Source: Sphaerodactylus townsendi (taxonomy: Eukaryota). Taken from it: a stretch of 64,000 bases of DNA. The notes below the pieces were generated by a model that did no database searches, was not told where the DNA came from, and saw only the letters and a program-made list of their open reading frames with translations. Every line of letters begins with the position of its first letter. The first letter of the stretch is position 1. The DNA is taken from NCBI RefSeq assembly GCF_021028975.2, contig NC_059430.1:108252001-108316000 (forward strand). The letters are read 5' to 3'. Made by a program: the position numbers and the translations under genes. Below, in pieces: positions 1 through 64,000 of the stretch.

Positions 1-3000
1 AGAAGATCTGTCATTTTGCCTTCCCCCCACCCACCCACCCACACACTTAAAGTATTATATTTCTAAGAATCTCTTGTCCATTAGCAGAACAGCAGAAGAG
101 AAATAATTAAATTTAGAAACGATGTCAGCAGTCAAAAAAACCACAATTATCCTACCCCCATATGTTTAAGACATCAGTGAGCAGGTAAATGGATTCATAA
201 AACATGTATCCGATGAGTTTGATTTGCTAGTGAGGTTTGTAAAAGGGATATGAACAAAATAAGTTTTTCTTGCTGTTGGTCACCCTCTGCTGTCTAAAAG
301 CAGCACAGAGTTACTAAACCCCAGGTCTGGCTTGCAGATATCCCAGAATTACAACTGATATCCAGTCAACAACCATCAGTTCTCTTGGAGAAAATGGCTG
401 CTTTGGAGACTGAACTCTATATCATTAGACCACTCTTCCTAGGCTCCACACATGCACACATCACCCCCCCCCCCAAAAAAAAATCTTTAGTGATTTCCCA
501 TTTTGGAATTGGTGACCCTAAGGCAGGGGCACAAAGTTGGGTATTCAACTTGTAGATCATTTCCTAGTGTAGAAATCTCAGTGGACCTAGACCACCAACC
601 ACAATGTAGTGGTGTTAAGGTGATCAGCTGGGATTTGGATGATCCAGATTTGAATCCTTGCTTTGCTATGCCGGTTTGCCAAGTGATGCCGGCCAGTTCA
701 GCCTAACTTAATTCACAAGGGTGCCTCTGAGGATGCAACAGGGGAGGGCAAAGTTCCTTATTTTTTTTAGCACCTTGGGGAACAAAAAGGAGAATAACAA
801 TGTGATTTATAGAATTAAGATGAAGATTAAATAAAGTGCTGTACAGTAGAAATCGAAGATCTGTGAGCTCCACCACAATATTGTATATCTTTGAAAGCCA
901 AGCAAACAGACACACTCAGCAGGGACACAGTTTCTATGGTAGAAGCCTAGCAAATTAGATCTTGAAGCCAAAAAAATCAATAGGTAAATGATCCTTCAAA
1001 CCAGACCCTTGGGTCATTTTCCTGAAGCATGCTTTTTAATGGCGAACTTAGTGGCTGGTCTTCGGTTTGAACTCTAGAGAACTGGGAATCTCACTAGGTA
1101 TATCTAACATTTTTCTCAGGTTCCCATTTTAAAAACAACGTGAAATCTCATGATAAAATAAAAATGTGCATTTATTTAAGATATTATTCTTCTCTCAACC
1201 AAGCACTTCTTAGAGAGCAGTGTACAAATATAAATCCAGACTTCAAAGGGAACAGTAATATATAAATCCATAACATAATCTGGCAGTGAGGGAGTAAGCA
1301 AGGAAATAAAATTAGGTTTAGCACATTGCATAAAGTATAAATAGAGTGGGGGGAGAGGAGTTATGTTATGACAGATCTAGATCCATCAGGAAGTTAAATC
1401 CTTATACCTTTAAAAACCCTCACAAATATATACAAGATACGTGCAAGGACCAAATCCAGGTAAAATTAGTCTTTAAATTGTTTCTGATCTTTTTGCCTAT
1501 TTGGCACACAGGCCAAAGATTGCAAAGGGCTTAGAAGTGTAAAGATCTGTGGTATGAAATCTTTTCTTATTCCCCAGCCCAAGCAAGACAGAGAAAATAC
1601 TAACCATGGTTTCAGCTAGTTGTTCTATTGAAAATGTAGGGGGGAAATTCCATCAGTGGCTCACAACATAAGAAAGCATTGACTGCACATTAATGAACAT
1701 AGCTTGAAATCTTCCAGAGTTCCCACACGTACATACTGTACCTTGAGTCTCTCCCTGCTTTATCATCCTGGAGTTTTTGAAGCATCTGCTTCAGCTAGTT
1801 TTACACCCTTCATTCAGATAGGTTATGCTGCATACTGACTTGATGCCTGGGTCTCCTTCCTTGGTGGATATGGGCAGACCTCTTCTTCCAGACTGTCATG
1901 TTGCCATCTGAACACATGATGGTCTTTGCCACTAACACTCTGACAAAGTAAGAAGATATAACTTGTCCAGCTAGCTAAATGAGTTCAATTCATCTGGATA
2001 CCATCAGACAATCTATATCCACTTGGAGGTGAGCGGTCATCACAAACCAGAGAGAAAGAGAGTAGTCTGGATTTATAATCTGTGCTTCTTTTATATATGT
2101 CTCAGCAAGGAAAGCTTGCGGAAGCCCTTGGGTGCTGTCTTGCGCCACAGCAATCCATGCATAAGTATTCCTTTCCTAGACAACTTACTAGACAAGGAAA
2201 ATAGCCTCTGGAAAGCATTATTTTAAGCAGCTGGATCCAGTAACTGAGGACTAGGAAGTCCAGAGAACTTTGCGCTGAAGCCCTCAGCTTGGTCATTTAC
2301 TTGCTGCCCACATTTCTGTAGCTCATCCTCTGTTTTCCATCTGCAAAATGGGAAGTAAGCATTATTCTTAGAATAGTTGTGGTCATGAATGTGGGGGGAG
2401 TGAGTTCCATGAAAGGTGGGAGATCTTGACCTCTTTAAATGACCTTCAGCTGTATTGTTGATCTGTGTCTTGGATCCTGTTGAATACTGCTGACAGAACG
2501 TGATTTCTCTGCCTCCTCTCCCCCCTTCCCCCCTGCAACTCGAAATGTTTCCTAAAATGTTGTCCTTGGGGGATAGGGGACTCCCCCCCCCCCCAAGCAG
2601 TCTGAGGGAAAAGTTGGAGGATTTCAGGGGGAAACAGGTAGAAATCACATATCTTGTGCACACATATTTGCTTGATGAGATTCAACACATTATATCTGTC
2701 TCTCCACTTGAGCAGCAGAGGCTTTTCTGGTGAACCAGATATGCTTCTGCACTCCTACATTTCTGCTCCGTGACCTTGGTCTAGTCACAGTTCTTTGGAA
2801 CTCTCTCAGCCCCATCTACCTCACGAGGTGTCTGTTGTGGGGAGAGGAAGGGAAAGGAGCTTGTAAGCCAACTTGAGTCTTCTTACAGGACAAAAAAGTG
2901 GGATATAAATCCAAATTCTTCTTCTTTCATGTAGCATACGCATTTCTCTTTCGCCACCTTGTTCTTGCAGCAATCTTGTGAGGTTAGTTAGTTTGACGGG

Positions 3001-3279
3001 CTCAGGGTCACTTGGTGTACTTCACAGCTGAATGGGGATGTGAACCTGAGTCTTCCAGGCCCTTGTCTGGGATTCCAACCACTATACTATGTTGGCCTAA
3101 AGTCCTGGACACATAAGAGTTGGTATAGCTGTGACATGTTACTTACAAGCAAATCAGACTTGGCCACCAAATGTGTGTCACCAACATGAGGTGCAGCCAA
3201 CCTGTGCCCATGAAAATGTAATGTGTGAAGCATCCCCAAGTATACATCTCTTCAAATCTTTTTATTGTCTGCCTTCCAG

Positions 3280-3360
3280 ATATGTCTGTTCAGATTTCTC
3301 AAGAAACCACAGCAGATGTGAAAGCCAGGGTCATGAGGCATGAGATGTACAGCACACCAG
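3280..3360 (+). CDS. KDF1: KDF1 penultimate coding exon (the large upstream exon lies before the window)
   Basis: ttccag|AT...CCAG|gtaac; encodes (D)MSVQISQETTADVKARVMRHEMYSTP, matching human KDF1 ELTVQISQETTADAIARKLRPYGAP; phase 1/1. Confidence 0.9.
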
Positions 3361-5880
3361 GTAACGACGCATTAATCTTTTGGTCTCTTTCCTTTTATTT
3401 GTTAAGAAAAATGTCTGCTGAAATCCTGAATGCCCCCTTCTGCCCCTCCAAGATATATAGATTATTCCCTGAAGGGCCATATGGTCCCTGTTTTAATTAG
3501 ACCAGTAATAAATATTTTATCATAGATGGGCTGGTTGTCCATTCTGTTCATTTTTACTTAAGTTTTGGATTGGAATAATAAAATATCCAACAATTTATAG
3601 ACTTTACAGAATAGGACTTTTCTACTTCCTTCTGCAATCCACTGAGCTTCCCTCCTTACAGACCCCAAAGTTTGTTGAAAATATGTCAGGAGTCCAGGCT
3701 TATGAGCCCCCAAATGTAGAAAAAATGCAGGCTCATAAAAATGGACCTCCTGAGCCAATTTCTGTCTTGAAAAACAGTCCTTCCATTGACATAACATTGA
3801 ACTATGTCAGAACTGGGAATCAAGGAGATACATTTTTCCCATCAAAAGAAAACTATTGGGAAATCTTTGCAGGGCTCTTGAGGGGGTGGGGTTGCAGCAT
3901 AGCTGCTAATGACTCTCTTCACAAGAACTCCCAAGGTTGGTAGAGTTTGGTCAGCGGGGTCCAAATGGATGGGGCCCCATTTTAGCCTCCCCTAGAAACA
4001 ATACTGAATGGATGGGGCACACTCTTTGGGCCCTATAAAATTGGACCCCCGACCCAATATTCCAAAATGTGGGGTTCTTCTAAGGATAGTCACCTGAATA
4101 TTGCTGCAAATTTGATTCCTCTACCTCAAAACACAGCCTCCTCAGACCCTTGCAAAGTTTCCCTTAGGGCCGTGGTGGCGAACCTTTGGCACTCCAGATG
4201 TTATGGACTACAATTCCCATCAGCCCCTGCCAGCATGGCCAATTGGCCATGCTGGCAGGAGGCTGTCATAATTGTAGTCTCTATCTATCTGGAGTGCAAA
4301 ATTCTCTACTACTATAGAGTATAAAATGGACCTGTTCCTTATGGTAATATGTCAGTCTCTTCAAAGCTGCATTTTTAAAATCCTTTGCCATTGATGGTGA
4401 TAGAAAAGTGCAGGATTGGAGGGACAACTTCGGAGACAGTTGAGAACAATCATTTTTAAACAGTTTTTCTGTGGTGTGTTCCCAGGTGTCCCTAGAGAAT
4501 GGTTTAATTAATTTTAAGGACGTTTGGCTACTTGTCTTTAACTCCCTTCTGTTTCACTTGGATTTGTAATACCTTCCCTCCCTGATCAGTTTTCTAGCTA
4601 GGAAAGCTGCCAAAGTTGATGACATACACAAGGTTTCATAATGTATTCTTTTTCTGCTAGCCGCAGAGAGAGGCAAAGAGCTAAGCAAGGTACTGAAGCT
4701 CTGACCACTAACCCTCCTCCTCCATACTCTGCTGCCTTCGGAGATCTCACTAGGCATTGCCTGTGTGCTTCCATGCTTTGTTTGCACAATCTGAAGGTCT
4801 AGAAACTTGCTCTTGGCTTTTTTAATTCTGAGACTGCTGAATTCTGGGCACAAAGTTGGTTTCTTCTCCAGCTGGATAGGCACCTAGAGGCTCTAAAAGA
4901 GGGCATGGCTGTGACTGTTGATCCTGACACACACCAGCCAGAATAGAATGAGAATCTCTGGCTTTAGCGGCTCTTGTTTTGAAAAGATGGGCTGTAGTCC
5001 TCACAATTGTAGACTTTTGAGAGGGCTACAGTGTTTGTGTTGGATAATAAATGGATGTCTCAAAACTGTACCCCTCCTGACAGGTAATTTTTCCTCCCAT
5101 CTCACCTTGAAAAGATGCCAATGTTTGCCTCCTTCATTTGGGTTTTTTCCAATGAGGACTCCAGTTTTAGAGCTCAAGTGACTATCACAAGGCCTGCCTG
5201 CCTTCCTGCCTTAAGCACACTTAACTATAATGATTTTAATGAGCCTCTAGTTTAGCTGGTAGTGAAGCTACATTCTCTCAGCTTGATGCAAGAATGTCTG
5301 GGTGCAGTTCTTTGGTCTTATGCGGGATCTCAGATAAGTTATAAACAGGGCTGTGTGCTTTCTGCGGCCCCACAATTGCATTGAAAGAGACAGGATTTTT
5401 TTCTAGCCATAATTGATGTGGTGGAATTTTAAGAGGATGGAATAAGATATCTGCCCTTGAGGTGGGAGTTCAGGAGCATCTTTGAATGCATAAGGTGCTG
5501 CGTTCAGTCCCAGTACCTACCAGTTAAAAGGTCTTGCATAGTGGGCGCTGAGATGCCCAGTACCTTTGAGAGGCTACTTCCCATTGGAAGAGACAGTACA
5601 AATCTAAACAGATCTGTGATTTGACTTAGTAAAAGCAACTTGGTATGATTATGTAAAACTGAGGAAATTAGACAAAGTAGATGCACATCAAAAATCATAA
5701 TTCAGTTTCCAAAGTTGTCAATCTGCCCAGGATTTGAGTTCTTGGGCGCATTTCATGTAAAGCCCTGGTTATACTATAGTAGTCCAGCTTGGCTTAAAGT
5801 ATAAACTTTTCCTGGCTTTTATTGTGCGTCCTGTATTCACATTATTCAATATTTGTTCTCTCTCTCTCTATCTCTCCAAG

Positions 5881-6038
5881 GGTCTCCATTGAGCAGAGGG
5901 TCCTCTTTTCAGGACACAGAGACGGATTCTTCAGGGGCTCCTCTACTTAAATGTATTGCTGGGAGAATGGACATTGGAAGCATGCATACAGCCAGGCCCA
6001 GTGCCTTGCCTGCCACGAGCTCTCCGTTTTGTAAATGA
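5881..6038 (+). CDS. KDF1: KDF1 last coding exon, with frameshifted/extended C-terminus
   Basis: Long CT tract then ccaag|GG; encodes GSPLSRGSSFQDTETDSSGAPLLK..., matching human SSFQGTDTDSSGAPLLQVYC*; reads on to TGA at 6036-6038. Confidence 0.85.
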
Positions 6039-7176
6039 CTTGTATACTGCCACTTTATTTTGTTTGTATTTGATCTTAAAAGCCCATTTACCTCTTAAGA
6101 GAGCCTTGCATGCGGGTGGTGGAGATGTACCATAGAAGCAATATGACAGGAAGAGGAATCTGGCAGTTGGCTGTGCCTTCTGAGTAATGCCCTGATCCTG
6201 TTGCAGCTTTCCAAGTTCAATTCTGCTTTAAACGTGCCTTCAGATGACCAGCTGGTTACTTTCTGGATCATTTTCTCTGCTCTTTCAGAAGTAGACTGTA
6301 TTGGAACAATGGGTTTTTCTGCACAGGTCCAATTGTTCAAAGGTGTGTTTCTTTTTAAGAGCTGAAGACCCATGTTGTGGGACCTCCATGCAGCTTGTAA
6401 TGGCCAGCTTGATGATGGTTGGTGACTGATGATTTGTATCCATGTTTCTTTGGACACTGCTTGCCAAGGGTGCTTTACCTGTGCATTGGGATGGACTGCA
6501 TTTAGAGAGCAAGTAGTGGCAAGTTAGACTTCAAGCCACATCTAAGCTTTGGCCTCTTTCCATGAAGCTGCTAACTGAAAGAACCCAAAATCAAGGTTTG
6601 TCTTCATGGAACCCTTTGGCCCCTTTGTATGACTACAATTCCCAGGATTCCTTCACCAGAAGCCATGATGATTAAGGTAGCTGGAAATTAGTTAAAAAGT
6701 ATAGCACAGGTATGCTAGAAAAACTCCTGAATTATGGAGATCAAATACACCTCTTTAGAGCTGTCTCAGAATTTTGTGACTTCTACTTTAAGGCCAAATC
6801 AGGTGAGATGCTGGTGAGCTCCTGGACAGAGTTTTCAAGCATTTGTTGTTCTTTCTTTGATGTCTTCTTGTCTTTCCTTGTTCTTTCTTTGTTGTCTGTC
6901 ATATGTGGATCCCCATTTGGATTGAGACTGGGAGGAGAAGGCATGTTTTCCCGTGCTCATTTCCTTTCCTGAACTGGTACCTGTGGATGTTCTGCTACAA
7001 GTTTGCTCCATAGGAGCAAATAACAGCCCTCTGAACTGTTTCAGGTTGGGGAAACTGTGTGAGTGAGGGAGCTTAACTTTTCCTTCATGACAGGCTCTTA
7101 ATCCAAATTGGGGTCCTACAAGCCTGCTGTTAGTTTTGTTCTTAAGTTTGGGATCTGTACATAAGGATCTGTACAT

Positions 7177-7641
7177 AAGGAGCAGCAGTGGTGTAGTGGC
7201 TAAGAGCAGTGGCTAAGAGCAGGTGCACTCTGATCTGGAGGAACCGGGTTTGATTCCCAGCTCTGCCACTTGAGTTGTGGAGGCTTATCTGAGGAATTCA
7301 GATTAGCCTGTGCATTCCAGCACATGCCAGCTGGGTGACCTTGCGCTAGTCCAGGGGTAGGGAACCTGCGGCTCTCCAGATGTTCAGGAACTACAATTCC
7401 CATCAGCCCCTACCAGCATGGCCAATTGGCCATGCTGACAGAGGCTGATGGGAATTGTAGTTCCTGAACATCTGGAGAGCCGCAGGTTCCCTACCCCTGC
7501 GCTAGTCACAGCTTTTCGGAGCACTCTCAGCCCCACCCACCTCACAGGGTGTTTGTTGTGAGGGGGGAAGGGCAAGGAGATTGTAAGCCCCTTTGAGTCT
7601 CCTACAGGAGAGAAAGGGGGGATATAAATCCAAACTCTTCT
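7177..7641 (+). mobile_element. Sauria-type SINE interrupted by a hAT MITE
   Basis: tRNA-like head GCAGTGGTGTAGTGGCTAAGAGC...GGTTTGATTCCC; tail GGATATAAATCCAAACTCTTC. Confidence 0.8.
7352..7499. mobile_element. Palindromic hAT MITE (related copies ~4170-4312, 21112-21240, 31195-31330, 56666-56799)
   Basis: Near-perfect inverted arms; 8-bp TSD CGCTAGTC. Confidence 0.85.
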
Positions 7642-8550
7642 ATTAGTATGGGGGGGGGGGGGTTCCTGAGTTTAAGCTGTAAAATGTTGCGATAAAATCC
7701 AAAGCTCTGCAAAATGACCCACCTCAATTGCAATTACTTGTCTTAAATTTTTTGCAGCTGCACAGAAGAGCTCTGTATGGAGCAGTCTACTAATAAATCT
7801 GATTTCTCACAACACTGCCTGAGTGTTAGAATTGTCCAGGATGAAACATGTCCATCATGCATGGTAGAACCTGAACTCAGGCCTTCAGGTGTGCCCCTCT
7901 CGACCTTCCTCTTGCTTTGCTTTGAGCCATGTTTCTTAATGAGGTCCTCTATATGTGGGGTGTCTTTAGAATGCAGCTCTACATATTATGTAAGGAGAGA
8001 CTAAAATCACCACTGCAGTCCCCACTCCACCACTGACTCTGCTCACCTCTCCATCTGGTCCCCACGAGGATAGAAGCAACCTTTCAAGGGAGGTCTATCT
8101 GGAAGAGCACATTTTCTTTAAAAAATTAAGTAAAAGCTTGCAGTAGTTGATGTGGGGTGGAAAGGCAACAGTATTGTCAGGATGCATCCCTTATAAGAAG
8201 GCTCAGTTTTTTAGGGGTTACACCAAACAGAAGTCCTGTGACACCTTGAAGGTTAACATTCATTCCATCATAAGCTTTTGCAAGTCAGAGCTCTTGTCAA
8301 CAGATGCCAGAATTGGTTATTTGCTGAGCTAGCATTGCTTAGAAGAAATCTTATAACGGTCAAAAACAGATACATTCCATTTGGGGTTTTCTTGTTTCAT
8401 GGGACATTGGCCTCCTTACAGAGCGATGTGTAGCAAGATTAAAGATTCTGTAGATAACTGCAGCTTATCAAACATCCAACATTATTGCTACAGATTTTTT
8501 TTAAAAGCGCTCTAAATAAAAGTGTGCCATCACGTCACAATCGACTCATA

Positions 8551-9078
8551 GGCCCACTCTGCATGGGCCGATAAACACGGGTTTAGAACGGGAAAAAAAC
8601 CTTTTTGAGGGGGCACTTCACACAGATCTTACCCCTAAAACAAGACTGGCTCGTGTTATTTCCCCCAAACCAATTTTTTTGAGAATCGTGCTGTTCACAA
8701 GTCTTTTAAAAAATCCCAGGTTGCAGCCACTTGCAAGAGAACGGCCGGGCTGGAGGTGCTTTATTCAGCTGTGCTTTCCTTTTGAAAAAATGTTCACGGC
8801 TTACATCTGCGTAGCCACGCAGGTGCAAATGGTCATATTGTGGTATCGTGAGACGTCAGCATGGCTGTGGGGGTTCATTTATGCATGCCTGCGAAGCTAC
8901 ACATTGGTGGGAGGTAAAAAAAATAGATGCACCTCTGTGTGAAGGCACAACAGCAATCCATATTGTTTCCGTGGATTCCAATTGCAGCCTGCAGGGATGC
9001 ATGTGAATGCGAAAACAGGAAAGCGGGTTACTTTATCCCGACTACAACCCGCTATACATTTGCTGTGCGGAGTGGGCC
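8551..9078. mobile_element. PIF/Harbinger-like MITE
   Basis: TIR GGCCCACTCTGCA...TGCGGAGTGGGCC. Confidence 0.6.
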
Positions 9079-12000
9079 AAAAAGATTCAAGGACTAAAGG
9101 GTTTTCAAGGCAAGAAAATATGGTTTGTCATTTCATGCCTCGGTGTAGCAGCCTTGGACTTCCTTGGTGGTCTCCCATCACCAGGGCCACTATTCTGTCT
9201 AGAAAAAGGCATTTCTACTGAATTCCTATCTGTTATGCCACTTTCAGGGCTAGGGGAGAGCTGTCTTTGACTTTATTATCAGGACAGAGTGAGCAGTAAA
9301 ATACAGCTGTATCAGAAGCTGTTGCCAATGTATAGAAGGGACTAGCTAAAATTCTCAGTGCCCTCCATTTGTCTCCTTTCCCATGTGATTTGTAGACCCT
9401 TTCTGCAGGGCTGGAGTCCCCATTAAGGATCATTGCAGGGATGCCACCCAAGAGCCAGGTACATCATACCCTGGTCAACCCCGGTATTAAATTCACTTTA
9501 ACTTATATCATACAGAACTTAATATTAAGCTTCTGTAAGTTGCTTGTGACTATGTACTTGCCTCCTAGCATGCTTACAAGGGGCACCGCTGGCAATAAAA
9601 ACAGTGCCTGCAATCCAGAGCTTCACCCGCTATTTCAGGGGATATGGGAAGAAAAAGAACAAGTGGTATTCTTACTGTTCGTCCCCTCCCCCATGTGTAT
9701 AACAGACCAAACACAGGAGAGGTAGCGCATCTATGCGCAGTTGCTATTGCTCAGCCCCTTTTAATTCATTCAGTTGACAGTCTGACGTTCTCTTGTCTCG
9801 TCAATTTCTGACTCACTGCGGTATTCAATCTCTCCCCTCCCCCCTTCAATTGTCACTCAACTGAAAATGTTGGGCACAATGATGGAGCTTTGATTCGGAA
9901 CTGATTTGGAAATCTTCTCGTCTCGTGGGCAACTTTTTCTTGCATCAGAACCTTAATATGTCAACAGGTACTATTTGGAAACACAGGATGGGGTGAGGGG
10001 AGACTTACTGAGCCCTGAATCACTTTGACTCCTATGGTACCTTGACAAATAGCTAGATGCCTTTTAGGATTCCACCTTTTGGGGAAAAACATACAACTTT
10101 CTTTCCCATATACCAAAGAGTGAATGAATTTATAATAGCAGGTAAAACAGGGTAAAGATTCTGCCTTCTAAATATTGGCATGACTATCTGCTAAAGGTTT
10201 TTCTCTGGTTCCACTTTGAAATAAAAAAGGTATTTGATACCTTTCTTAAATGTTGTTGTAAAAAGCCAGTGGTTCCCAATTTTGTTGAGTATGGGGGTCT
10301 CATTTTTTCCCCATCAAAAAAGTTCATAGAGCATTCCCACTTAATAGTAATTGTACTCTTATGATCTGTTTAAGAAAATGTAGAATGGTAAGAAGACCCA
10401 AACAACAGTGCTTTGTGCATTTATGGATTTGCAGACCCCTTGCAATCAATTGAGGCTCCCAAGTTGGGAACCACTTCCCTAGGCCTTAGGCTCAGCTTGA
10501 ACACTGAGCCTGCCCCAAAGCTCTTAAACTGAACTAAGTTTATTTTCAGGAGATGTTGGTTCTGCCAAGTGCTGATTGGCTGGCTCTTTTTTTGGGCAAC
10601 CAGGAAGCCATTTGATGGCAGTACTAGGTGGTTTTTAGGACCTTAGGCTGACAGGAGGTCCCTTAAGAGCTCCTTGCCCATCTTTATGCATAAAAAAAAC
10701 CCTGGAAGAGAAAATGAGTGTGGCTTTTATGCTTCTTTTTGGCAACTGCAAGCACATTGGGGCTTTGGCTCAGCAAGAGAGTATCTATTTTATGTGTAGA
10801 AGGTCCTAGCTTCAATCCCGAGCACTACCAGTTACAAGGATCAGGTAATTGCGTGATCCAAAAGACCTCCACCTGAGATGCAAGAGAGCCACTCTCTGAG
10901 TAGTCATTACTGATCTTCATGGGCCAATTATCTGATTCCGTGTAAAGCAGATCCATGTGATCAAGGGAATTGAAGTCAACACTTTCTGGGTGACTGACCC
11001 ATTTTGTGGTGGGTGGAGAAAGGTACAGTCTCTCTGATTAGTGGTGGGACCCTTGCTGGACTGTGTGCTTCAGTTGATGTCCCACTAGGTTGGCCCTTAA
11101 GCCATTGCCCAGCCCAAAGCAATACTTGAAGATCAACAAGGGACTTCCTTTCAGGTTAAGGGATGTGCCTATGAAGGACTTTCTGTAATCTCAGAATAGT
11201 GGCTAGAAGGTGTAGTCCATTTGGCCAGTCAACACTGAATTGGTTCACCTGGGGAAAACACCTGGGGAGTGCCTGACCACTCATTGTTCTAATCTAAGAG
11301 GTAACAGACAGAAAGCATGGCAAGAGATAACCGTGTTTTCAAGGGAAGATCCTGTGGTTCAGTCTGGATGTGTTTCAAAACTGGCAGGATCTTGAGTGGT
11401 GTTTCACAAAAGGGATTGCTTCAGGGGAGAGGGGAGAGCTCAAAGGTTAGAATTCACTGGACTTGAAGGACCAGTTTTCCCTTTTCTCATATTGCTGGAG
11501 GGAAGGGAAATAACTTGTTAGAGGAAGAAAAATGGATTCACCCCCTCCAACAGAAAGGCAACCAGCCAACAGTAGCATATTCCCTTTATTGGGGATAACC
11601 AAAAGCCTCAAAGAAGCATGCTAGAACTTTCCCCAAAAACTGAATGCTAAAGAAAAAAGAGATGTGTGGTGTTCCTAGCAAATGATATGATATGAGAGTT
11701 AGCATGGTGTAGTGGTTAAGAGCAAGTGGACTCTAATCTGGAGAACTGGGTTTAATTCCCCACTCCTCCACATGACAAGGCTGGGTGACAAGGTGTTCAT
11801 TGTGGGTAGAAGAAGGGAAGGAGTTTGGAAGCTGCCTTGAGTTTCCTTATGGTTGAAAAAAGTGGGGTATAAATTGACATTCTTCCTCTCTTCTAGAAAT
11901 ACCTTCTACAATCTGATCATCTTATAATTGCCATTCACAATGCTCTTTGCAAGGCAAGTGAAGTTTAAAAAAAACCACAGGCTTGCTGCAACATGCACTG

Positions 12001-14415
12001 AGACAAAGAGAAGCAACATCCCCTCCCATCTTTGATTATACAATATATAAATAAATAAAACAAGCAGCTGTTTGGATCTGGCTTCAAGCTACTAGCAAGC
12101 TAACTTTCAGGACTAATATTATTTGCGGCTCGGAAAGCAGCATTACATAATTGGGGTAAGAAAAATACTGCAGGTATTCCTAATGTCTCTTAGAGGCAGC
12201 CCGCACTGGGCTGGTAAAAGGCAACTTAAAATCTCCTTCCCTGCAAGACCTTCTGAATGGCTGGAAGGCTTGGGGGCTACTGAAATGTAGCTAGTCATTG
12301 TCTGTGTGGAAGTTTCTGTGGGAACCTGATATAGATGTCCTAGGGAGAAGAGTAAAAGAAAAAGGAACAAAGATTAGGGTGGGCTGGCACCTTGACAAGT
12401 TTAGATAAAACTCCAAAAGGCTCCAACCAAATAAGTAGCAGAGGACTTCAAATGATTCCTGTCAGAACATACCAAATTCAGTTCAATAAACAAACATCTG
12501 TCTGCATCAGGCCCCTTACTGGATATAATATTTGCATCTCCTTTACACATGGTGCCCAATGTACCAATCCAGAAAACAATTGTGTTCCATTTTTTATCAA
12601 TTTCCGTCTGAGTTCAGAGTTCTTTTTGTTCTAAGCAAACACAATACTCTTGGTCTAGAGGTGTGCTTGCATGTGCTAAATTCCAGAGGGTTGGCTGTTT
12701 TTTTTTTCAAAAACAACAAAGTGGCATCTTAAAAGACTAACAGATTTATTGTTCCATAAATGTTTGTGCTTTAGTGCCTACTTGGTCAGATACATGATAG
12801 TAACCTCAAGGGTTTATAAATATATATCATGACTTTGGAAAAAAGAAGGTGGGGAGTGTTTTTCTTTCCAAAGCGACGCTAAATCTAACAAAACAAAATA
12901 TTAACAAAACTAGATCTGATCTGGAGAGTTCATAATCCAGTCAGAGCAGATATGAGTCATTGGCAGGGCATGATGCTAGTGTGCAATGTACATAAAGAGG
13001 GACAGTTGCTTTTCTGTAATGAACAAGTCTTTCCCAGTCCTTGCTGAGGCTGAATTGGATCCTTCCAGAAGGATCTAAGAGAGATTAATTTGCAAACAAA
13101 TTCCAACTGGGGAGCTTCACATTGAGGTTTCCATCTTTAAAGTTTTTAAAATTATTTTTGAAAGCTATTTGTGTTTCAAAATCAAAATTCAAAACATACG
13201 CAAAGGCAGAAATTCACCAAATTATAAAGTACTTATTTCATAGAGACTTCCAGTTTCTTCTACACTGAATGTTAGCCCTTACACCATATACTTTCAGCAC
13301 TTAGCCATTAAGCATCAAAATGAAATTAAAGCTTTAGCATTGTTATTAATTAAAAGTGTAACTTTTTAATGTTGGAACTTAATTTAACAATCCTCTGCTG
13401 CGTTTTCTCTGCTAAAGAGAAGTTTCAGTTCTTTTATCAGATGGTAGTACCTGCTGCTCCCTTTTTTGTGTCTCCTTGAGTTATGCACGGTATCTTACAA
13501 AGGAGCTTTGCAATACAGATACTTTTGAATCCGTGAATAGATTGATCCATCTGTTATCTCTGCTTTCCTCTAATTTCGCAAGAGCCATGCAGTGAAAAGA
13601 GGGGGCGGGCAGGAACTGCCTGCTGATACCATCTAGATAACAATGTCTTTTCCAGTTTGGCTCTGTCCAAATAAAACTTTTATGGCACCTACTGTGCTAA
13701 GCAAGTACAGTCAAGAATAAACATACCAACAGATCCAGAGTACCCCTGAGCAGGTTTATTACGCAGAGCATTTCAAGTGTTGTTCCAAGAGCTTTGCATA
13801 TCTTATCTTTTTGCTGAGCCTCTCAACAGTCAATATGCTGGGAGGGCATCTGGCTTGGGGATGTGGGACGTGCATGAAAATATACGATGGGGGGTAGCAA
13901 GAGAGCATTTCCCGGCTCCTTTGAGCCTCTGTCAGCATTGCACAGACCTCTGGCAATCAACAACAACAACCACCTTTATTTGGCATTTAAAATAGGTTCT
14001 AGAGCATTGCCAATCCTCTGGCAATCTTGCATTCTTGCTGGGAATTGACAGGCTCAAATCTGTGGCTGGCAGCAGCCTGATTGTTAGTCTGGGCCTAACA
14101 ATTGGTCTATATATGCTGACCCTGAACATAATTGGTCTATATATGCTGGCCCTCCACTATTATCCCCAGGACTGCCAACCTCCAGGTGGGACATGGAGAT
14201 CTCCTGGAACTACAGCTGATACCTAGACTGCATAAACCAGTTCCCCTGGAGAAAATGGCTAATTTGGAAGATGTCCCCTAGGCTCAAAACCCCAAATTTC
14301 CAGGAATTTCCCAATCTGGAGTTGGCAACCCGAATGGTCCCCAAATTCCAGATGAACGGCTGGAAGAATAATAGGTTGTCTAGGTAATCAAAACATTAAA
14401 ACTGATGGCCTAGAA

Positions 14416-15442
14416 CGGTGATAGCGAACCTTTTCGAGACCGAGTGCCCAAACTGCGACCCAAAACCCACTTATTTATCGCAAAGTGCCAACACGGCAAT
14501 TTAACCTGAAAACTAAGGTTTTAGTTTAGAAAAACGGTTGGCTCCGAGGCGTGCGTTACTAAGAAGTAAGCTTGGTAGTCGGTGGCTTTGCTTTGAAGCA
14601 ACCGTGCAACTCTTCCAATGGGTGAATCACAACCCTAGGAGGGTTTACTCAGAAGCAAGCCCCATTGCCAGCAACCAAGCTTATTCCCAGGTAAAGGATC
14701 GTGTTCTAGTTCTTTGCATGAAAATCAGTGGGGTTTAACAATGCTTAACAGAGGCCGTTTCCGCATGAATGCGGAAGCAGCCGGGTCGGCGTACTCGACG
14801 CCGACCCGACGATGCTAGGACCGTCCGCATGGACGGTCCTAGAAAGAGCCGGGCAGCCGGCGCTGCGGAGCGCCGGCACCCGGCCGACCCGGCATGTCCC
14901 CGGGCCTCCGGCGCGTCGCCGAGGCCTGGGGACATGCCCCCCTGGCCCTGCACGCCTGCTCCAGCGGCGCAGGGCAGGGGGGCGTGTCCCCAGGCCTCGG
15001 CAACGCACCGGAGGCCTGGGGACAAGGTAAGTACAGTGGGGGGGGGAAGCACCGGGAAGCCGCTGCCGTTCAAACGGCAGCGGCTTCCAGCCAGCGTTTC
15101 CTCAACAAGTGCGCTTCAAAGCGCCCTGGGAAAACGCCGGCATCGGGACGGGCAGCCGGCGTGAGGGCGGCGTGGCTGTGACGCAGCTGCACCCCCTGTG
15201 CAAACAGCGGCCTGGGGACGGCATTTTTGCCGTCCCCAAGCCGCCATTTATGGCCCGTGCGGAAAGGGCCAGAGTTACCTACACTGCTTCCCCAAAACTA
15301 GGTCTTAGGTTTAATGCTAATAATTGAGCCCAGCTGCCCAGGCCAGCCTAGATGTGTGAGGGGGAAACTCTGTTTGTGCGTGCCCACAGAGAGGGATCTG
15401 AGTGCCACCTCTGGCACCTGTGCCTTTGCTTCGCCACCACTG
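14416..15442. mobile_element. hAT non-autonomous element with a nested MITE
   Basis: Termini CGGTGATAGCGAA...TTCGCCACCACTG; 8-bp TSD GCCTAGAA. Confidence 0.8.
14753..15270. mobile_element. GC-rich PIF/Harbinger-like MITE (young, CpG intact); related copy at 24487-25000
   Basis: TIR GGCCGTTTCCGCA...TGCGGAAAGGGCC; 3-bp TSD AGA. Confidence 0.75.
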
Positions 15443-15584
15443 GCCTAGAAGCAGTGCAGTTACCTAATCCCAGTGTCACTAGCTTAATCATATCCATGCT
15501 CCATAGCAACCCAGGCAATAGACTTGCATAGCGGTCATTCCCAAAGCAAGTAAGGAACCTATAAATTGTTTTTCACATTGGCCT

Positions 15585-15685
15585 CAGTGGTGGGATTCAA
15601 ATAATTTAACAACTGGCTGATTACAAGCACCATTTTAACAACTGGTTCTGCCGAAGTGGTGCGAACCTGCTGAATCCAACCACTG
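15585..15685. mobile_element. Small hAT MITE
   Basis: CAGTGGTGGGATTCA...TGAATCCAACCACTG; 8-bp TSD ATTGGCCT. Confidence 0.8.
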
Positions 15686-16398
15686 ATTGGCCTGTATCCC
15701 TGCTTAACCAGGCTATAAATATTCATATCCCTGCAGGCTAGCAGAACGAATCTTTTCATTATAGAAATCATAAAACTGTATGGCTTTTATACCATAATTA
15801 GGGGAAATCTCAGGCAACATCAGGACTTCTTTTAAACATCAGCCAGTACTGCAAGATCAAATCCATTCAATTTGCTATACTTTCACTTGATTCTGAGAAA
15901 TTCATTGACCACTTGGAAAAACCCTTTCTATCAGAGAGGTTGAAAAGTAAGGACTTTGGACAGAGGTTCCTCCAGCAGCCCAAGGGCATGAGTGAAATTT
16001 GTTGATTTTCAATCAGGAAACTTCCTGATTCTCTGGGGAATTCATGAATGGGGACAGCAATTAGACACATCCGTAATATTTGTTTTAAGCATAAAAATAA
16101 ATGATCAAAAACCCACCATAAAATTAGGCTTATCATTGATAACCCCCATATTTTGTATCTCCTCCAAAGAAATATGTGTTTCTTGTGTTCAAGAAGAGTT
16201 AGACAAACACAACAGAATCTCTGGATTCAAAATAAATTATGACATCTGAAATTTATACCCATCACTATATTCCATATTAGTGAGAATATGTGCAAAAATG
16301 CCATACAAAAGATAGGCCATATAAAAGATTCAAAGATTTTTGGCTAGAGTTGTTTATTATTACCAAAGAAATCTCAGGGGATCAAATATTACTGGACC

Positions 16399-16990
16399 CA
16401 GTGGCGTAGCACCAATGGGGACATCCGGGCCGGATTGTCCCAGGTGCACACACGACAGGACACGTGGGGGTGCAAAAACACATGGGCAGGGAAACCCTCT
16501 CTGTCCGAGGGAGCAGGCTCCATTGGGCAGAGGGGGAATGGCGGTAGCACCCTGCTCGGTGCCGCCAGCTCTCGTGCCGCGGAAGCCGCCAGCATCGAGC
16601 AGGGAACCCCCTCTGCCCCAGGGAAAAGGCAGCTGCCTTCTCCCTGGGGCAGAGGGGGAATGGCAGAGGCACCCTGCTCGGTGCCGCTGGTTCTCGCGCC
16701 GCTGGAGCCGCCAGCGCTGAGCAGGGAACCCCTCTGCCCCAGGGAAAAGGCAGCTGCCTTCTCCCTGGGGCAGAGAGGGAATGGTGGAGGTGCCCTGCTT
16801 GGTGCTGCTGGCTGTCGCACCACGGGAGCCGGCAGTGCCGAGCAGGGCACCGGCGAACCGGCCAAAAAAAGCTTGCTGCACCCGGGTTAAGTGGAGGGGC
16901 GTTGGGGAGGGAAGGGGTGGCCCGGGGGCTATCCAGGCTTTCCTGCCCATGCCCCCCTAGCCCCTGCTGCGATGGGGGTTTTCTGGCCGG
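16399..16990. mobile_element. CAGTGGCGTAG-ended DNA element with ~115-120 bp internal GC-rich tandem repeats
   Basis: About three units of GCAGGGAACCC...GGGCAGAGGGGGAATGG...CCCTGCTCGGTGCC at 16490-16850; 3' end not identified. Confidence 0.6.
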
Positions 16991-18331
16991 TTTGCCACCA
17001 TTTTCCCTTGCTCGTTTGGACTGGAGAGTTTCTTGGAATATGCTTCTGTCCTTTAGCGTAGAAGAAATTGGCAACTGCAGATACTCATGTAAGTTGATAG
17101 ACAATAGATTCAGGACAGACAAAAGGAAATATTTCTTAATGAGTCATTAAATTAGTGATGGTTGTGAGCATGGATAGCTTTAAAAGGGGGTGGGCTGATT
17201 AATGGAAGAGAGGTCTTTCAAAGCCATGGTAACTAAAGAGGCAGCAAACGTCAGCATATCAATGTTAGCAGGCAACTTCAGGGGAAGGCCCTCCAGAGGA
17301 ATATATTGACCAGTGTGTGAAATAGGAAGCTGGTGTGATGCCACTGGTCTGATCCTGCAGGTCTCTTTTCATCAACCATCTGTCCTGATACAGTTGAAAG
17401 TACCCAAACAATTCAAGTCCTCTCTTTCCTTTCCAGAGGTTTTCATCAGACCTGGTAATTGATTTGATTCTTAATGAGAAATCTTGCACGGCTCAATAGA
17501 AATAGAGCTATAGAATGCTCATTGCCCTTCTTTGCCTGAAGATGGTAGCACTGACTTGATGAATTGGCAGAATCATTTCAGTTAGCTACCACTAGAGGGA
17601 CGGCAGTGGCATTATTTCAGAAAAGACAATTCAGTGCAAAAGGGAGGGGGGAGGGGGGAGGGGGGAGGGGGGCAAGAGACAAGTCGCTGAGATGTTTAAA
17701 TATTGGACCAGTAAAGATTTTGCAACCAGCACATTACTTTATCGGTGCAAAGCTTTTTCTTGAAATAATATCTCTACACAGGATGTGCTCTGCAGAGGTG
17801 GGGGGGGGGGGTAGTTCCTAAAAAGGGTAGGATTTGGGCAGGAGAGGCAGCTATTACGGATATGTCACTAGGCTAGGACTTCCATTTCTCCTAGACTGGT
17901 TTTAATACTTGTATTTTATTATTTTGCGGAATGTTTGGAGTGTTATTTTATTGATTTTAAATTTCTAATGGAACTACAGAACGGGGGGGCGGGAGGAGAC
18001 GATTCTGTGTCACGCTGTCGGTATTTGGCTGGGGCAGTTTGCAGCACGGAGCGGTGAGGGAAAGACTACAGAAGGGGGGGTGATTCTGTGAAACACTTCC
18101 TGTCTATGTGGAACAGGGCACAATATTAGGCGTTACATTTCTGGGTACCGTGTGGTGGAGGGAAGACTACGGAACGGGGGAATAATTCTGGGTGCGCTTC
18201 CGGTATTGGAGGCATGCGGACCTCATTAGCGGTAGCGTGGCAGAAAGACTACAAAACGGGGGCGATGATTCAAGAGAATACTTCCGGCTCATGTAGTATT
18301 CGCTGTGACACTTCAAAACAGGGCCAGGGAA

Positions 18332-18349
18332 TGCTGCCATCTAGTGGCC
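18332..18349 (-). promoter_or_regulatory. CTCF consensus site
   Basis: Reverse strand reads GGCCACTAGATGGCAGCA, a near-perfect CTCF core. Confidence 0.65.
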
Positions 18350-18555
18350 CAATAAATAATGTTCAATTGAGGTGAGCCTGATAGCGGAAGCGGAGCCATT
18401 TATAGAGACACGCCCACAACCTCCACTTCTGGTGTTTAGCAGCGGGACTACAGAAGAGGGGCAAGAGTTTCATGTGACATTTCTTGTCCCCGGGGCTGGG
18501 AGACCTCATCGGTTGCGTCACTTCCGGGCTTTGATAGCGGAGAAAAACATTGGGG

Positions 18556-19406
18556 CAGAGGTTCTAAATTCCTGCGGTCGGGGACAGATCGTGATTGCAG
18601 GCACCCCAATATTGCCGGTACTCAAGCGACCGTGCGGGGCAGCCGGCCAGTTCCCCCCTCTGGCTGCTTTATTTCCCCCTTTCCTTCAGCTGGACATTTT
18701 GGTTTGTTCCTCTCTGCCTTGAGTCCCAGCAACAGAGCGGCATCCTCCACTTTGGAGAGTCTGATGTTCGATTTATGCTCCATTATTCTTAATTTCAAAC
18801 TTCTGGTCGTCATTCCGACGTAATTCATCTTACATCTGCACTGGATAAGATATACACATTTGGCAGTCTGACAATTTGAAAATTGTTTCAAATGCCATAT
18901 GTATTCCTTATTGGGATCAACAAACACTTTAGTGTTTTGTGATAGAGTACATACCGTGCAGTGTCCACATTTATAATGTCCTAAGGTGAGAGGAATATAT
19001 CTTATAGTTGATCTGTAGTCTGATTTAATTAATTTCTGTTTCAGATTCTCTGTTTTTCTATACCCTATCTTGGGCATGACTTCACAGCCTGGTATTTCTG
19101 ACACTAGATCAATATGATATTCTTAATTCCCTGTGCTCTCATCACAAACCCATCTGAGTGGGCAGACCTAAACAGGACATGTGTTACATATAACGCGGGA
19201 CAGGTGGGGCAGAGATAAAGATCCCCCCCCCCCCCCGCTTAATTGCCTTTTCCACTTCAAAGCAACTTTTGATATCTCATCCCAGTCCTCGGATACTTTG
19301 CCCTGCCCAATTTTTGGCATGGCCGGAGTCTCCCCCCCCTTAAAAATGCCCACCCCCAGGCAGCGGTGCATTGTGCATCCCCCGTCCCCTTGGACTTACG
19401 CCTCTG
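18556..19406. mobile_element. Probable hAT-type composite element enclosing the GIY-YIG fragment
   Basis: 3' end TTACGCCTCTG with a subterminal region like 32790-32848; 5' end CAGAGG is degenerate; TSD not evident. Confidence 0.45.
18745..19130 (-). mobile_element. Penelope-like (Neptune-type) GIY-YIG endonuclease fragment
   Basis: CGHCTVC linker, then CVYLIQCRCKMNYVGMTTRSLKLRIMEHKSNIR (GIY-YIG core); truncated at both ends. Confidence 0.85.
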
Positions 19407-20239
19407 CCCAAATCTATTTATTGTTAATTTTTATTTTGCTGATGTTGGGGGGGGGGGTGAGTGGTGGCTTCATTGGGATTTTTGCATACAAGTACCATAG
19501 ATAAAGTAGTATCAGAGGAAGAGGGGAGGCGGGTTATGAAAGGAGAAGGATTCCTAGCAGCTCTGGATAGTTCTCTTGGTTTCATCCCCAGTAAGACAAA
19601 ATAGAAATCTGGTTCACCCTAACAAAACAGCTTTCATGAGTCAGAGCTCACTTCATCAGGTGCATAAAATGTACCTCAATTAGGTGGGTCCATATATAGG
19701 AAAGGCTGTGAACAGCAGAAAGTGGAGTGTGAGGTTAGGTAAACAAATTTTTATAAAGACAGCCAGGTTCATTTCTAAAATTTGGCTATATAACATTCCT
19801 CCAGCCTTTCTGTTGCTCACATCCATCAGATGAGAATCCTGGCTCAGGCAAACTTGTGCTGGCATAGGTTTCATCACTTCTAAAATGCCACTAGAGTTCT
19901 GTTTAGCTGCTGGAGACTAACATGACCATTCCTATTCAGTAGCTTTAAAATGGCTTTAAAATGTTGAGCTATCATAAGTTTAAGTCTCCAAAATGATCGC
20001 TCAACATTTTAAAGCCATTGCATAGGGATGCCCATAAGTGGCCCAGAAACACAGTAAGATACAGCAGATGAGATTACCTTGACCTAGCCTACCTCACAAG
20101 ATAGTTGTGAAGTTGAAAGGGCTACATATAAGCCTAGAAAGAAGGAAAGAGCTAACTGGGGGGAATATCCCTCCTTTGAACAGAGGCTAACTGGATAGGT
20201 GACCTTTTGATCTCATTGCAGGAACTGTCATCACTTGGT

Positions 20240-20665
20240 GAATAACGGCCCATTAAACCTAATAAAGGTACATTATTTCCGGGGTGCTGGCAACAGCGCG
20301 CCCCAAGCGACATTTTTTTAAACTTCTCATTATACTAGCACTTTTAAAAAAAATCCAGACTGTTCTGGAAGTTCCCATCATTCCGGATCGTAGTAACCAC
20401 GGCAACTGACGCCGGAGGCGGGGAATACCGGACCTCAACGGATTCTCACGATTTCTTCTTCAAATTTGATTGGAAGAGGCCGTTGCCAATCAGCAAGAGA
20501 AGACTCGTGATTGGCCACAGGCATCTTTTTCCGGCGGAGTCGCAGTTCATGTTCCGGTGTCAGTACTGACGGTGCGTGTTAGCAACCGAAAAGGCGGGTA
20601 GGCCTAGGCGGTGCTTCCTGCGGTGAGGAAGGGAACGGGAAAAGCCTCACGCGGAGCCGGCAACG
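20240..20665 (+). promoter_or_regulatory. NUDC: NUDC CpG-island promoter / 5' UTR
   Basis: CpG-rich; CCAAT boxes at 20469 (rev), 20486 and 20510 (rev); TTCCGG ETS cores; X-box-like GTAACCACGGCAAC at 20393-20406. Confidence 0.7.
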
Positions 20666-20761
20666 ATGGGGGCCAGCGGGGAGGATGCGGCTGACAGCGA
20701 GGAGCGCTTCGACGGCATGTTGTTAGCGATGGCCCAGCAGCACCAGGGTGGCGTGCGGGAG
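20666..20761 (+). CDS. NUDC: NUDC exon 1 (nuclear distribution C, dynein/Hsp90 co-chaperone)
   Basis: MGASGEDAADSEERFDGMLLAMAQQHQGGVRE, donor GAG|gtaag. Confidence 0.95.
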
Positions 20762-21479
20762 GTAAGATGGAGGGCTGAAGGAAGGCACACACACGCACAC
20801 CCGGCCTTCTTTCTGCCCTTTTAGGTTATCTCTAGGGCCTGCCCAGCGGTGGAACATCTGTTTTGCGTGCTGAAGGTCCCAGGTTTGGTCCCTTCGACCT
20901 CCAATGAAAAGGGGTAGGAAGGAAGTGAAGACTCTTATCCAGAAAACTTGGACCGCCACTGACAGTCGGAGAAGATGGTGCTGATTTTGATGGGACAAGA
21001 GTCATATGAATATAAGGGTCTCTTTGGTCAGACCAGTGGTTTTTTCATCGCAGGGTCCTGTCGGACAGTGGCCATGTAGTTTCCCTGGAGGGTCAAACTG
21101 ACAGTGTAGATCAGGGGTGTCCAACTCTGGCCTTCCAGTTGTTCGTGGGCATTGATACCCATCAGCCCCTGGCCATGCTGCCAGAGGCTGATGGGAATTG
21201 TAGTCCATGAACATATGGAGGGCCAGAGTTGGCCACTCCTAGAATAGAGACTGAGGTCCTCTTTTATTTTGTACATATAGACAACATATACAGAAAAAGC
21301 CCAAATCTGATCTCCCCTCCTCCAATATAATAATAAAAAATACACCCCACCCCTGCACATATATATGTGGTGACTTCCAGCTACCTCATTATGGATCCGA
21401 AAGCAAATCTAGTTTCATCTTTGTGGTCGATATCTGCATTTTTTTCACTTTTAATCTTTCTTGTAAAATTACTTTAGTC

Positions 21480-21880
21480 CAATACACTGTTCATTTAAAT
21501 CTGGAAGCCTGCCGTTATTTCTCTATTCATATTTTTTTCAGTAGATAGTCTGCAAAGAGTTTCCAAATCCTTAAGGAAATTGCCCATGTTTTTGTCTCAT
21601 ATAAATGCCTTCAGCCTCACCATCTCTGCATATTCTGTGACTTTTAAAATCCAGTCTTGTTTTGTTGAAATTTTATTGACCCTCCAGTTGTATGCATATA
21701 AAATCCTTGCTGCAGTTGTTATGTGCATTAAAAGTGTTCTGTATTGATCTAGAATATCCTTCCCCATCAGGCCCAACAAGAATGTCTCAGTTTTTTTTCT
21801 CAATTGTTATTTTCATACTCTTTTGCATTTCCTTTACAATCATATTCCAAAACAATTTTGCCCTTAGCTCTCTTTTTTCT
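21480..21880 (-). mobile_element. L1/Tx1-clade LINE 3' remnant
   Basis: ETFLLGL...LLMHITTAARILYAYNWR...DWILKVTEYAEM, typical of the reptile L1 ORF2 C-terminus. Confidence 0.65.
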
Positions 21881-22700
21881 ACGCTGTAGTGTCCCAGACT
21901 CTTCAGCTTTTCCTCATGGGAAAAGTGCCCGACTTCCTAAATACTTTGATTGCCCTACTTTGTATTTTTTCTGCAGTATCCTTTTTGAGATTCAGTAACG
22001 AGAACTGCCAACCATTTGCCAATCATAGCTTTATACAAGGGCATTACATTATTTACATTTATTTTCAGATCCTTTTCTAATAATTTCTAGCATGGAGTTT
22101 GCCTTTTTTTATCACCACTGCACACTGTGTTGACAGTTTCATCGTTGACAGTTTCATTATGCTTTCCACTACAACTCTTTTAAGTCTTAGCATATATTTA
22201 AAATTAGAACTGTTTGTTCCAGTATGCATGACCTTATACATAACCATGTTGTATTCCTCTTGCCATGTTATTGCCCACTCATCCAATTTAAGAAGATCCT
22301 TCAATTTTTCATTATCTGCCTTGGTTTTAACCATCCTGAATAATCTGGCATTATCTACACACTTGACTACTTGACTATCAGCCCCAATTCCAAATCCCTT
22401 ATGAAAAAATTAAATAGCACCAATCCTTGTGGGACTCCCATTGCTCATTTTCCACTGTTAGAAATGTCTATTTATTCCTGGTCTCTGGTGCCTGTTATTT
22501 AACCAACTTATAATCTTTAATATGATCTATATTCTTATCCCACGATTGCTGTACTTACTCGGGAATCTTTGGTGAGATACTTCGGTCTAAAGCCTTTTGG
22601 AAATCCAAATACCGGTATCATGTCTGCCCTATTTACATCTGTGTTACCCCATCCAAACTTCATAAGGTTGGTGAGGGAGGGACTCTCTTTGTTTAACTGT
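21880..22700 (-). mobile_element. Decayed CR1 LINE remnant
   Basis: RT-like residues on the reverse strand (LLKLDEWAITWQ..., KLSTQCAVVIKK, FGFPKGF). Confidence 0.65.
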
Positions 22701-25268
22701 ACAAAGTGGAAATTCATCAACCTACTGGTCAGATATTCACTGATGCAGCTGTAACAACAGTGTGGTGTAGTGTAAGTCCCATTGGTCATGTTTTATGTGC
22801 CATGCTCAGTGTCTGGCATTGCTAGACAAAGTGTTCTGGGAAAAGGTGCTGGTGGGGGGAGAGGGGACTGAGCCCAAGACCCTGGAGGATCACTGCCAGG
22901 TAGAGGAGGCGGTACTGAGTTACCAACCCAGTTGTGATATCAACACTCTGTTTGCCTTTTTGAATTTCTGATGCTTTCTTGTTTTGGGAAGATGGATGTT
23001 GAACCAAAGCTGCAAAGAGAACACAGGAGGCATCGTCTTGATCCTATTAGACAAAGATTCCTGGACTAAATGGACTAAGCCTGGTGGCAGGCTTTTATGG
23101 TCTGTAGCCATTCATTTCATCCATGTTGGCACATCTAAACATCTTTTAACCTAGTTTGACTCGAGTTGAAAGCAGTGATGGTCTGGACCTTGTGGGGGAC
23201 CCTCCCGCAATAGGCACTAGGCACACTGTTGCTTAGCATCACCTATTGTACTGTTTTAATTTAATTTTAATCTATGTATTTAGTGTATTTTAAATTGTGG
23301 TTACCCGTCCTGAGCCCTGCTATACAGGGGGAGTGCAGACTATAAATTTAAGTATAAAATAAAAAATAAATCAATACCAAATTTGAAGAACATGGTAGTT
23401 GTCCACCCATTCAGCATCGGTTTAGTTGTCATGCCAGAATGTGATCTGGCTTTTCTCAACACAGCTTGTGATTTGTAAGCTCCAATTCAGATAGCTGCTC
23501 ATTTCATGCTCTGGTCTGGATAGCAAGCACAAGTCATCATTCACCAGATTAAATATAGTGGCCAGTTATTGTTTGTCCTAAATGTGGAATTTCTAGTTGA
23601 CCTGCAGCATACAGACATGGTTGTGGGGAGGGCACAGTCATGTGACACCAAGCCATGACATGTGAACTAATATATAAACACAGTCTTGGATTTGGGGATT
23701 AGATTTAAAGAAGTAATGGTTTATACTGTTACATTTTTGTTAGGAGTAAGCAGAGTATTCCTGTTCAATGTTCCCTGCCTTTTCAAGGCTACACATTTTT
23801 CTTGCCTTTACTCATTATCTTTCCACCTCCATATCCTAAGGTATAGTTCAGTAGCTAGTGGTATTCTGTTGATATAATTGGAGTGGCATTGGGAAAAGAG
23901 GTCAGTGAGTAAGTTAAAACTTGTTATTCATTGTCAAATCCATTATTGGTGGAGATGATTGGAGAAATATAACTCCTAATTTGTTTACTTTGTTTATACC
24001 CTACCTTTTTGCCACAAATGGGGACCCAAAGTGGTTTACATCTTTGTCCCTTTCTCCAGAGGTGTGTCTGCACTCCTACATTCTTGCTGGGTGACCTTGG
24101 GCTAGTCACAGTTCTTCGGAACTCTCTCAGCCCCACTTATCTCACAAGGTGTTTGTTGTGGGAAGAGGAAGGGAAAGGAGCTTATAAGTTCTCCTTACAG
24201 GAGAAAAAAGTGGGGTATAAATCCAGACTCTTCTTCTTCTTCTATTTTACTTTCACAAAAACCTTGTGAGCTGGGTTAGTTAAGTGTGTGTGACTAGCCC
24301 AGCAATTTCCCATAGCAAATTGGTTTCCAACCAGGGTCTCCAAGATCCTAGTCTGACATTCTGATTACTACACCACACTACTGCATTAGAGATGTCCTTG
24401 TACCTTTGCTCTCTGAATGCTGTAAGCAATCATGAGTGGGATAATTACTTTGTTCTAGCACATTTCCTTCTGGAACATTTAACTATGGCTGTTTCTGCAA
24501 AGCCCAATAACAGTGCCCCAGGGACAGTAAAAACACCATCCCTGGGCCACTGTTCACACAGCCGGCACTGCTGCATCTCAGCAGCACCATGCTCATGCCG
24601 GCCAAGCAGCACGAAAATGTCACTTTTGAACCTCGCTCAACAAGCGAGGTTTTCCAAAAGCAGTGTCTTCCACCCACTGCCGTTTGCACGGCAGCGGGTA
24701 GAAGGCAACATCCCCTCCTCCCGCCCTCCCCAAGTGGCTCTTACCTTCTCCTGGCTTCCGTCGCATTGTGGAGGCCAGGGGACACACCTCCAACTCCAGA
24801 GCCGTCGCTCTGGCCACAGGGGCGTGTACCCTGGCCTCTACAACATGGCTGAAGCCATGAGAAGGTAAGAGCCGTTTGGGGACGGCGCAGCCTGTGCAAA
24901 GGCTGCGCCATCGGCTGCGTACCCAGTGGGACCGCCCATGCAAATAGTTCCGGGGTGCATCGGCATAAACCCCCACTCAGCTGGCCGTGCAGAAACGGCC
25001 TTAAAGACAAAGTTCTGGGGTAAAAGGACTATTACTCTGAGCAGTACTGCAGTTGTGATATCAACACTTTATTTGCCTTTTTGGACTTCTAATGCTTGTT
25101 ATGGAGAGATGAATGTTAAACGAAAGCTGCGAAGGCTACCAGAGGACTCTGGTACAGGCTGGGGAGGGTGTGTGTGGATTGGATTCTTGAGGAGTAATCT
25201 GTGCATAGGTGTAGCCTGAAACAAGTATCTCTGACCTCTTAAGAATACCTTGTCTCTCTTCTGTGCAG

Positions 25269-25346
25269 CTTGTGAATACCTTCTTCAGCTTCTTGAGACG
25301 CAAAACTGATTTCTTCGTTGGAGGAGAAGATAATGCTGCAGAGAAG
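25269..25346 (+). CDS. NUDC: NUDC exon 2
   Basis: tgcag|[26 protein letters not shown]|gtatc. Confidence 0.95.
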
Positions 25347-26812
25347 GTATCAGATCTGTTACGACTTGTCTTGTGGAGGGACAATTACCTCTCTGTGTCA
25401 GTGAGAGCTGTTTCACATAGTGTCATTTTTATATCTCACATATACCCTTTAGTTACCCTTGGCTGGTATATAGGAATGGCATCGTGTCCTGTTCTTGGAA
25501 ACACTAGAGGCCAAACTGGTCAAAGTCTGACCTTGTCTGACCATGTTTATTTCTCTGACACCTTATTGCTTTGACCAAAGGCTAGTTTTGCTTGCCAGAT
25601 GTACTGATTTTATTGTGACAGGTGAGTAGAGAGTCATAATTCTCTGCTTGCTTTGTTTGTTCACTTTTGAAAAAGCACTAAGTCCACTTCTACAGCTATA
25701 GCATTGTCCCTGATAACAAAATTTGGTCAAACCTCAACATTGTTGGCAGACGTGAAAATATTCATTCAGTACATAATCTGATGCCAATTGGGGGGGGGGG
25801 GGGCCATTCATCTTTAAACGTACAAGTTCTTATTAATCTGGCAGTTGATTAAGTAGGTCTAAGAAATCAATTTTTTCTGTAAATTTTCAGGGACTCAATG
25901 GATAACATCTGTCCTTTTCTCTTTTTAAAAAAAGTCTGAGGCAGCAAACATAGCCATGTTGTTGTTTCTACGGCTGGCACAGGTTGCCAACATGTCACTG
26001 TCCAAAGGGCGCATGAGATCACAGGTTACCAAATTTCAGCCATCTGTTCATAGCCTTTCACTGAAGGTCACCAAGCAGTGAGAACCCTTGAAATATGGCC
26101 AGTTATGGGGACAGGTGACTGCGTCACCTCTTGCAGCAAGCATGCTAGAGTCCAAGCCCTCGGTCCTTTTGTTCTGGAATCCAGACAAAAGTAGCAACGT
26201 TCATTCTGAGTCTGGAGAAAGGGTCATGGGAAATACATTCCCATAATTCCTTCTTTTCTCCTCTCTGCGGACCCAAAGTGGCTTCCAATATCATACGCCC
26301 GTCCTCCATTTTATCCTCCCAGCAGCCACCCTTCGAGGTAGGCCAGGCTAGACAGAGTCACTGGCCCAGAGCCACCTACCAGAGTGGGGATTTGAACTTG
26401 GATCTCCCAGATCTTAGTCCGACACTAACCTCAAGTATTGTTTGAAAATATATTTCCAGGATTTTGGTGTCTTGGCATCCTGGGGAATATTTTTTTTTTT
26501 TGGGGGGGGGGGGGTTTCCACATATTGTAGACACTCACTTAAAGTGGGCATTGTTGACTTTGCATTATTCTTCTCATACCCTTGTCCTGTTATGGATAAT
26601 ATCTTGTGAAGTGCTGGAACTTGGAGTCAACCTATTTTTTCCAAAAAAATTATTTCCTCCCACTTTCATCAGATTTTGGGGTAAGGCGCGGTACTGATTC
26701 CGTGGAAGAAGCCCCCTTCCGTTGTTGCTGCTGTTTAGGCACTAGAGGAATGTAAAACATAGAGAATACTAAAATCTTAGAACCTTCATGGTTGAAAAGT
26801 TGGGTGCAGATA

Positions 26813-27276
26813 CAGTGGAACCTCGGTTTTAGTTGGTAATCCATCCGAAAAGAATCGATGAAAACCTAAACCAATGAAAACAGAGGCAAACTTTTCCATA
26901 GGAATCAATGTAAATCCAATTAATCCGTTCTAGGCACTCCAAAAAACATACCAAAAACACATTTTTGGTGAATAAACATAGTGTTTTATGCTGAAAACAC
27001 TAACAAGCAATAACACTAGGACCAGCGTCAGAGCCAGTGGACCAATGTCGCACCAGAAAGCTGTCCAAAGAGGTCTGTTTCTAACGCCTCTTTAAGATTT
27101 GTCTGAAATGGGGAAGACATTGTCATTAAACAAGTTGCAGACATGGCCTGCAACAGCTTTGTCCGGGTGATTTTTCTCCACAAACCCCTGCACTGCAAAT
27201 CGATGAAACCCGAGGCAAATATTTCACTGAAAAAAATCGATGAAAACCGAAACCGATGAAAACCGAGGTTCAACTG
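26813..27276. mobile_element. Tc1/mariner (Tigger-like) MITE
   Basis: TA|CAGTGGAACCTCGGTTT...AAACCGAGGTTCAACTG|TA. Confidence 0.8.
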
Positions 27277-27311
27277 TATCACCACTCTACCGGATTCTTT
27301 CTCTCCCCCAG

Positions 27312-27527
27312 TTAATCACAGAGACATTCAGTCGCCACAACAAGCTGGCTCAGAAAGCACAGAAAGAGAAGGCGGCTCGCCAAGAGGCAGAGCAGCGGGA
27401 GAAAGCAGAGCGGGCTGCTAAGCTTGCCAAAGAAGCAAAGAAGGCAGAAGATGCTGCTGATGCTGAGCCGAGGATTAAGGAGCTCACTGATGAGGAGGCA
27501 GAAAGGCTGCAACTAGAAATTGATCAG
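27312..27527 (+). CDS. NUDC: NUDC exon 3 (coiled coil)
   Basis: cccag|[15 protein letters not shown]...[20 protein letters not shown]|gtaga. Confidence 0.95.
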
Positions 27528-27853
27528 GTAGACATCCAGTTCATTGTACAAGGGTGGTGTGTTTGTGGACTGCTCATTGTAGCAGCAAAATGAGTATGTT
27601 TGTTTGGGATTAGTTTGGATTTATTAGTAATAGGAGGTTTACGATTTGATGAACCTGCAGTCTTCAAATCTCCCCACACACAAATCAAATGTTGTCTCGA
27701 AGTAGCTAATTTGCTTAACTCAACTGTGTTCTGATCTAAGCAAATGAGCAGTTTTGAGACAGTTTGTCTACAGTTTAATTTGACATTTTTCTTCCTTTCT
27801 GGCTACAGTTTGCAAAAATCTAGAAATTCTCCACCTTCTTGGATGCTATTAGG

Positions 27854-28940
27854 CAGTGGCGTACCTAGGCAAACTGCAGCCCTGGGCAAAACCTGAGTTT
27901 GATGCCCCCCCCCCCCCCCACCCATGGGTTGTCACCCTCCTCCACCGTGACCAAACAATGATTTTTTTCCATTAGGTCGTTTCAAAGTCACCATCACATT
28001 ATAGAACATGCCCCAACGCACAAATCTGAACACAGCAATGGACCATGCCCACAGCAGAAATATTTTTTGAAAACATTTTCAAAATGCTTTCAAAATGTTT
28101 CATTACTGCTATGAAAACATGTTATGGTGTTGTATCCAGTCCCCCCAATTGGGGGAAACAGCATCACTTTCAATGTTATTTAACCTGGGGACCCCAGATT
28201 CTCCCTTTAAGGTGGATTTAAAAGGAGAATCTGGGCTCCCTCGTTTAAACAAGTGATGCTGTAATCCACCCCCAAACAGCATAATTTTCAATGGTGTTTA
28301 AACTAGGGAGCCCAGATTCTCCTTTTAAATCCTCAGAGGGAGTTTAAATCCTCAAAGGGAGAATCTAGGGTCCCCAGTTTAAACAACATTGAAAGTGATG
28401 CTATTTTGGGGTGGATTCTCCCCCACCCTGAAACAGCATCACTTTCAATGTTTAAACTGGGGACCTCAGATTCTCCAAAGGGGGGGGGTTAAAGGGAAAT
28501 CTGGGGGGTGCCTGCTGTCAGGGGTGCAATTGTTAAGCTAGCAGCACCAAACTTTCAGGGTATATTTAAGAGACTCTCCTAATGATACCACCCAGGTTTG
28601 GTGAAGTTTGGTTCAGGGGGTCCAAAGTTATGGACCCTCAAAGGTGTAGCCCCATCTCCTATTAGCTCCCATTGGAAACAATGGGGATGGGGGCACCCCC
28701 TTTGGGAGTCCATAACTTTGGACTCCTTGAACCAAACCTCACCAAACCTGGGTGATAGCATCAGGAGAGTCTCCAAAAACATCCCTGAAATTTTGGTGCT
28801 GCTAGCCTAAAAACTGCACCCCTTGCAGGCCAAAAACGGAAAAAACACTAAAAATACAAATGAACCTGTATTTTTGGCGTCCACCACAAGGAGGCAACCT
28901 GTGCAACTGTCCACTTTGCCCAATGGGAGGAATGCCTCTA
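27854..28940. mobile_element. CAGTGGCGTAC-ended DNA element with internal direct/inverted repeats
   Basis: 5' end resembles 31717; repeated AACTGGGGACCCAGATTCTCC units; large palindrome at ~28545-28810. Confidence 0.6.
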
Positions 28941-29083
28941 TTTTATTCCTAGGTGTTTGCTGCATTGCATTTAATATGGTGAGAAGGATACCCCTATTTC
29001 TGCTGTTAGTCAATAACATTTTAACACTTGTTTATGAATCTCAGCTAAAACCCTGAATACTTTGGGGGTATCTTTCCAAACAG

Positions 29084-29170
29084 AAAAAAGAGAATAAAGA
29101 AAATGAGTCCAAGGCAGTCACTACAGAATCATCTGATCATCCAATGGAATCTTCAGGGTCCACCAAACAG
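29084..29170 (+). CDS. NUDC: NUDC exon 4 (variable linker)
   Basis: aacag|KKENKENESKAVTTESSDHPMESSGSTKQ|gtatt; 87 nt, in frame; starts KK and ends KQ as in the orthologous exon. Confidence 0.85.
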
Positions 29171-29686
29171 GTATTGTGTTCTCTGAGTTTTGTGCAACTG
29201 TGAGCAGATGTTTTTGATGGGTTCAGGTCTGTGCGAAAACACACAATAGACTAACTAGAAGTCTTGCACAGAGACGTTGGTACAGCTGGGCACCATGTAA
29301 CACTATTCTGAGATCTGAGTACTCAAAAACTGGTTTCTTCAGCAGGATTCTCTATAAGGACTTTGAACTTGGTGAATGCAGAACCACCAAGTGTATAAAC
29401 AATATGGCAGGCATAGTAATCCCGCATGAATTTAGTAAATCATATTAAAAAGATGGAAGTACTAGCGTTGGTGTAGTGCAGTGTAGTGGTGTTGGTCTGG
29501 GAGGACTGGGTTCAAATTCATACTCTGAATCTACTTCACAGGGTGGCTGCAAACATTCTTTTTAAAGGCAGGGAAGAACCACATATGCCATTATCAGCTC
29601 CCTGAAATATAACTGGGGTAAAGGTGCAATCTTCATCGTCACTGAAATCTTGAAAATATTTTTGCGTATGCTTTATGTCTGATTAG

Positions 29687-29800
29687 GAGACAGATGAAGA
29701 GGAGGAAGATGAGAAGGACAAAGGCAAACTGAAGCCAAACTCTGGGAATGGGGCAGATCTTCCACACTGTAGGTGGACACAAACCCTCTCTGAAGTGGAT
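29687..29800 (+). CDS. NUDC: NUDC exon 5
   Basis: attag|[38 protein letters not shown]|gtaag. Confidence 0.95.
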
Positions 29801-31450
29801 GTAAGTGTGGTCTTTGAGCAGAGGGTCTGTGGCTTGACTTGATTAATGTGGAGTAGGTTGTGTCATTTGCTTCTTCAATGATATACTTATTCACAGGAAG
29901 AAGCATCCCTGTCTGTCTATTAAAAAGGCCAAATGGTGCTCGGAGGCCTTTATATTGTTGTTAATCTCCCTTTACCTCGTGTAATGGCTTCAGTGCAAAG
30001 TGCAGCATGGAGATCAGAAACTGATCCCTGGACCACACAAACATCACTGTAACAAACATGATTTTCATGTTCTTTTTTCAACAGAGGAATCTGGTGATGC
30101 TTGAAGTCTCTCTTAGGGATCTAGTACTCATGTCCCTAATTGCGCAAACTCTCAACTGCTAATTCCAGAATCTACAACTAAGTGCATTTTATCTCTCAAT
30201 GATTACACTGTCCAAATTCTGCTGATAATGCTGGCTGCAGAATTCGTCCCATCTTCTAATGTAATTTGGATTTACAGAAGAGGCAGTTGGTGGCCCACAT
30301 AGGTGCCCAGTTGGGGCTGTGGAGGGAGCTGGTAGGGTGAATCTGAGGAAGTTCTGTGGCACCGTTTTTTAAAATGAGAACGCTTCCCTTTCTGGCTGTT
30401 TGAGAATTCAGAGAACCTTGCAAGGTGTCTTCTGTCTAGCAATTGGTCAGGCTGAGGCTTCATTTACTTTAATAATGTAATAGCTCAGTGTCTGGGCCAG
30501 CATGGAGCAGTGGTTAGACTGCTAGGTGAGGAGCTGGGAGATCCAGGCTCAAATCCTCACCTTCTATGAAAGCTTGCTGACCTTGAGCCAGCTGCACACT
30601 CTCGGACGAATCTATTTCACAAGAGAAAATGGAGGAGAAGAGAATATTGTAATTCCCTTTGGATCCCCCACTGCAGAGAAAGGTGCAGAAAGCTTATCAA
30701 ATTGTCACAGCCATCTGTTAGCTGACAGCGTGTTCCAGTGAAGCTGGAAAAATTAAGACATATTCACAGCCGTTTCTTAAACTTATTTACTCAGAAGTAA
30801 GTCCCGGTATATTCAGTAGAGCTTACTCCCAAGCATATAAGGAATGCAGTCCACAGGAAAAGCTGTGAACCCCCAGAATGTAATGGGGAAGGGGGGGTGA
30901 GCCATCAAATTTAAGAACTTTGATGTTCATGATTTTTTTTTCTTAAAGTAAGTTGGAGTTTATCCATCGAAGTTGGGAACTTGCTATTTTAAAATCAAAA
31001 CTTACATAAAGAATGGAGTCAAGTTTCACAGTAAAGTTATGCTCCCTTTTGTTTGGAAAGCACAAGAAGTTGCTACAGCAGGGATGCCAGGCTACTGACC
31101 CCAGAATATGCAAGGACTGCAAGGAAATACTTTATTGGTTGGGATAAATAAGGTATATTGTGGTCATGCTTTGTCAATCCTGGTTTAATATAGTTCCATG
31201 GTGGCGAACCTATGGCACTCCAGATGTTCATGGACTACAATTCCCATCAGCCCGTGCCAGCATGGCCAATTGGGTTGATGGGAATTGTAGTCCATGAACA
31301 TCTGGAGTGCCATAGGTTCACCACCACTGAAATAGTTGAATCTGTAATGTTCACATTCTGCTGCAGTACACATTGTCTGTGGCCAGAAGGGAAAATGCCT
31401 GACTTTTCTGTGAAACCTCTCCCTTCTCCCATCTTGCTTCTGTTATCTAG

Positions 31451-31645
31451 CTGGCCATCCCATTCAAAGTGAACTTCAGGCTGAAGGGAAAGGATGTGAT
31501 CGTGGACATCCAGCGACGGCATCTGAGGGTGGGGTTGAAAGGCCACCCCCCCATGATTGATGGAGACTTGTGCAATGAGGTGAAGGTGGAGGAGAGTTCT
31601 TGGCTGATTGAGGATGGGAAAATAGTCACCGTTCACTTGGAGAAG
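31451..31645 (+). CDS. NUDC: NUDC exon 6 (CS/p23 domain)
   Basis: tctag|[34 protein letters not shown]...[19 protein letters not shown]|gtaaa. Confidence 0.95.
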
Positions 31646-31716
31646 GTAAAAAGAAGGACTTCAGTTACAGTTTCAAATTCTCAGCTGTGCTGGTTTGCTT
31701 TCCATCTGCAGTCCTG

Positions 31717-32848
31717 CAGAGGTGTAGCTAGGAAAAAGGGGTCCCGGGGCAAAACATGGGTTCCACCACCATATGGGCGGCTGCCCTCCCCCACCGGTGA
31801 ACGGGATTTGTTTCCCCACTCCTTCACATGAAGCCTGTTGGGTACCATGAGCTTATCACAGTTCTCTCTGAACTCTCTCAGCCCCACCTGCCTCACAAGG
31901 TGGGTCTGTTGTGGAAGAAATGAGTTTGTAAGCCACCTTGAGTCTCCTTACAGGAGAAAAAAGTGGCAGTGGTGGGGAGGTATAAATCCAAACTCTTCTC
32001 CTTCTCTTCCACCCCATTCTCATGGGCTGCTGAAGGGATCAAATTTTAATTTGGGGGGCGGGGATGTTAATGTTACCAGGAGGCAGAAAGTCTTTAAGTT
32101 GGGTGGTGGTAGGTCTAAGATGGAGGCAGTGTGTGTATGTCAGGGAGGTTGAGTGGCTCTTCCCCTCTCCTTCCCCCCTGGCTCCCTTTGCTGAATGCTG
32201 GGGGAGGGTCCCCTGCCTAAACTGTCAGGCAGGTCTCCAGGGGGTGGGGGTGCTGGTGAACCACCTGAAGGACCCTCTCCTCTCCCACCCACCACCTGGC
32301 AGTGGCTCACCTGGGCTTGAGCAGGATGTTCTTGCTGGCACGGCCAGCAGGTGAGCTCTTGCTCTTTTCCATGGCCATCAGATAACTCATGTCAGCCAGG
32401 ACCGCCTCCAAATCGGCCATCTTGACCCCGCCAGCTGTGGGGGGCCCCAACAGCACCCTGCCTTGCAAGGACCACCCAGACACCCCCCCTAGCCTCATCC
32501 CATCTCAGCACCCGCATCCGACAGAGAGCCTGGCAGCAGGTTGTTAGGGGGGGATGCGGCTAGTCCAGGGGGGCCAGGACCCCCTCGCAGTACTCCCTGG
32601 AGGCGCACCATCTCCCGTTGCCACAGCACCCTCCTCCCCCCAGTCTCAGTGCTCCTCTGCTGGGCAGGACCAGGTGACCACGGGGGGCACCCCAACCTCC
32701 CCAGGGAGCGAGGAGGGGCAGCTGGGGTTGCCTTTGACACGGGGGAAGGAGGAGGGGTGTGGGGGTGATTTTCCACCCCCCATGTGATCAAAAAGGCGGC
32801 CGCCCAGAGACATATGACCCATATGTCTCCGAGGGCCCTACGCCCCTG
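31717..32848. mobile_element. Non-autonomous hAT-type DNA transposon carrying a captured GRK2 exon 1 and a nested SINE
   Basis: Termini CAGAGGTGTAG...CTACGCCCCTG; perfect 8-bp TSD CAGTCCTG (31709-31716, 32849-32856); Sauria-type SINE at ~31800-32005. Confidence 0.85.
32311..32420 (-). pseudogene. GRK2: Captured fragment of GRK2 (ADRBK1) exon 1
   Basis: [36 protein letters not shown] versus GRK2 [38 protein letters not shown]; ends in CCCAG|GTGAG at the native exon-1 boundary; no further GRK exons seen. Confidence 0.88.
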
Positions 32849-33139
32849 CAGTCCTGAGTAATTTTTTAGACTGGTGTTGAGTAAGTCATCCTAAGCAGAA
32901 TTAGTCCCAGGTAAGTCCATGAAGTCAGTAGACTTAGAAAAGCACATCTCTGCTTAGGACGGCACTGTGAGTGTCTCAGTCAGAATAGATTACCATGTTG
33001 TGACCATCCACCCCAGTTGGACGTTATCTTTGTTCTCTAGTAAACCTGAAATATTAAATCCTTAAAGATATGTCCCCTGTCTGAGGAAATTGCTTTAGTT
33101 GTGAAATACTTTGTACCCACAGTCTTTGTTCTTTTTTAG

Positions 33140-33292
<153 letters not shown>

Positions 33293-33500
33293 TGATCTTC
33301 CTCTAAATGTTTCCAATCGTTTGGAGTCAAATTGCCCAGGGGCTTGTATGGAAGAGGTTCAGGGATGTTCAGAGATGCCTTAATTGGGGGGAGCGGCATA
33401 TAGAGAGCACGAAGCTGGTGGAGACAACCGTGTTGTTCCCAAAAGGAGCTTCACCCAGGAGGACCCTCTAGATTTGCACCTTCTTATGGTACCTCTTTGA

Positions 33501-33629
<129 letters not shown>

Positions 33630-36600
33630 TGAGTAGGGTCCATTCATAGCTCTTGGGGCATGCAAAGGAAAGGAATGGTTGAGCACAGAATGAAGGGGGA
33701 AGCTTTGTTTTTCATATGGAAACGAGTGCATGCTGAGCATACACCCATATCTGGTTGGCCGGCAAACCCAGGAAACCATTATTGCAAAAATGGCTGATCT
33801 GTGAGAATCAGCTCAGTTCCTAAGTCTAAGGCACAGGAGGGGACTTGTGGGCCTGGTGGTGCCATCTCTGCTTGAACTGTGATGTGAAATGTTTAACTGT
33901 AATCTCCACGTGCCTACAAGCAAGATAACCTTCCCTTCCCCTGTGCCAGGACTGCTAGACAGTCATGATTTTTATGATTTTATTGCCCTGTTTGGCAAAA
34001 GTATGCCTGGAAGCTTCTGTGAGTAATCCTCTGCTAAGGCTACACAAGGTCACAGCTCTTGGGGTTGGAAAAGAGGGGAATTGGAGAGCTCGCAGCTTTC
34101 TTTTGGGCATCCCTGAACACTTCCAGCCATCGACAGCAGTGGGGGGAAATCTGGAAGGGAGGAAGTGCTCATCCAGCATCAGCCTTCTCTTTCAAACAGG
34201 TTTACAGCCCTGTTCTGATGCTGGCAAGCCCCACTTCTGTTATCTCTAATGATTCATTTGAACTAAAGATACCCAGAGGAAATGCATCGTGAGTTGCTGA
34301 TAAGTTGAGATCTTGCACTATACTGGGGTAAACACCATCTCATAAGCAGGATCTCTTCCTCCCAAGATTCCCTTTGTCAGAAATCATAAGGAGGTTGGTT
34401 TCAGTCAATAATGTTAACTCTAAAAACTCTATTTCTTTGGCTACCCCCATCCATTCTGGACACAGCTCTTCAGATCCCAGAAGGAAAGAGCCTTCATTAT
34501 CTAGTTAACCATTTAGTAAGGATGACCTCTCTTTTATGCAAGGTTACGTGTTAAATATACTTTTATTTTTATTTTTGCTTAGCATTGTACAAAATAGAAA
34601 TGGTCTAAATTTACCACAATACTGTCTGAGGAAATAAAACAAAAGTTAATAACAGTTTTTTCAACAGTACTGGGGCCTGCTTATAGGAATGGCAGGAATG
34701 GATTTATATTTTGAGGTTACCCAAGCCACAATCCAGTTTTGTGCAGAGTTACTCTAGATTTAAGGCCGTTGATTGGTAGAGCAACTTGGCATAGGATTAT
34801 ACTGTCAAAATTACAACTAGCTGTGGTACTGACTGGCCAGTGAAGTGTCAGCTTGTGACTCAATGATCTTGGAGAACTCTGTCTCTCTCTTAACACAGTT
34901 CAGCTGCCTCTATCCTGCTGAACTACTTCAGGATATGTAGTTAGATACTCACTGAGCAACACCCACGTCTTTGTCCTATAAAACGGCAAATATGGAGTTG
35001 GATCCAGCCAGCTTTTTCAAGTTTCCCTCTTACTACATCCCCAGGCTCCCATGCAAGTTCTCCTGATCCTCAGCTTTGCCTTTGGGAGGGGGTTTACTGG
35101 AGACCCCTCCTTCTTTTTCACCAGCAGAACTGATTGGATCCAAAGTATATAGTGACACAGAATTGTCATGAAGAATGCTGTTAATCATGTCACTATGTGA
35201 ACCTGCTTTATAATATTTAATGTGAGAATTCCATATCCCTTATGGAAAGAAAGTGGGCTTAGGTTGTCCCATAACATTAATGAACAGTATTCTAGATATA
35301 ATCTTGGTAACGTGGGAGAGAAAAATCAAAGTGAATCTACCAATTCTGAGTTTGTTTAGCAGTTATCTCCAAAGCTCTCCTGGTCAACATCCCGTTTACA
35401 GTACAAAAATAAATGATTCCTGTATAGACCAGAGTTCTGCGCCTAATGAGACAGGTGCTACGTGTCTGATCGGGAGCTAATAGTTCCCAAGGGCGTATTT
35501 GATTAACAGTTACTATGAGGATTTTTATACTGATATTACTAAGGAGATAATTGATTGGCAGCTGTGATCTCTGCACAGCCCCACTGATAGTAAGGAGACC
35601 TGCGACCTACAGAACACAAAGGTGCCTTGTACCACCTCAGAGTATTGTTCTGTCAAGAGCAAGGTTGTTGAGGGCAGCAGCTCTCCTAGGTTTCAGGTCA
35701 AAGTCTTCCACAAAACCTACTTTCTTATCAGCACAGAAAAGTGGGGAATTGAACTTAAAGACCTTCTTCGTTCAAGAAAACAAACCTTCATATGTTGGGC
35801 AACTGAAGGAAGCCCGGAGAAGGAGTTGTTCTTTACAATGGTTTGGATAGCCTTTAAGGTTGGTGTGATTTGTTATTTAAAAAATAGAGACGAGAATTTT
35901 ATTGAGTCCCAGGGTTAGATTTGCCCATTCTGTAAATGGAAAACTGGCTAGAGGTGGCTGGAGGCTAGTCCATTGCTCTCAGCCTCCACTCACTCTTGCT
36001 GGGAGTTTTAGTAAGAGTAAATTAGAACATTGTAAGCCGTTTTGGGCCCCCCACTGGGGAGAAAGGTGGGGTGTCTTTTGTCTTCCTGATCACTGCTCTT
36101 CCAGTCACTGACCTGGCAGCTGGAGATGGTCAGCAGCATAATAAAATCAGGGCCATCTTGCTGTAAGTGTTTCCCAGTGTGTTCAGTGCCGCTTGGTACA
36201 GGCCAAAACTGAGATAAGGCAACATTGAAGTCTAAATCCATTTTTTTTCATCCTGGCAAAAGCGCTGTTTAAAGCTTTCTTGAGGGGGGGGGGGCACGGC
36301 TGCCTGGCTGGTGTGGTGCTTCTTGAAATTTTCCCTGCTCAGCTCTTCACCAGTGTGAAGTCTTTTCCCTCCCGGTGTGGTTGGCATTCCGCCTCTACTA
36401 GGAGCTCCGGGGCACTTCACATGGTCTTCTCATGCATGCACTCTTATTCTAACCTCATAACCCTGCGAGGTAGGTTAGGTTGGAAGACAATTTTTGGTAG
36501 GTGGCAGACTGGGGATGTGAATGCTGGATTTCTCTGTCCTCGTGGAACACTTCTACTATAATACCACACTTGCTGGGCGCAATACTTGCGAGATTTCTGT

Positions 36601-36670
36601 GGCATTGCCCATGCTGACTATCTTTTCCGGCTTCTTGTTTCAAAGAATGCGCTTCCTCTTGTTTTGCCAG

Positions 36671-36764
36671 ATTCCTTGGAACAGCATCAGGAGTAGTTTT
36701 TTATAAAAGCAAAATTCAACTGATGATCCCCTTTCTCTCCTTACTCCCCCACCCTTTTTTGTAA
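36671..36764 (+). CDS. NUDC: NUDC exon 9 (terminal), corrupted relative to canonical FMxQHPEMDFSKAKFN*
   Basis: gccag|A TTC cTTG GAA CAG CAT CAG GAG TAG TTT TTT ATA AAA GCA AAA TTC AAC TGA: one extra base and a TAG in the ancestral frame (ancestral stop 36721-36723). As spliced it reads to TAA at 36762-36764. Confidence 0.7.
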
Positions 36765-36855
36765 GAAAAAATATATAAAACCCAAGCAGGACAGGAAGTG
36801 CAATTTGGGTCACAGTTAACACTCTCATCGTCTCCGAGTCAACTTCCTGTGCAAA

Positions 36856-36870
36856 AATAAATTAAATAAA
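36856..36870 (+). terminator. Tandem AATAAA polyadenylation signals of NUDC
   Basis: AATAAA at 36856 and 36865, ~130 nt after the ancestral stop. Confidence 0.65.
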
Positions 36871-38406
36871 ATCTATTCTGCCTAACAGCACAGCACGTTG
36901 CCTAGGTGTCAGGTTTTACACAGCAGGACCCGATTTGGGAATAAAATACGACGAAGCTTACTTTACTGGGGGGGCTACAACTCTTTGAGGTTGCGCGCGA
37001 AAAGAGATTTCCGCGCTTTGGTTTCTGGCCGCCATGTTGGTTTCCTGAGGACATCAGGCAGGTGTTTCATCACTTTGGGAAACCTCTTGGTCATCCTGTA
37101 CTCTCTCCACCCTGCCCTTAAGTTAAGTGCGTGGGTCCCCTTTGGACACCCCATTGTCAGTTCTTCCTGTAATCCAGTTCTGAACCAAACAGCCCCTCCA
37201 GAACGCTAGCTTAATACAGCACCACTGAGAGCAGTTTCAGGCGGACATCCTGATAAAGGAACCCACTTGTGATAAGTACCCTGTAACATCCAAAGAAAGA
37301 CTGAGCAGGAGTGATGGGTGTGCCTCCCCCTACGCAAATTCTCATTTGGTCATTATAGCAAAAGTAGGAGCAGGCCCCTTATCTGCTCATCAGCATTTTC
37401 TGTAGCCTTCAGAGCCCCTCTCTTGTTGCAAGCACCTGCGCTTGGACGCAAAAGGAAGCGTTCCCTGCAAACATGTTTCAAGCTCAGGATAGAGTATGAG
37501 TAAACTGTTTAGGCTGGAGAGGAAGTCGCATCTGAATCGGGTATACTGAGACATTTATTGCAAACGGTCCTATCTCTGAGCTTTTTTGGCAAGGCTCTCG
37601 GTTGCCAAATGATGCCTGTCCTCTGCTGATTCTTTTAGAGATGTTGGCACTAGTATGAGCTCAAATGACTTCCTTACCTTCTGTTACAAAGCCAGTGGTG
37701 GTGTGGCCTTACAAAAATCAGATTTAGAACTAGGGTGAAGTCTGTTAAATAAGTGATCGGTTGGGGAGGTTAGCTCACTCTCTGTATCCTTGCTTAAAAT
37801 ACATTTGATCCCAGCTCAGAGATCTTACTTTAAAGTGGGAAAAGTTTCTCCCTATGTCAGTGAGAATGCAGTGGATTGCAGGCAGCTCTCTGGTTTGCTG
37901 GAGACCAGCGAATCACCTGGCTAGAATGGTTCGGTGTACATTCTTCTGTACATGTTGGCCATGCCAAGCAAGAAGCTTTGTCTGTTCCCTCCTTTGGGTG
38001 ATTATTGCTGAAAAGGCAGCTTGTAATCTGCATGTACAATAAAAAGAGATGTTTTCATGGGCCGATCTGGTATTGCTTGTCTGTGATGCAAATTGTCGTG
38101 GTGGCCAGAAATACTTCACAAGAGGTGGCTGGGATTTAACTAAATAAACTCTGTACCTTTACTCTGTTTTTAAGGTGTGTTGCCTGCTGTTTTTACTCCT
38201 GTGATGAAACAGCAGTCCCAAGAAGAGCATGAAGGGTTCAGTGTCTGATCCCTGTCTTTGGTGAAGCCTGTCTTAAAGTTTAAGAGTGAATCCATACAAA
38301 ACTTAGTAACTGGTGGTTTTCAGTACACTGCAAGCTCTGCATCTTCTCACATGCATCTGAGGTCTCTCCCTCTCGAAGTTGTGGCCATTCCTTACACTCT
38401 AGCATG

Positions 38407-39535
38407 TGTAGTCGAGGGGGCCGGGTCCCGCCAGGCTCGGTTCTAGAGCGGGTGGCGGGAGATCAAGATCGAGTTTTTATTCGAGTTAGAGTTTAATGTG
38501 TGAGGCTATTTTGCAGACTGCGTGTAGTTGAAGGTGAAAGATCGAAAGGAGGGCGGCCTACAGCAAGGGAGCCATAGGTCTGCAGGCTGATGGCGACATA
38601 ACATTGTCTCCACGTCAGTAGCAGTGACATCAGTAGCAGAGGCTCTTTCACCAATGCGAAGAGTCAGCGGTGTTTTCCCAGTCCTTAAGATTCAATGTCC
38701 CCCCTTCTGGGTTACCATGGACATTGAGCTTCAATCTCCTCAACCAATTTGCGCAGCTCCCCTCTCTTTATATGGAGACCCTGCATTTAGCTACTTGCTT
38801 TGGATTCGTTAGCGTGCTTGTCATAAGCCCTGCTTTTGCAAGCTCCCATACTCACCGGTGTTCCGTCGGACGAGAGGAGAGTGTCCCTAGGGCCGGAGAG
38901 TCTCTGGATCTGCGCCCGATCCAGAGGACGAAGCGTACCGAAGCGGTGGTCCCTGGATGCGCCGATCCAGCCCGGACTTGATTACCCATGACCCTTTCAG
39001 AAGGCGGCGGTGAGCAGGGTGGAGGATTCGAGGATTCCGGGTTTCGGCACCAGCTTGTAGTCGACCCACGTGGTCAAGCGCCAAGAGCGAGAGCGAGAGG
39101 CAGCGAGATAACATCTCAGTGGAGAATGATAAGCTTCAGCGAAGCGGGGTAGCGTGAGGTCCGTGTTCCTAGCCGAGTCTCCGGCGTGCTGTTCCTGGCA
39201 CCTTTTATTGTGATCCTATCGGGAAGTGAAGGAGGAGCGGGGGAGTTCAGGGAGGAGGCGGAGAGGTCGAGGAGATCATCATGCTTGATGCATGATCTCC
39301 ACCCTGGCCTTTCATCGGTGATCACGAGGAGGGGCGTAAAGCGTCTGAGCCTAATCCTCACCTGGGGGGCAAGACCATTGTCCCTGCGCCCAGTGATTCG
39401 TGAGCTCGGACAGTTCATGACCCGTGACTCATAGGGGAATGAGGAGTGGGGGTGCGATGCGACCAGAAGGCCGTAGGAGCGTAGGTGTTCCAGCGCTCGA
39501 CCACGGTGCTGCTGGGTCAGCGGTGCACTACTACA
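38407..39535 (-). mobile_element. Internally deleted betaretrovirus-like ERV (5' LTR, PBS-Phe, decayed gag MA, last nucleotides of 3' LTR)
   Basis: 6-bp TSD AGCATG; LTR 39535-39056 TGTAG...ACTACA; PBS TGGTGCCGAAACCCGGAA (39052-39035); gag ATG GGA at 38849 with IEAQCPW*PEG/GTLNLKDWE. Confidence 0.85.
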
Positions 39536-41179
39536 AGCATGCTTGTGTGAACTGTGCTTCTTTGTCATTCTGTGACTCTTTGAACATGTTCAGTTTTCCA
39601 CTCACCTTTGCTAGCTAACACCCAAGAAAAAGTCCTCCTGTTTGCAGGTGTTGCAACACTCATCTTTGCAAATCTGATCATCCCGGTTGCTGTTTCTTCA
39701 CTTGCAATTGGTGGTGAGGTGCCTCCAGGCATCTGAGTTTTCTCAGTGGTTCACTTCCAAACTATTTTTATTGGAAAGCCACAGGTCTCCTTCCACCTTA
39801 AGATAAAGGGCCTGAAGTGCCTCATTCCTAAGATGTCTTGGCAACCGAGCAGGCCCATCCCAATAGGCAGCACAGGTACCTGCTTGGACTGGCAGAATTC
39901 CAGGGACTCTAATCTCATCAACAAAACCCTGCAGGAAAACTCAGTTCCCTGGTTTTGCCTATGAACTGGGTCAGGTGTGTTTGAACTGGTCCAAGTAATC
40001 TGCCTCCCACTGATTTGCAGCAATTATCAAAGCCTATCAGGACTCTAGTTGCATCTTCAGGATTAAAATGACCTTTGGCAGACTAGAGTCTCCTACATCG
40101 TGTGCAAACAAGGTAATATTGAACTTGGGGATGTGAAAAGTTTCATCTGCTCTTTGCCACCTACCAAACCTCTGTACAAAGGAAGAACAGGCCAAGCCTT
40201 TGTTTCAGGTAAACCCTAGTGCCATAGTTCTCTTTCTGCAGCTCAGGGGAGCCACATCTACAATAACCATCAACCTATTTACTTCCATCCTTGGCACATG
40301 AGGCTGCACTGCAGAGCTGTTTGCAACTTACCTGTTCTTCTGAAAGTGAATGGTTCAAGTGAATGGTTCAAGAAGAGAATGACTCACCCACACAAGCTGC
40401 ACTACAGAGGAGCTGTATTCCCTTTTCTGGAATATGGAGTAGGTGCCATGGGGAGCAGAGCTCAGAAGCACCCCAAGTATCTCCCAAGCCACTGAACAAC
40501 AGTGAGATTTATGCAATTTATGGAACTACCTAACTGCAGCCTATTTTTCTGTTGCACTTGTGCAATGTGAAACTCCCTTCCCTTTCATACACTTGCATAT
40601 AGGGAACAGGGGGAAAAAGCTGTAATCCAGAAAGCCACTGAGAAGGAAATAATAACCCTGGTCTTTATATAATTGCAAGGGAAGGGCCATGGCCCAGTGG
40701 CAGAACCTCCGCTTTGCCTGTTAAAAGCCCCAGATTCAATCCTTGGCATCTCCAGTTTAAAAAAGGATCAGATCAGAGGTGATGCAAAAGATGTGCACTT
40801 GAGAACCCTGGAGAGCCACCACCAGTCAGAGTAGACAATATTGACTGATAAACCAATATTCTGACCTGGTATGTGGCTTTCTATGTTCTGGGGTCAGCAC
40901 GGTGCTGGCAAGGGTACAGCTTTCCTTTCACGCAGTCCAGCAAAATCCATCTGCCGCTTACAGGTGACCTTCCCTTCAAGGAGTTCTGGGCAGCATGGGC
41001 CGGTCCCCCATTCTGTGCTCACAACAACCCTGTGAAATGAGCCAGACTCAGAGAGACCAACTGCCCTGGGTTCAGTCAGTAAGTGCCTGACTGAGAAAGG
41101 GTTTCGGCTCACGGTTTTCTCCATCCGCTGCACCACGCCAACTAGGTGCCATTTAACTGCCTCCCAGCTGCGCCACCCT

Positions 41180-41640
41180 TTCATTATCAGCAAATAGCAA
41201 CCGTCTGCATTAGACAAACAATTTGCTGATAACTTGACTTCCAGTTTGCTCTTTCCAAGGCTAGAGTTTTATGAGCTGTTTTGCCACCGGGCTGCCACCG
41301 CTGAGTTTATGCGTGACCTTGTTGGCAGTGACCCCGGACGTCTTCTGAAAGCTGATAACGTGCCCGAAGCCTTGGTGCCATGGTACGGCCTGGGGTAATG
41401 ACTTTGTTGATACTGATGAGGGCAATCCAGAGTGGGCAGGTGGCCAAGCCCTCAGGTCTCCTGGCCCCAGCTGGCACCTTCATTGAGAAAACCTTTCTCA
41501 GGGTCATGTGGGGCCCAGTCAATGGGTTCAAGGCTGAATTGTTTTTCAATGAGCTGCGGCTGGTTGCAGGGAGGTCAAGGCTGCCGATGGGAGGTGGGGG
41601 TGGCACATTCACCCAGAGGAGCCTTATAAGGCAGAGCTCA
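41180..41640 (+). promoter_or_regulatory. NR0B2: NR0B2 proximal promoter: IR-1 FXR element, NR5A (LRH-1/SF-1) sites, TATA-like box
   Basis: GGGGTAaTGACTT at 41392-41404; CCAAGGCTA at 41255; TCAAGGCTG at 41528 and 41575; TATAAG at 41625. Confidence 0.7.
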
Positions 41641-41746
41641 GCCAAAAGGGGCAGTGAAGCAAACAGTGCCGGAAAGCGTGCACTAGTTCCAGATGTGAGC
41701 AAAGCATTTGCCCTCCAAGCAACTGCCTAACTGCTCCGTCGCAGAC

Positions 41747-42254
41747 ATGGAGTATGAACAATGCCGATGCCTCGAGAGCCAAAATGCCATTCTCTACACT
41801 CTCCTGAGCCGAGACCAGCGAGAGAGCTGCAGTCCTTTACAGCAGCGCTGCCTATGCCAGAAACGCCGCACCGTCTGCCTCCAGATGCCACAAGTCACCT
41901 GCCAAGCCGCTTTGGATGTCTTAGTGAAGACGGTCAGCTTTGTGAAGAATCTCCCTTCCTTCCAGCTGCTCCCGTGGGAAGATCAGCTGCTGCTCCTGGA
42001 TGGCTGCTGGGCTCCCCTTTTCCTCCTCGGCCTGGTGCAAGAGATGGTGACCTTTGAAGTCATTGAGACCCCGGCTCCCAGCATGCTCAAGAGGATCCTT
42101 CTTGATGGCAAATGCAAAAGGCAGGAGCTGCAGAGAGCTCAGCCCACCCTGGCCAGCGTTCAGCGACTCCAGTGTAGCTTAAATGAATTCTGGAACCTGG
42201 ACCTCAGCCCAAAGGAGTATGCCTACTTGAAAGGGGCGATGCTTTTCAATCCCG
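41747..42254 (+). CDS. NR0B2: NR0B2 (SHP, small heterodimer partner) exon 1
   Basis: gacATGG start; ILYTLL NR box; LVKTVSFVKNLPSFQLLPWEDQLLLL; SPKEYAYLKGAMLFNP; CCCG|gtaagt; LBD without a DBD. Confidence 0.93.
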
Positions 42255-42941
42255 GTAAGTCCCAGATCTTCCTAGAAAACAAGTTTTTTGCGAGTAGGAT
42301 TAGGGGAGGGGGCGAAGCATAGCCTTGGAAGGGGAAAATGGGCATGTGATTTTGCAAGAAATTGCAACCCCCATCAAAAGCCTTCAAAATGTTGCATTGC
42401 GCCTCTGCCTTCCTTGGATGGTGACGGACAATCCCAGGTTAACTGTTCAGATTCAGTTTCCTGCACACAAGAAGCCTTCTTATACTGAACCACATCCAAA
42501 GAAGACCAGTGCTCTATCAAAGGCAGTACTGGCTGGCAGCAGCTCGCCAGTGTCTTGGATATGAGGCTTTCTGATCGCCTACTACCTGATCTTTTTAAAT
42601 TAAAGATTCCAGGAATTGAACCTGGGACCCTCTGCAGATCAAGTAGTTGCTCCACCACTGAGCCACAATCCCTTGGTTTCTTGTGGAGGGAGAGTTCTGG
42701 AGGCTTGTGGTTTGGTTAGAATATCCCCCTATACAAATAAGCAGATACTGAGCAGGTGTGCAGAAACAACACACAGCAGAGGGCATCAGTTTCAAAGCAA
42801 GTGCAGCATCCCTTTGGCTTCAGCTCCCATGGGCTGCAAAGACACAGAGCTGCTGTTCTTTCTTGAGGAACATTAATACATTCCAAGTGTTTTTGAGCCA
42901 TACCCCACATTTAGATTGGCCGAGTAGATGTCGTGATCTGC

Positions 42942-43177
42942 AGTTTCCCTTCCCCGCTCACACCCTGTGAGGTGGGTGGGGCTGAGAGAGCTCCGAGAAG
43001 CTGTGACTAGCCCAAGGTCACCCAGCTGGCGTGTGTGGGAGTGCACAGGGTAATCTAGTTCCCCAGACAAGCCTCCACAGCTCAAGCAGCAGAGCTGGGA
43101 ATCAAACCCGGTTCTTCCAGATCAGAGTGCACCTGCTCTTAGCCACTGCTCTTACCCACTACGCCACTGCTGCTCCT
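42942..43177 (-). mobile_element. Sauria-type SINE
   Basis: Reverse complement of the SINE at 7177. Confidence 0.8.
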
Positions 43178-43915
43178 ATGATATGCTTATGAACAACCTT
43201 GTAAAATGTGGGCTAGACAATGTTAGGTGGATTTGTAATTGGTTGACTGATTGAACCCAAAGGATGCTCACCAATGGTTCTTCTTCATCTTGGAGAGAAG
43301 TGACTAGTTGGGTGCCACAGGGTTTTGTCCTGGGTCCAGTGCTATTCAATATTTTTGTAAATGCCTTTGATGATGCAATAGAGGGCATGCTAATCAGATC
43401 AGCAGATGACACCCAATTAGAAGGGGTAACTAATACCCCTGAGGACAGGATCAGAATTCAAATGGCTAGGACAGGTTAGAGAGTTGGGCCAAAACTTACA
43501 AAATGAATTTCAATAGATGTGTTACACATAGGCAGAAAATATTAAATGCACAGATATAAGATGGGGGATACTCGGCTTGATAACAGTACACGTGAAAGGG
43601 ATCTGGGAGTCTTAGTAGACCACAAACTGAACATGAGGCAGGAGTGTGATGTGGCTGATAAGAAAGCCAATGCAATGCAATTCAGTAGGAGCATAGTATA
43701 TAGGTCAAGAGAAGTAATAGTACAACTTTATTCTGTGTTGGTCAGACCTCACCTAGAATACTGTGTCCAGTTCTGGGCACTTATATGCAGGAAGGATATT
43801 GACAAGCTGGAATGGGTCCAGAGGAGGGAGACCAAACTGGTAAAAGGCCTGGAATCGATGCCCTATGAGGAGAGACTTAGGGAGCTGGTAGGTTTCATCT
43901 GAAGAAGAGACGGTC
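43178..43915 (+). mobile_element. CR1 LINE reverse-transcriptase fragment
   Basis: VPQGFVLGPVLFNIF...ADDT...ERDLGVLVD...LVRPHLEYCVQFW, with stops and frameshifts. Confidence 0.9.
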
Positions 43916-44493
43916 AAGGAGTAACATCCCATCCAAACCATGTTCTGCCAGCAATGTTAGCTTTCAAATTTGAGAGAGAGAAGAAAACGTGGACTGCACA
44001 AATGTTCTTCCCCTTAAAGGCCATGCCCCCCCCCCCCTCCAAAGTGAGGAAGATATCCTGTATCATCACAGAATTACCCTCGCTGGGAAGAAATCCAGTC
44101 CACTCAGAGCCACATGAGTTGAGTGCAGCTACAGTTGGCTGGTAAGGTCTGGGACATGTTCACGAAGAAACATAGTATTGAATGAGTATGATAGGTCCTG
44201 GCACAGGGTAGACAGCTTGTCTGACTCAAGGTCACCTGACTCAAGCCACATCTCTTCATACTGCTCACGGAGGACAGTCCAGTCCTCCAGTGGTAGCCTC
44301 CTTTTGGTGGTCCCTTGCCCCAAGGACATTCCGTTGGCCTCAACCAGAACCAGGGCTTTTTTGGCCCTGGCTCCAGCCTAGTGGAACACATTGTCAGCTG
44401 CCCCTGTGAGACCTAAGACAGTTCTGCAGGACTTGTAAGACAAAGATGTTTCACCAGGTCTTTGGTTGAGGCCACCCTTGAGTCTGTTTAAAA

Positions 44494-44680
44494 CAGTGGT
44501 TCTCAACCTGGGGGTCGGGACCCCTTTGGGGGTCGAACGACCCTTTCACAGGGGTCGCCTAAGACTCTCTGCATCAGTGTTCTCCATCTGTAAAATGGAT
44601 AAATGTTAGGGTTGGGGATCACCACAACATGAGGAGCTGTATTTAAAGGGTCGCAGCATTAGGAAGGTTGAGAACCACTG
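44494..44680. mobile_element. SPIN-like hAT MITE
   Basis: CAGTGGTTCTCAACCT...AGGTTGAGAACCACTG; TSD GTTTAAAA. Confidence 0.8.
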
Positions 44681-44825
44681 GTTTAAAACAATGATAGCCA
44701 GTCTCCCTCACCCTGTGAGCTTTCAAACTGCACCCTTCTTCCCCCTCCTGACATATAGGGACTGGGGTGGGATAGCTTTTGGCTAGATTTTTCTTAAATA
44801 GTGCACCATTACAGTGTTAGGAGTT

Positions 44826-45096
44826 AGGAGCAGCAGTGGTGTAGGAGGTTAAGAGCTCGTGTGTCTAATCTGGAGGAACCGGGTTTGATTCCCAGCTCTG
44901 CCGCCTGGGGAATTCAGATTAGCCTGTGCACTCCCACACACACCAGCTGGGTGACCTTGGGCTAGTCACAGCTTCTCAGAGCTCTCTCAGCCCCACCCAC
45001 ATCACAGGGTGTTTGTTGTGAGGGGGGAAGGGCAAGGAGATTGTAAGCCCCTTTGAGTCTCCTGCAGGAGAGAAAGGGGGGATATAAATCCAAACT

Positions 45097-45126
<30 letters not shown>
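44826..45126 (+). mobile_element. Sauria-type SINE with (TTC)n tail
   Basis: Full head-to-tail match to the SINE at 7177. Confidence 0.8.
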
Positions 45127-45127
<1 letters not shown>

Positions 45128-46383
45128 GATTTTAAATGTCAATTCAGTTTTAACTTACTGACTGTGTTTTAGTCTATTGTAAGCCACCCTGAGCCCAGCC
45201 CCAGCTGAGAATAGACAGGTTATAGAGCCAATAAAATAGAATTATGTGTATGGCTTGAGAAGCCATAGAAGTAGCCAGATTGTACAGAAATTACAAGATT
45301 TAATGCTATTTATTTAGGGTGTAGTAGCAGGTCAGGAAAGAAAACACTCACAGCAGGAAATCTTGGTGCCTGCCTGGATTTGGGGCCAACTTAACTGAAA
45401 ACTGCACATTTACTTACATAGATTTTTAAAAGGGTTGTTTATTTATTTATACCTTACATTTTTCTCCAATGGCCTGAGTGCGATGACTCACCACATCATT
45501 TTTCCCTCTTCCAGTTTATTCTCACACCCACCAGGCTGTGAGGCAGGTTAAGGTGAGAGTATATGTGACTGGCCCAAGGCCAGTGAGCTTCCACAGCAGG
45601 GTTGGGATTCAAATCCAGTCCTCCCAAATCATAGTCTACACTCTAATTACCATGTATTCATCTAATTCATTCATTACTTTGTAATGTACATATTTTAAAA
45701 AATTCGCTTAAATGTGTACCTAATACATATAATGTATGGATTGGGCAACTGATGATTATCTGTGTCAGCACGGAGATGTGGGTAACGTGTCAGACTCGGA
45801 TCTGGGAGTCTCAAGTTTGAATCCCTGTCCATCCATGGAAGCTCCCCGAGTGACTTTGGGCCAATCACTCTCTCAGCCTAGCCCTCTAGCCCATTTCACA
45901 GTTATTGTTTTGAAAATAAAATTGAGAGAAAAATGTTCTGAGGTATCTTTAAGAAAAAGACCAGCAGCCATCTTTGGATGTCTTTTTAAAAAAAGGATTA
46001 GTACCACACCAAGGAGGGCTGGTTTTAATTAACAAAACTATGCAGGGGTGGAAGGTTAAACCCCTTCCAACACAATCTGGATCCAAATCGGAGCTGCACA
46101 GAGTTACAATATCCAAACACACCTTCCTCAGAATGGCAACCTAGATAAACCCTTTTGGTTGTCGAAGGAACCATGTTCACCACAACCTAAGCAGGCCTCT
46201 TGCAGATCCAACTTAAGTCTATGCAGTGGTGCTTACTCCCAAAGAAGGTGTTCCATTAGGAAAAACTGAGTACATCTGAATGCATGTTGCAGCGTGCCTG
46301 TTTCCACTATCCAAGGGTTTGAATGATTTGAAACATTAGTTGAGTCCTTGATTTAGCTGGACTTCTTCTCTCGCTTCTCCCAG

Positions 46384-46625
46384 ATGCACCTGGTCTCAAG
46401 GCCTCTGCTTACATTGAGAGCCTCCAGCGTGAAGCCCAGAGAGCACTCCAAGAAGTTCTGGTCGTTTTCCATCCGGAGGACAAAGGCCGCTTCGCTCGGG
46501 TCCTGCTGATAGCTTCTACCCTGAAGTCCATCCCTCCTTCTCTCATTACTGACCTGTTCTTCCAGCCAGTGATTGGCAACACAGACATTCTGAAGCTGCT
46601 TACAGAAATGCTGGTGATGAAATAG
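46384..46625 (+). CDS. NR0B2: NR0B2 exon 2
   Basis: cccag|(D)APGLKASAYIESLQREAQRALQEVL...GRFARVLLIASTLKSIPPSLITDLFFQPVIGNTDILKLLTEMLVMK*; total CDS 750 nt. Confidence 0.95.
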
Positions 46626-47898
46626 GTCCATTGGCCACAACACCTTAAATAAGATTGACTTTGGGGCTTCCCACAACACACTGGGCCTTCTGCTTCACGC
46701 CCAGAGGCTGTGCAATTTGGAAATGGGATGGGACTGTAGATCTTAATCAAAACTGCCTTGTAGAAGTCCACAAGGCATCTATCAACCTAGGTCTGTGCTC
46801 CTACTGTGTTGCTATACTGAAGTATTTAGGACGGGCAATAACTGCTGGCAGTGTCCTGACAATTGCAAGCTGACTTGGAATTCTGTGTCAATGTCTGCCA
46901 GCAAGTCACCATCATAGGTTGTGAACTGTGGGCAGCATACAAAGCTATCCCTGTTGCAGGCAAATTGGCAGGGCAAACTGCCAGGGCACATCTTCATTGC
47001 AAATATCTGTCCCTTTGTATTACTGTTTACCTGCCGTAGCTCCTTTCTCCTTCAGAGAGAATCCTGACAATTGTAGTTTGGTAAGGCTGTTGAACAGACC
47101 TCTTTCACCCCTCTTCACAGAACCACAGTTGCCAGAATTCTCCAGTGAAAGCGGTTCTCATTTTACCAGCTTGACTCTGTGGTTTCGATACATCTTCTAC
47201 TCTCTCACACTTGTGGAAGTTTCAATCACAAAATGGTCTTCTGGTCTTCAAAAACTTGTTCACTGTCAAAGTCAGTGGAACAAAACTGCTCATTCTGAGA
47301 TGTGCTACTCCTGCTAATTGGATCTCAGAAAGCTAACCCATCATGAAAGAGGTACTCCCACCAGGACTATTTTGTTGGGCTTACTGAAACAAAAAAGTGC
47401 TCATAAGCACCTCGAGAACACCCTTCCCACCCTTCCCCATACACCCATCATTCCAGGAAAAAATCTAGGTTCTGAACATGCCAAGGGCTAGCCAACGCAT
47501 CTCTCTTACTGAAACAAAGTTCCAAGGCTGCACGAAGATGTCACAAGAAATAAATCCAGAACTTCTGTGAGCTGATTTATGAAAAGACATTATAAACTGC
47601 TAGGAAAGGAAACCTTGACTGATTTGATCTGATCTTCGCTACAGAAAAGCATACTCTTACATGGGTCTGTTTTCTTCAACTCCAATGTAAACACGTGTGT
47701 TGCCCAGTGGGAGTACTTTCCCCCCTCCCTAGTCAAGAGTGTTGTTGTTCACTGAACAATTCTTTCTTTACACTGACTTCTGATGTCAATATTTTGTGAG
47801 TACTTTTCTGTAATTTGTATGTAGCGATAAAATGTGCTGTAAGTTATTTTTTAAAAACAAATAAAATGTTTTACAATTTGGAAAATGACTCATGGCAT

Positions 47899-47913
47899 TA
47901 TATATATACATAC

Positions 47914-47948
<35 letters not shown>

Positions 47949-47985
47949 CACACATATATATACACACATACACACATATATATAC
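47899..47985. repeat. (TA)n/(CA)n compound microsatellite
   Basis: Direct inspection. Confidence 0.9.
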
Positions 47986-48044
47986 ATTTCTAAAGGCCAG
48001 TTAGCAACCCTAGATAGCACCTCATAGAAATGTTGTCCCCAATT

Positions 48045-48510
48045 ATTCATTTATTATTATTAATTTTGTTTACTATCACAGCTGCCAGTTCTGTAGCTGG
48101 TTGTTGGCCTTTCCTTACAATTCAAGCATCACCCAAAGGTCTAGGACATTGTAATGTAACAGCGTAGTATTGTCGAAGGCTTTAACAGCGTAGTATTCGT
48201 ATAGATCCCATCATGGCTGCTTTCTGAATCTGACAGATGTTGTTTTTGTCAATTTGAAGGAGTTTTCAGTGCCACCCTAGTGTTTTTGGCATGGCTCCTA
48301 GGGTACCAATTACTACTGGGACCACGTCGGTTGGCTTGTGCCATGGTAGCTGAATCTCAATTTTCAAGTCGTGGTATTTAGCAACCTTCTCATGTTCTTT
48401 TTCAACGACCCTACTGTCACCAGGTATTGTTATGTCAATGATGGTCACTTTCTTGTCCTTGATCACTGTGATGTCTGGTGTATTATGTGCCTGCACTTTG
48501 TCCGTTTGGA
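48045..48510 (-). mobile_element. R4/Dong-clade non-LTR retrotransposon 3' end (restriction-like endonuclease)
   Basis: HNTPDITVI...IIDITIPGDSRVVEKEHEKVAKYHDLK...VVPVVIGTLG; (TAA)-rich tail. Confidence 0.85.
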
Positions 48511-50149
48511 TTTATATTACTACACCTATCTCGCCTTTCCCAAACAAGGTCAGACTCAAAATGGCTACAAACCAATAAATACAATTTAATAAATACACTA
48601 ATAGCATAACATTAAAATTATTTCCAAATGATACATTGAAAATTCAAGCAGCATCCCTGCTAACAGTGGGAGAACAACAAAGAACAAGAGGGAGGAAAGA
48701 AGAGGAATGGGAAAGGGAGGGAAGACAAGGAAAGGGAAAGGAGAGAGGAGAAGAGCAAGGCAGGGAGGCCAGAAAGGGTGGAATCAATGCTTGCTGTCCT
48801 CTGCCATAGGCCTGGTGGATGATATCAGCCTTAAGATCCTGTGAACTTAGCCAAATCCTGCTCAAGGAGGTCACTTAACATTTAAACTAAGGACACTCTG
48901 TACATGCTTGGAGGTCGTTTTCACTTCACAGACTCCCAGATTCAATGACATGCTTTGTTCTCCTTTGTCAAATTATATGCAGAAATTAAACAACTGCAGC
49001 ATATCTCCAGCCTAAAGCATGCTGCACCTATTCACTTTCTGCCTGCCATGCAACTGCTAAACAATAAAATTTAAATGCCAATTCTAAAATAGAAGGAGTT
49101 AACTGACTGTCCTATCCAATCCCTAGCATGTGCTCAAACCGAGCCTTAAAAAGGGACACAATCACACACTGCACCCCTTCTGAATCCCAACTGAAAGTGG
49201 CAATAGGCATGAGCCACAATGGAACTAGAAGGGCCCATGGAACAAACTACTGGTAAATCTGCAATCATCAACCACGTTTTCCATGAGTGCTCTCATCTCT
49301 GGAATCTCTCATCTCTGGAATCTCTATGGTTTAAACAAATCCCTACAATATTTTTTAAAATTTGATTTTCATAATTAAACCCAGCCCGCCCCATAAGGGC
49401 TCATTTAGATGTGTAGCACAGGCATGCCTCTTTTAGATTGGAAGTGTGAACAATTTTCATTTACAAAAACAAGTACAAAGTCCATGCAATAATACCAAAT
49501 TAGCACAACCCCCCTGTGCACACTTTCACACCTACCAGGACTCTTCATCAGGCGTGAAGTTACAAGACTTAAAAAGATAGGAGGAAATCAAATCTCTTAA
49601 GTCTACCTTTTGTCTGTCACTATGGATAGGAACTAAATCGTGTAAAACTTTTCCACCTAGGCAAAAAATAGGGTTTTTTTCCACAAAAATAGGTGGAATC
49701 TGGAATTCTCCAGGCACTGAACGGGTTCTCCAAACTACAGTCCCCTAGAGAAAATGGTACCTTTGTAGGTTAGGCTCATATCTCCACTCCCTCAAACTCA
49801 GCCCTTTCCAGGCACTGCTCTCAGATCGCCCGGAATTCTCAATTGTGCTGGACTTGGCAGCACAAACTATTACACTATTTTGTTTCTCTTTATGGATTTT
49901 CTGTGGGCCTCAGGTTGTCAGCTCCAGGTAGGAAAATTCCTATAGCTATCAGGGGACCGGCACCTGGGGAAAGGAGCGAGCTAAGCGGGGGTGCGGATGT
50001 CGTAGATTCTGCCCTCCAAAGCTACCATTTCTTAAACTGACCGCTATCGTCTGAAGATAAATTGTAATTACGGGGGAATCCGGACCCCACCTGGAGGTTG
50101 GCACCCTTCCACCGGGGGGCAATACGGCTATTTATATTCTTTTTCCCAC

Positions 50150-50310
50150 GGCTAGAAGGCGTTGTTGGACCCCCTTGGGTCACTCTCGGCTTCTTTCCTC
50201 TCTATGGTTAGAACGCGTAAGAGAAGGCTGCGTGACGCTTTAAGAACGCTCTCCCACCCACGCTTCCGACTTTCAGGGACTCACGTGACCAGTCTTCCAG
50301 GAGTTGCAAG
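50150..50310 (+). promoter_or_regulatory. GPATCH3: GPATCH3 CpG-island promoter
   Basis: CpG-rich; E-box TCACGTGAC at 50281; YY1-type AAGATGGCGG spanning the ATG. Confidence 0.6.
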
Positions 50311-50644
50311 ATGGCGGCGCCCAGTTCTTCTGCCTCCCTCGAAACCGCGGGCCGGTATTGCCTGGTGAGCCGCATTCCGGCCCGGCTTCGCTCCGCCGAT
50401 CTCCGAGCTTACTTCAGCCAGGCCGTGGAGGCCGGCGCCTTCCTCCGCTTCCATTACCGGCATCGGCCCGAGCGCGGAGAAGGGCTAAGCCCCGGGCCGA
50501 CTTGCTGCTGCCTAGTGACGACGCAGCCCGGTTGGGCCTGCCGTTTTGTCCGCATGTATTCGGGGAAGCGCTGGATCGACGCCCAGGGGGAGACGCTGCC
50601 CGGCCGCTGCCTCATTCGGAGGGTTCGTGTTTCCCTGGACGAAG
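50311..50644 (+). CDS. GPATCH3: GPATCH3 exon 1
   Basis: MAAPS...YCLVSRIPARLRSADLRAYFSQ...FHYRHRPE...RMYSGKRW...LPGRCLIRRVR; donor after 50644, or an alternative after 50650 in the same phase. Confidence 0.9.
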
Positions 50645-51614
50645 GTATCGGTAGGGCAGATGGGGAATAAGAGACACTCTGGGAGAGTTTCGTTTTCCTG
50701 TATTAGTGTATCCTGCTTCTCTCTCAGTGACGACCTTCTAAAGGCGGTTCTAAGTCTCACAGTGACGACCTTCTAAAGGCGGTTGGTCTTATTGTACCAA
50801 GGTAACCAGCATGGCAAGCATAGTGAGAATTTGAGCCTGGGTCTCCCAGTTCCTGATGTGATGCTCTTCCGTGCACAGTGCTGGCTTTCTTACACTACAG
50901 AATTATTTTGTTGGAATCCAGATGGGAATGATTGCGGTAGTTTAATGATAGCATGTTATTTAGTGCTATATGGATGCCAAGTTCATCATGTGTCTTAATA
51001 GTATGCCCTGCGTGGTTACAGACAATTACTGGCATGCTTCTTCTACATGGGAGTAGGTTGACTCAGGTTTGAAGTGTGTGTATACTTGGACAGAGGCGAT
51101 CATCCCTATTTTAGTCTTCTGTGGCAGATCTGATAATTTATATGAATTCTTTGAGAAGGGAGGTGTATGCCTGTTAATTTTCCTAGACCCTCTTAATGCC
51201 TTTCAATTGACCTGATTTCAGATTTTCACTCAGCTATGATAACCATTGGGTAAGGCACTAATCATACTTGGGTTGCTTACAGCCATGTTGTCCATAAGGG
51301 GGGGGGGGGGGGGAACCAAAAGCAAAGAACACAATCCACCTAACATATTTTGTTCAGACTAACGTAATAACACAGAACTGTTGTAAATTTTTGCCCACCA
51401 GAAGTTGTATTTTATCTTGGTCTAAATATCATGATGTTCTGAAACAAAGCTAATTTTCCTTTCTTTGTTACGTTCGTAGCATCTGGTTTGCTGAAAAGTT
51501 ATGGGGAACATAAAAGTTTGTACACTTGCTATGTCTTGTTGGGTTGGCCACAATGAAAGGTATTACAATAAAAGGTGAATCACATGCTATCTCCATAGAA
51601 CCATGGAATGCACG

Positions 51615-51768
51615 TAGTCCTTCCAATCTCTTTTATCCACTTTATAAAATATAAAACACTATTTAGTGACATTGTGAAAGCTACCATGGGATATACATAG
51701 TCCTTCCAATCCCTTTTATCCGCTTTATAAAATATAAAACACTATTTAGTAACATTGTGAAAACTACC
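51615..51768. repeat. ~82-bp tandem duplication in GPATCH3 intron 1
   Basis: Two copies of TAGTCCTTCCAATC...TTTATAAAATATAAAACACTATTTAGT...CTACC. Confidence 0.85.
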
Positions 51769-51901
51769 TAGGAACTTGAAGTGTGTGAAAGCACTTCCGT
51801 GATGTGATAAATTACTAAACTAGGCTTGGAAGTTATTTTGGAAAATGATCCTTTTTTATTTTGTCACCTTGTTAGTCATCCAGTTGTATATTTCTTTATA
51901 G

Positions 51902-52341
51902 ATGTCAGCTCATTCCCGTATAAAACCAAAAAGGAGCTCCACAAGAAAGCCTCAAGTGAAAATTTTACTGAGGATGATTTAAAACAGCTGCCTGAGTTGA
52001 ACCCTCCTGCATTTATGCCCTTTGGGAATGTGGGCACCCCTGTGGGTGTCTTTTTAGAACTTATCAAAGCTTGTCGCATGCCTACTCGTGCCATCAGGAA
52101 GCTGCAGTTGCAGTTCCCCAAGACTGGATCCTCTCGCAGGTATGGGAATGTGCCATTTATGTATGAGGAAACTGAAACTGTTGTCCAGGAGGAGCGGGTT
52201 TACACAGCAACTGGGGAGGAGATAACAGAAGGTGACCCCCTGCTACAAGTAGGAAGCACAACTGTAAAAGATGACAGGGAAGACAGAGACTGGGAAGATC
52301 TGGAGAAGGAACCAGGAGAAGACAACAGTCATTCGGATGAA
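51902..52341 (+). CDS. GPATCH3: GPATCH3 exon 2
   Basis: tatag|...FPYKTKKE...LKQLPELNPP.FMP.GNVGTP...LQLQFPKTGSSRRYGNVPFMYE...SHSDE|gtaagt. Confidence 0.95.
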
Positions 52342-53154
52342 GTAAGTAGTTTCTCTTCCTCGCAGCAGTTCAGGTAGAGGCCTTTCTTGTCACCTGGTCC
52401 TTTCAACTAGAAATGCTAAGACGTGAACCTGGGACTTTCTGTGTCCAATCAGGTAGTCTATTACTGAGCCAGGTCCCCACTTCCACAAGTCTTCTTTAAT
52501 CACTCAGCTTCATTCTCCCATCCCAGCTGACTAAATGGCTTCTGAAGGCCTCTAGCAGCTTTTCACACAGCCTGCCAGATTACTGACTTGAGGACACACA
52601 TCAATCTATCATCTATTAGAGAACCAGCACAATTAAAGTGTTGGACTAGGATCTGAGTGACCCCCACTTGTATGATGGAAGCTTCCTGCGTAAATTTGGG
52701 CCAGTCACGTACTCTCAGCCTAACTTACCTCACAGGAATATTGTCAGGAGGAATGGAGAATTGTGTGGGTTTATTTGGAACCCATTTGGGTAAAAGTATA
52801 GGATATAAATGAAGTAAATAAGAGGACATCTTCCTATTTCCCCTCACCCCCATCCAAGGAGTTTACATGGTTCTCCCCCTTTATTTCTCACAACAGCTCT
52901 GTGAGGAAGGTTAAGATAAAAGAGTGTGATTATAACACCTAGGAAGGGTCCAAGAATGCCTGAACCAGAAGAATTTTTTTTTAAAGCACAGGATTTTTCT
53001 AATCCTGTTTGAAAGCAATTTTTGGTTGCATGATAAGGGAAATCCAATTGGAAATACTTTGTATACTCTGAAAGGATGATTGTGGAAGAAGTAGTTCACA
53101 AAATCAACATCTGCTCCTGACCATCCCATGTGCAGAAATTTGCTAGGATTAGGG

Positions 53155-53295
53155 CAGTGGCATAGCGCCCACAGGGCAGAAGGCGCAATGCCCTGGGAGG
53201 AGCCGTGGAGGGGGCGATGCAGGGTGGGCGCTGCCGCTGCAGGGGCGCAGGGCAAGCGTGTGCCCCAGGCGCAGTTTCCCCTCGCTCCGCCTCTG
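53155..53295. mobile_element. Short CAGTGGCRTAG-ended hAT-type MITE
   Basis: CAGTGGCATAGCG...CGCTCCGCCTCTG; imperfect 8-bp TSD GATTAGGG/GGTGAGGG. Confidence 0.6.
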
Positions 53296-53441
53296 GGTGA
53301 GGGGTTGTGTCTTAGCAGTCAGCTTGTTCCAGTGGTTTTTCCAGAATCAAAACAGTCAGAGTGGAATTAAATAATGGCGGGGGGAGTGATTAGAACAAAC
53401 CTTTCTGTCATTCATCTGTTTCTGACCTCCCAATCTTGCAG

Positions 53442-53619
53442 GACAATGATAGATGTGAAGAGTGGGAACGGCACGAGGCTTTGCATGAAGACGTCACCAG
53501 CCAGGAGCGCACAAAGGAGCGTCTGTACGAGGAGGAAATCGAACTGAAGTGGGAGAAGGGCGGCTCCGGGCTTGTCTTCTACACAGATGCACAATTCTGG
53601 CATGAAGAAGAGGAAGGAG
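53442..53619 (+). CDS. GPATCH3: GPATCH3 exon 3
   Basis: tgcag|DNDRCEEWERHEALHEDVTSQERTKERLYEEEIELKWEKGGSGLVFYTDAQFWHEEEEG|gtgtg. Confidence 0.93.
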
Positions 53620-55213
53620 GTGTGATGTTGAGGGAGACATTCTAACTTAGATTCTTGCATGGAGATCCTGTTTCACTTTTGCCCTGTCTCTGGGAACTTC
53701 ATGTGGCTTGAAGGGCAGACTTATTAATGATGTACAAAAATTCCAAAATAGATCTATGCCATTAGAATCTGTCTGCTTCCTTTCTTCCATATTTTTGTTT
53801 GTTTGACCTCTCTTCAGCACACTCCTCCCCTTTCCTTCTGTTGGCTACTGCCAGTCCTTTCTGTGGATTTCCTGCTGTCATTTCTTTGTCCAGATGCCAT
53901 AAAGATTTACAAGATGGCATTGATAAGGGGAAGCTCTTTCCCTTGTTTGTTTTATATAAGATTTTTCTCCCAGTTTTCCAAGAAGCTCAGGGCAACATGC
54001 ATGGCACCCCTCCCCCAGTTTTATCCTGGCAGCAGCTGTGTGTGGCTAGGCTAAGTGAGTAATCATAGCAGAGGCCTCCTGGTCATGTTTCCTGGTCATG
54101 TTTCAGCATACTGGATCAATACACTGGCTCTTTCTGTCTGCCTCTGCTTCAGAACCTGCAAAAGGTTATCTAAAGCAGCTACTTGCAGCTTCAGAGAGGT
54201 AAAGCAACATCCTATCCTTTACTTAGCCTACTGCCTATATAGGTGGACTTCTTCTTGTACCCAGCATAGATGAGGGCATATACATTTACGTAACAATGGT
54301 GATGAAGACTGTCACCAAAAGGAACAGAAATAAGGATCCATAGAGATCTTTGGGATTATGTGCGGTGCTGAGAAAATGGGCAGGGAGAATTTGTTTCTCC
54401 CTCTCCTATAATACTACAACTTGGGGGCAAGAGGTAGCCCTGTGAAACCAATTGGCAGTAGATTGAAAGAAGCTTTGCTTCAAACAACCGGCCATTGACT
54501 TGTGGAAGTCACTGCCACAAAATGCAGTGAGGGCTACTGACTGAGATTATTTAAAGACTGGCTGTGCAGATGTATGGAGGCCAGATCCATCATTGGTTGT
54601 TGTCACCATATCCAAATGGTACCTCTGGTTTTACAAGCAAATGGAGACCCAGATAAGGGCTATTGCCAGTGGGCCCTTCTTATGGGCTAGCCTGTGGCAT
54701 TTGGCCACTGATGGGAAGAGTGGGGATTTGGGTCTCTGAGATCCTAGCCCAACACTTGAACAACTGCACCATACTGGTTTGATGCTTCACTACCTAGCAT
54801 TGGCCACAGCTGTGTAAGACTACCTTCCCGTTCATAAGACTTCTGCCACGCCTATGCTTAAGGGCAGCAACAGCCTATGCTTGAGGGTCAAACAGATCTG
54901 GCTTCCCTCTCTACCCCTCTTCCCTCTCTTAAGTTAGAAATTGGTTAAGGCACCATTGGTTGTACTGTATAGGAAACTGCATTGGTTTTATTGTTGATAT
55001 TGTTGTAAGCTGTCCTGAGCTCATCGGGGAAGGACAGTTTGTAAATCAAACTTTAAATAAATATATAAGATTAACATTTTGGGGCGGGGACGATGATTCC
55101 TGTAGTCAGTGCTTGTGCAGAATTCACACAGCCATGAGTGGGTGAGGACTTGACTCAACCTTGATGCAAACTGGAACATGCAAATGCTTGACCCTTCACT
55201 TCTCTTTGTGCAG

Positions 55214-55273
55214 ATTTTGATGAGCAGACTGCAGACGACTGGGACGTGGACATGAGCGTCTACTATGAGAAAG
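55214..55273 (+). CDS. GPATCH3: GPATCH3 exon 4
   Basis: tgcag|(D)FDEQTADDWDVDMSVYYEK|gtact. Confidence 0.93.
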
Positions 55274-56052
55274 GTACTCGAGCCGTCAGTTTACTGCCAC
55301 AGAAGAGAGGGTAGACCAGCGGTCATCTGATGGAGAAGCTTCAGCCAACAGCTTCATTTGCCCTCCTGGCAAGGTTGCAGCTCTAAACATCTTGAACTGC
55401 TGTTCTACCATCTTCACTGGCTTCCAGCGGCCTTCCAGGCACCATTCAAGCTGTCATATGTATTAGTATGGGATTTTTAATCACCCTGCTTTTTTTAATG
55501 ACTAGTTTCTCAAACGTTTGGTATGCATTTATTTATGACTTCTGTAGTTCACTTTTCTCTAAACAGGATCCAGGTGGATTAAAAAGATATTTAAAACCAT
55601 TAATTAACTATGGAACTAGTATATAATAATATGGGAACAACAAGTAATAAAACATCTGTGAAATGACATTAAAAACAGCCAGCTGACAAAAGTGTCCTCT
55701 TAAAGAGTTCTGTCCATATATATTGCATGGATGGAGATCACTGAGGGGGCTCTGCTAGAGTCCTTCCATCAAATCTCTTAAATGCTGAACTAATTCTTCC
55801 AGCATGCCCTGTCTTGCAATTCCATTCTGACTTCCCACAATTCAAAAAGCTAAGGGTGGAACAATTCCCTATAACCTTCCCTTTTGATACTTTGTCTTAT
55901 GCTCAGCAGATGTTGTTGGAGATCTTTTATGGACAAATATTAAGGACTTTCAGTGCACATGTCCTTTTGCCAGCTGTCGGCCCTCCCCTTTCTATCTCCA
56001 TGCCACTTGTGGTTTCTGATATTAAGTGATGTAGAATTTCTTTTCTTTCTAG

Positions 56053-56171
56053 ATGGTGACAAGGATGCTCGGGATTTGGTTCAGATGCGGTTTGAACAGA
56101 GACTCCGGGATGGTTTGGAAGATGGTTCCGTTCTGGGACAGCAAATTGGAACCTTTGAAAAATATACCAAG
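56053..56171 (+). CDS. GPATCH3: GPATCH3 exon 5
   Basis: tctag|(D)GDKDARDLVQMRFEQRLRDGLEDGSVLGQQIGTFEKYTK|gtaag. Confidence 0.95.
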
Positions 56172-56461
56172 GTAAGAACAAGAGATTGGATGTGTTTTGA
56201 TGTCACTAGCAAAAGAAAACTAGCAGTCTTGGAGGAACTTTTTAAAAATTTAAAATGTTAGAAAGTCACAGTCAAAAGGATGCGGGTGGTCTGGTTTGAA
56301 TATGTGTTTGTAATGTAAAGAGGAGGTCAGCGTCCTATTTCGTTCTCAAATAATTACCATCACAGCCTTAATCTTGTTCCCATCCTTAGTGAAGAACTTG
56401 GTTCCTGTTCAGTTGATAATTGGCTTACATTGAGAGGTTTCTCTCCCTGCTCCACCCCCAG

Positions 56462-56589
56462 GGTATTGGCAGGAAAGTGCTAGAGCGGCAAGGCTGGACT
56501 GAAGGCCTCGGCTTGGGTAGCAGCAATTCAGGGATGGCTGAAGCACTCGACAATGAAGGCCAGAATCCCAAATGCAAGAGAGGCTTGGG
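56462..56589 (+). CDS. GPATCH3: GPATCH3 exon 6 (G-patch domain)
   Basis: cccag|GIGRKVLERQGWTEGLGLGSSNSGMAEALDNEGQNPKCKRGLG|gtaag. Confidence 0.95.
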
Positions 56590-56904
56590 GTAAGTATAGC
56601 TGGATCCTGTCTCTCTGTGAGCTACAGCATGAAAATAGAGAACCAGCATGCAGTAGTGGCTAGAGCAGGGGTCTGCAACCTGCGTCTCTCCAGATATTCA
56701 TGGACTACAAATCTCATCAGCCAATTGGCCATGCTGACAGGGGATGATGGGAATTGTAGTCCATGAACATCTGGAAAGCCACAGGTTGCAGATTCCTGGA
56801 CTAGAGTGTCTGCGAGACCTGGATTCAGATCCCTCAAGGAAGCTCGCTGCATAAAATTCAGCCCTTGACTATAAATGGAGATCAAGTGGGAGCTGGTAGT
56901 TGGC

Positions 56905-57560
56905 TGTAGAAATCTTTAAGCATTCCTGGGTGCAGATTTAAAGAGGATTTGACCTGGGGAGTACAGAACTACCAAGCGGTTGGTTAAGAAAGCCCAGCAA
57001 AGACTGTACTTTCTGAGACCCAAAGGAAGCAACAACTAGATGGAAAACTTCTGGTCCCTTTTACGTGCTATAGAGATGTCCCGCAACCTACTGCATCTGT
57101 TTATGGTTCTCCAGTTGCACAGTGGCGAATAGGAAGGCGCTCCAAAGGGTGATCAATACTGCACAAAGCATTATCGGCTGCCCTCTCCCCTCCTTGGAAG
57201 AAATCTATAATGCCCGAAGTCTAAATAAAGCCCAAAATATTCTAAGGGACCCGTCTCATCCAGCACACTCTCTTTTTAAACTGCTACCATCTGGCAGACG
57301 ATACAGGGCCCTCAGAACTAGGACAAGAGGCTTAGAGACAGCTTCTACTCTAGAGCTGTGGCTATGCTAAACTCCGCTGCTTCATATTGATGTATTTGGG
57401 GCTATGTAGGGATGGGTGGAGGATGATGATGTATGAGTCTGAAATTGCATGAGTCTGAAATTGTATGAGTCTGAAATTGTGTGCATCGAGGAATGCTGCT
57501 GTAAATTTCGTTGTGCGTGCACAATGACAATAAAATGCTTATGCTTATGCTTATGCTTAT
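56905..57560 (+). mobile_element. Rex1/Babar LINE 3' end inserted in a SINE
   Basis: RKALQRVINTAQSIIG.PLPSL...DPSHPAHSLFKLLPSGRRYR; (ATGCTT)n tail after AATAAA. Confidence 0.8.
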
Positions 57561-58072
57561 AACTCTCTTAGCCTGCCTTACCTGACAGGGGGTAGTTGTG
57601 GGGATAAAATTGAAGACAGTGCTGATGAAAGATGCTTTGGGCCTTCCATTGGGGAGAAAAGCGGGGTATAAAATGTGTCAGAGCTAGATAACTATGTTAA
57701 ATGTTTCTGAGTTCAGTAGCACTTTAGACACAAAGAGTTTTGAGCTTTCGAGTGCCAGAGTTCCCTTTACCACAGACTGACATCTGACAGAGGGAGCTCT
57801 GACCCTAGAAAACTTATACTCAGAAAATCTTGTTGGTGTCTAAAGTGCTGCTGGACTTAAATGTACTGCAGACCAACCAAGCTACCCTCTTGAAACAGAA
57901 ATGTTTAAATCTCCCTAACTAAGGAAAATGTCAGGAGAGTGCTGCAAAATTTAGCTGTTATTTTTTCACAAGTAGGAGTCCAACCATGTGCATTGTATTG
58001 GTTTGTGGTTCCATATGTCAGCAGTGGCATAAGCCATGCGTTGGAAGGTGTTAATGGTTGCCAGTTGACTAA

Positions 58073-58213
58073 GGCTCCTTCCGCACATGCAGAATAATGC
58101 ACTTTCAAACTGCTTTCAGTGCTCTTTGAAGCTGTGTGGAATAGCAAAATCCACTTGCAAACAGTTGTGAAAGTGGTTTGAAAACATATTATTCTGCGTG
58201 TGCGGAAGGGGCC
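58073..58213. mobile_element. Palindromic Harbinger-like MITE
   Basis: GGCTCCTTCCGCACATGCAGAATAAT...ATTATTCTGCGTGTGCGGAAGGGGCC. Confidence 0.7.
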
Positions 58214-59159
58214 TATACGTATGTGACCCAGATTGACTTACTCAGAACCTCACCATCCTTCACTGAAGCCTTCAATGTAATGTTCAGCATCAACTAGGTG
58301 AATCAACACGCAAATACAATTGTTGGCTGGTTTCACCTACAGCTGAACCTTTGCAAAATTTGGAGTCTTCCTAACCAGTGTGATGGGTGGGCAAGGGGGT
58401 GGAGTGGAAGATACTGGCACATGGATATTTAAAAGAGCCACATTGAACATCAGAGAAGAGACAGGAAGCCATCTGGGGTTTAGAAGCTTCCCCTAATTCA
58501 GCTGCGCCCCAAGCAACCCTTGCTTAGGCCATTCATCCACAGAGCTCTAGTACTGTGATATTTATTTGTGGAGCCCCAAGGATTAAATATGCAAAACCGG
58601 TTTCTGAGTCAGGAATGTATGACATCTCTCTTTTCCTGTCAAATTTGATTAGTGAGTGAAATGGCAATGGACAAACAGTCTCGAAGTGATGCCACTCTGT
58701 GTTTGTTTATTTTATTTTATTAAATTTAATATCCCACCCTCGGCAGGGCTCAGGGCAGCTGACAGCCATAATTTAATAACACTTATCAAAAATAATTAGC
58801 ATAACTAAACTTTAAAACACTATTAACCATATCAGTGATGAATAATGAGTTTCCAGGTGACCCCCACATAGCCTAAAAAACGTTTAATCCCTGTCCCATT
58901 TACATAACTAATCCTTAATTACTAGCAAATGGATGCAGGGGAGGGGTCCACTCGGTGGCCAATAAGATGGAACGGACTCATGGCTGCCTCAGTCAAAGAC
59001 CTGGCAGAACACCTCTGTCTTACAGGCCCTGCAGAACTAGTTAAAGTCCCATAGGGCCCTGGTGACAGCTGGGAGGGAGTTCCACCAGGCTGGGGCCAGG
59101 GCTGAGAAGGGTTAGGATTAGTTTGAAGACTTTGTTCTCCTTCCTTCACTTTTCCTTAG

Positions 59160-59364
59160 GTACCACGGCGAGAAACTCCAGACTTTCATCAAGCCCAAGA
59201 GACTTTGCAGGGACCACCAAGTTCTCATATCCACCATTTATGATGACCCCCATCCTGTGGACACAGGAGAGCAGTTGCTTCGGCGCTCACAGCCAACAAG
59301 CATGAAGTATCGGCAAGAGGTGGCATTCATCCACAGTGTGCATCACAGCTCCAGTTCCTCATGA
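59160..59364 (+). CDS. GPATCH3: GPATCH3 exon 7 (last)
   Basis: cttag|YHGEKLQTF...LISTIYDDPHPVDTGEQLLRRSQPTSMKYR...SSSSS*; total CDS 1464 nt. Confidence 0.93.
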
Positions 59365-60105
59365 GAAGCACAGCAGCCTTCCAACAAGGACTGGGGATTT
59401 GGGGTCTTTCTCTTTTTAATTAAGTTTTTTTAAAAGAAAACAGCAGATATGGTCCTGTCAAACCCTGGGAATTACTGGGCCATTGTTTATTAAAAACAAT
59501 CCAATTTTTAACGCATCTGTTTCACAGGATCCTTCTTTCCCTCTTTTCTTATAAGTTCTTTTTGAGAAGAGTGGTAGGTTCCATATTCTTGGATTCGTCA
59601 GTTCCAGAGTCTCGTTAGGCATATTTGTGCGGCAATCACTGAAGATGTAATGGGTTGTATATCTTCAATCACAACATCATTCTTAAAGAATTCTAACAGG
59701 AGCCCCTTCAGTTTCAGGATTGTTTTGTACTGAATGAAGCAGTTCAGCATTAACTCTAAACTTAGCTTTGGCAAAGGAATATCCTCTGTAATCCTTGCTA
59801 CTTGCAAAGGCGCTCTTGTTCTCAGCAAGAAATATGAGGTGGGGCAATATGTATAAATGGAAGGTGTTATGGAAGGAGTGGGGGTAACAGTGTCTTTGTT
59901 CCTTGGAAACCCCTTTAGACCAAAGGTTTCCTAGAAAACACTCTGGCAATCAGCCGCCACCATTCAGGGACCTCTTAACAACATCTAGACTAACCTGCTG
60001 AGAAGGTATTCTTCTAGTTCTGTACTAGAGAAATAATGAAGTGACAGGGTAGAAACTCTACAGAACACCTTATAACCAGCTATGTAGAACTCACATGATC
60101 TAGCA

Positions 60106-60272
60106 CAGCGGTTCTCAACCTGTGCATCACGACCCCTTTCACAGGGGTCGCCTAAGACTCTCTGTATCAGTGTTCTCCATCTGTAAAATGGATAAATGTT
60201 AGTGTTAGGGGTCACCACAACATGAGGAACTGTATGAAACGGTCACGGCATTAGGAAGGTTGAGAACCACTG
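60106..60272. mobile_element. SPIN-like hAT MITE, second copy
   Basis: Same termini and interior as 44494-44680; TSD ATCTAGCA. Confidence 0.8.
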
Positions 60273-60697
60273 ATCTAGCATGAGTTGAAGAGATTAAGAG
60301 AAATATCTTAGAGAAGGACATTATACTTCGCAGAGCCAAAACAAATTATTTATAAAAAGATCAGTTATAGAAGAGAAAAGAAGGAAATAGGTAATTGGGT
60401 TCAAAATACAGGGTAAACAAACAACATACACCACAAAGATTTTCAAATAAAAAGTGATAAATGGAACAAAGTCAGCAAAGAACACATTACCTAGGCTGTA
60501 ATTACTTTCTCAGGGCATGTACAAGATGCTGAAAGAGTCCTTAATTTCAACACAGCCTCCTGTGGACTCCAGTTTCCATAGAAGACAAGGGAAAGGGCCT
60601 AAAGGTATAGTTAATGTATCTAATCCAGCCTCCTTTCTAAGAATGATGAGCTGATTTATTGAATCCTAGGCAAAGCCCATTCTTTGATATCAAAGGA

Positions 60698-61168
60698 TGT
60701 AGGGGTGAGCCCGCGAACCCGGCAGAACCGTAGAAGGAGCGCTAGGCGTGCCGGCTACGGCCTTCCGGGCGCACACGCTCCCCCAACCCCCGCTCCCCCA
60801 TGAGTCACGGGTCGTGAACTGCCTGACTCGCGGTCACCAGGTGTCCCACACAAAGGGACACAAAGGCTCCTGCCCTCAGGTGAAGATTAGGCTCAGACAT
60901 GGATGCTTCCTCCCGCACGTAGCAGCCCGATGAGATCATGCATCACATGATGATCTCCCGCTCTCCTGATCTCCCGACCTCCCGTTCTCCCGCCTGTCCG
61001 ACCCCTTTTACACGCCCCCATTGAAACCCTAATAAAAGGTGTGAGGGGCGAGCGCATGGCAGAGTTGCCAGGATCACAGGATCCCGCACTTCCTGCTTGC
61101 TGGCTCTCTCCACCAGATGAAATCTCCGCGTGTCATCTCTTCCCTGGGACCTCGTGGGTACGACTACA
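60698..61168 (+). mobile_element. Single LTR related to the ERV at 38.4-39.5 kb
   Basis: TGTAG...CGACTACA; shares blocks ATGAGTCACGGGTC, GATTAGGCTCAGAC, GAGATCATGCATCA and AATAAAAGGTG; no clear TSD. Confidence 0.8.
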
Positions 61169-61894
61169 AGCGGTTACTGTTACCAATTGGAGATTTGCAA
61201 AATAATAGTCCCACCTCCATCTAGCATCTGGTAATGGCTCTGAACTTCCACAACAAATAGAAGACTTGGCCCAACCAGATTGTCCTTTGAACGGAATTAA
61301 CTCTGACAGGATGGTCCAGTGAGGAATGGAAATGAATTGGTTGTTCTGATGTACTCCTTATAAAGGAAAGTGTAGTGAAGGAATTCTGGCATATAAATAC
61401 CCTATGAAGTGCAAATGTGGTTTTAAGCAAAGTTAAGGTTCTCCACAGTTTCTAAATAAGGTTAAATCCATGTACAGAAGCTGGGGGTAGGTGGGAGAGC
61501 AAACCTACATGGGGCTGAGCGTATTCAGACAGAACTGTGACTAGCCCAAGGTCACCCAGCAGGCTTCATATGTAGGAGCAGGGAAACAAATCCAGTTCAC
61601 AAGATAAAGAGTCTGTGGCTCATGTGGAGGAGTGGGGAATCATACCTGCTTTTCCACATAAGAGTCCACCACTTCTAACCACTACGCCACACTGCCTCTC
61701 TTGGCTGTTTTGGTGGTTGGAGTTCATGGCATTATACCTTGCTGAGATCCCTCCCCCAAGCTGCAGGAATTCCCAGACCAGGAGCTGCCAAGCCTAGGAG
61801 CCACTCGTTTTTTCTCCTATTAATCAAATTCAGCACAATTCCCACACCTATTCCCACAATTCCCACATGGGACTCGGCAATACTTGTAATGTCT

Positions 61895-62160
61895 GGTGTG
61901 TTGTGGGTTTTCCAAGTTGTATGGCTGTGTTCCAGTAGCATTTTCTCCAGACGTTTCACCTTCATCTGTGGCTGGCATCTAGAGAATCTGATGATAGTAA
62001 TATATATATATATTTATATATATACACACACATACACACACACCCCTGTGGAATGTCCAGGGTGGGAGAAAGAATTATTTGCATTGGTTCACAAATGTAA
62101 TGGTTACAATTAGCAAGTGTGATTTGCACGTGTTGAATGGGATCCATCCATTTTAGCATA
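61895..62160 (-). mobile_element. Penelope (Poseidon-type) terminal-repeat remnant
   Basis: GACGTTTCACCTTCATCTGTGGCTGGCATC block, a degenerate hammerhead-like motif on the minus strand. Confidence 0.6.
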
Positions 62161-63079
62161 TGTAAGTAATGTCCTCCCTCAGCCGCCAAGGGGCGAGCAA
62201 GAACAAAATAAGCTCCACCGCTTCCACTTGTGTCCTGTAGAGGGCGATCTCTGCGCAGGTTATTCCCGGGGTCGAAGAGCGCTTGGGATCCTTGTAGCTT
62301 CGGCCCACGTTTCCTTACGGACGAGGATGCTGGTTGCACGTTGTGTCTCGCCGCAGGCATCCCAAAGGCTACACCGATATCACTCTGCACCTATGCAGAC
62401 TCAATGCCAGCAGTAGTAGCTTTTCCATTTTCCCCGAAGCACAGCCTATGTAGACTTTTTTGTCCTCTTTTTCTGTGTTGCATCTGCTTGGGAGGTGAGT
62501 TGCATTTGCTCCGGTTTCTGCTCGTCGCCTCCCTGCCCTTGTGTGTTTTTTATTTGTTCCCCCGTCCATTTAATGGCAACATAACGCCTTTCTCTTAAGC
62601 ATGGTTGTGTGCATTCAGCTGTGTGGGGTGAGTTTATGATGTACCTTGCATAGGGTCCCTACACACAACTGCAAAGGCCCGGGGAGTTCCCACAAGCAGC
62701 ACCTGCAGGAGATGCTCTGTTTGTTTCCTTCTTCCTTTCCCAAAAATCCTTGAGCGTCAGAAATTGCACAAGGAAATTCCGAAGAAATTGGAAATCTCTC
62801 TGCCATAATCAAGCATCACAGCAATAGAGATTATAGTTATGTTATTGTTTGTTAAATATATATTCTGCTACTTTGATAACCTCCAAATATTGTTCTCAGG
62901 TGGTCAGGAGCCAAGAAAGGAGGACGCGAAAATGGGTGAACTGTGAAACATTTGGGCTTTGACTGCTACGTAATGGTGAGAAACAACCATGGTATTGTAG
63001 CCTGTTTTCAAGGATGAAAGTTGTTGGAAAATCTGAACAAATGAATTTATAATATAAATGTGTTCTACTTAGCTATAAA

Positions 63080-63080
<1 letters not shown>

Positions 63081-63131
<51 letters not shown>
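63081..63131. repeat. (TTA)n microsatellite
   Basis: Direct inspection. Confidence 0.95.
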
Positions 63132-63133
<2 letters not shown>

Positions 63134-63476
63134 TGTTTGACTTTTATACCGCCCACCCCCGGAGGTGGTATAAAAGTCAATGAAGCTCGTGTTTTAAGTT
63201 GGAGAAGTATGAAGTAGTATGGAGCAGGTGGCTTTTTAAAAAGCTGTGTACGTTTATGAGCAAATCCCACTACCCAAAAAATTGGTGACTGCTGCAGTGC
63301 TGCTTCAAATGGAGTTTCAGGGCCATTGCCGTGCTAAGCAGAATCATTTTAAGTCCATTGAAGTTGGCTTAGGGCTGCAATGTTAATATCTCAGTTAACA
63401 AGCAGGGAGGAACAGAAGAAGAGTTTGGATTTATACCCTGCTTTTCTCTCCTGTGAGGAGTCTCAAAACAGCTCAC

Positions 63477-63890
63477 TAATAACATACCGGGCCTAAATGG
63501 GACCCGGGGACATGACTGGCTCCCTGCCCCCTGCTCCCTGCCCCCCCCTCCCCTCCGGCCTGGCTCCTCGCACCCTATTTATGGGATCCAGCAGGGAGGC
63601 CAGGGGAGGGCGTGGCTCAGACGTGGTTTGGACGGACGCCACAGCAGCAGGCCGGTCCTGGGCTCCCCAGCCTCCCTTGGGGGGGCAGGAGACAGCCTAC
63701 CCCCCCAAGGGACAACCAACTCAGCCAGCGAGCAGCGCCCCAGCACGGGGGGAGCCACCAGGCGCCAGTCGGGTTGTCGTGCCACAGGAGAGGCTGGGTC
63801 CCTGTGCCCAGCACCCCCGCCCCCACATGACAAAACGGCATGCACCCGGGACATGGGATACCCCATATCTCCATGGGCGGTACACTCCTG
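63477..63890. mobile_element. hAT-type element with GC-rich cargo, inserted in a SINE
   Basis: 3' end similar to 32805-32848; TSD CAGCTCAC/AAGCTCAC (7/8). Confidence 0.6.
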
Positions 63891-64000
63891 AAGCTCACAA
63901 CTCCTTCTCTTCCTCTCTCCACAGCAGACACCATGTGAGGTAGGTGGAACAGAGAGAATTCTGAGAGAACTGTGACTGTCCCATGGTCACCCAGCGGGCT

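What the first reader, a model, noticed from the sequence alone, without database searches (positions are those of the whole stretch)
31717..32848. DNA transposon that has captured GRK2 exon 1, its splice donor and GC-rich 5' flank (Pack-TE-like transduplication in a reptile)
Seen: a TIR-bounded element with a perfect 8-bp TSD (CAGTCCTG) in NUDC intron 6. It contains, antisense, [36 protein letters not shown] (110 nt), preceded by CAAG-ATG-G and ending in AG|GTGAG, with GC-rich DNA on both sides. Known: this is the GRK2/3 N-terminal helix, and 'ILL' favours GRK2; as I recall, the native exon 1 ends at this position. Inference: retention of the donor and intron start indicates capture at the DNA level, not retroposition. 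The V>M change (GAC GTG>GAC ATG) and CpG depletion fit methylation decay after capture. Gene-fragment capture is well known for plant Pack-MULEs and Helitrons but rarely described for vertebrate hATs. A mobile promoter-ATG-donor cassette could seed chimeric or antisense transcripts.
Basis: partly seen in the sequence, partly recalled or inferred. Interest (0 to 1): 0.88.

Follow-up and report, generated by a model that had tools for sequence, protein, structure and literature searches.

The report
Old gecko transposon carrying GRK exon 1
A small cut-and-paste (hAT-type) transposon in an intron of the NUDC gene carries a dead DNA copy of the start of a GRK2/3-type kinase gene (upstream DNA, first exon, splice donor). 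This kind of gene-piece capture is already known in animals and was seen several times in this same genome.

Summary
Window 31717-32848 is a 1132-bp element with CAG-type 11-nt inverted ends (9/11 matching) and a perfect 8-bp target duplication, CAGTCCTG. On the minus strand it holds a 36-codon copy of the GRK2/3 N-terminus that stops at the native exon 1 donor (AG|GTGAG).

Public read contigs show that the two ends belong to a multi-copy family. Its usual short form joins 31795 directly to 32741, so the 945 bp between are filler: a 5'-truncated SINE plus about 730 bp of a GRK gene's 5' end. There is no GRK exon 2 in the window, so this is neither a gene nor a retrocopy.

The copy carries six changes never seen in 187 natural GRK2/3 N-termini, so it is decaying. 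The cargo is low copy. Both junctions also occur in relatives about 7-8% diverged, so the insertion is old and no empty site was found.

Not settled:
- GRK2 versus GRK3.
- Whether the cargo arrived with the element or was filled in on the spot.
- Any transcription.
- The parental locus, which could not be examined.

Gene-fragment capture by animal hAT elements is published, and this scan has already noted similar hAT cargoes elsewhere in this genome.

The parts
31709..31716 (.). Left copy of the 8-bp target-site duplication, CAGTCCTG
   Evidence: (family D16).
31717..31795 (+). Left end of a non-autonomous hAT-type element (TIR 31717-31727, CAGAGGTGTAG)
   Evidence: Summed contig depth is 18,000-45,000 here against 33-57 in the flank in run X1. 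Contigs join 31795 to 32741 in all four organisms. 55 of 79 positions are shared with another hAT-like end at 27854.
31796..32014 (+). 5'-truncated fragment of a tRNA-type SINE; part of the filler
   Evidence: 72-84% identical to SINE copies at 2729, 7495, 24085, 44948 and 61600(-) in the window. Depth in reads reaches 1.4e7.
32015..32310 (-). Intron-like DNA directly downstream of the donor; presumed start of GRK intron 1
   Evidence: It is contiguous with the exon copy and starts GTGAGC. No GRK exon 2 is in it or anywhere in the window. Organism A holds a second copy, 88% identical, of 32143-32256 (record 7). Homology to a parental intron was not tested.
32311..32420 (-). Decayed copy of GRK2/3-type exon 1 (ATG at 32420-32418; 36 codons plus AG)
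32421..32740 (-). GC-rich DNA upstream of the ATG; presumed 5'UTR and upstream flank of the source gene
   Evidence: GC is 0.67 and CpG o/e 0.24. The GTCAAGATG context resembles GCCAAGATG of natural loci. In organism A it is covered by one contig identical to the window, with no other copy at 85% or more. Its origin from a GRK promoter is inferred from contiguity only.
32741..32848 (-). Right end of the hAT-type element (TIR 32838-32848, reverse complement CAGGGGCGTAG)
   Evidence: Positions 32741-32796 are very high copy (depth up to 340,000). The outer 50 nt are low copy (416 against a flank of 33 in X1). It resembles another end at 63887(-) in the window.
32849..32856 (.). Right copy of the target-site duplication, CAGTCCTG

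Best explanation
A roughly 190-bp non-autonomous hAT-type element (79-bp left end plus 108-bp right end) holds 945 bp of foreign filler DNA between its ends. The filler is a 5'-truncated SINE piece plus about 730 bp copied at the DNA level from the 5' end of a GRK2/3-type kinase gene: about 320 bp upstream, exon 1, the donor and about 300 bp of intron 1.

The likely mechanism is inferred from published models. After a break or excision in the element, gap repair or a stalled replication fork switched template to ectopic DNA and copied it in. This is the route proposed for Pack-TIRs and for filler DNA in lizard hAT elements.

The composite sits antisense in a NUDC intron. It predates the split from a relative about 7-8% diverged. 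It has lost the GRK sequence constraint and most exon CpGs. It is most likely an inert, fixed relic.

Whether the cargo came in with the transposing element or was filled into a resident element at this site is open. I lean about 55:45 towards arrival with the element.
For: - TIRs and a perfect 8-bp TSD, unique in the window.
- The ends are multi-copy, and contigs join 31795 to 32741 in 6, 3, 3 and 2 contigs of four organisms. This defines the cargo-free form and the exact cargo borders.
- The peptide is a GRK2/3 N-terminus.
- Natural GRK2/3 exon-1 calls, 187 examined, run into divergent intron read-through right after the LP[DE]P codons, typically as ...PR. The five natural loci fetched show CCCAG|GTGAG there, and the copy stops at the same place with the same GTGAG.
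- There is no exon 2 in the window, and no Pfam domain or long ORF.
- Six residues or gaps were never seen in 187 natural sequences.
- Four to six of the 26-32 differences from three natural loci (exon plus short flanks) are native CpG to TpG or CpA changes.
- The right junction is identical in organism C. Both junctions are present in organism D, at about 7-8% divergence in pure flank (records 24, 25, 31, 32).
- Published precedent.
Against: - The parental GRK locus of this genome could not be examined. Homology of the upstream and intron parts to a GRK gene therefore rests on contiguity alone.
- Natural loci from distant species share only the exon.
- The outer 50 nt of the right end are low copy, unlike the left end, so the element may be a chimera of two related families.
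- Contigs that join 32005 to 32741 suggest a SINE-only intermediate or a deletion derivative, so the order of acquisitions is unclear.
- The hAT assignment rests on TSD length and TIR motif. No transposase partner was linked.
Confidence: 0.8

Rival explanations
1. In-situ filling: a short cargo-free element was already resident in this NUDC intron, and the 945 bp were copied into it there by transposition-independent gap repair. On this reading the composite never moved as a unit.
For: - Tan et al. 2021 infer this route for most single-copy animal Pack-TIRs.
- The cargo is low copy. In organism A a single identical contig covers 32397-32696.
- The TSD would look the same under this model.
- In organism D both junctions are seen, but 32397-32596 has no depth.
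Against: - In organisms A and B, and weakly in C (about 2-fold), the outer right terminus (32797-32846) and the cargo show a similar small excess over flank depth, and organism B holds at least three diverged versions of 32027-32268. This fits a few transposed copies.
- Missing GC-rich contigs in D may be a coverage or divergence effect.
Confidence: 0.4
2. A live alternative first exon or promoter: the cassette is transcribed antisense to NUDC and spliced from 32311 into downstream acceptors, giving a functional chimeric or regulatory RNA.
For: Start context (A at -3, G at +4) and the donor CAG|GTGAGC are intact. The copy has been retained in several related species.
Against: - Six changes at otherwise invariant residues and a lost codon.
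- CpG o/e is 0.24 upstream, the same as bulk DNA, which is 0.19-0.22.
- No RNA run holds the stretch.
- Retention in an intron is expected for neutral DNA.
Confidence: 0.05
3. A processed retrocopy or an assembly chimera, rather than a transposon-borne genomic fragment.
For: None specific. Only exon 1 is present, which a severely truncated retrocopy could mimic.
Against: - The donor and non-exon sequence follow the exon. There is no exon 2 and no poly(A).
- Independent contigs of four organisms reproduce the junctions and the interior, including a 616-nt contig with no mismatch.
Confidence: 0.02

Closest known systems
Pack-TIR elements of animals, in particular Pack-hAT (Tan et al. 2021, Nat Commun, PMC8277862), e.g. 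frog hAT-N8_XT carrying a CAPSL 5'UTR piece
   Same: A non-autonomous TIR element with a TSD encloses a DNA-level duplicate of a host gene fragment. The cargo is from a gene's 5' end and is GC-rich. Copy number is low. Template switching or gap filling is the proposed origin.
   Different: The published catalogue required an identified parental copy and young age. Here the parent locus was not examined and the insertion is old. According to a text search of that paper, lizards and reptiles are not discussed in its main text.
Anolis carolinensis hobo-type hAT families with incorporated genomic filler DNA (Novick et al. 2010, Genome Biol Evol, PMC3014272)
   Same: Lizard hAT elements with conserved ends and interiors replaced by extraneous genomic DNA, which often contains SINE or other TE fragments. 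The SINE piece here is the same kind of thing.
   Different: A text search of that paper found the words 'exon' and 'host gene' nowhere in its main text. Here the filler includes a recognisable first exon with its donor.
Plant Pack-MULEs, and Helitron gene capture in bats (PMC4224331)
   Same: Transposon-mediated duplication of gene fragments at the DNA level.
   Different: Different superfamilies and mechanisms, and far higher copy numbers. No evidence here for expression or amplification.

Membership tests
hAT superfamily, non-autonomous element | 8-bp target-site duplication | tested here: met
   CAGTCCTG on both sides, 8/8.
hAT superfamily, non-autonomous element | Short terminal inverted repeats of the CAG / YARNG type | tested here: met
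   CAGAGGTGTAG against CAGGGGCGTAG, 9/11 matching, both differences transitions.
hAT superfamily, non-autonomous element | The ends recur elsewhere in the genome as a repeat family | tested here: met
   Depth at the ends is 100 to several thousand times the flank. The 31795-to-32741 joint occurs in four organisms. Related ends stand at 27854 and 63887.
hAT superfamily, non-autonomous element | An autonomous partner encoding a hAT transposase with matching TIRs | not tested
   None is in the window. Earlier scan notes mention hAT transposases in this genome, but their ends were not compared.
hAT superfamily, non-autonomous element | Weak target consensus nTnnnnAn | tested here: not met
   The TSD CAGTCCTG has A at position 2 and T at position 7 on either strand. 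This is a weak statistical preference, not decisive.
Pack-TIR (transduplicating TIR element) | No transposase; the interior is made of host-derived DNA | tested here: met
   No ORF is longer than 98 aa and none has a Pfam hit. The interior is a SINE fragment plus a GRK exon-1 region.
Pack-TIR (transduplicating TIR element) | A parental copy of the captured segment identified elsewhere in the same genome | not testable with these tools
   The rest of the genome is not searchable here. Contigs show an 88% paralog of part of the intron piece and extra exon-1 contigs in organism A, but their loci are unknown.
Pack-TIR (transduplicating TIR element) | Mobilised with cargo: further copies with the same ends and cargo but other TSDs | tested here: inconclusive
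   Cargo depth is about 1-4 times single copy, and several diverged versions exist in organism B. No flanks of other copies could be read.
Processed retrocopy | Spliced exons joined; poly(A) tail | tested here: not met
   The exon is followed by its donor and non-coding DNA. There is no exon 2 and no A-tail.
Functional GRK2/3 gene | Downstream exons (RGS-homology and kinase domains) and conserved N-terminal helix residues | tested here: not met
   tblastn finds only residues 1-34 in the 64-kb window. Six positions deviate from 187 of 187 natural sequences.

The most novel reading that the evidence does not exclude
In this gecko lineage, hAT elements preferentially copy promoter, first exon and donor modules from the 5' ends of genes. 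Earlier notes of this scan, not rechecked here, report the same layout for ETNK1 and an APEX2-like gene, a promoter-to-N-terminal-coding piece of ZFC3H1, and a promoter-like piece of unknown source. If so, the elements act as a vertebrate counterpart of Pack-MULEs that scatters portable first exons, some of which could start chimeric or antisense transcripts.
Probability: 0.25. Interest if true: 0.65.

Novelty: new member of a known kind. Interest (0 to 1): 0.35.

Why it matters
On its own this is one more decayed gene fragment inside a DNA transposon, with no sign of function. Its value is as a well-delimited example. The cargo borders are fixed to the base by the cargo-free form of the family, and the captured piece is unmistakably a first exon with its donor. 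Together with the other cases noted in this genome, it suggests that lizard hAT elements often sample the 5' ends of genes. That would be worth a genome-wide count and would bear on how template switching chooses its donor DNA, for example open chromatin near promoters.

Tried and rejected
- The exact 63-aa ORF of the copy (32310-32498, minus strand) is not on record in the contig collection.
- A homology search with that ORF found only natural exon-1 read-through ORFs. None shares the upstream part.
- I fetched eight contigs that carry natural GRK2/3 exon 1 (L001-L008, among them Phrynosoma L007) to look for flank homology. Only the exon aligns, at 77-84%. Upstream and intron scores are at shuffle level except for one weak case. 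They are too distant to serve as the parent locus.
- I tried to settle GRK2 versus GRK3 by PDB scores (45.1 against 43.9 bits), by exon DNA distance (17/110 to the KKIALPEP type, 24/110 to the Phrynosoma KKIVLPEP type) and by exon-2 residues recalled from memory. None is decisive.
- Full-length GRK proteins could not be reached. The length window of the search for homologous proteins excludes them for a 36-63 aa query, and the 150 best representatives are all short fragments.
- Two representatives that look mammalian were not followed to their contigs.
- Earlier-findings look-ups by GRK words and by sequence were blank.
- Rfam gave nothing above the gathering score.
- No RNA run was offered, so expression was not tested.
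The zero depth at 32997-33139 in organisms A and B may be the tool's silent filter, and I draw no conclusion from it.

Full report
**1. The observation**

- An element of 1132 bp (31717-32848) begins CAGAGGTGTAG. Read from the other strand, it ends CAGGGGCGTAG, 9 of 11 matching.
- It is flanked by CAGTCCTG on both sides.
- I scanned the whole 64-kb window for hAT-like end motifs in inverted pairs 100-8000 bp apart, with flanking 8-mers differing by at most one base. Only this pair came up.
- The host intron runs from the NUDC exon ending ...HLEK at 31646 to the exon beginning INKMEWW at 33140. Without the insert it would be about 350 bp.
- Minus strand 32420-32311 reads [36 protein letters not shown]. 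The context is GTCAAGATGG, and it is followed by CAG|GTGAGC.

**2. Is the peptide a GRK N-terminus, and does it end at the native exon border?**

- Against all PDB chains, the only hits are GRK2 (E 1.5e-11, 30/34 identical) and GRK3 (E 3.7e-11).
- A search of 1.84 billion representatives returned 281 hits. The listed ones are nearly all short ORF calls of exon 1 that read through into intron 1.
- In these calls the conserved sequence stops after LP[DE]P, and most then run into unrelated intron sequence, typically as ...PR. The five natural loci fetched have CCCAG|GTGAG at that place. The copy stops at the same place with the same five intron bases.

**3. Neither a gene nor a retrocopy**

- Queries that include exon 2 (SIRSVMQKYL...) match the window only at residues 1-34. 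Motif scans agree.
- The DNA after the donor is non-coding and there is no A-tail.
- No ORF in the element exceeds 98 aa and none has a Pfam domain.

**4. The copy is decaying**

- Six positions differ from all 187 natural N-termini collected: V11M, A26G, K31N, one missing codon, P to L and D/E to K in the LPEP motif.
- All five natural loci have GAC GTx at codons 10-11, which is a CpG. The copy has GAC ATG.
- Four to six of its 26-32 differences from three of these natural loci (exon plus short flanks) are native CpG to TpG or CpA changes. The exon keeps 3 CpGs, against 8-10 in the natural exons.
- For the upstream part, CpG o/e is 0.24 at GC 0.67. Two natural loci (L003, L008) are as CpG-poor upstream. 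Decay there cannot be judged without the parent locus.

**5. What the ends are**

I laid the contigs of four public runs on the intron: X1 (organism A), X6 (B), X7 (C) and X9 (D). The names are coded. Organism A holds 86% of the sampled words and may be the source species.
- Summed depth in X1 is 33-57 in the flanks, 18,000-45,000 over the left end, up to 340,000 over 32747-32796, and up to 1.4e7 over the SINE part.
- Depth over 32047-32696 is only 144-640.
- Contigs that join 31795 directly to 32741 occur in all four organisms (6, 3, 3 and 2 contigs).
- So the family's usual form is about 190 bp, and the 945 bp between these points are filler.
- Related ends stand elsewhere in the window at 27854 and 63887.
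- An 8-bp TSD together with CAG-type TIRs is the hAT signature. No transposase partner was linked.

**6. What the filler is**

- Positions 31796-32014 are a 5'-truncated copy of a tRNA-type SINE that is common in the window.
- The rest, read on the minus strand, is about 320 bp upstream, exon 1 and about 296 bp after the donor.
- The SINE may have lain in the source gene's intron and been cut by the capture breakpoint. Novick et al. describe this for Anolis hAT filler.
- Alternatively the SINE was acquired separately. A few contigs join 32005 to 32741. They could be a SINE-only intermediate or a deletion derivative. This is open.

**7. Copy number and age**

- In organism A, one 616-nt contig identical to the window covers 32149-32763 at depth 143.6. 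Single SINE-copy contigs and the flank contig lie at 49-77.
- The cargo is therefore present in roughly one to three copies. There is also an 88% paralog of 32143-32256 and extra contigs over the exon.
- Organism B holds at least three diverged versions of 32027-32268. One of its exon contigs has GAT put in after 32324. That adds an Ile codon (NIILLKP) and restores the native length.
- Organism C has the right junction with no mismatch (32808-32892). It also holds a second exon copy at 87% identity that reads GAT GTG at codons 10-11. That is the other CpG-decay outcome, or the native state.
- Organism D has contigs across both junctions (31669-31754 and 32763-32927). The right-hand contig overlaps a further flank contig that differs by 14 letters and 3 gaps over 201 nt (about 7-8%).
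- No empty site was seen. The insertion predates these splits, so the perfect TSD does not mean youth.

**8. Mechanism (inferred)**

Template switching during repair of a break or excision gap in the element, or at a stalled fork, copied ectopic DNA between the ends. These are the models of Tan et al. 2021.
- That paper infers that most single-copy animal Pack-TIRs were filled in situ, without transposition.
- The TSD cannot tell the two routes apart.
- The small but similar excess of the outer right end and of the cargo over flank depth in A and B (weaker in C), and the several versions in B, lean towards a few transposed copies. I put this at no better than 55:45.

**9. Comparison and novelty**

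- Tan et al. found 370 Pack-TIRs in 100 animal genomes, 208 of them hAT.
- Novick et al. showed that lizard hAT families incorporate genomic DNA with SINE pieces.
- Earlier notes of this scan, which I did not re-test, describe hAT elements elsewhere in this genome, said to be a dwarf gecko. Two carry upstream DNA, a first exon and a donor (ETNK1 and an APEX2-like gene). One carries the promoter, 5'UTR and N-terminal coding sequence of ZFC3H1. One carries a promoter-like piece with no known donor gene.
- This is a new member of a known kind.
- The recurring capture of 5' gene ends is the one aspect that might repay a genome-wide test.

**10. Limits**

- The rest of the genome, and hence the parent GRK locus, could not be searched.
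- No RNA data were available.
- Contig depth is a rough guide to copy number.
- Organism names are coded.

Noticed in passing
window 7352-7499: A 148-bp element with perfect inverted ends of at least 41 nt (starting CAGGGGTAGGGAACC) and an 8-bp duplication, CGCTAGTC, sits inside a SINE copy (7186-7650). It looks like a young hAT-type miniature element.
   Followed up: partly
window 27854, 16399 and 63887 (minus strand): Further hAT-like ends: CAGTGGCGTACC, CAGTGGCGTAGC and CAGGAGTGTACC. No partner end or matching 8-mer lies within 10 kb for the first two. The ends at 27854 and 63887 resemble the left and right ends of the studied element.
   Followed up: partly
window 32324-32325: A relative (organism B, run X6) has three extra bases here in its copy of the exon, which adds an Ile codon. 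The window's copy has therefore lost one of two ATC repeats, probably by slippage.
   Followed up: partly
window 32325-32425, run X7 (organism C): A 362-nt contig carries a second exon-1 copy, 87% identical, with Val at codon 11 and mostly synonymous differences but Ser12 to Asn. It is either the native GRK exon of that species or another decayed copy. Its flanks are unlike the element (record 23).
   Followed up: no
window 32798-32838: The right end holds a 19-nt hairpin-type inverted repeat with a 3-nt loop, just inside the TIR (pair I9). This outer 50 nt is low copy, unlike the rest of the ends.
   Followed up: no
window 32997-33139: Organisms A and B show zero contig depth next to NUDC exon 7, while C and D show some.
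   Followed up: no
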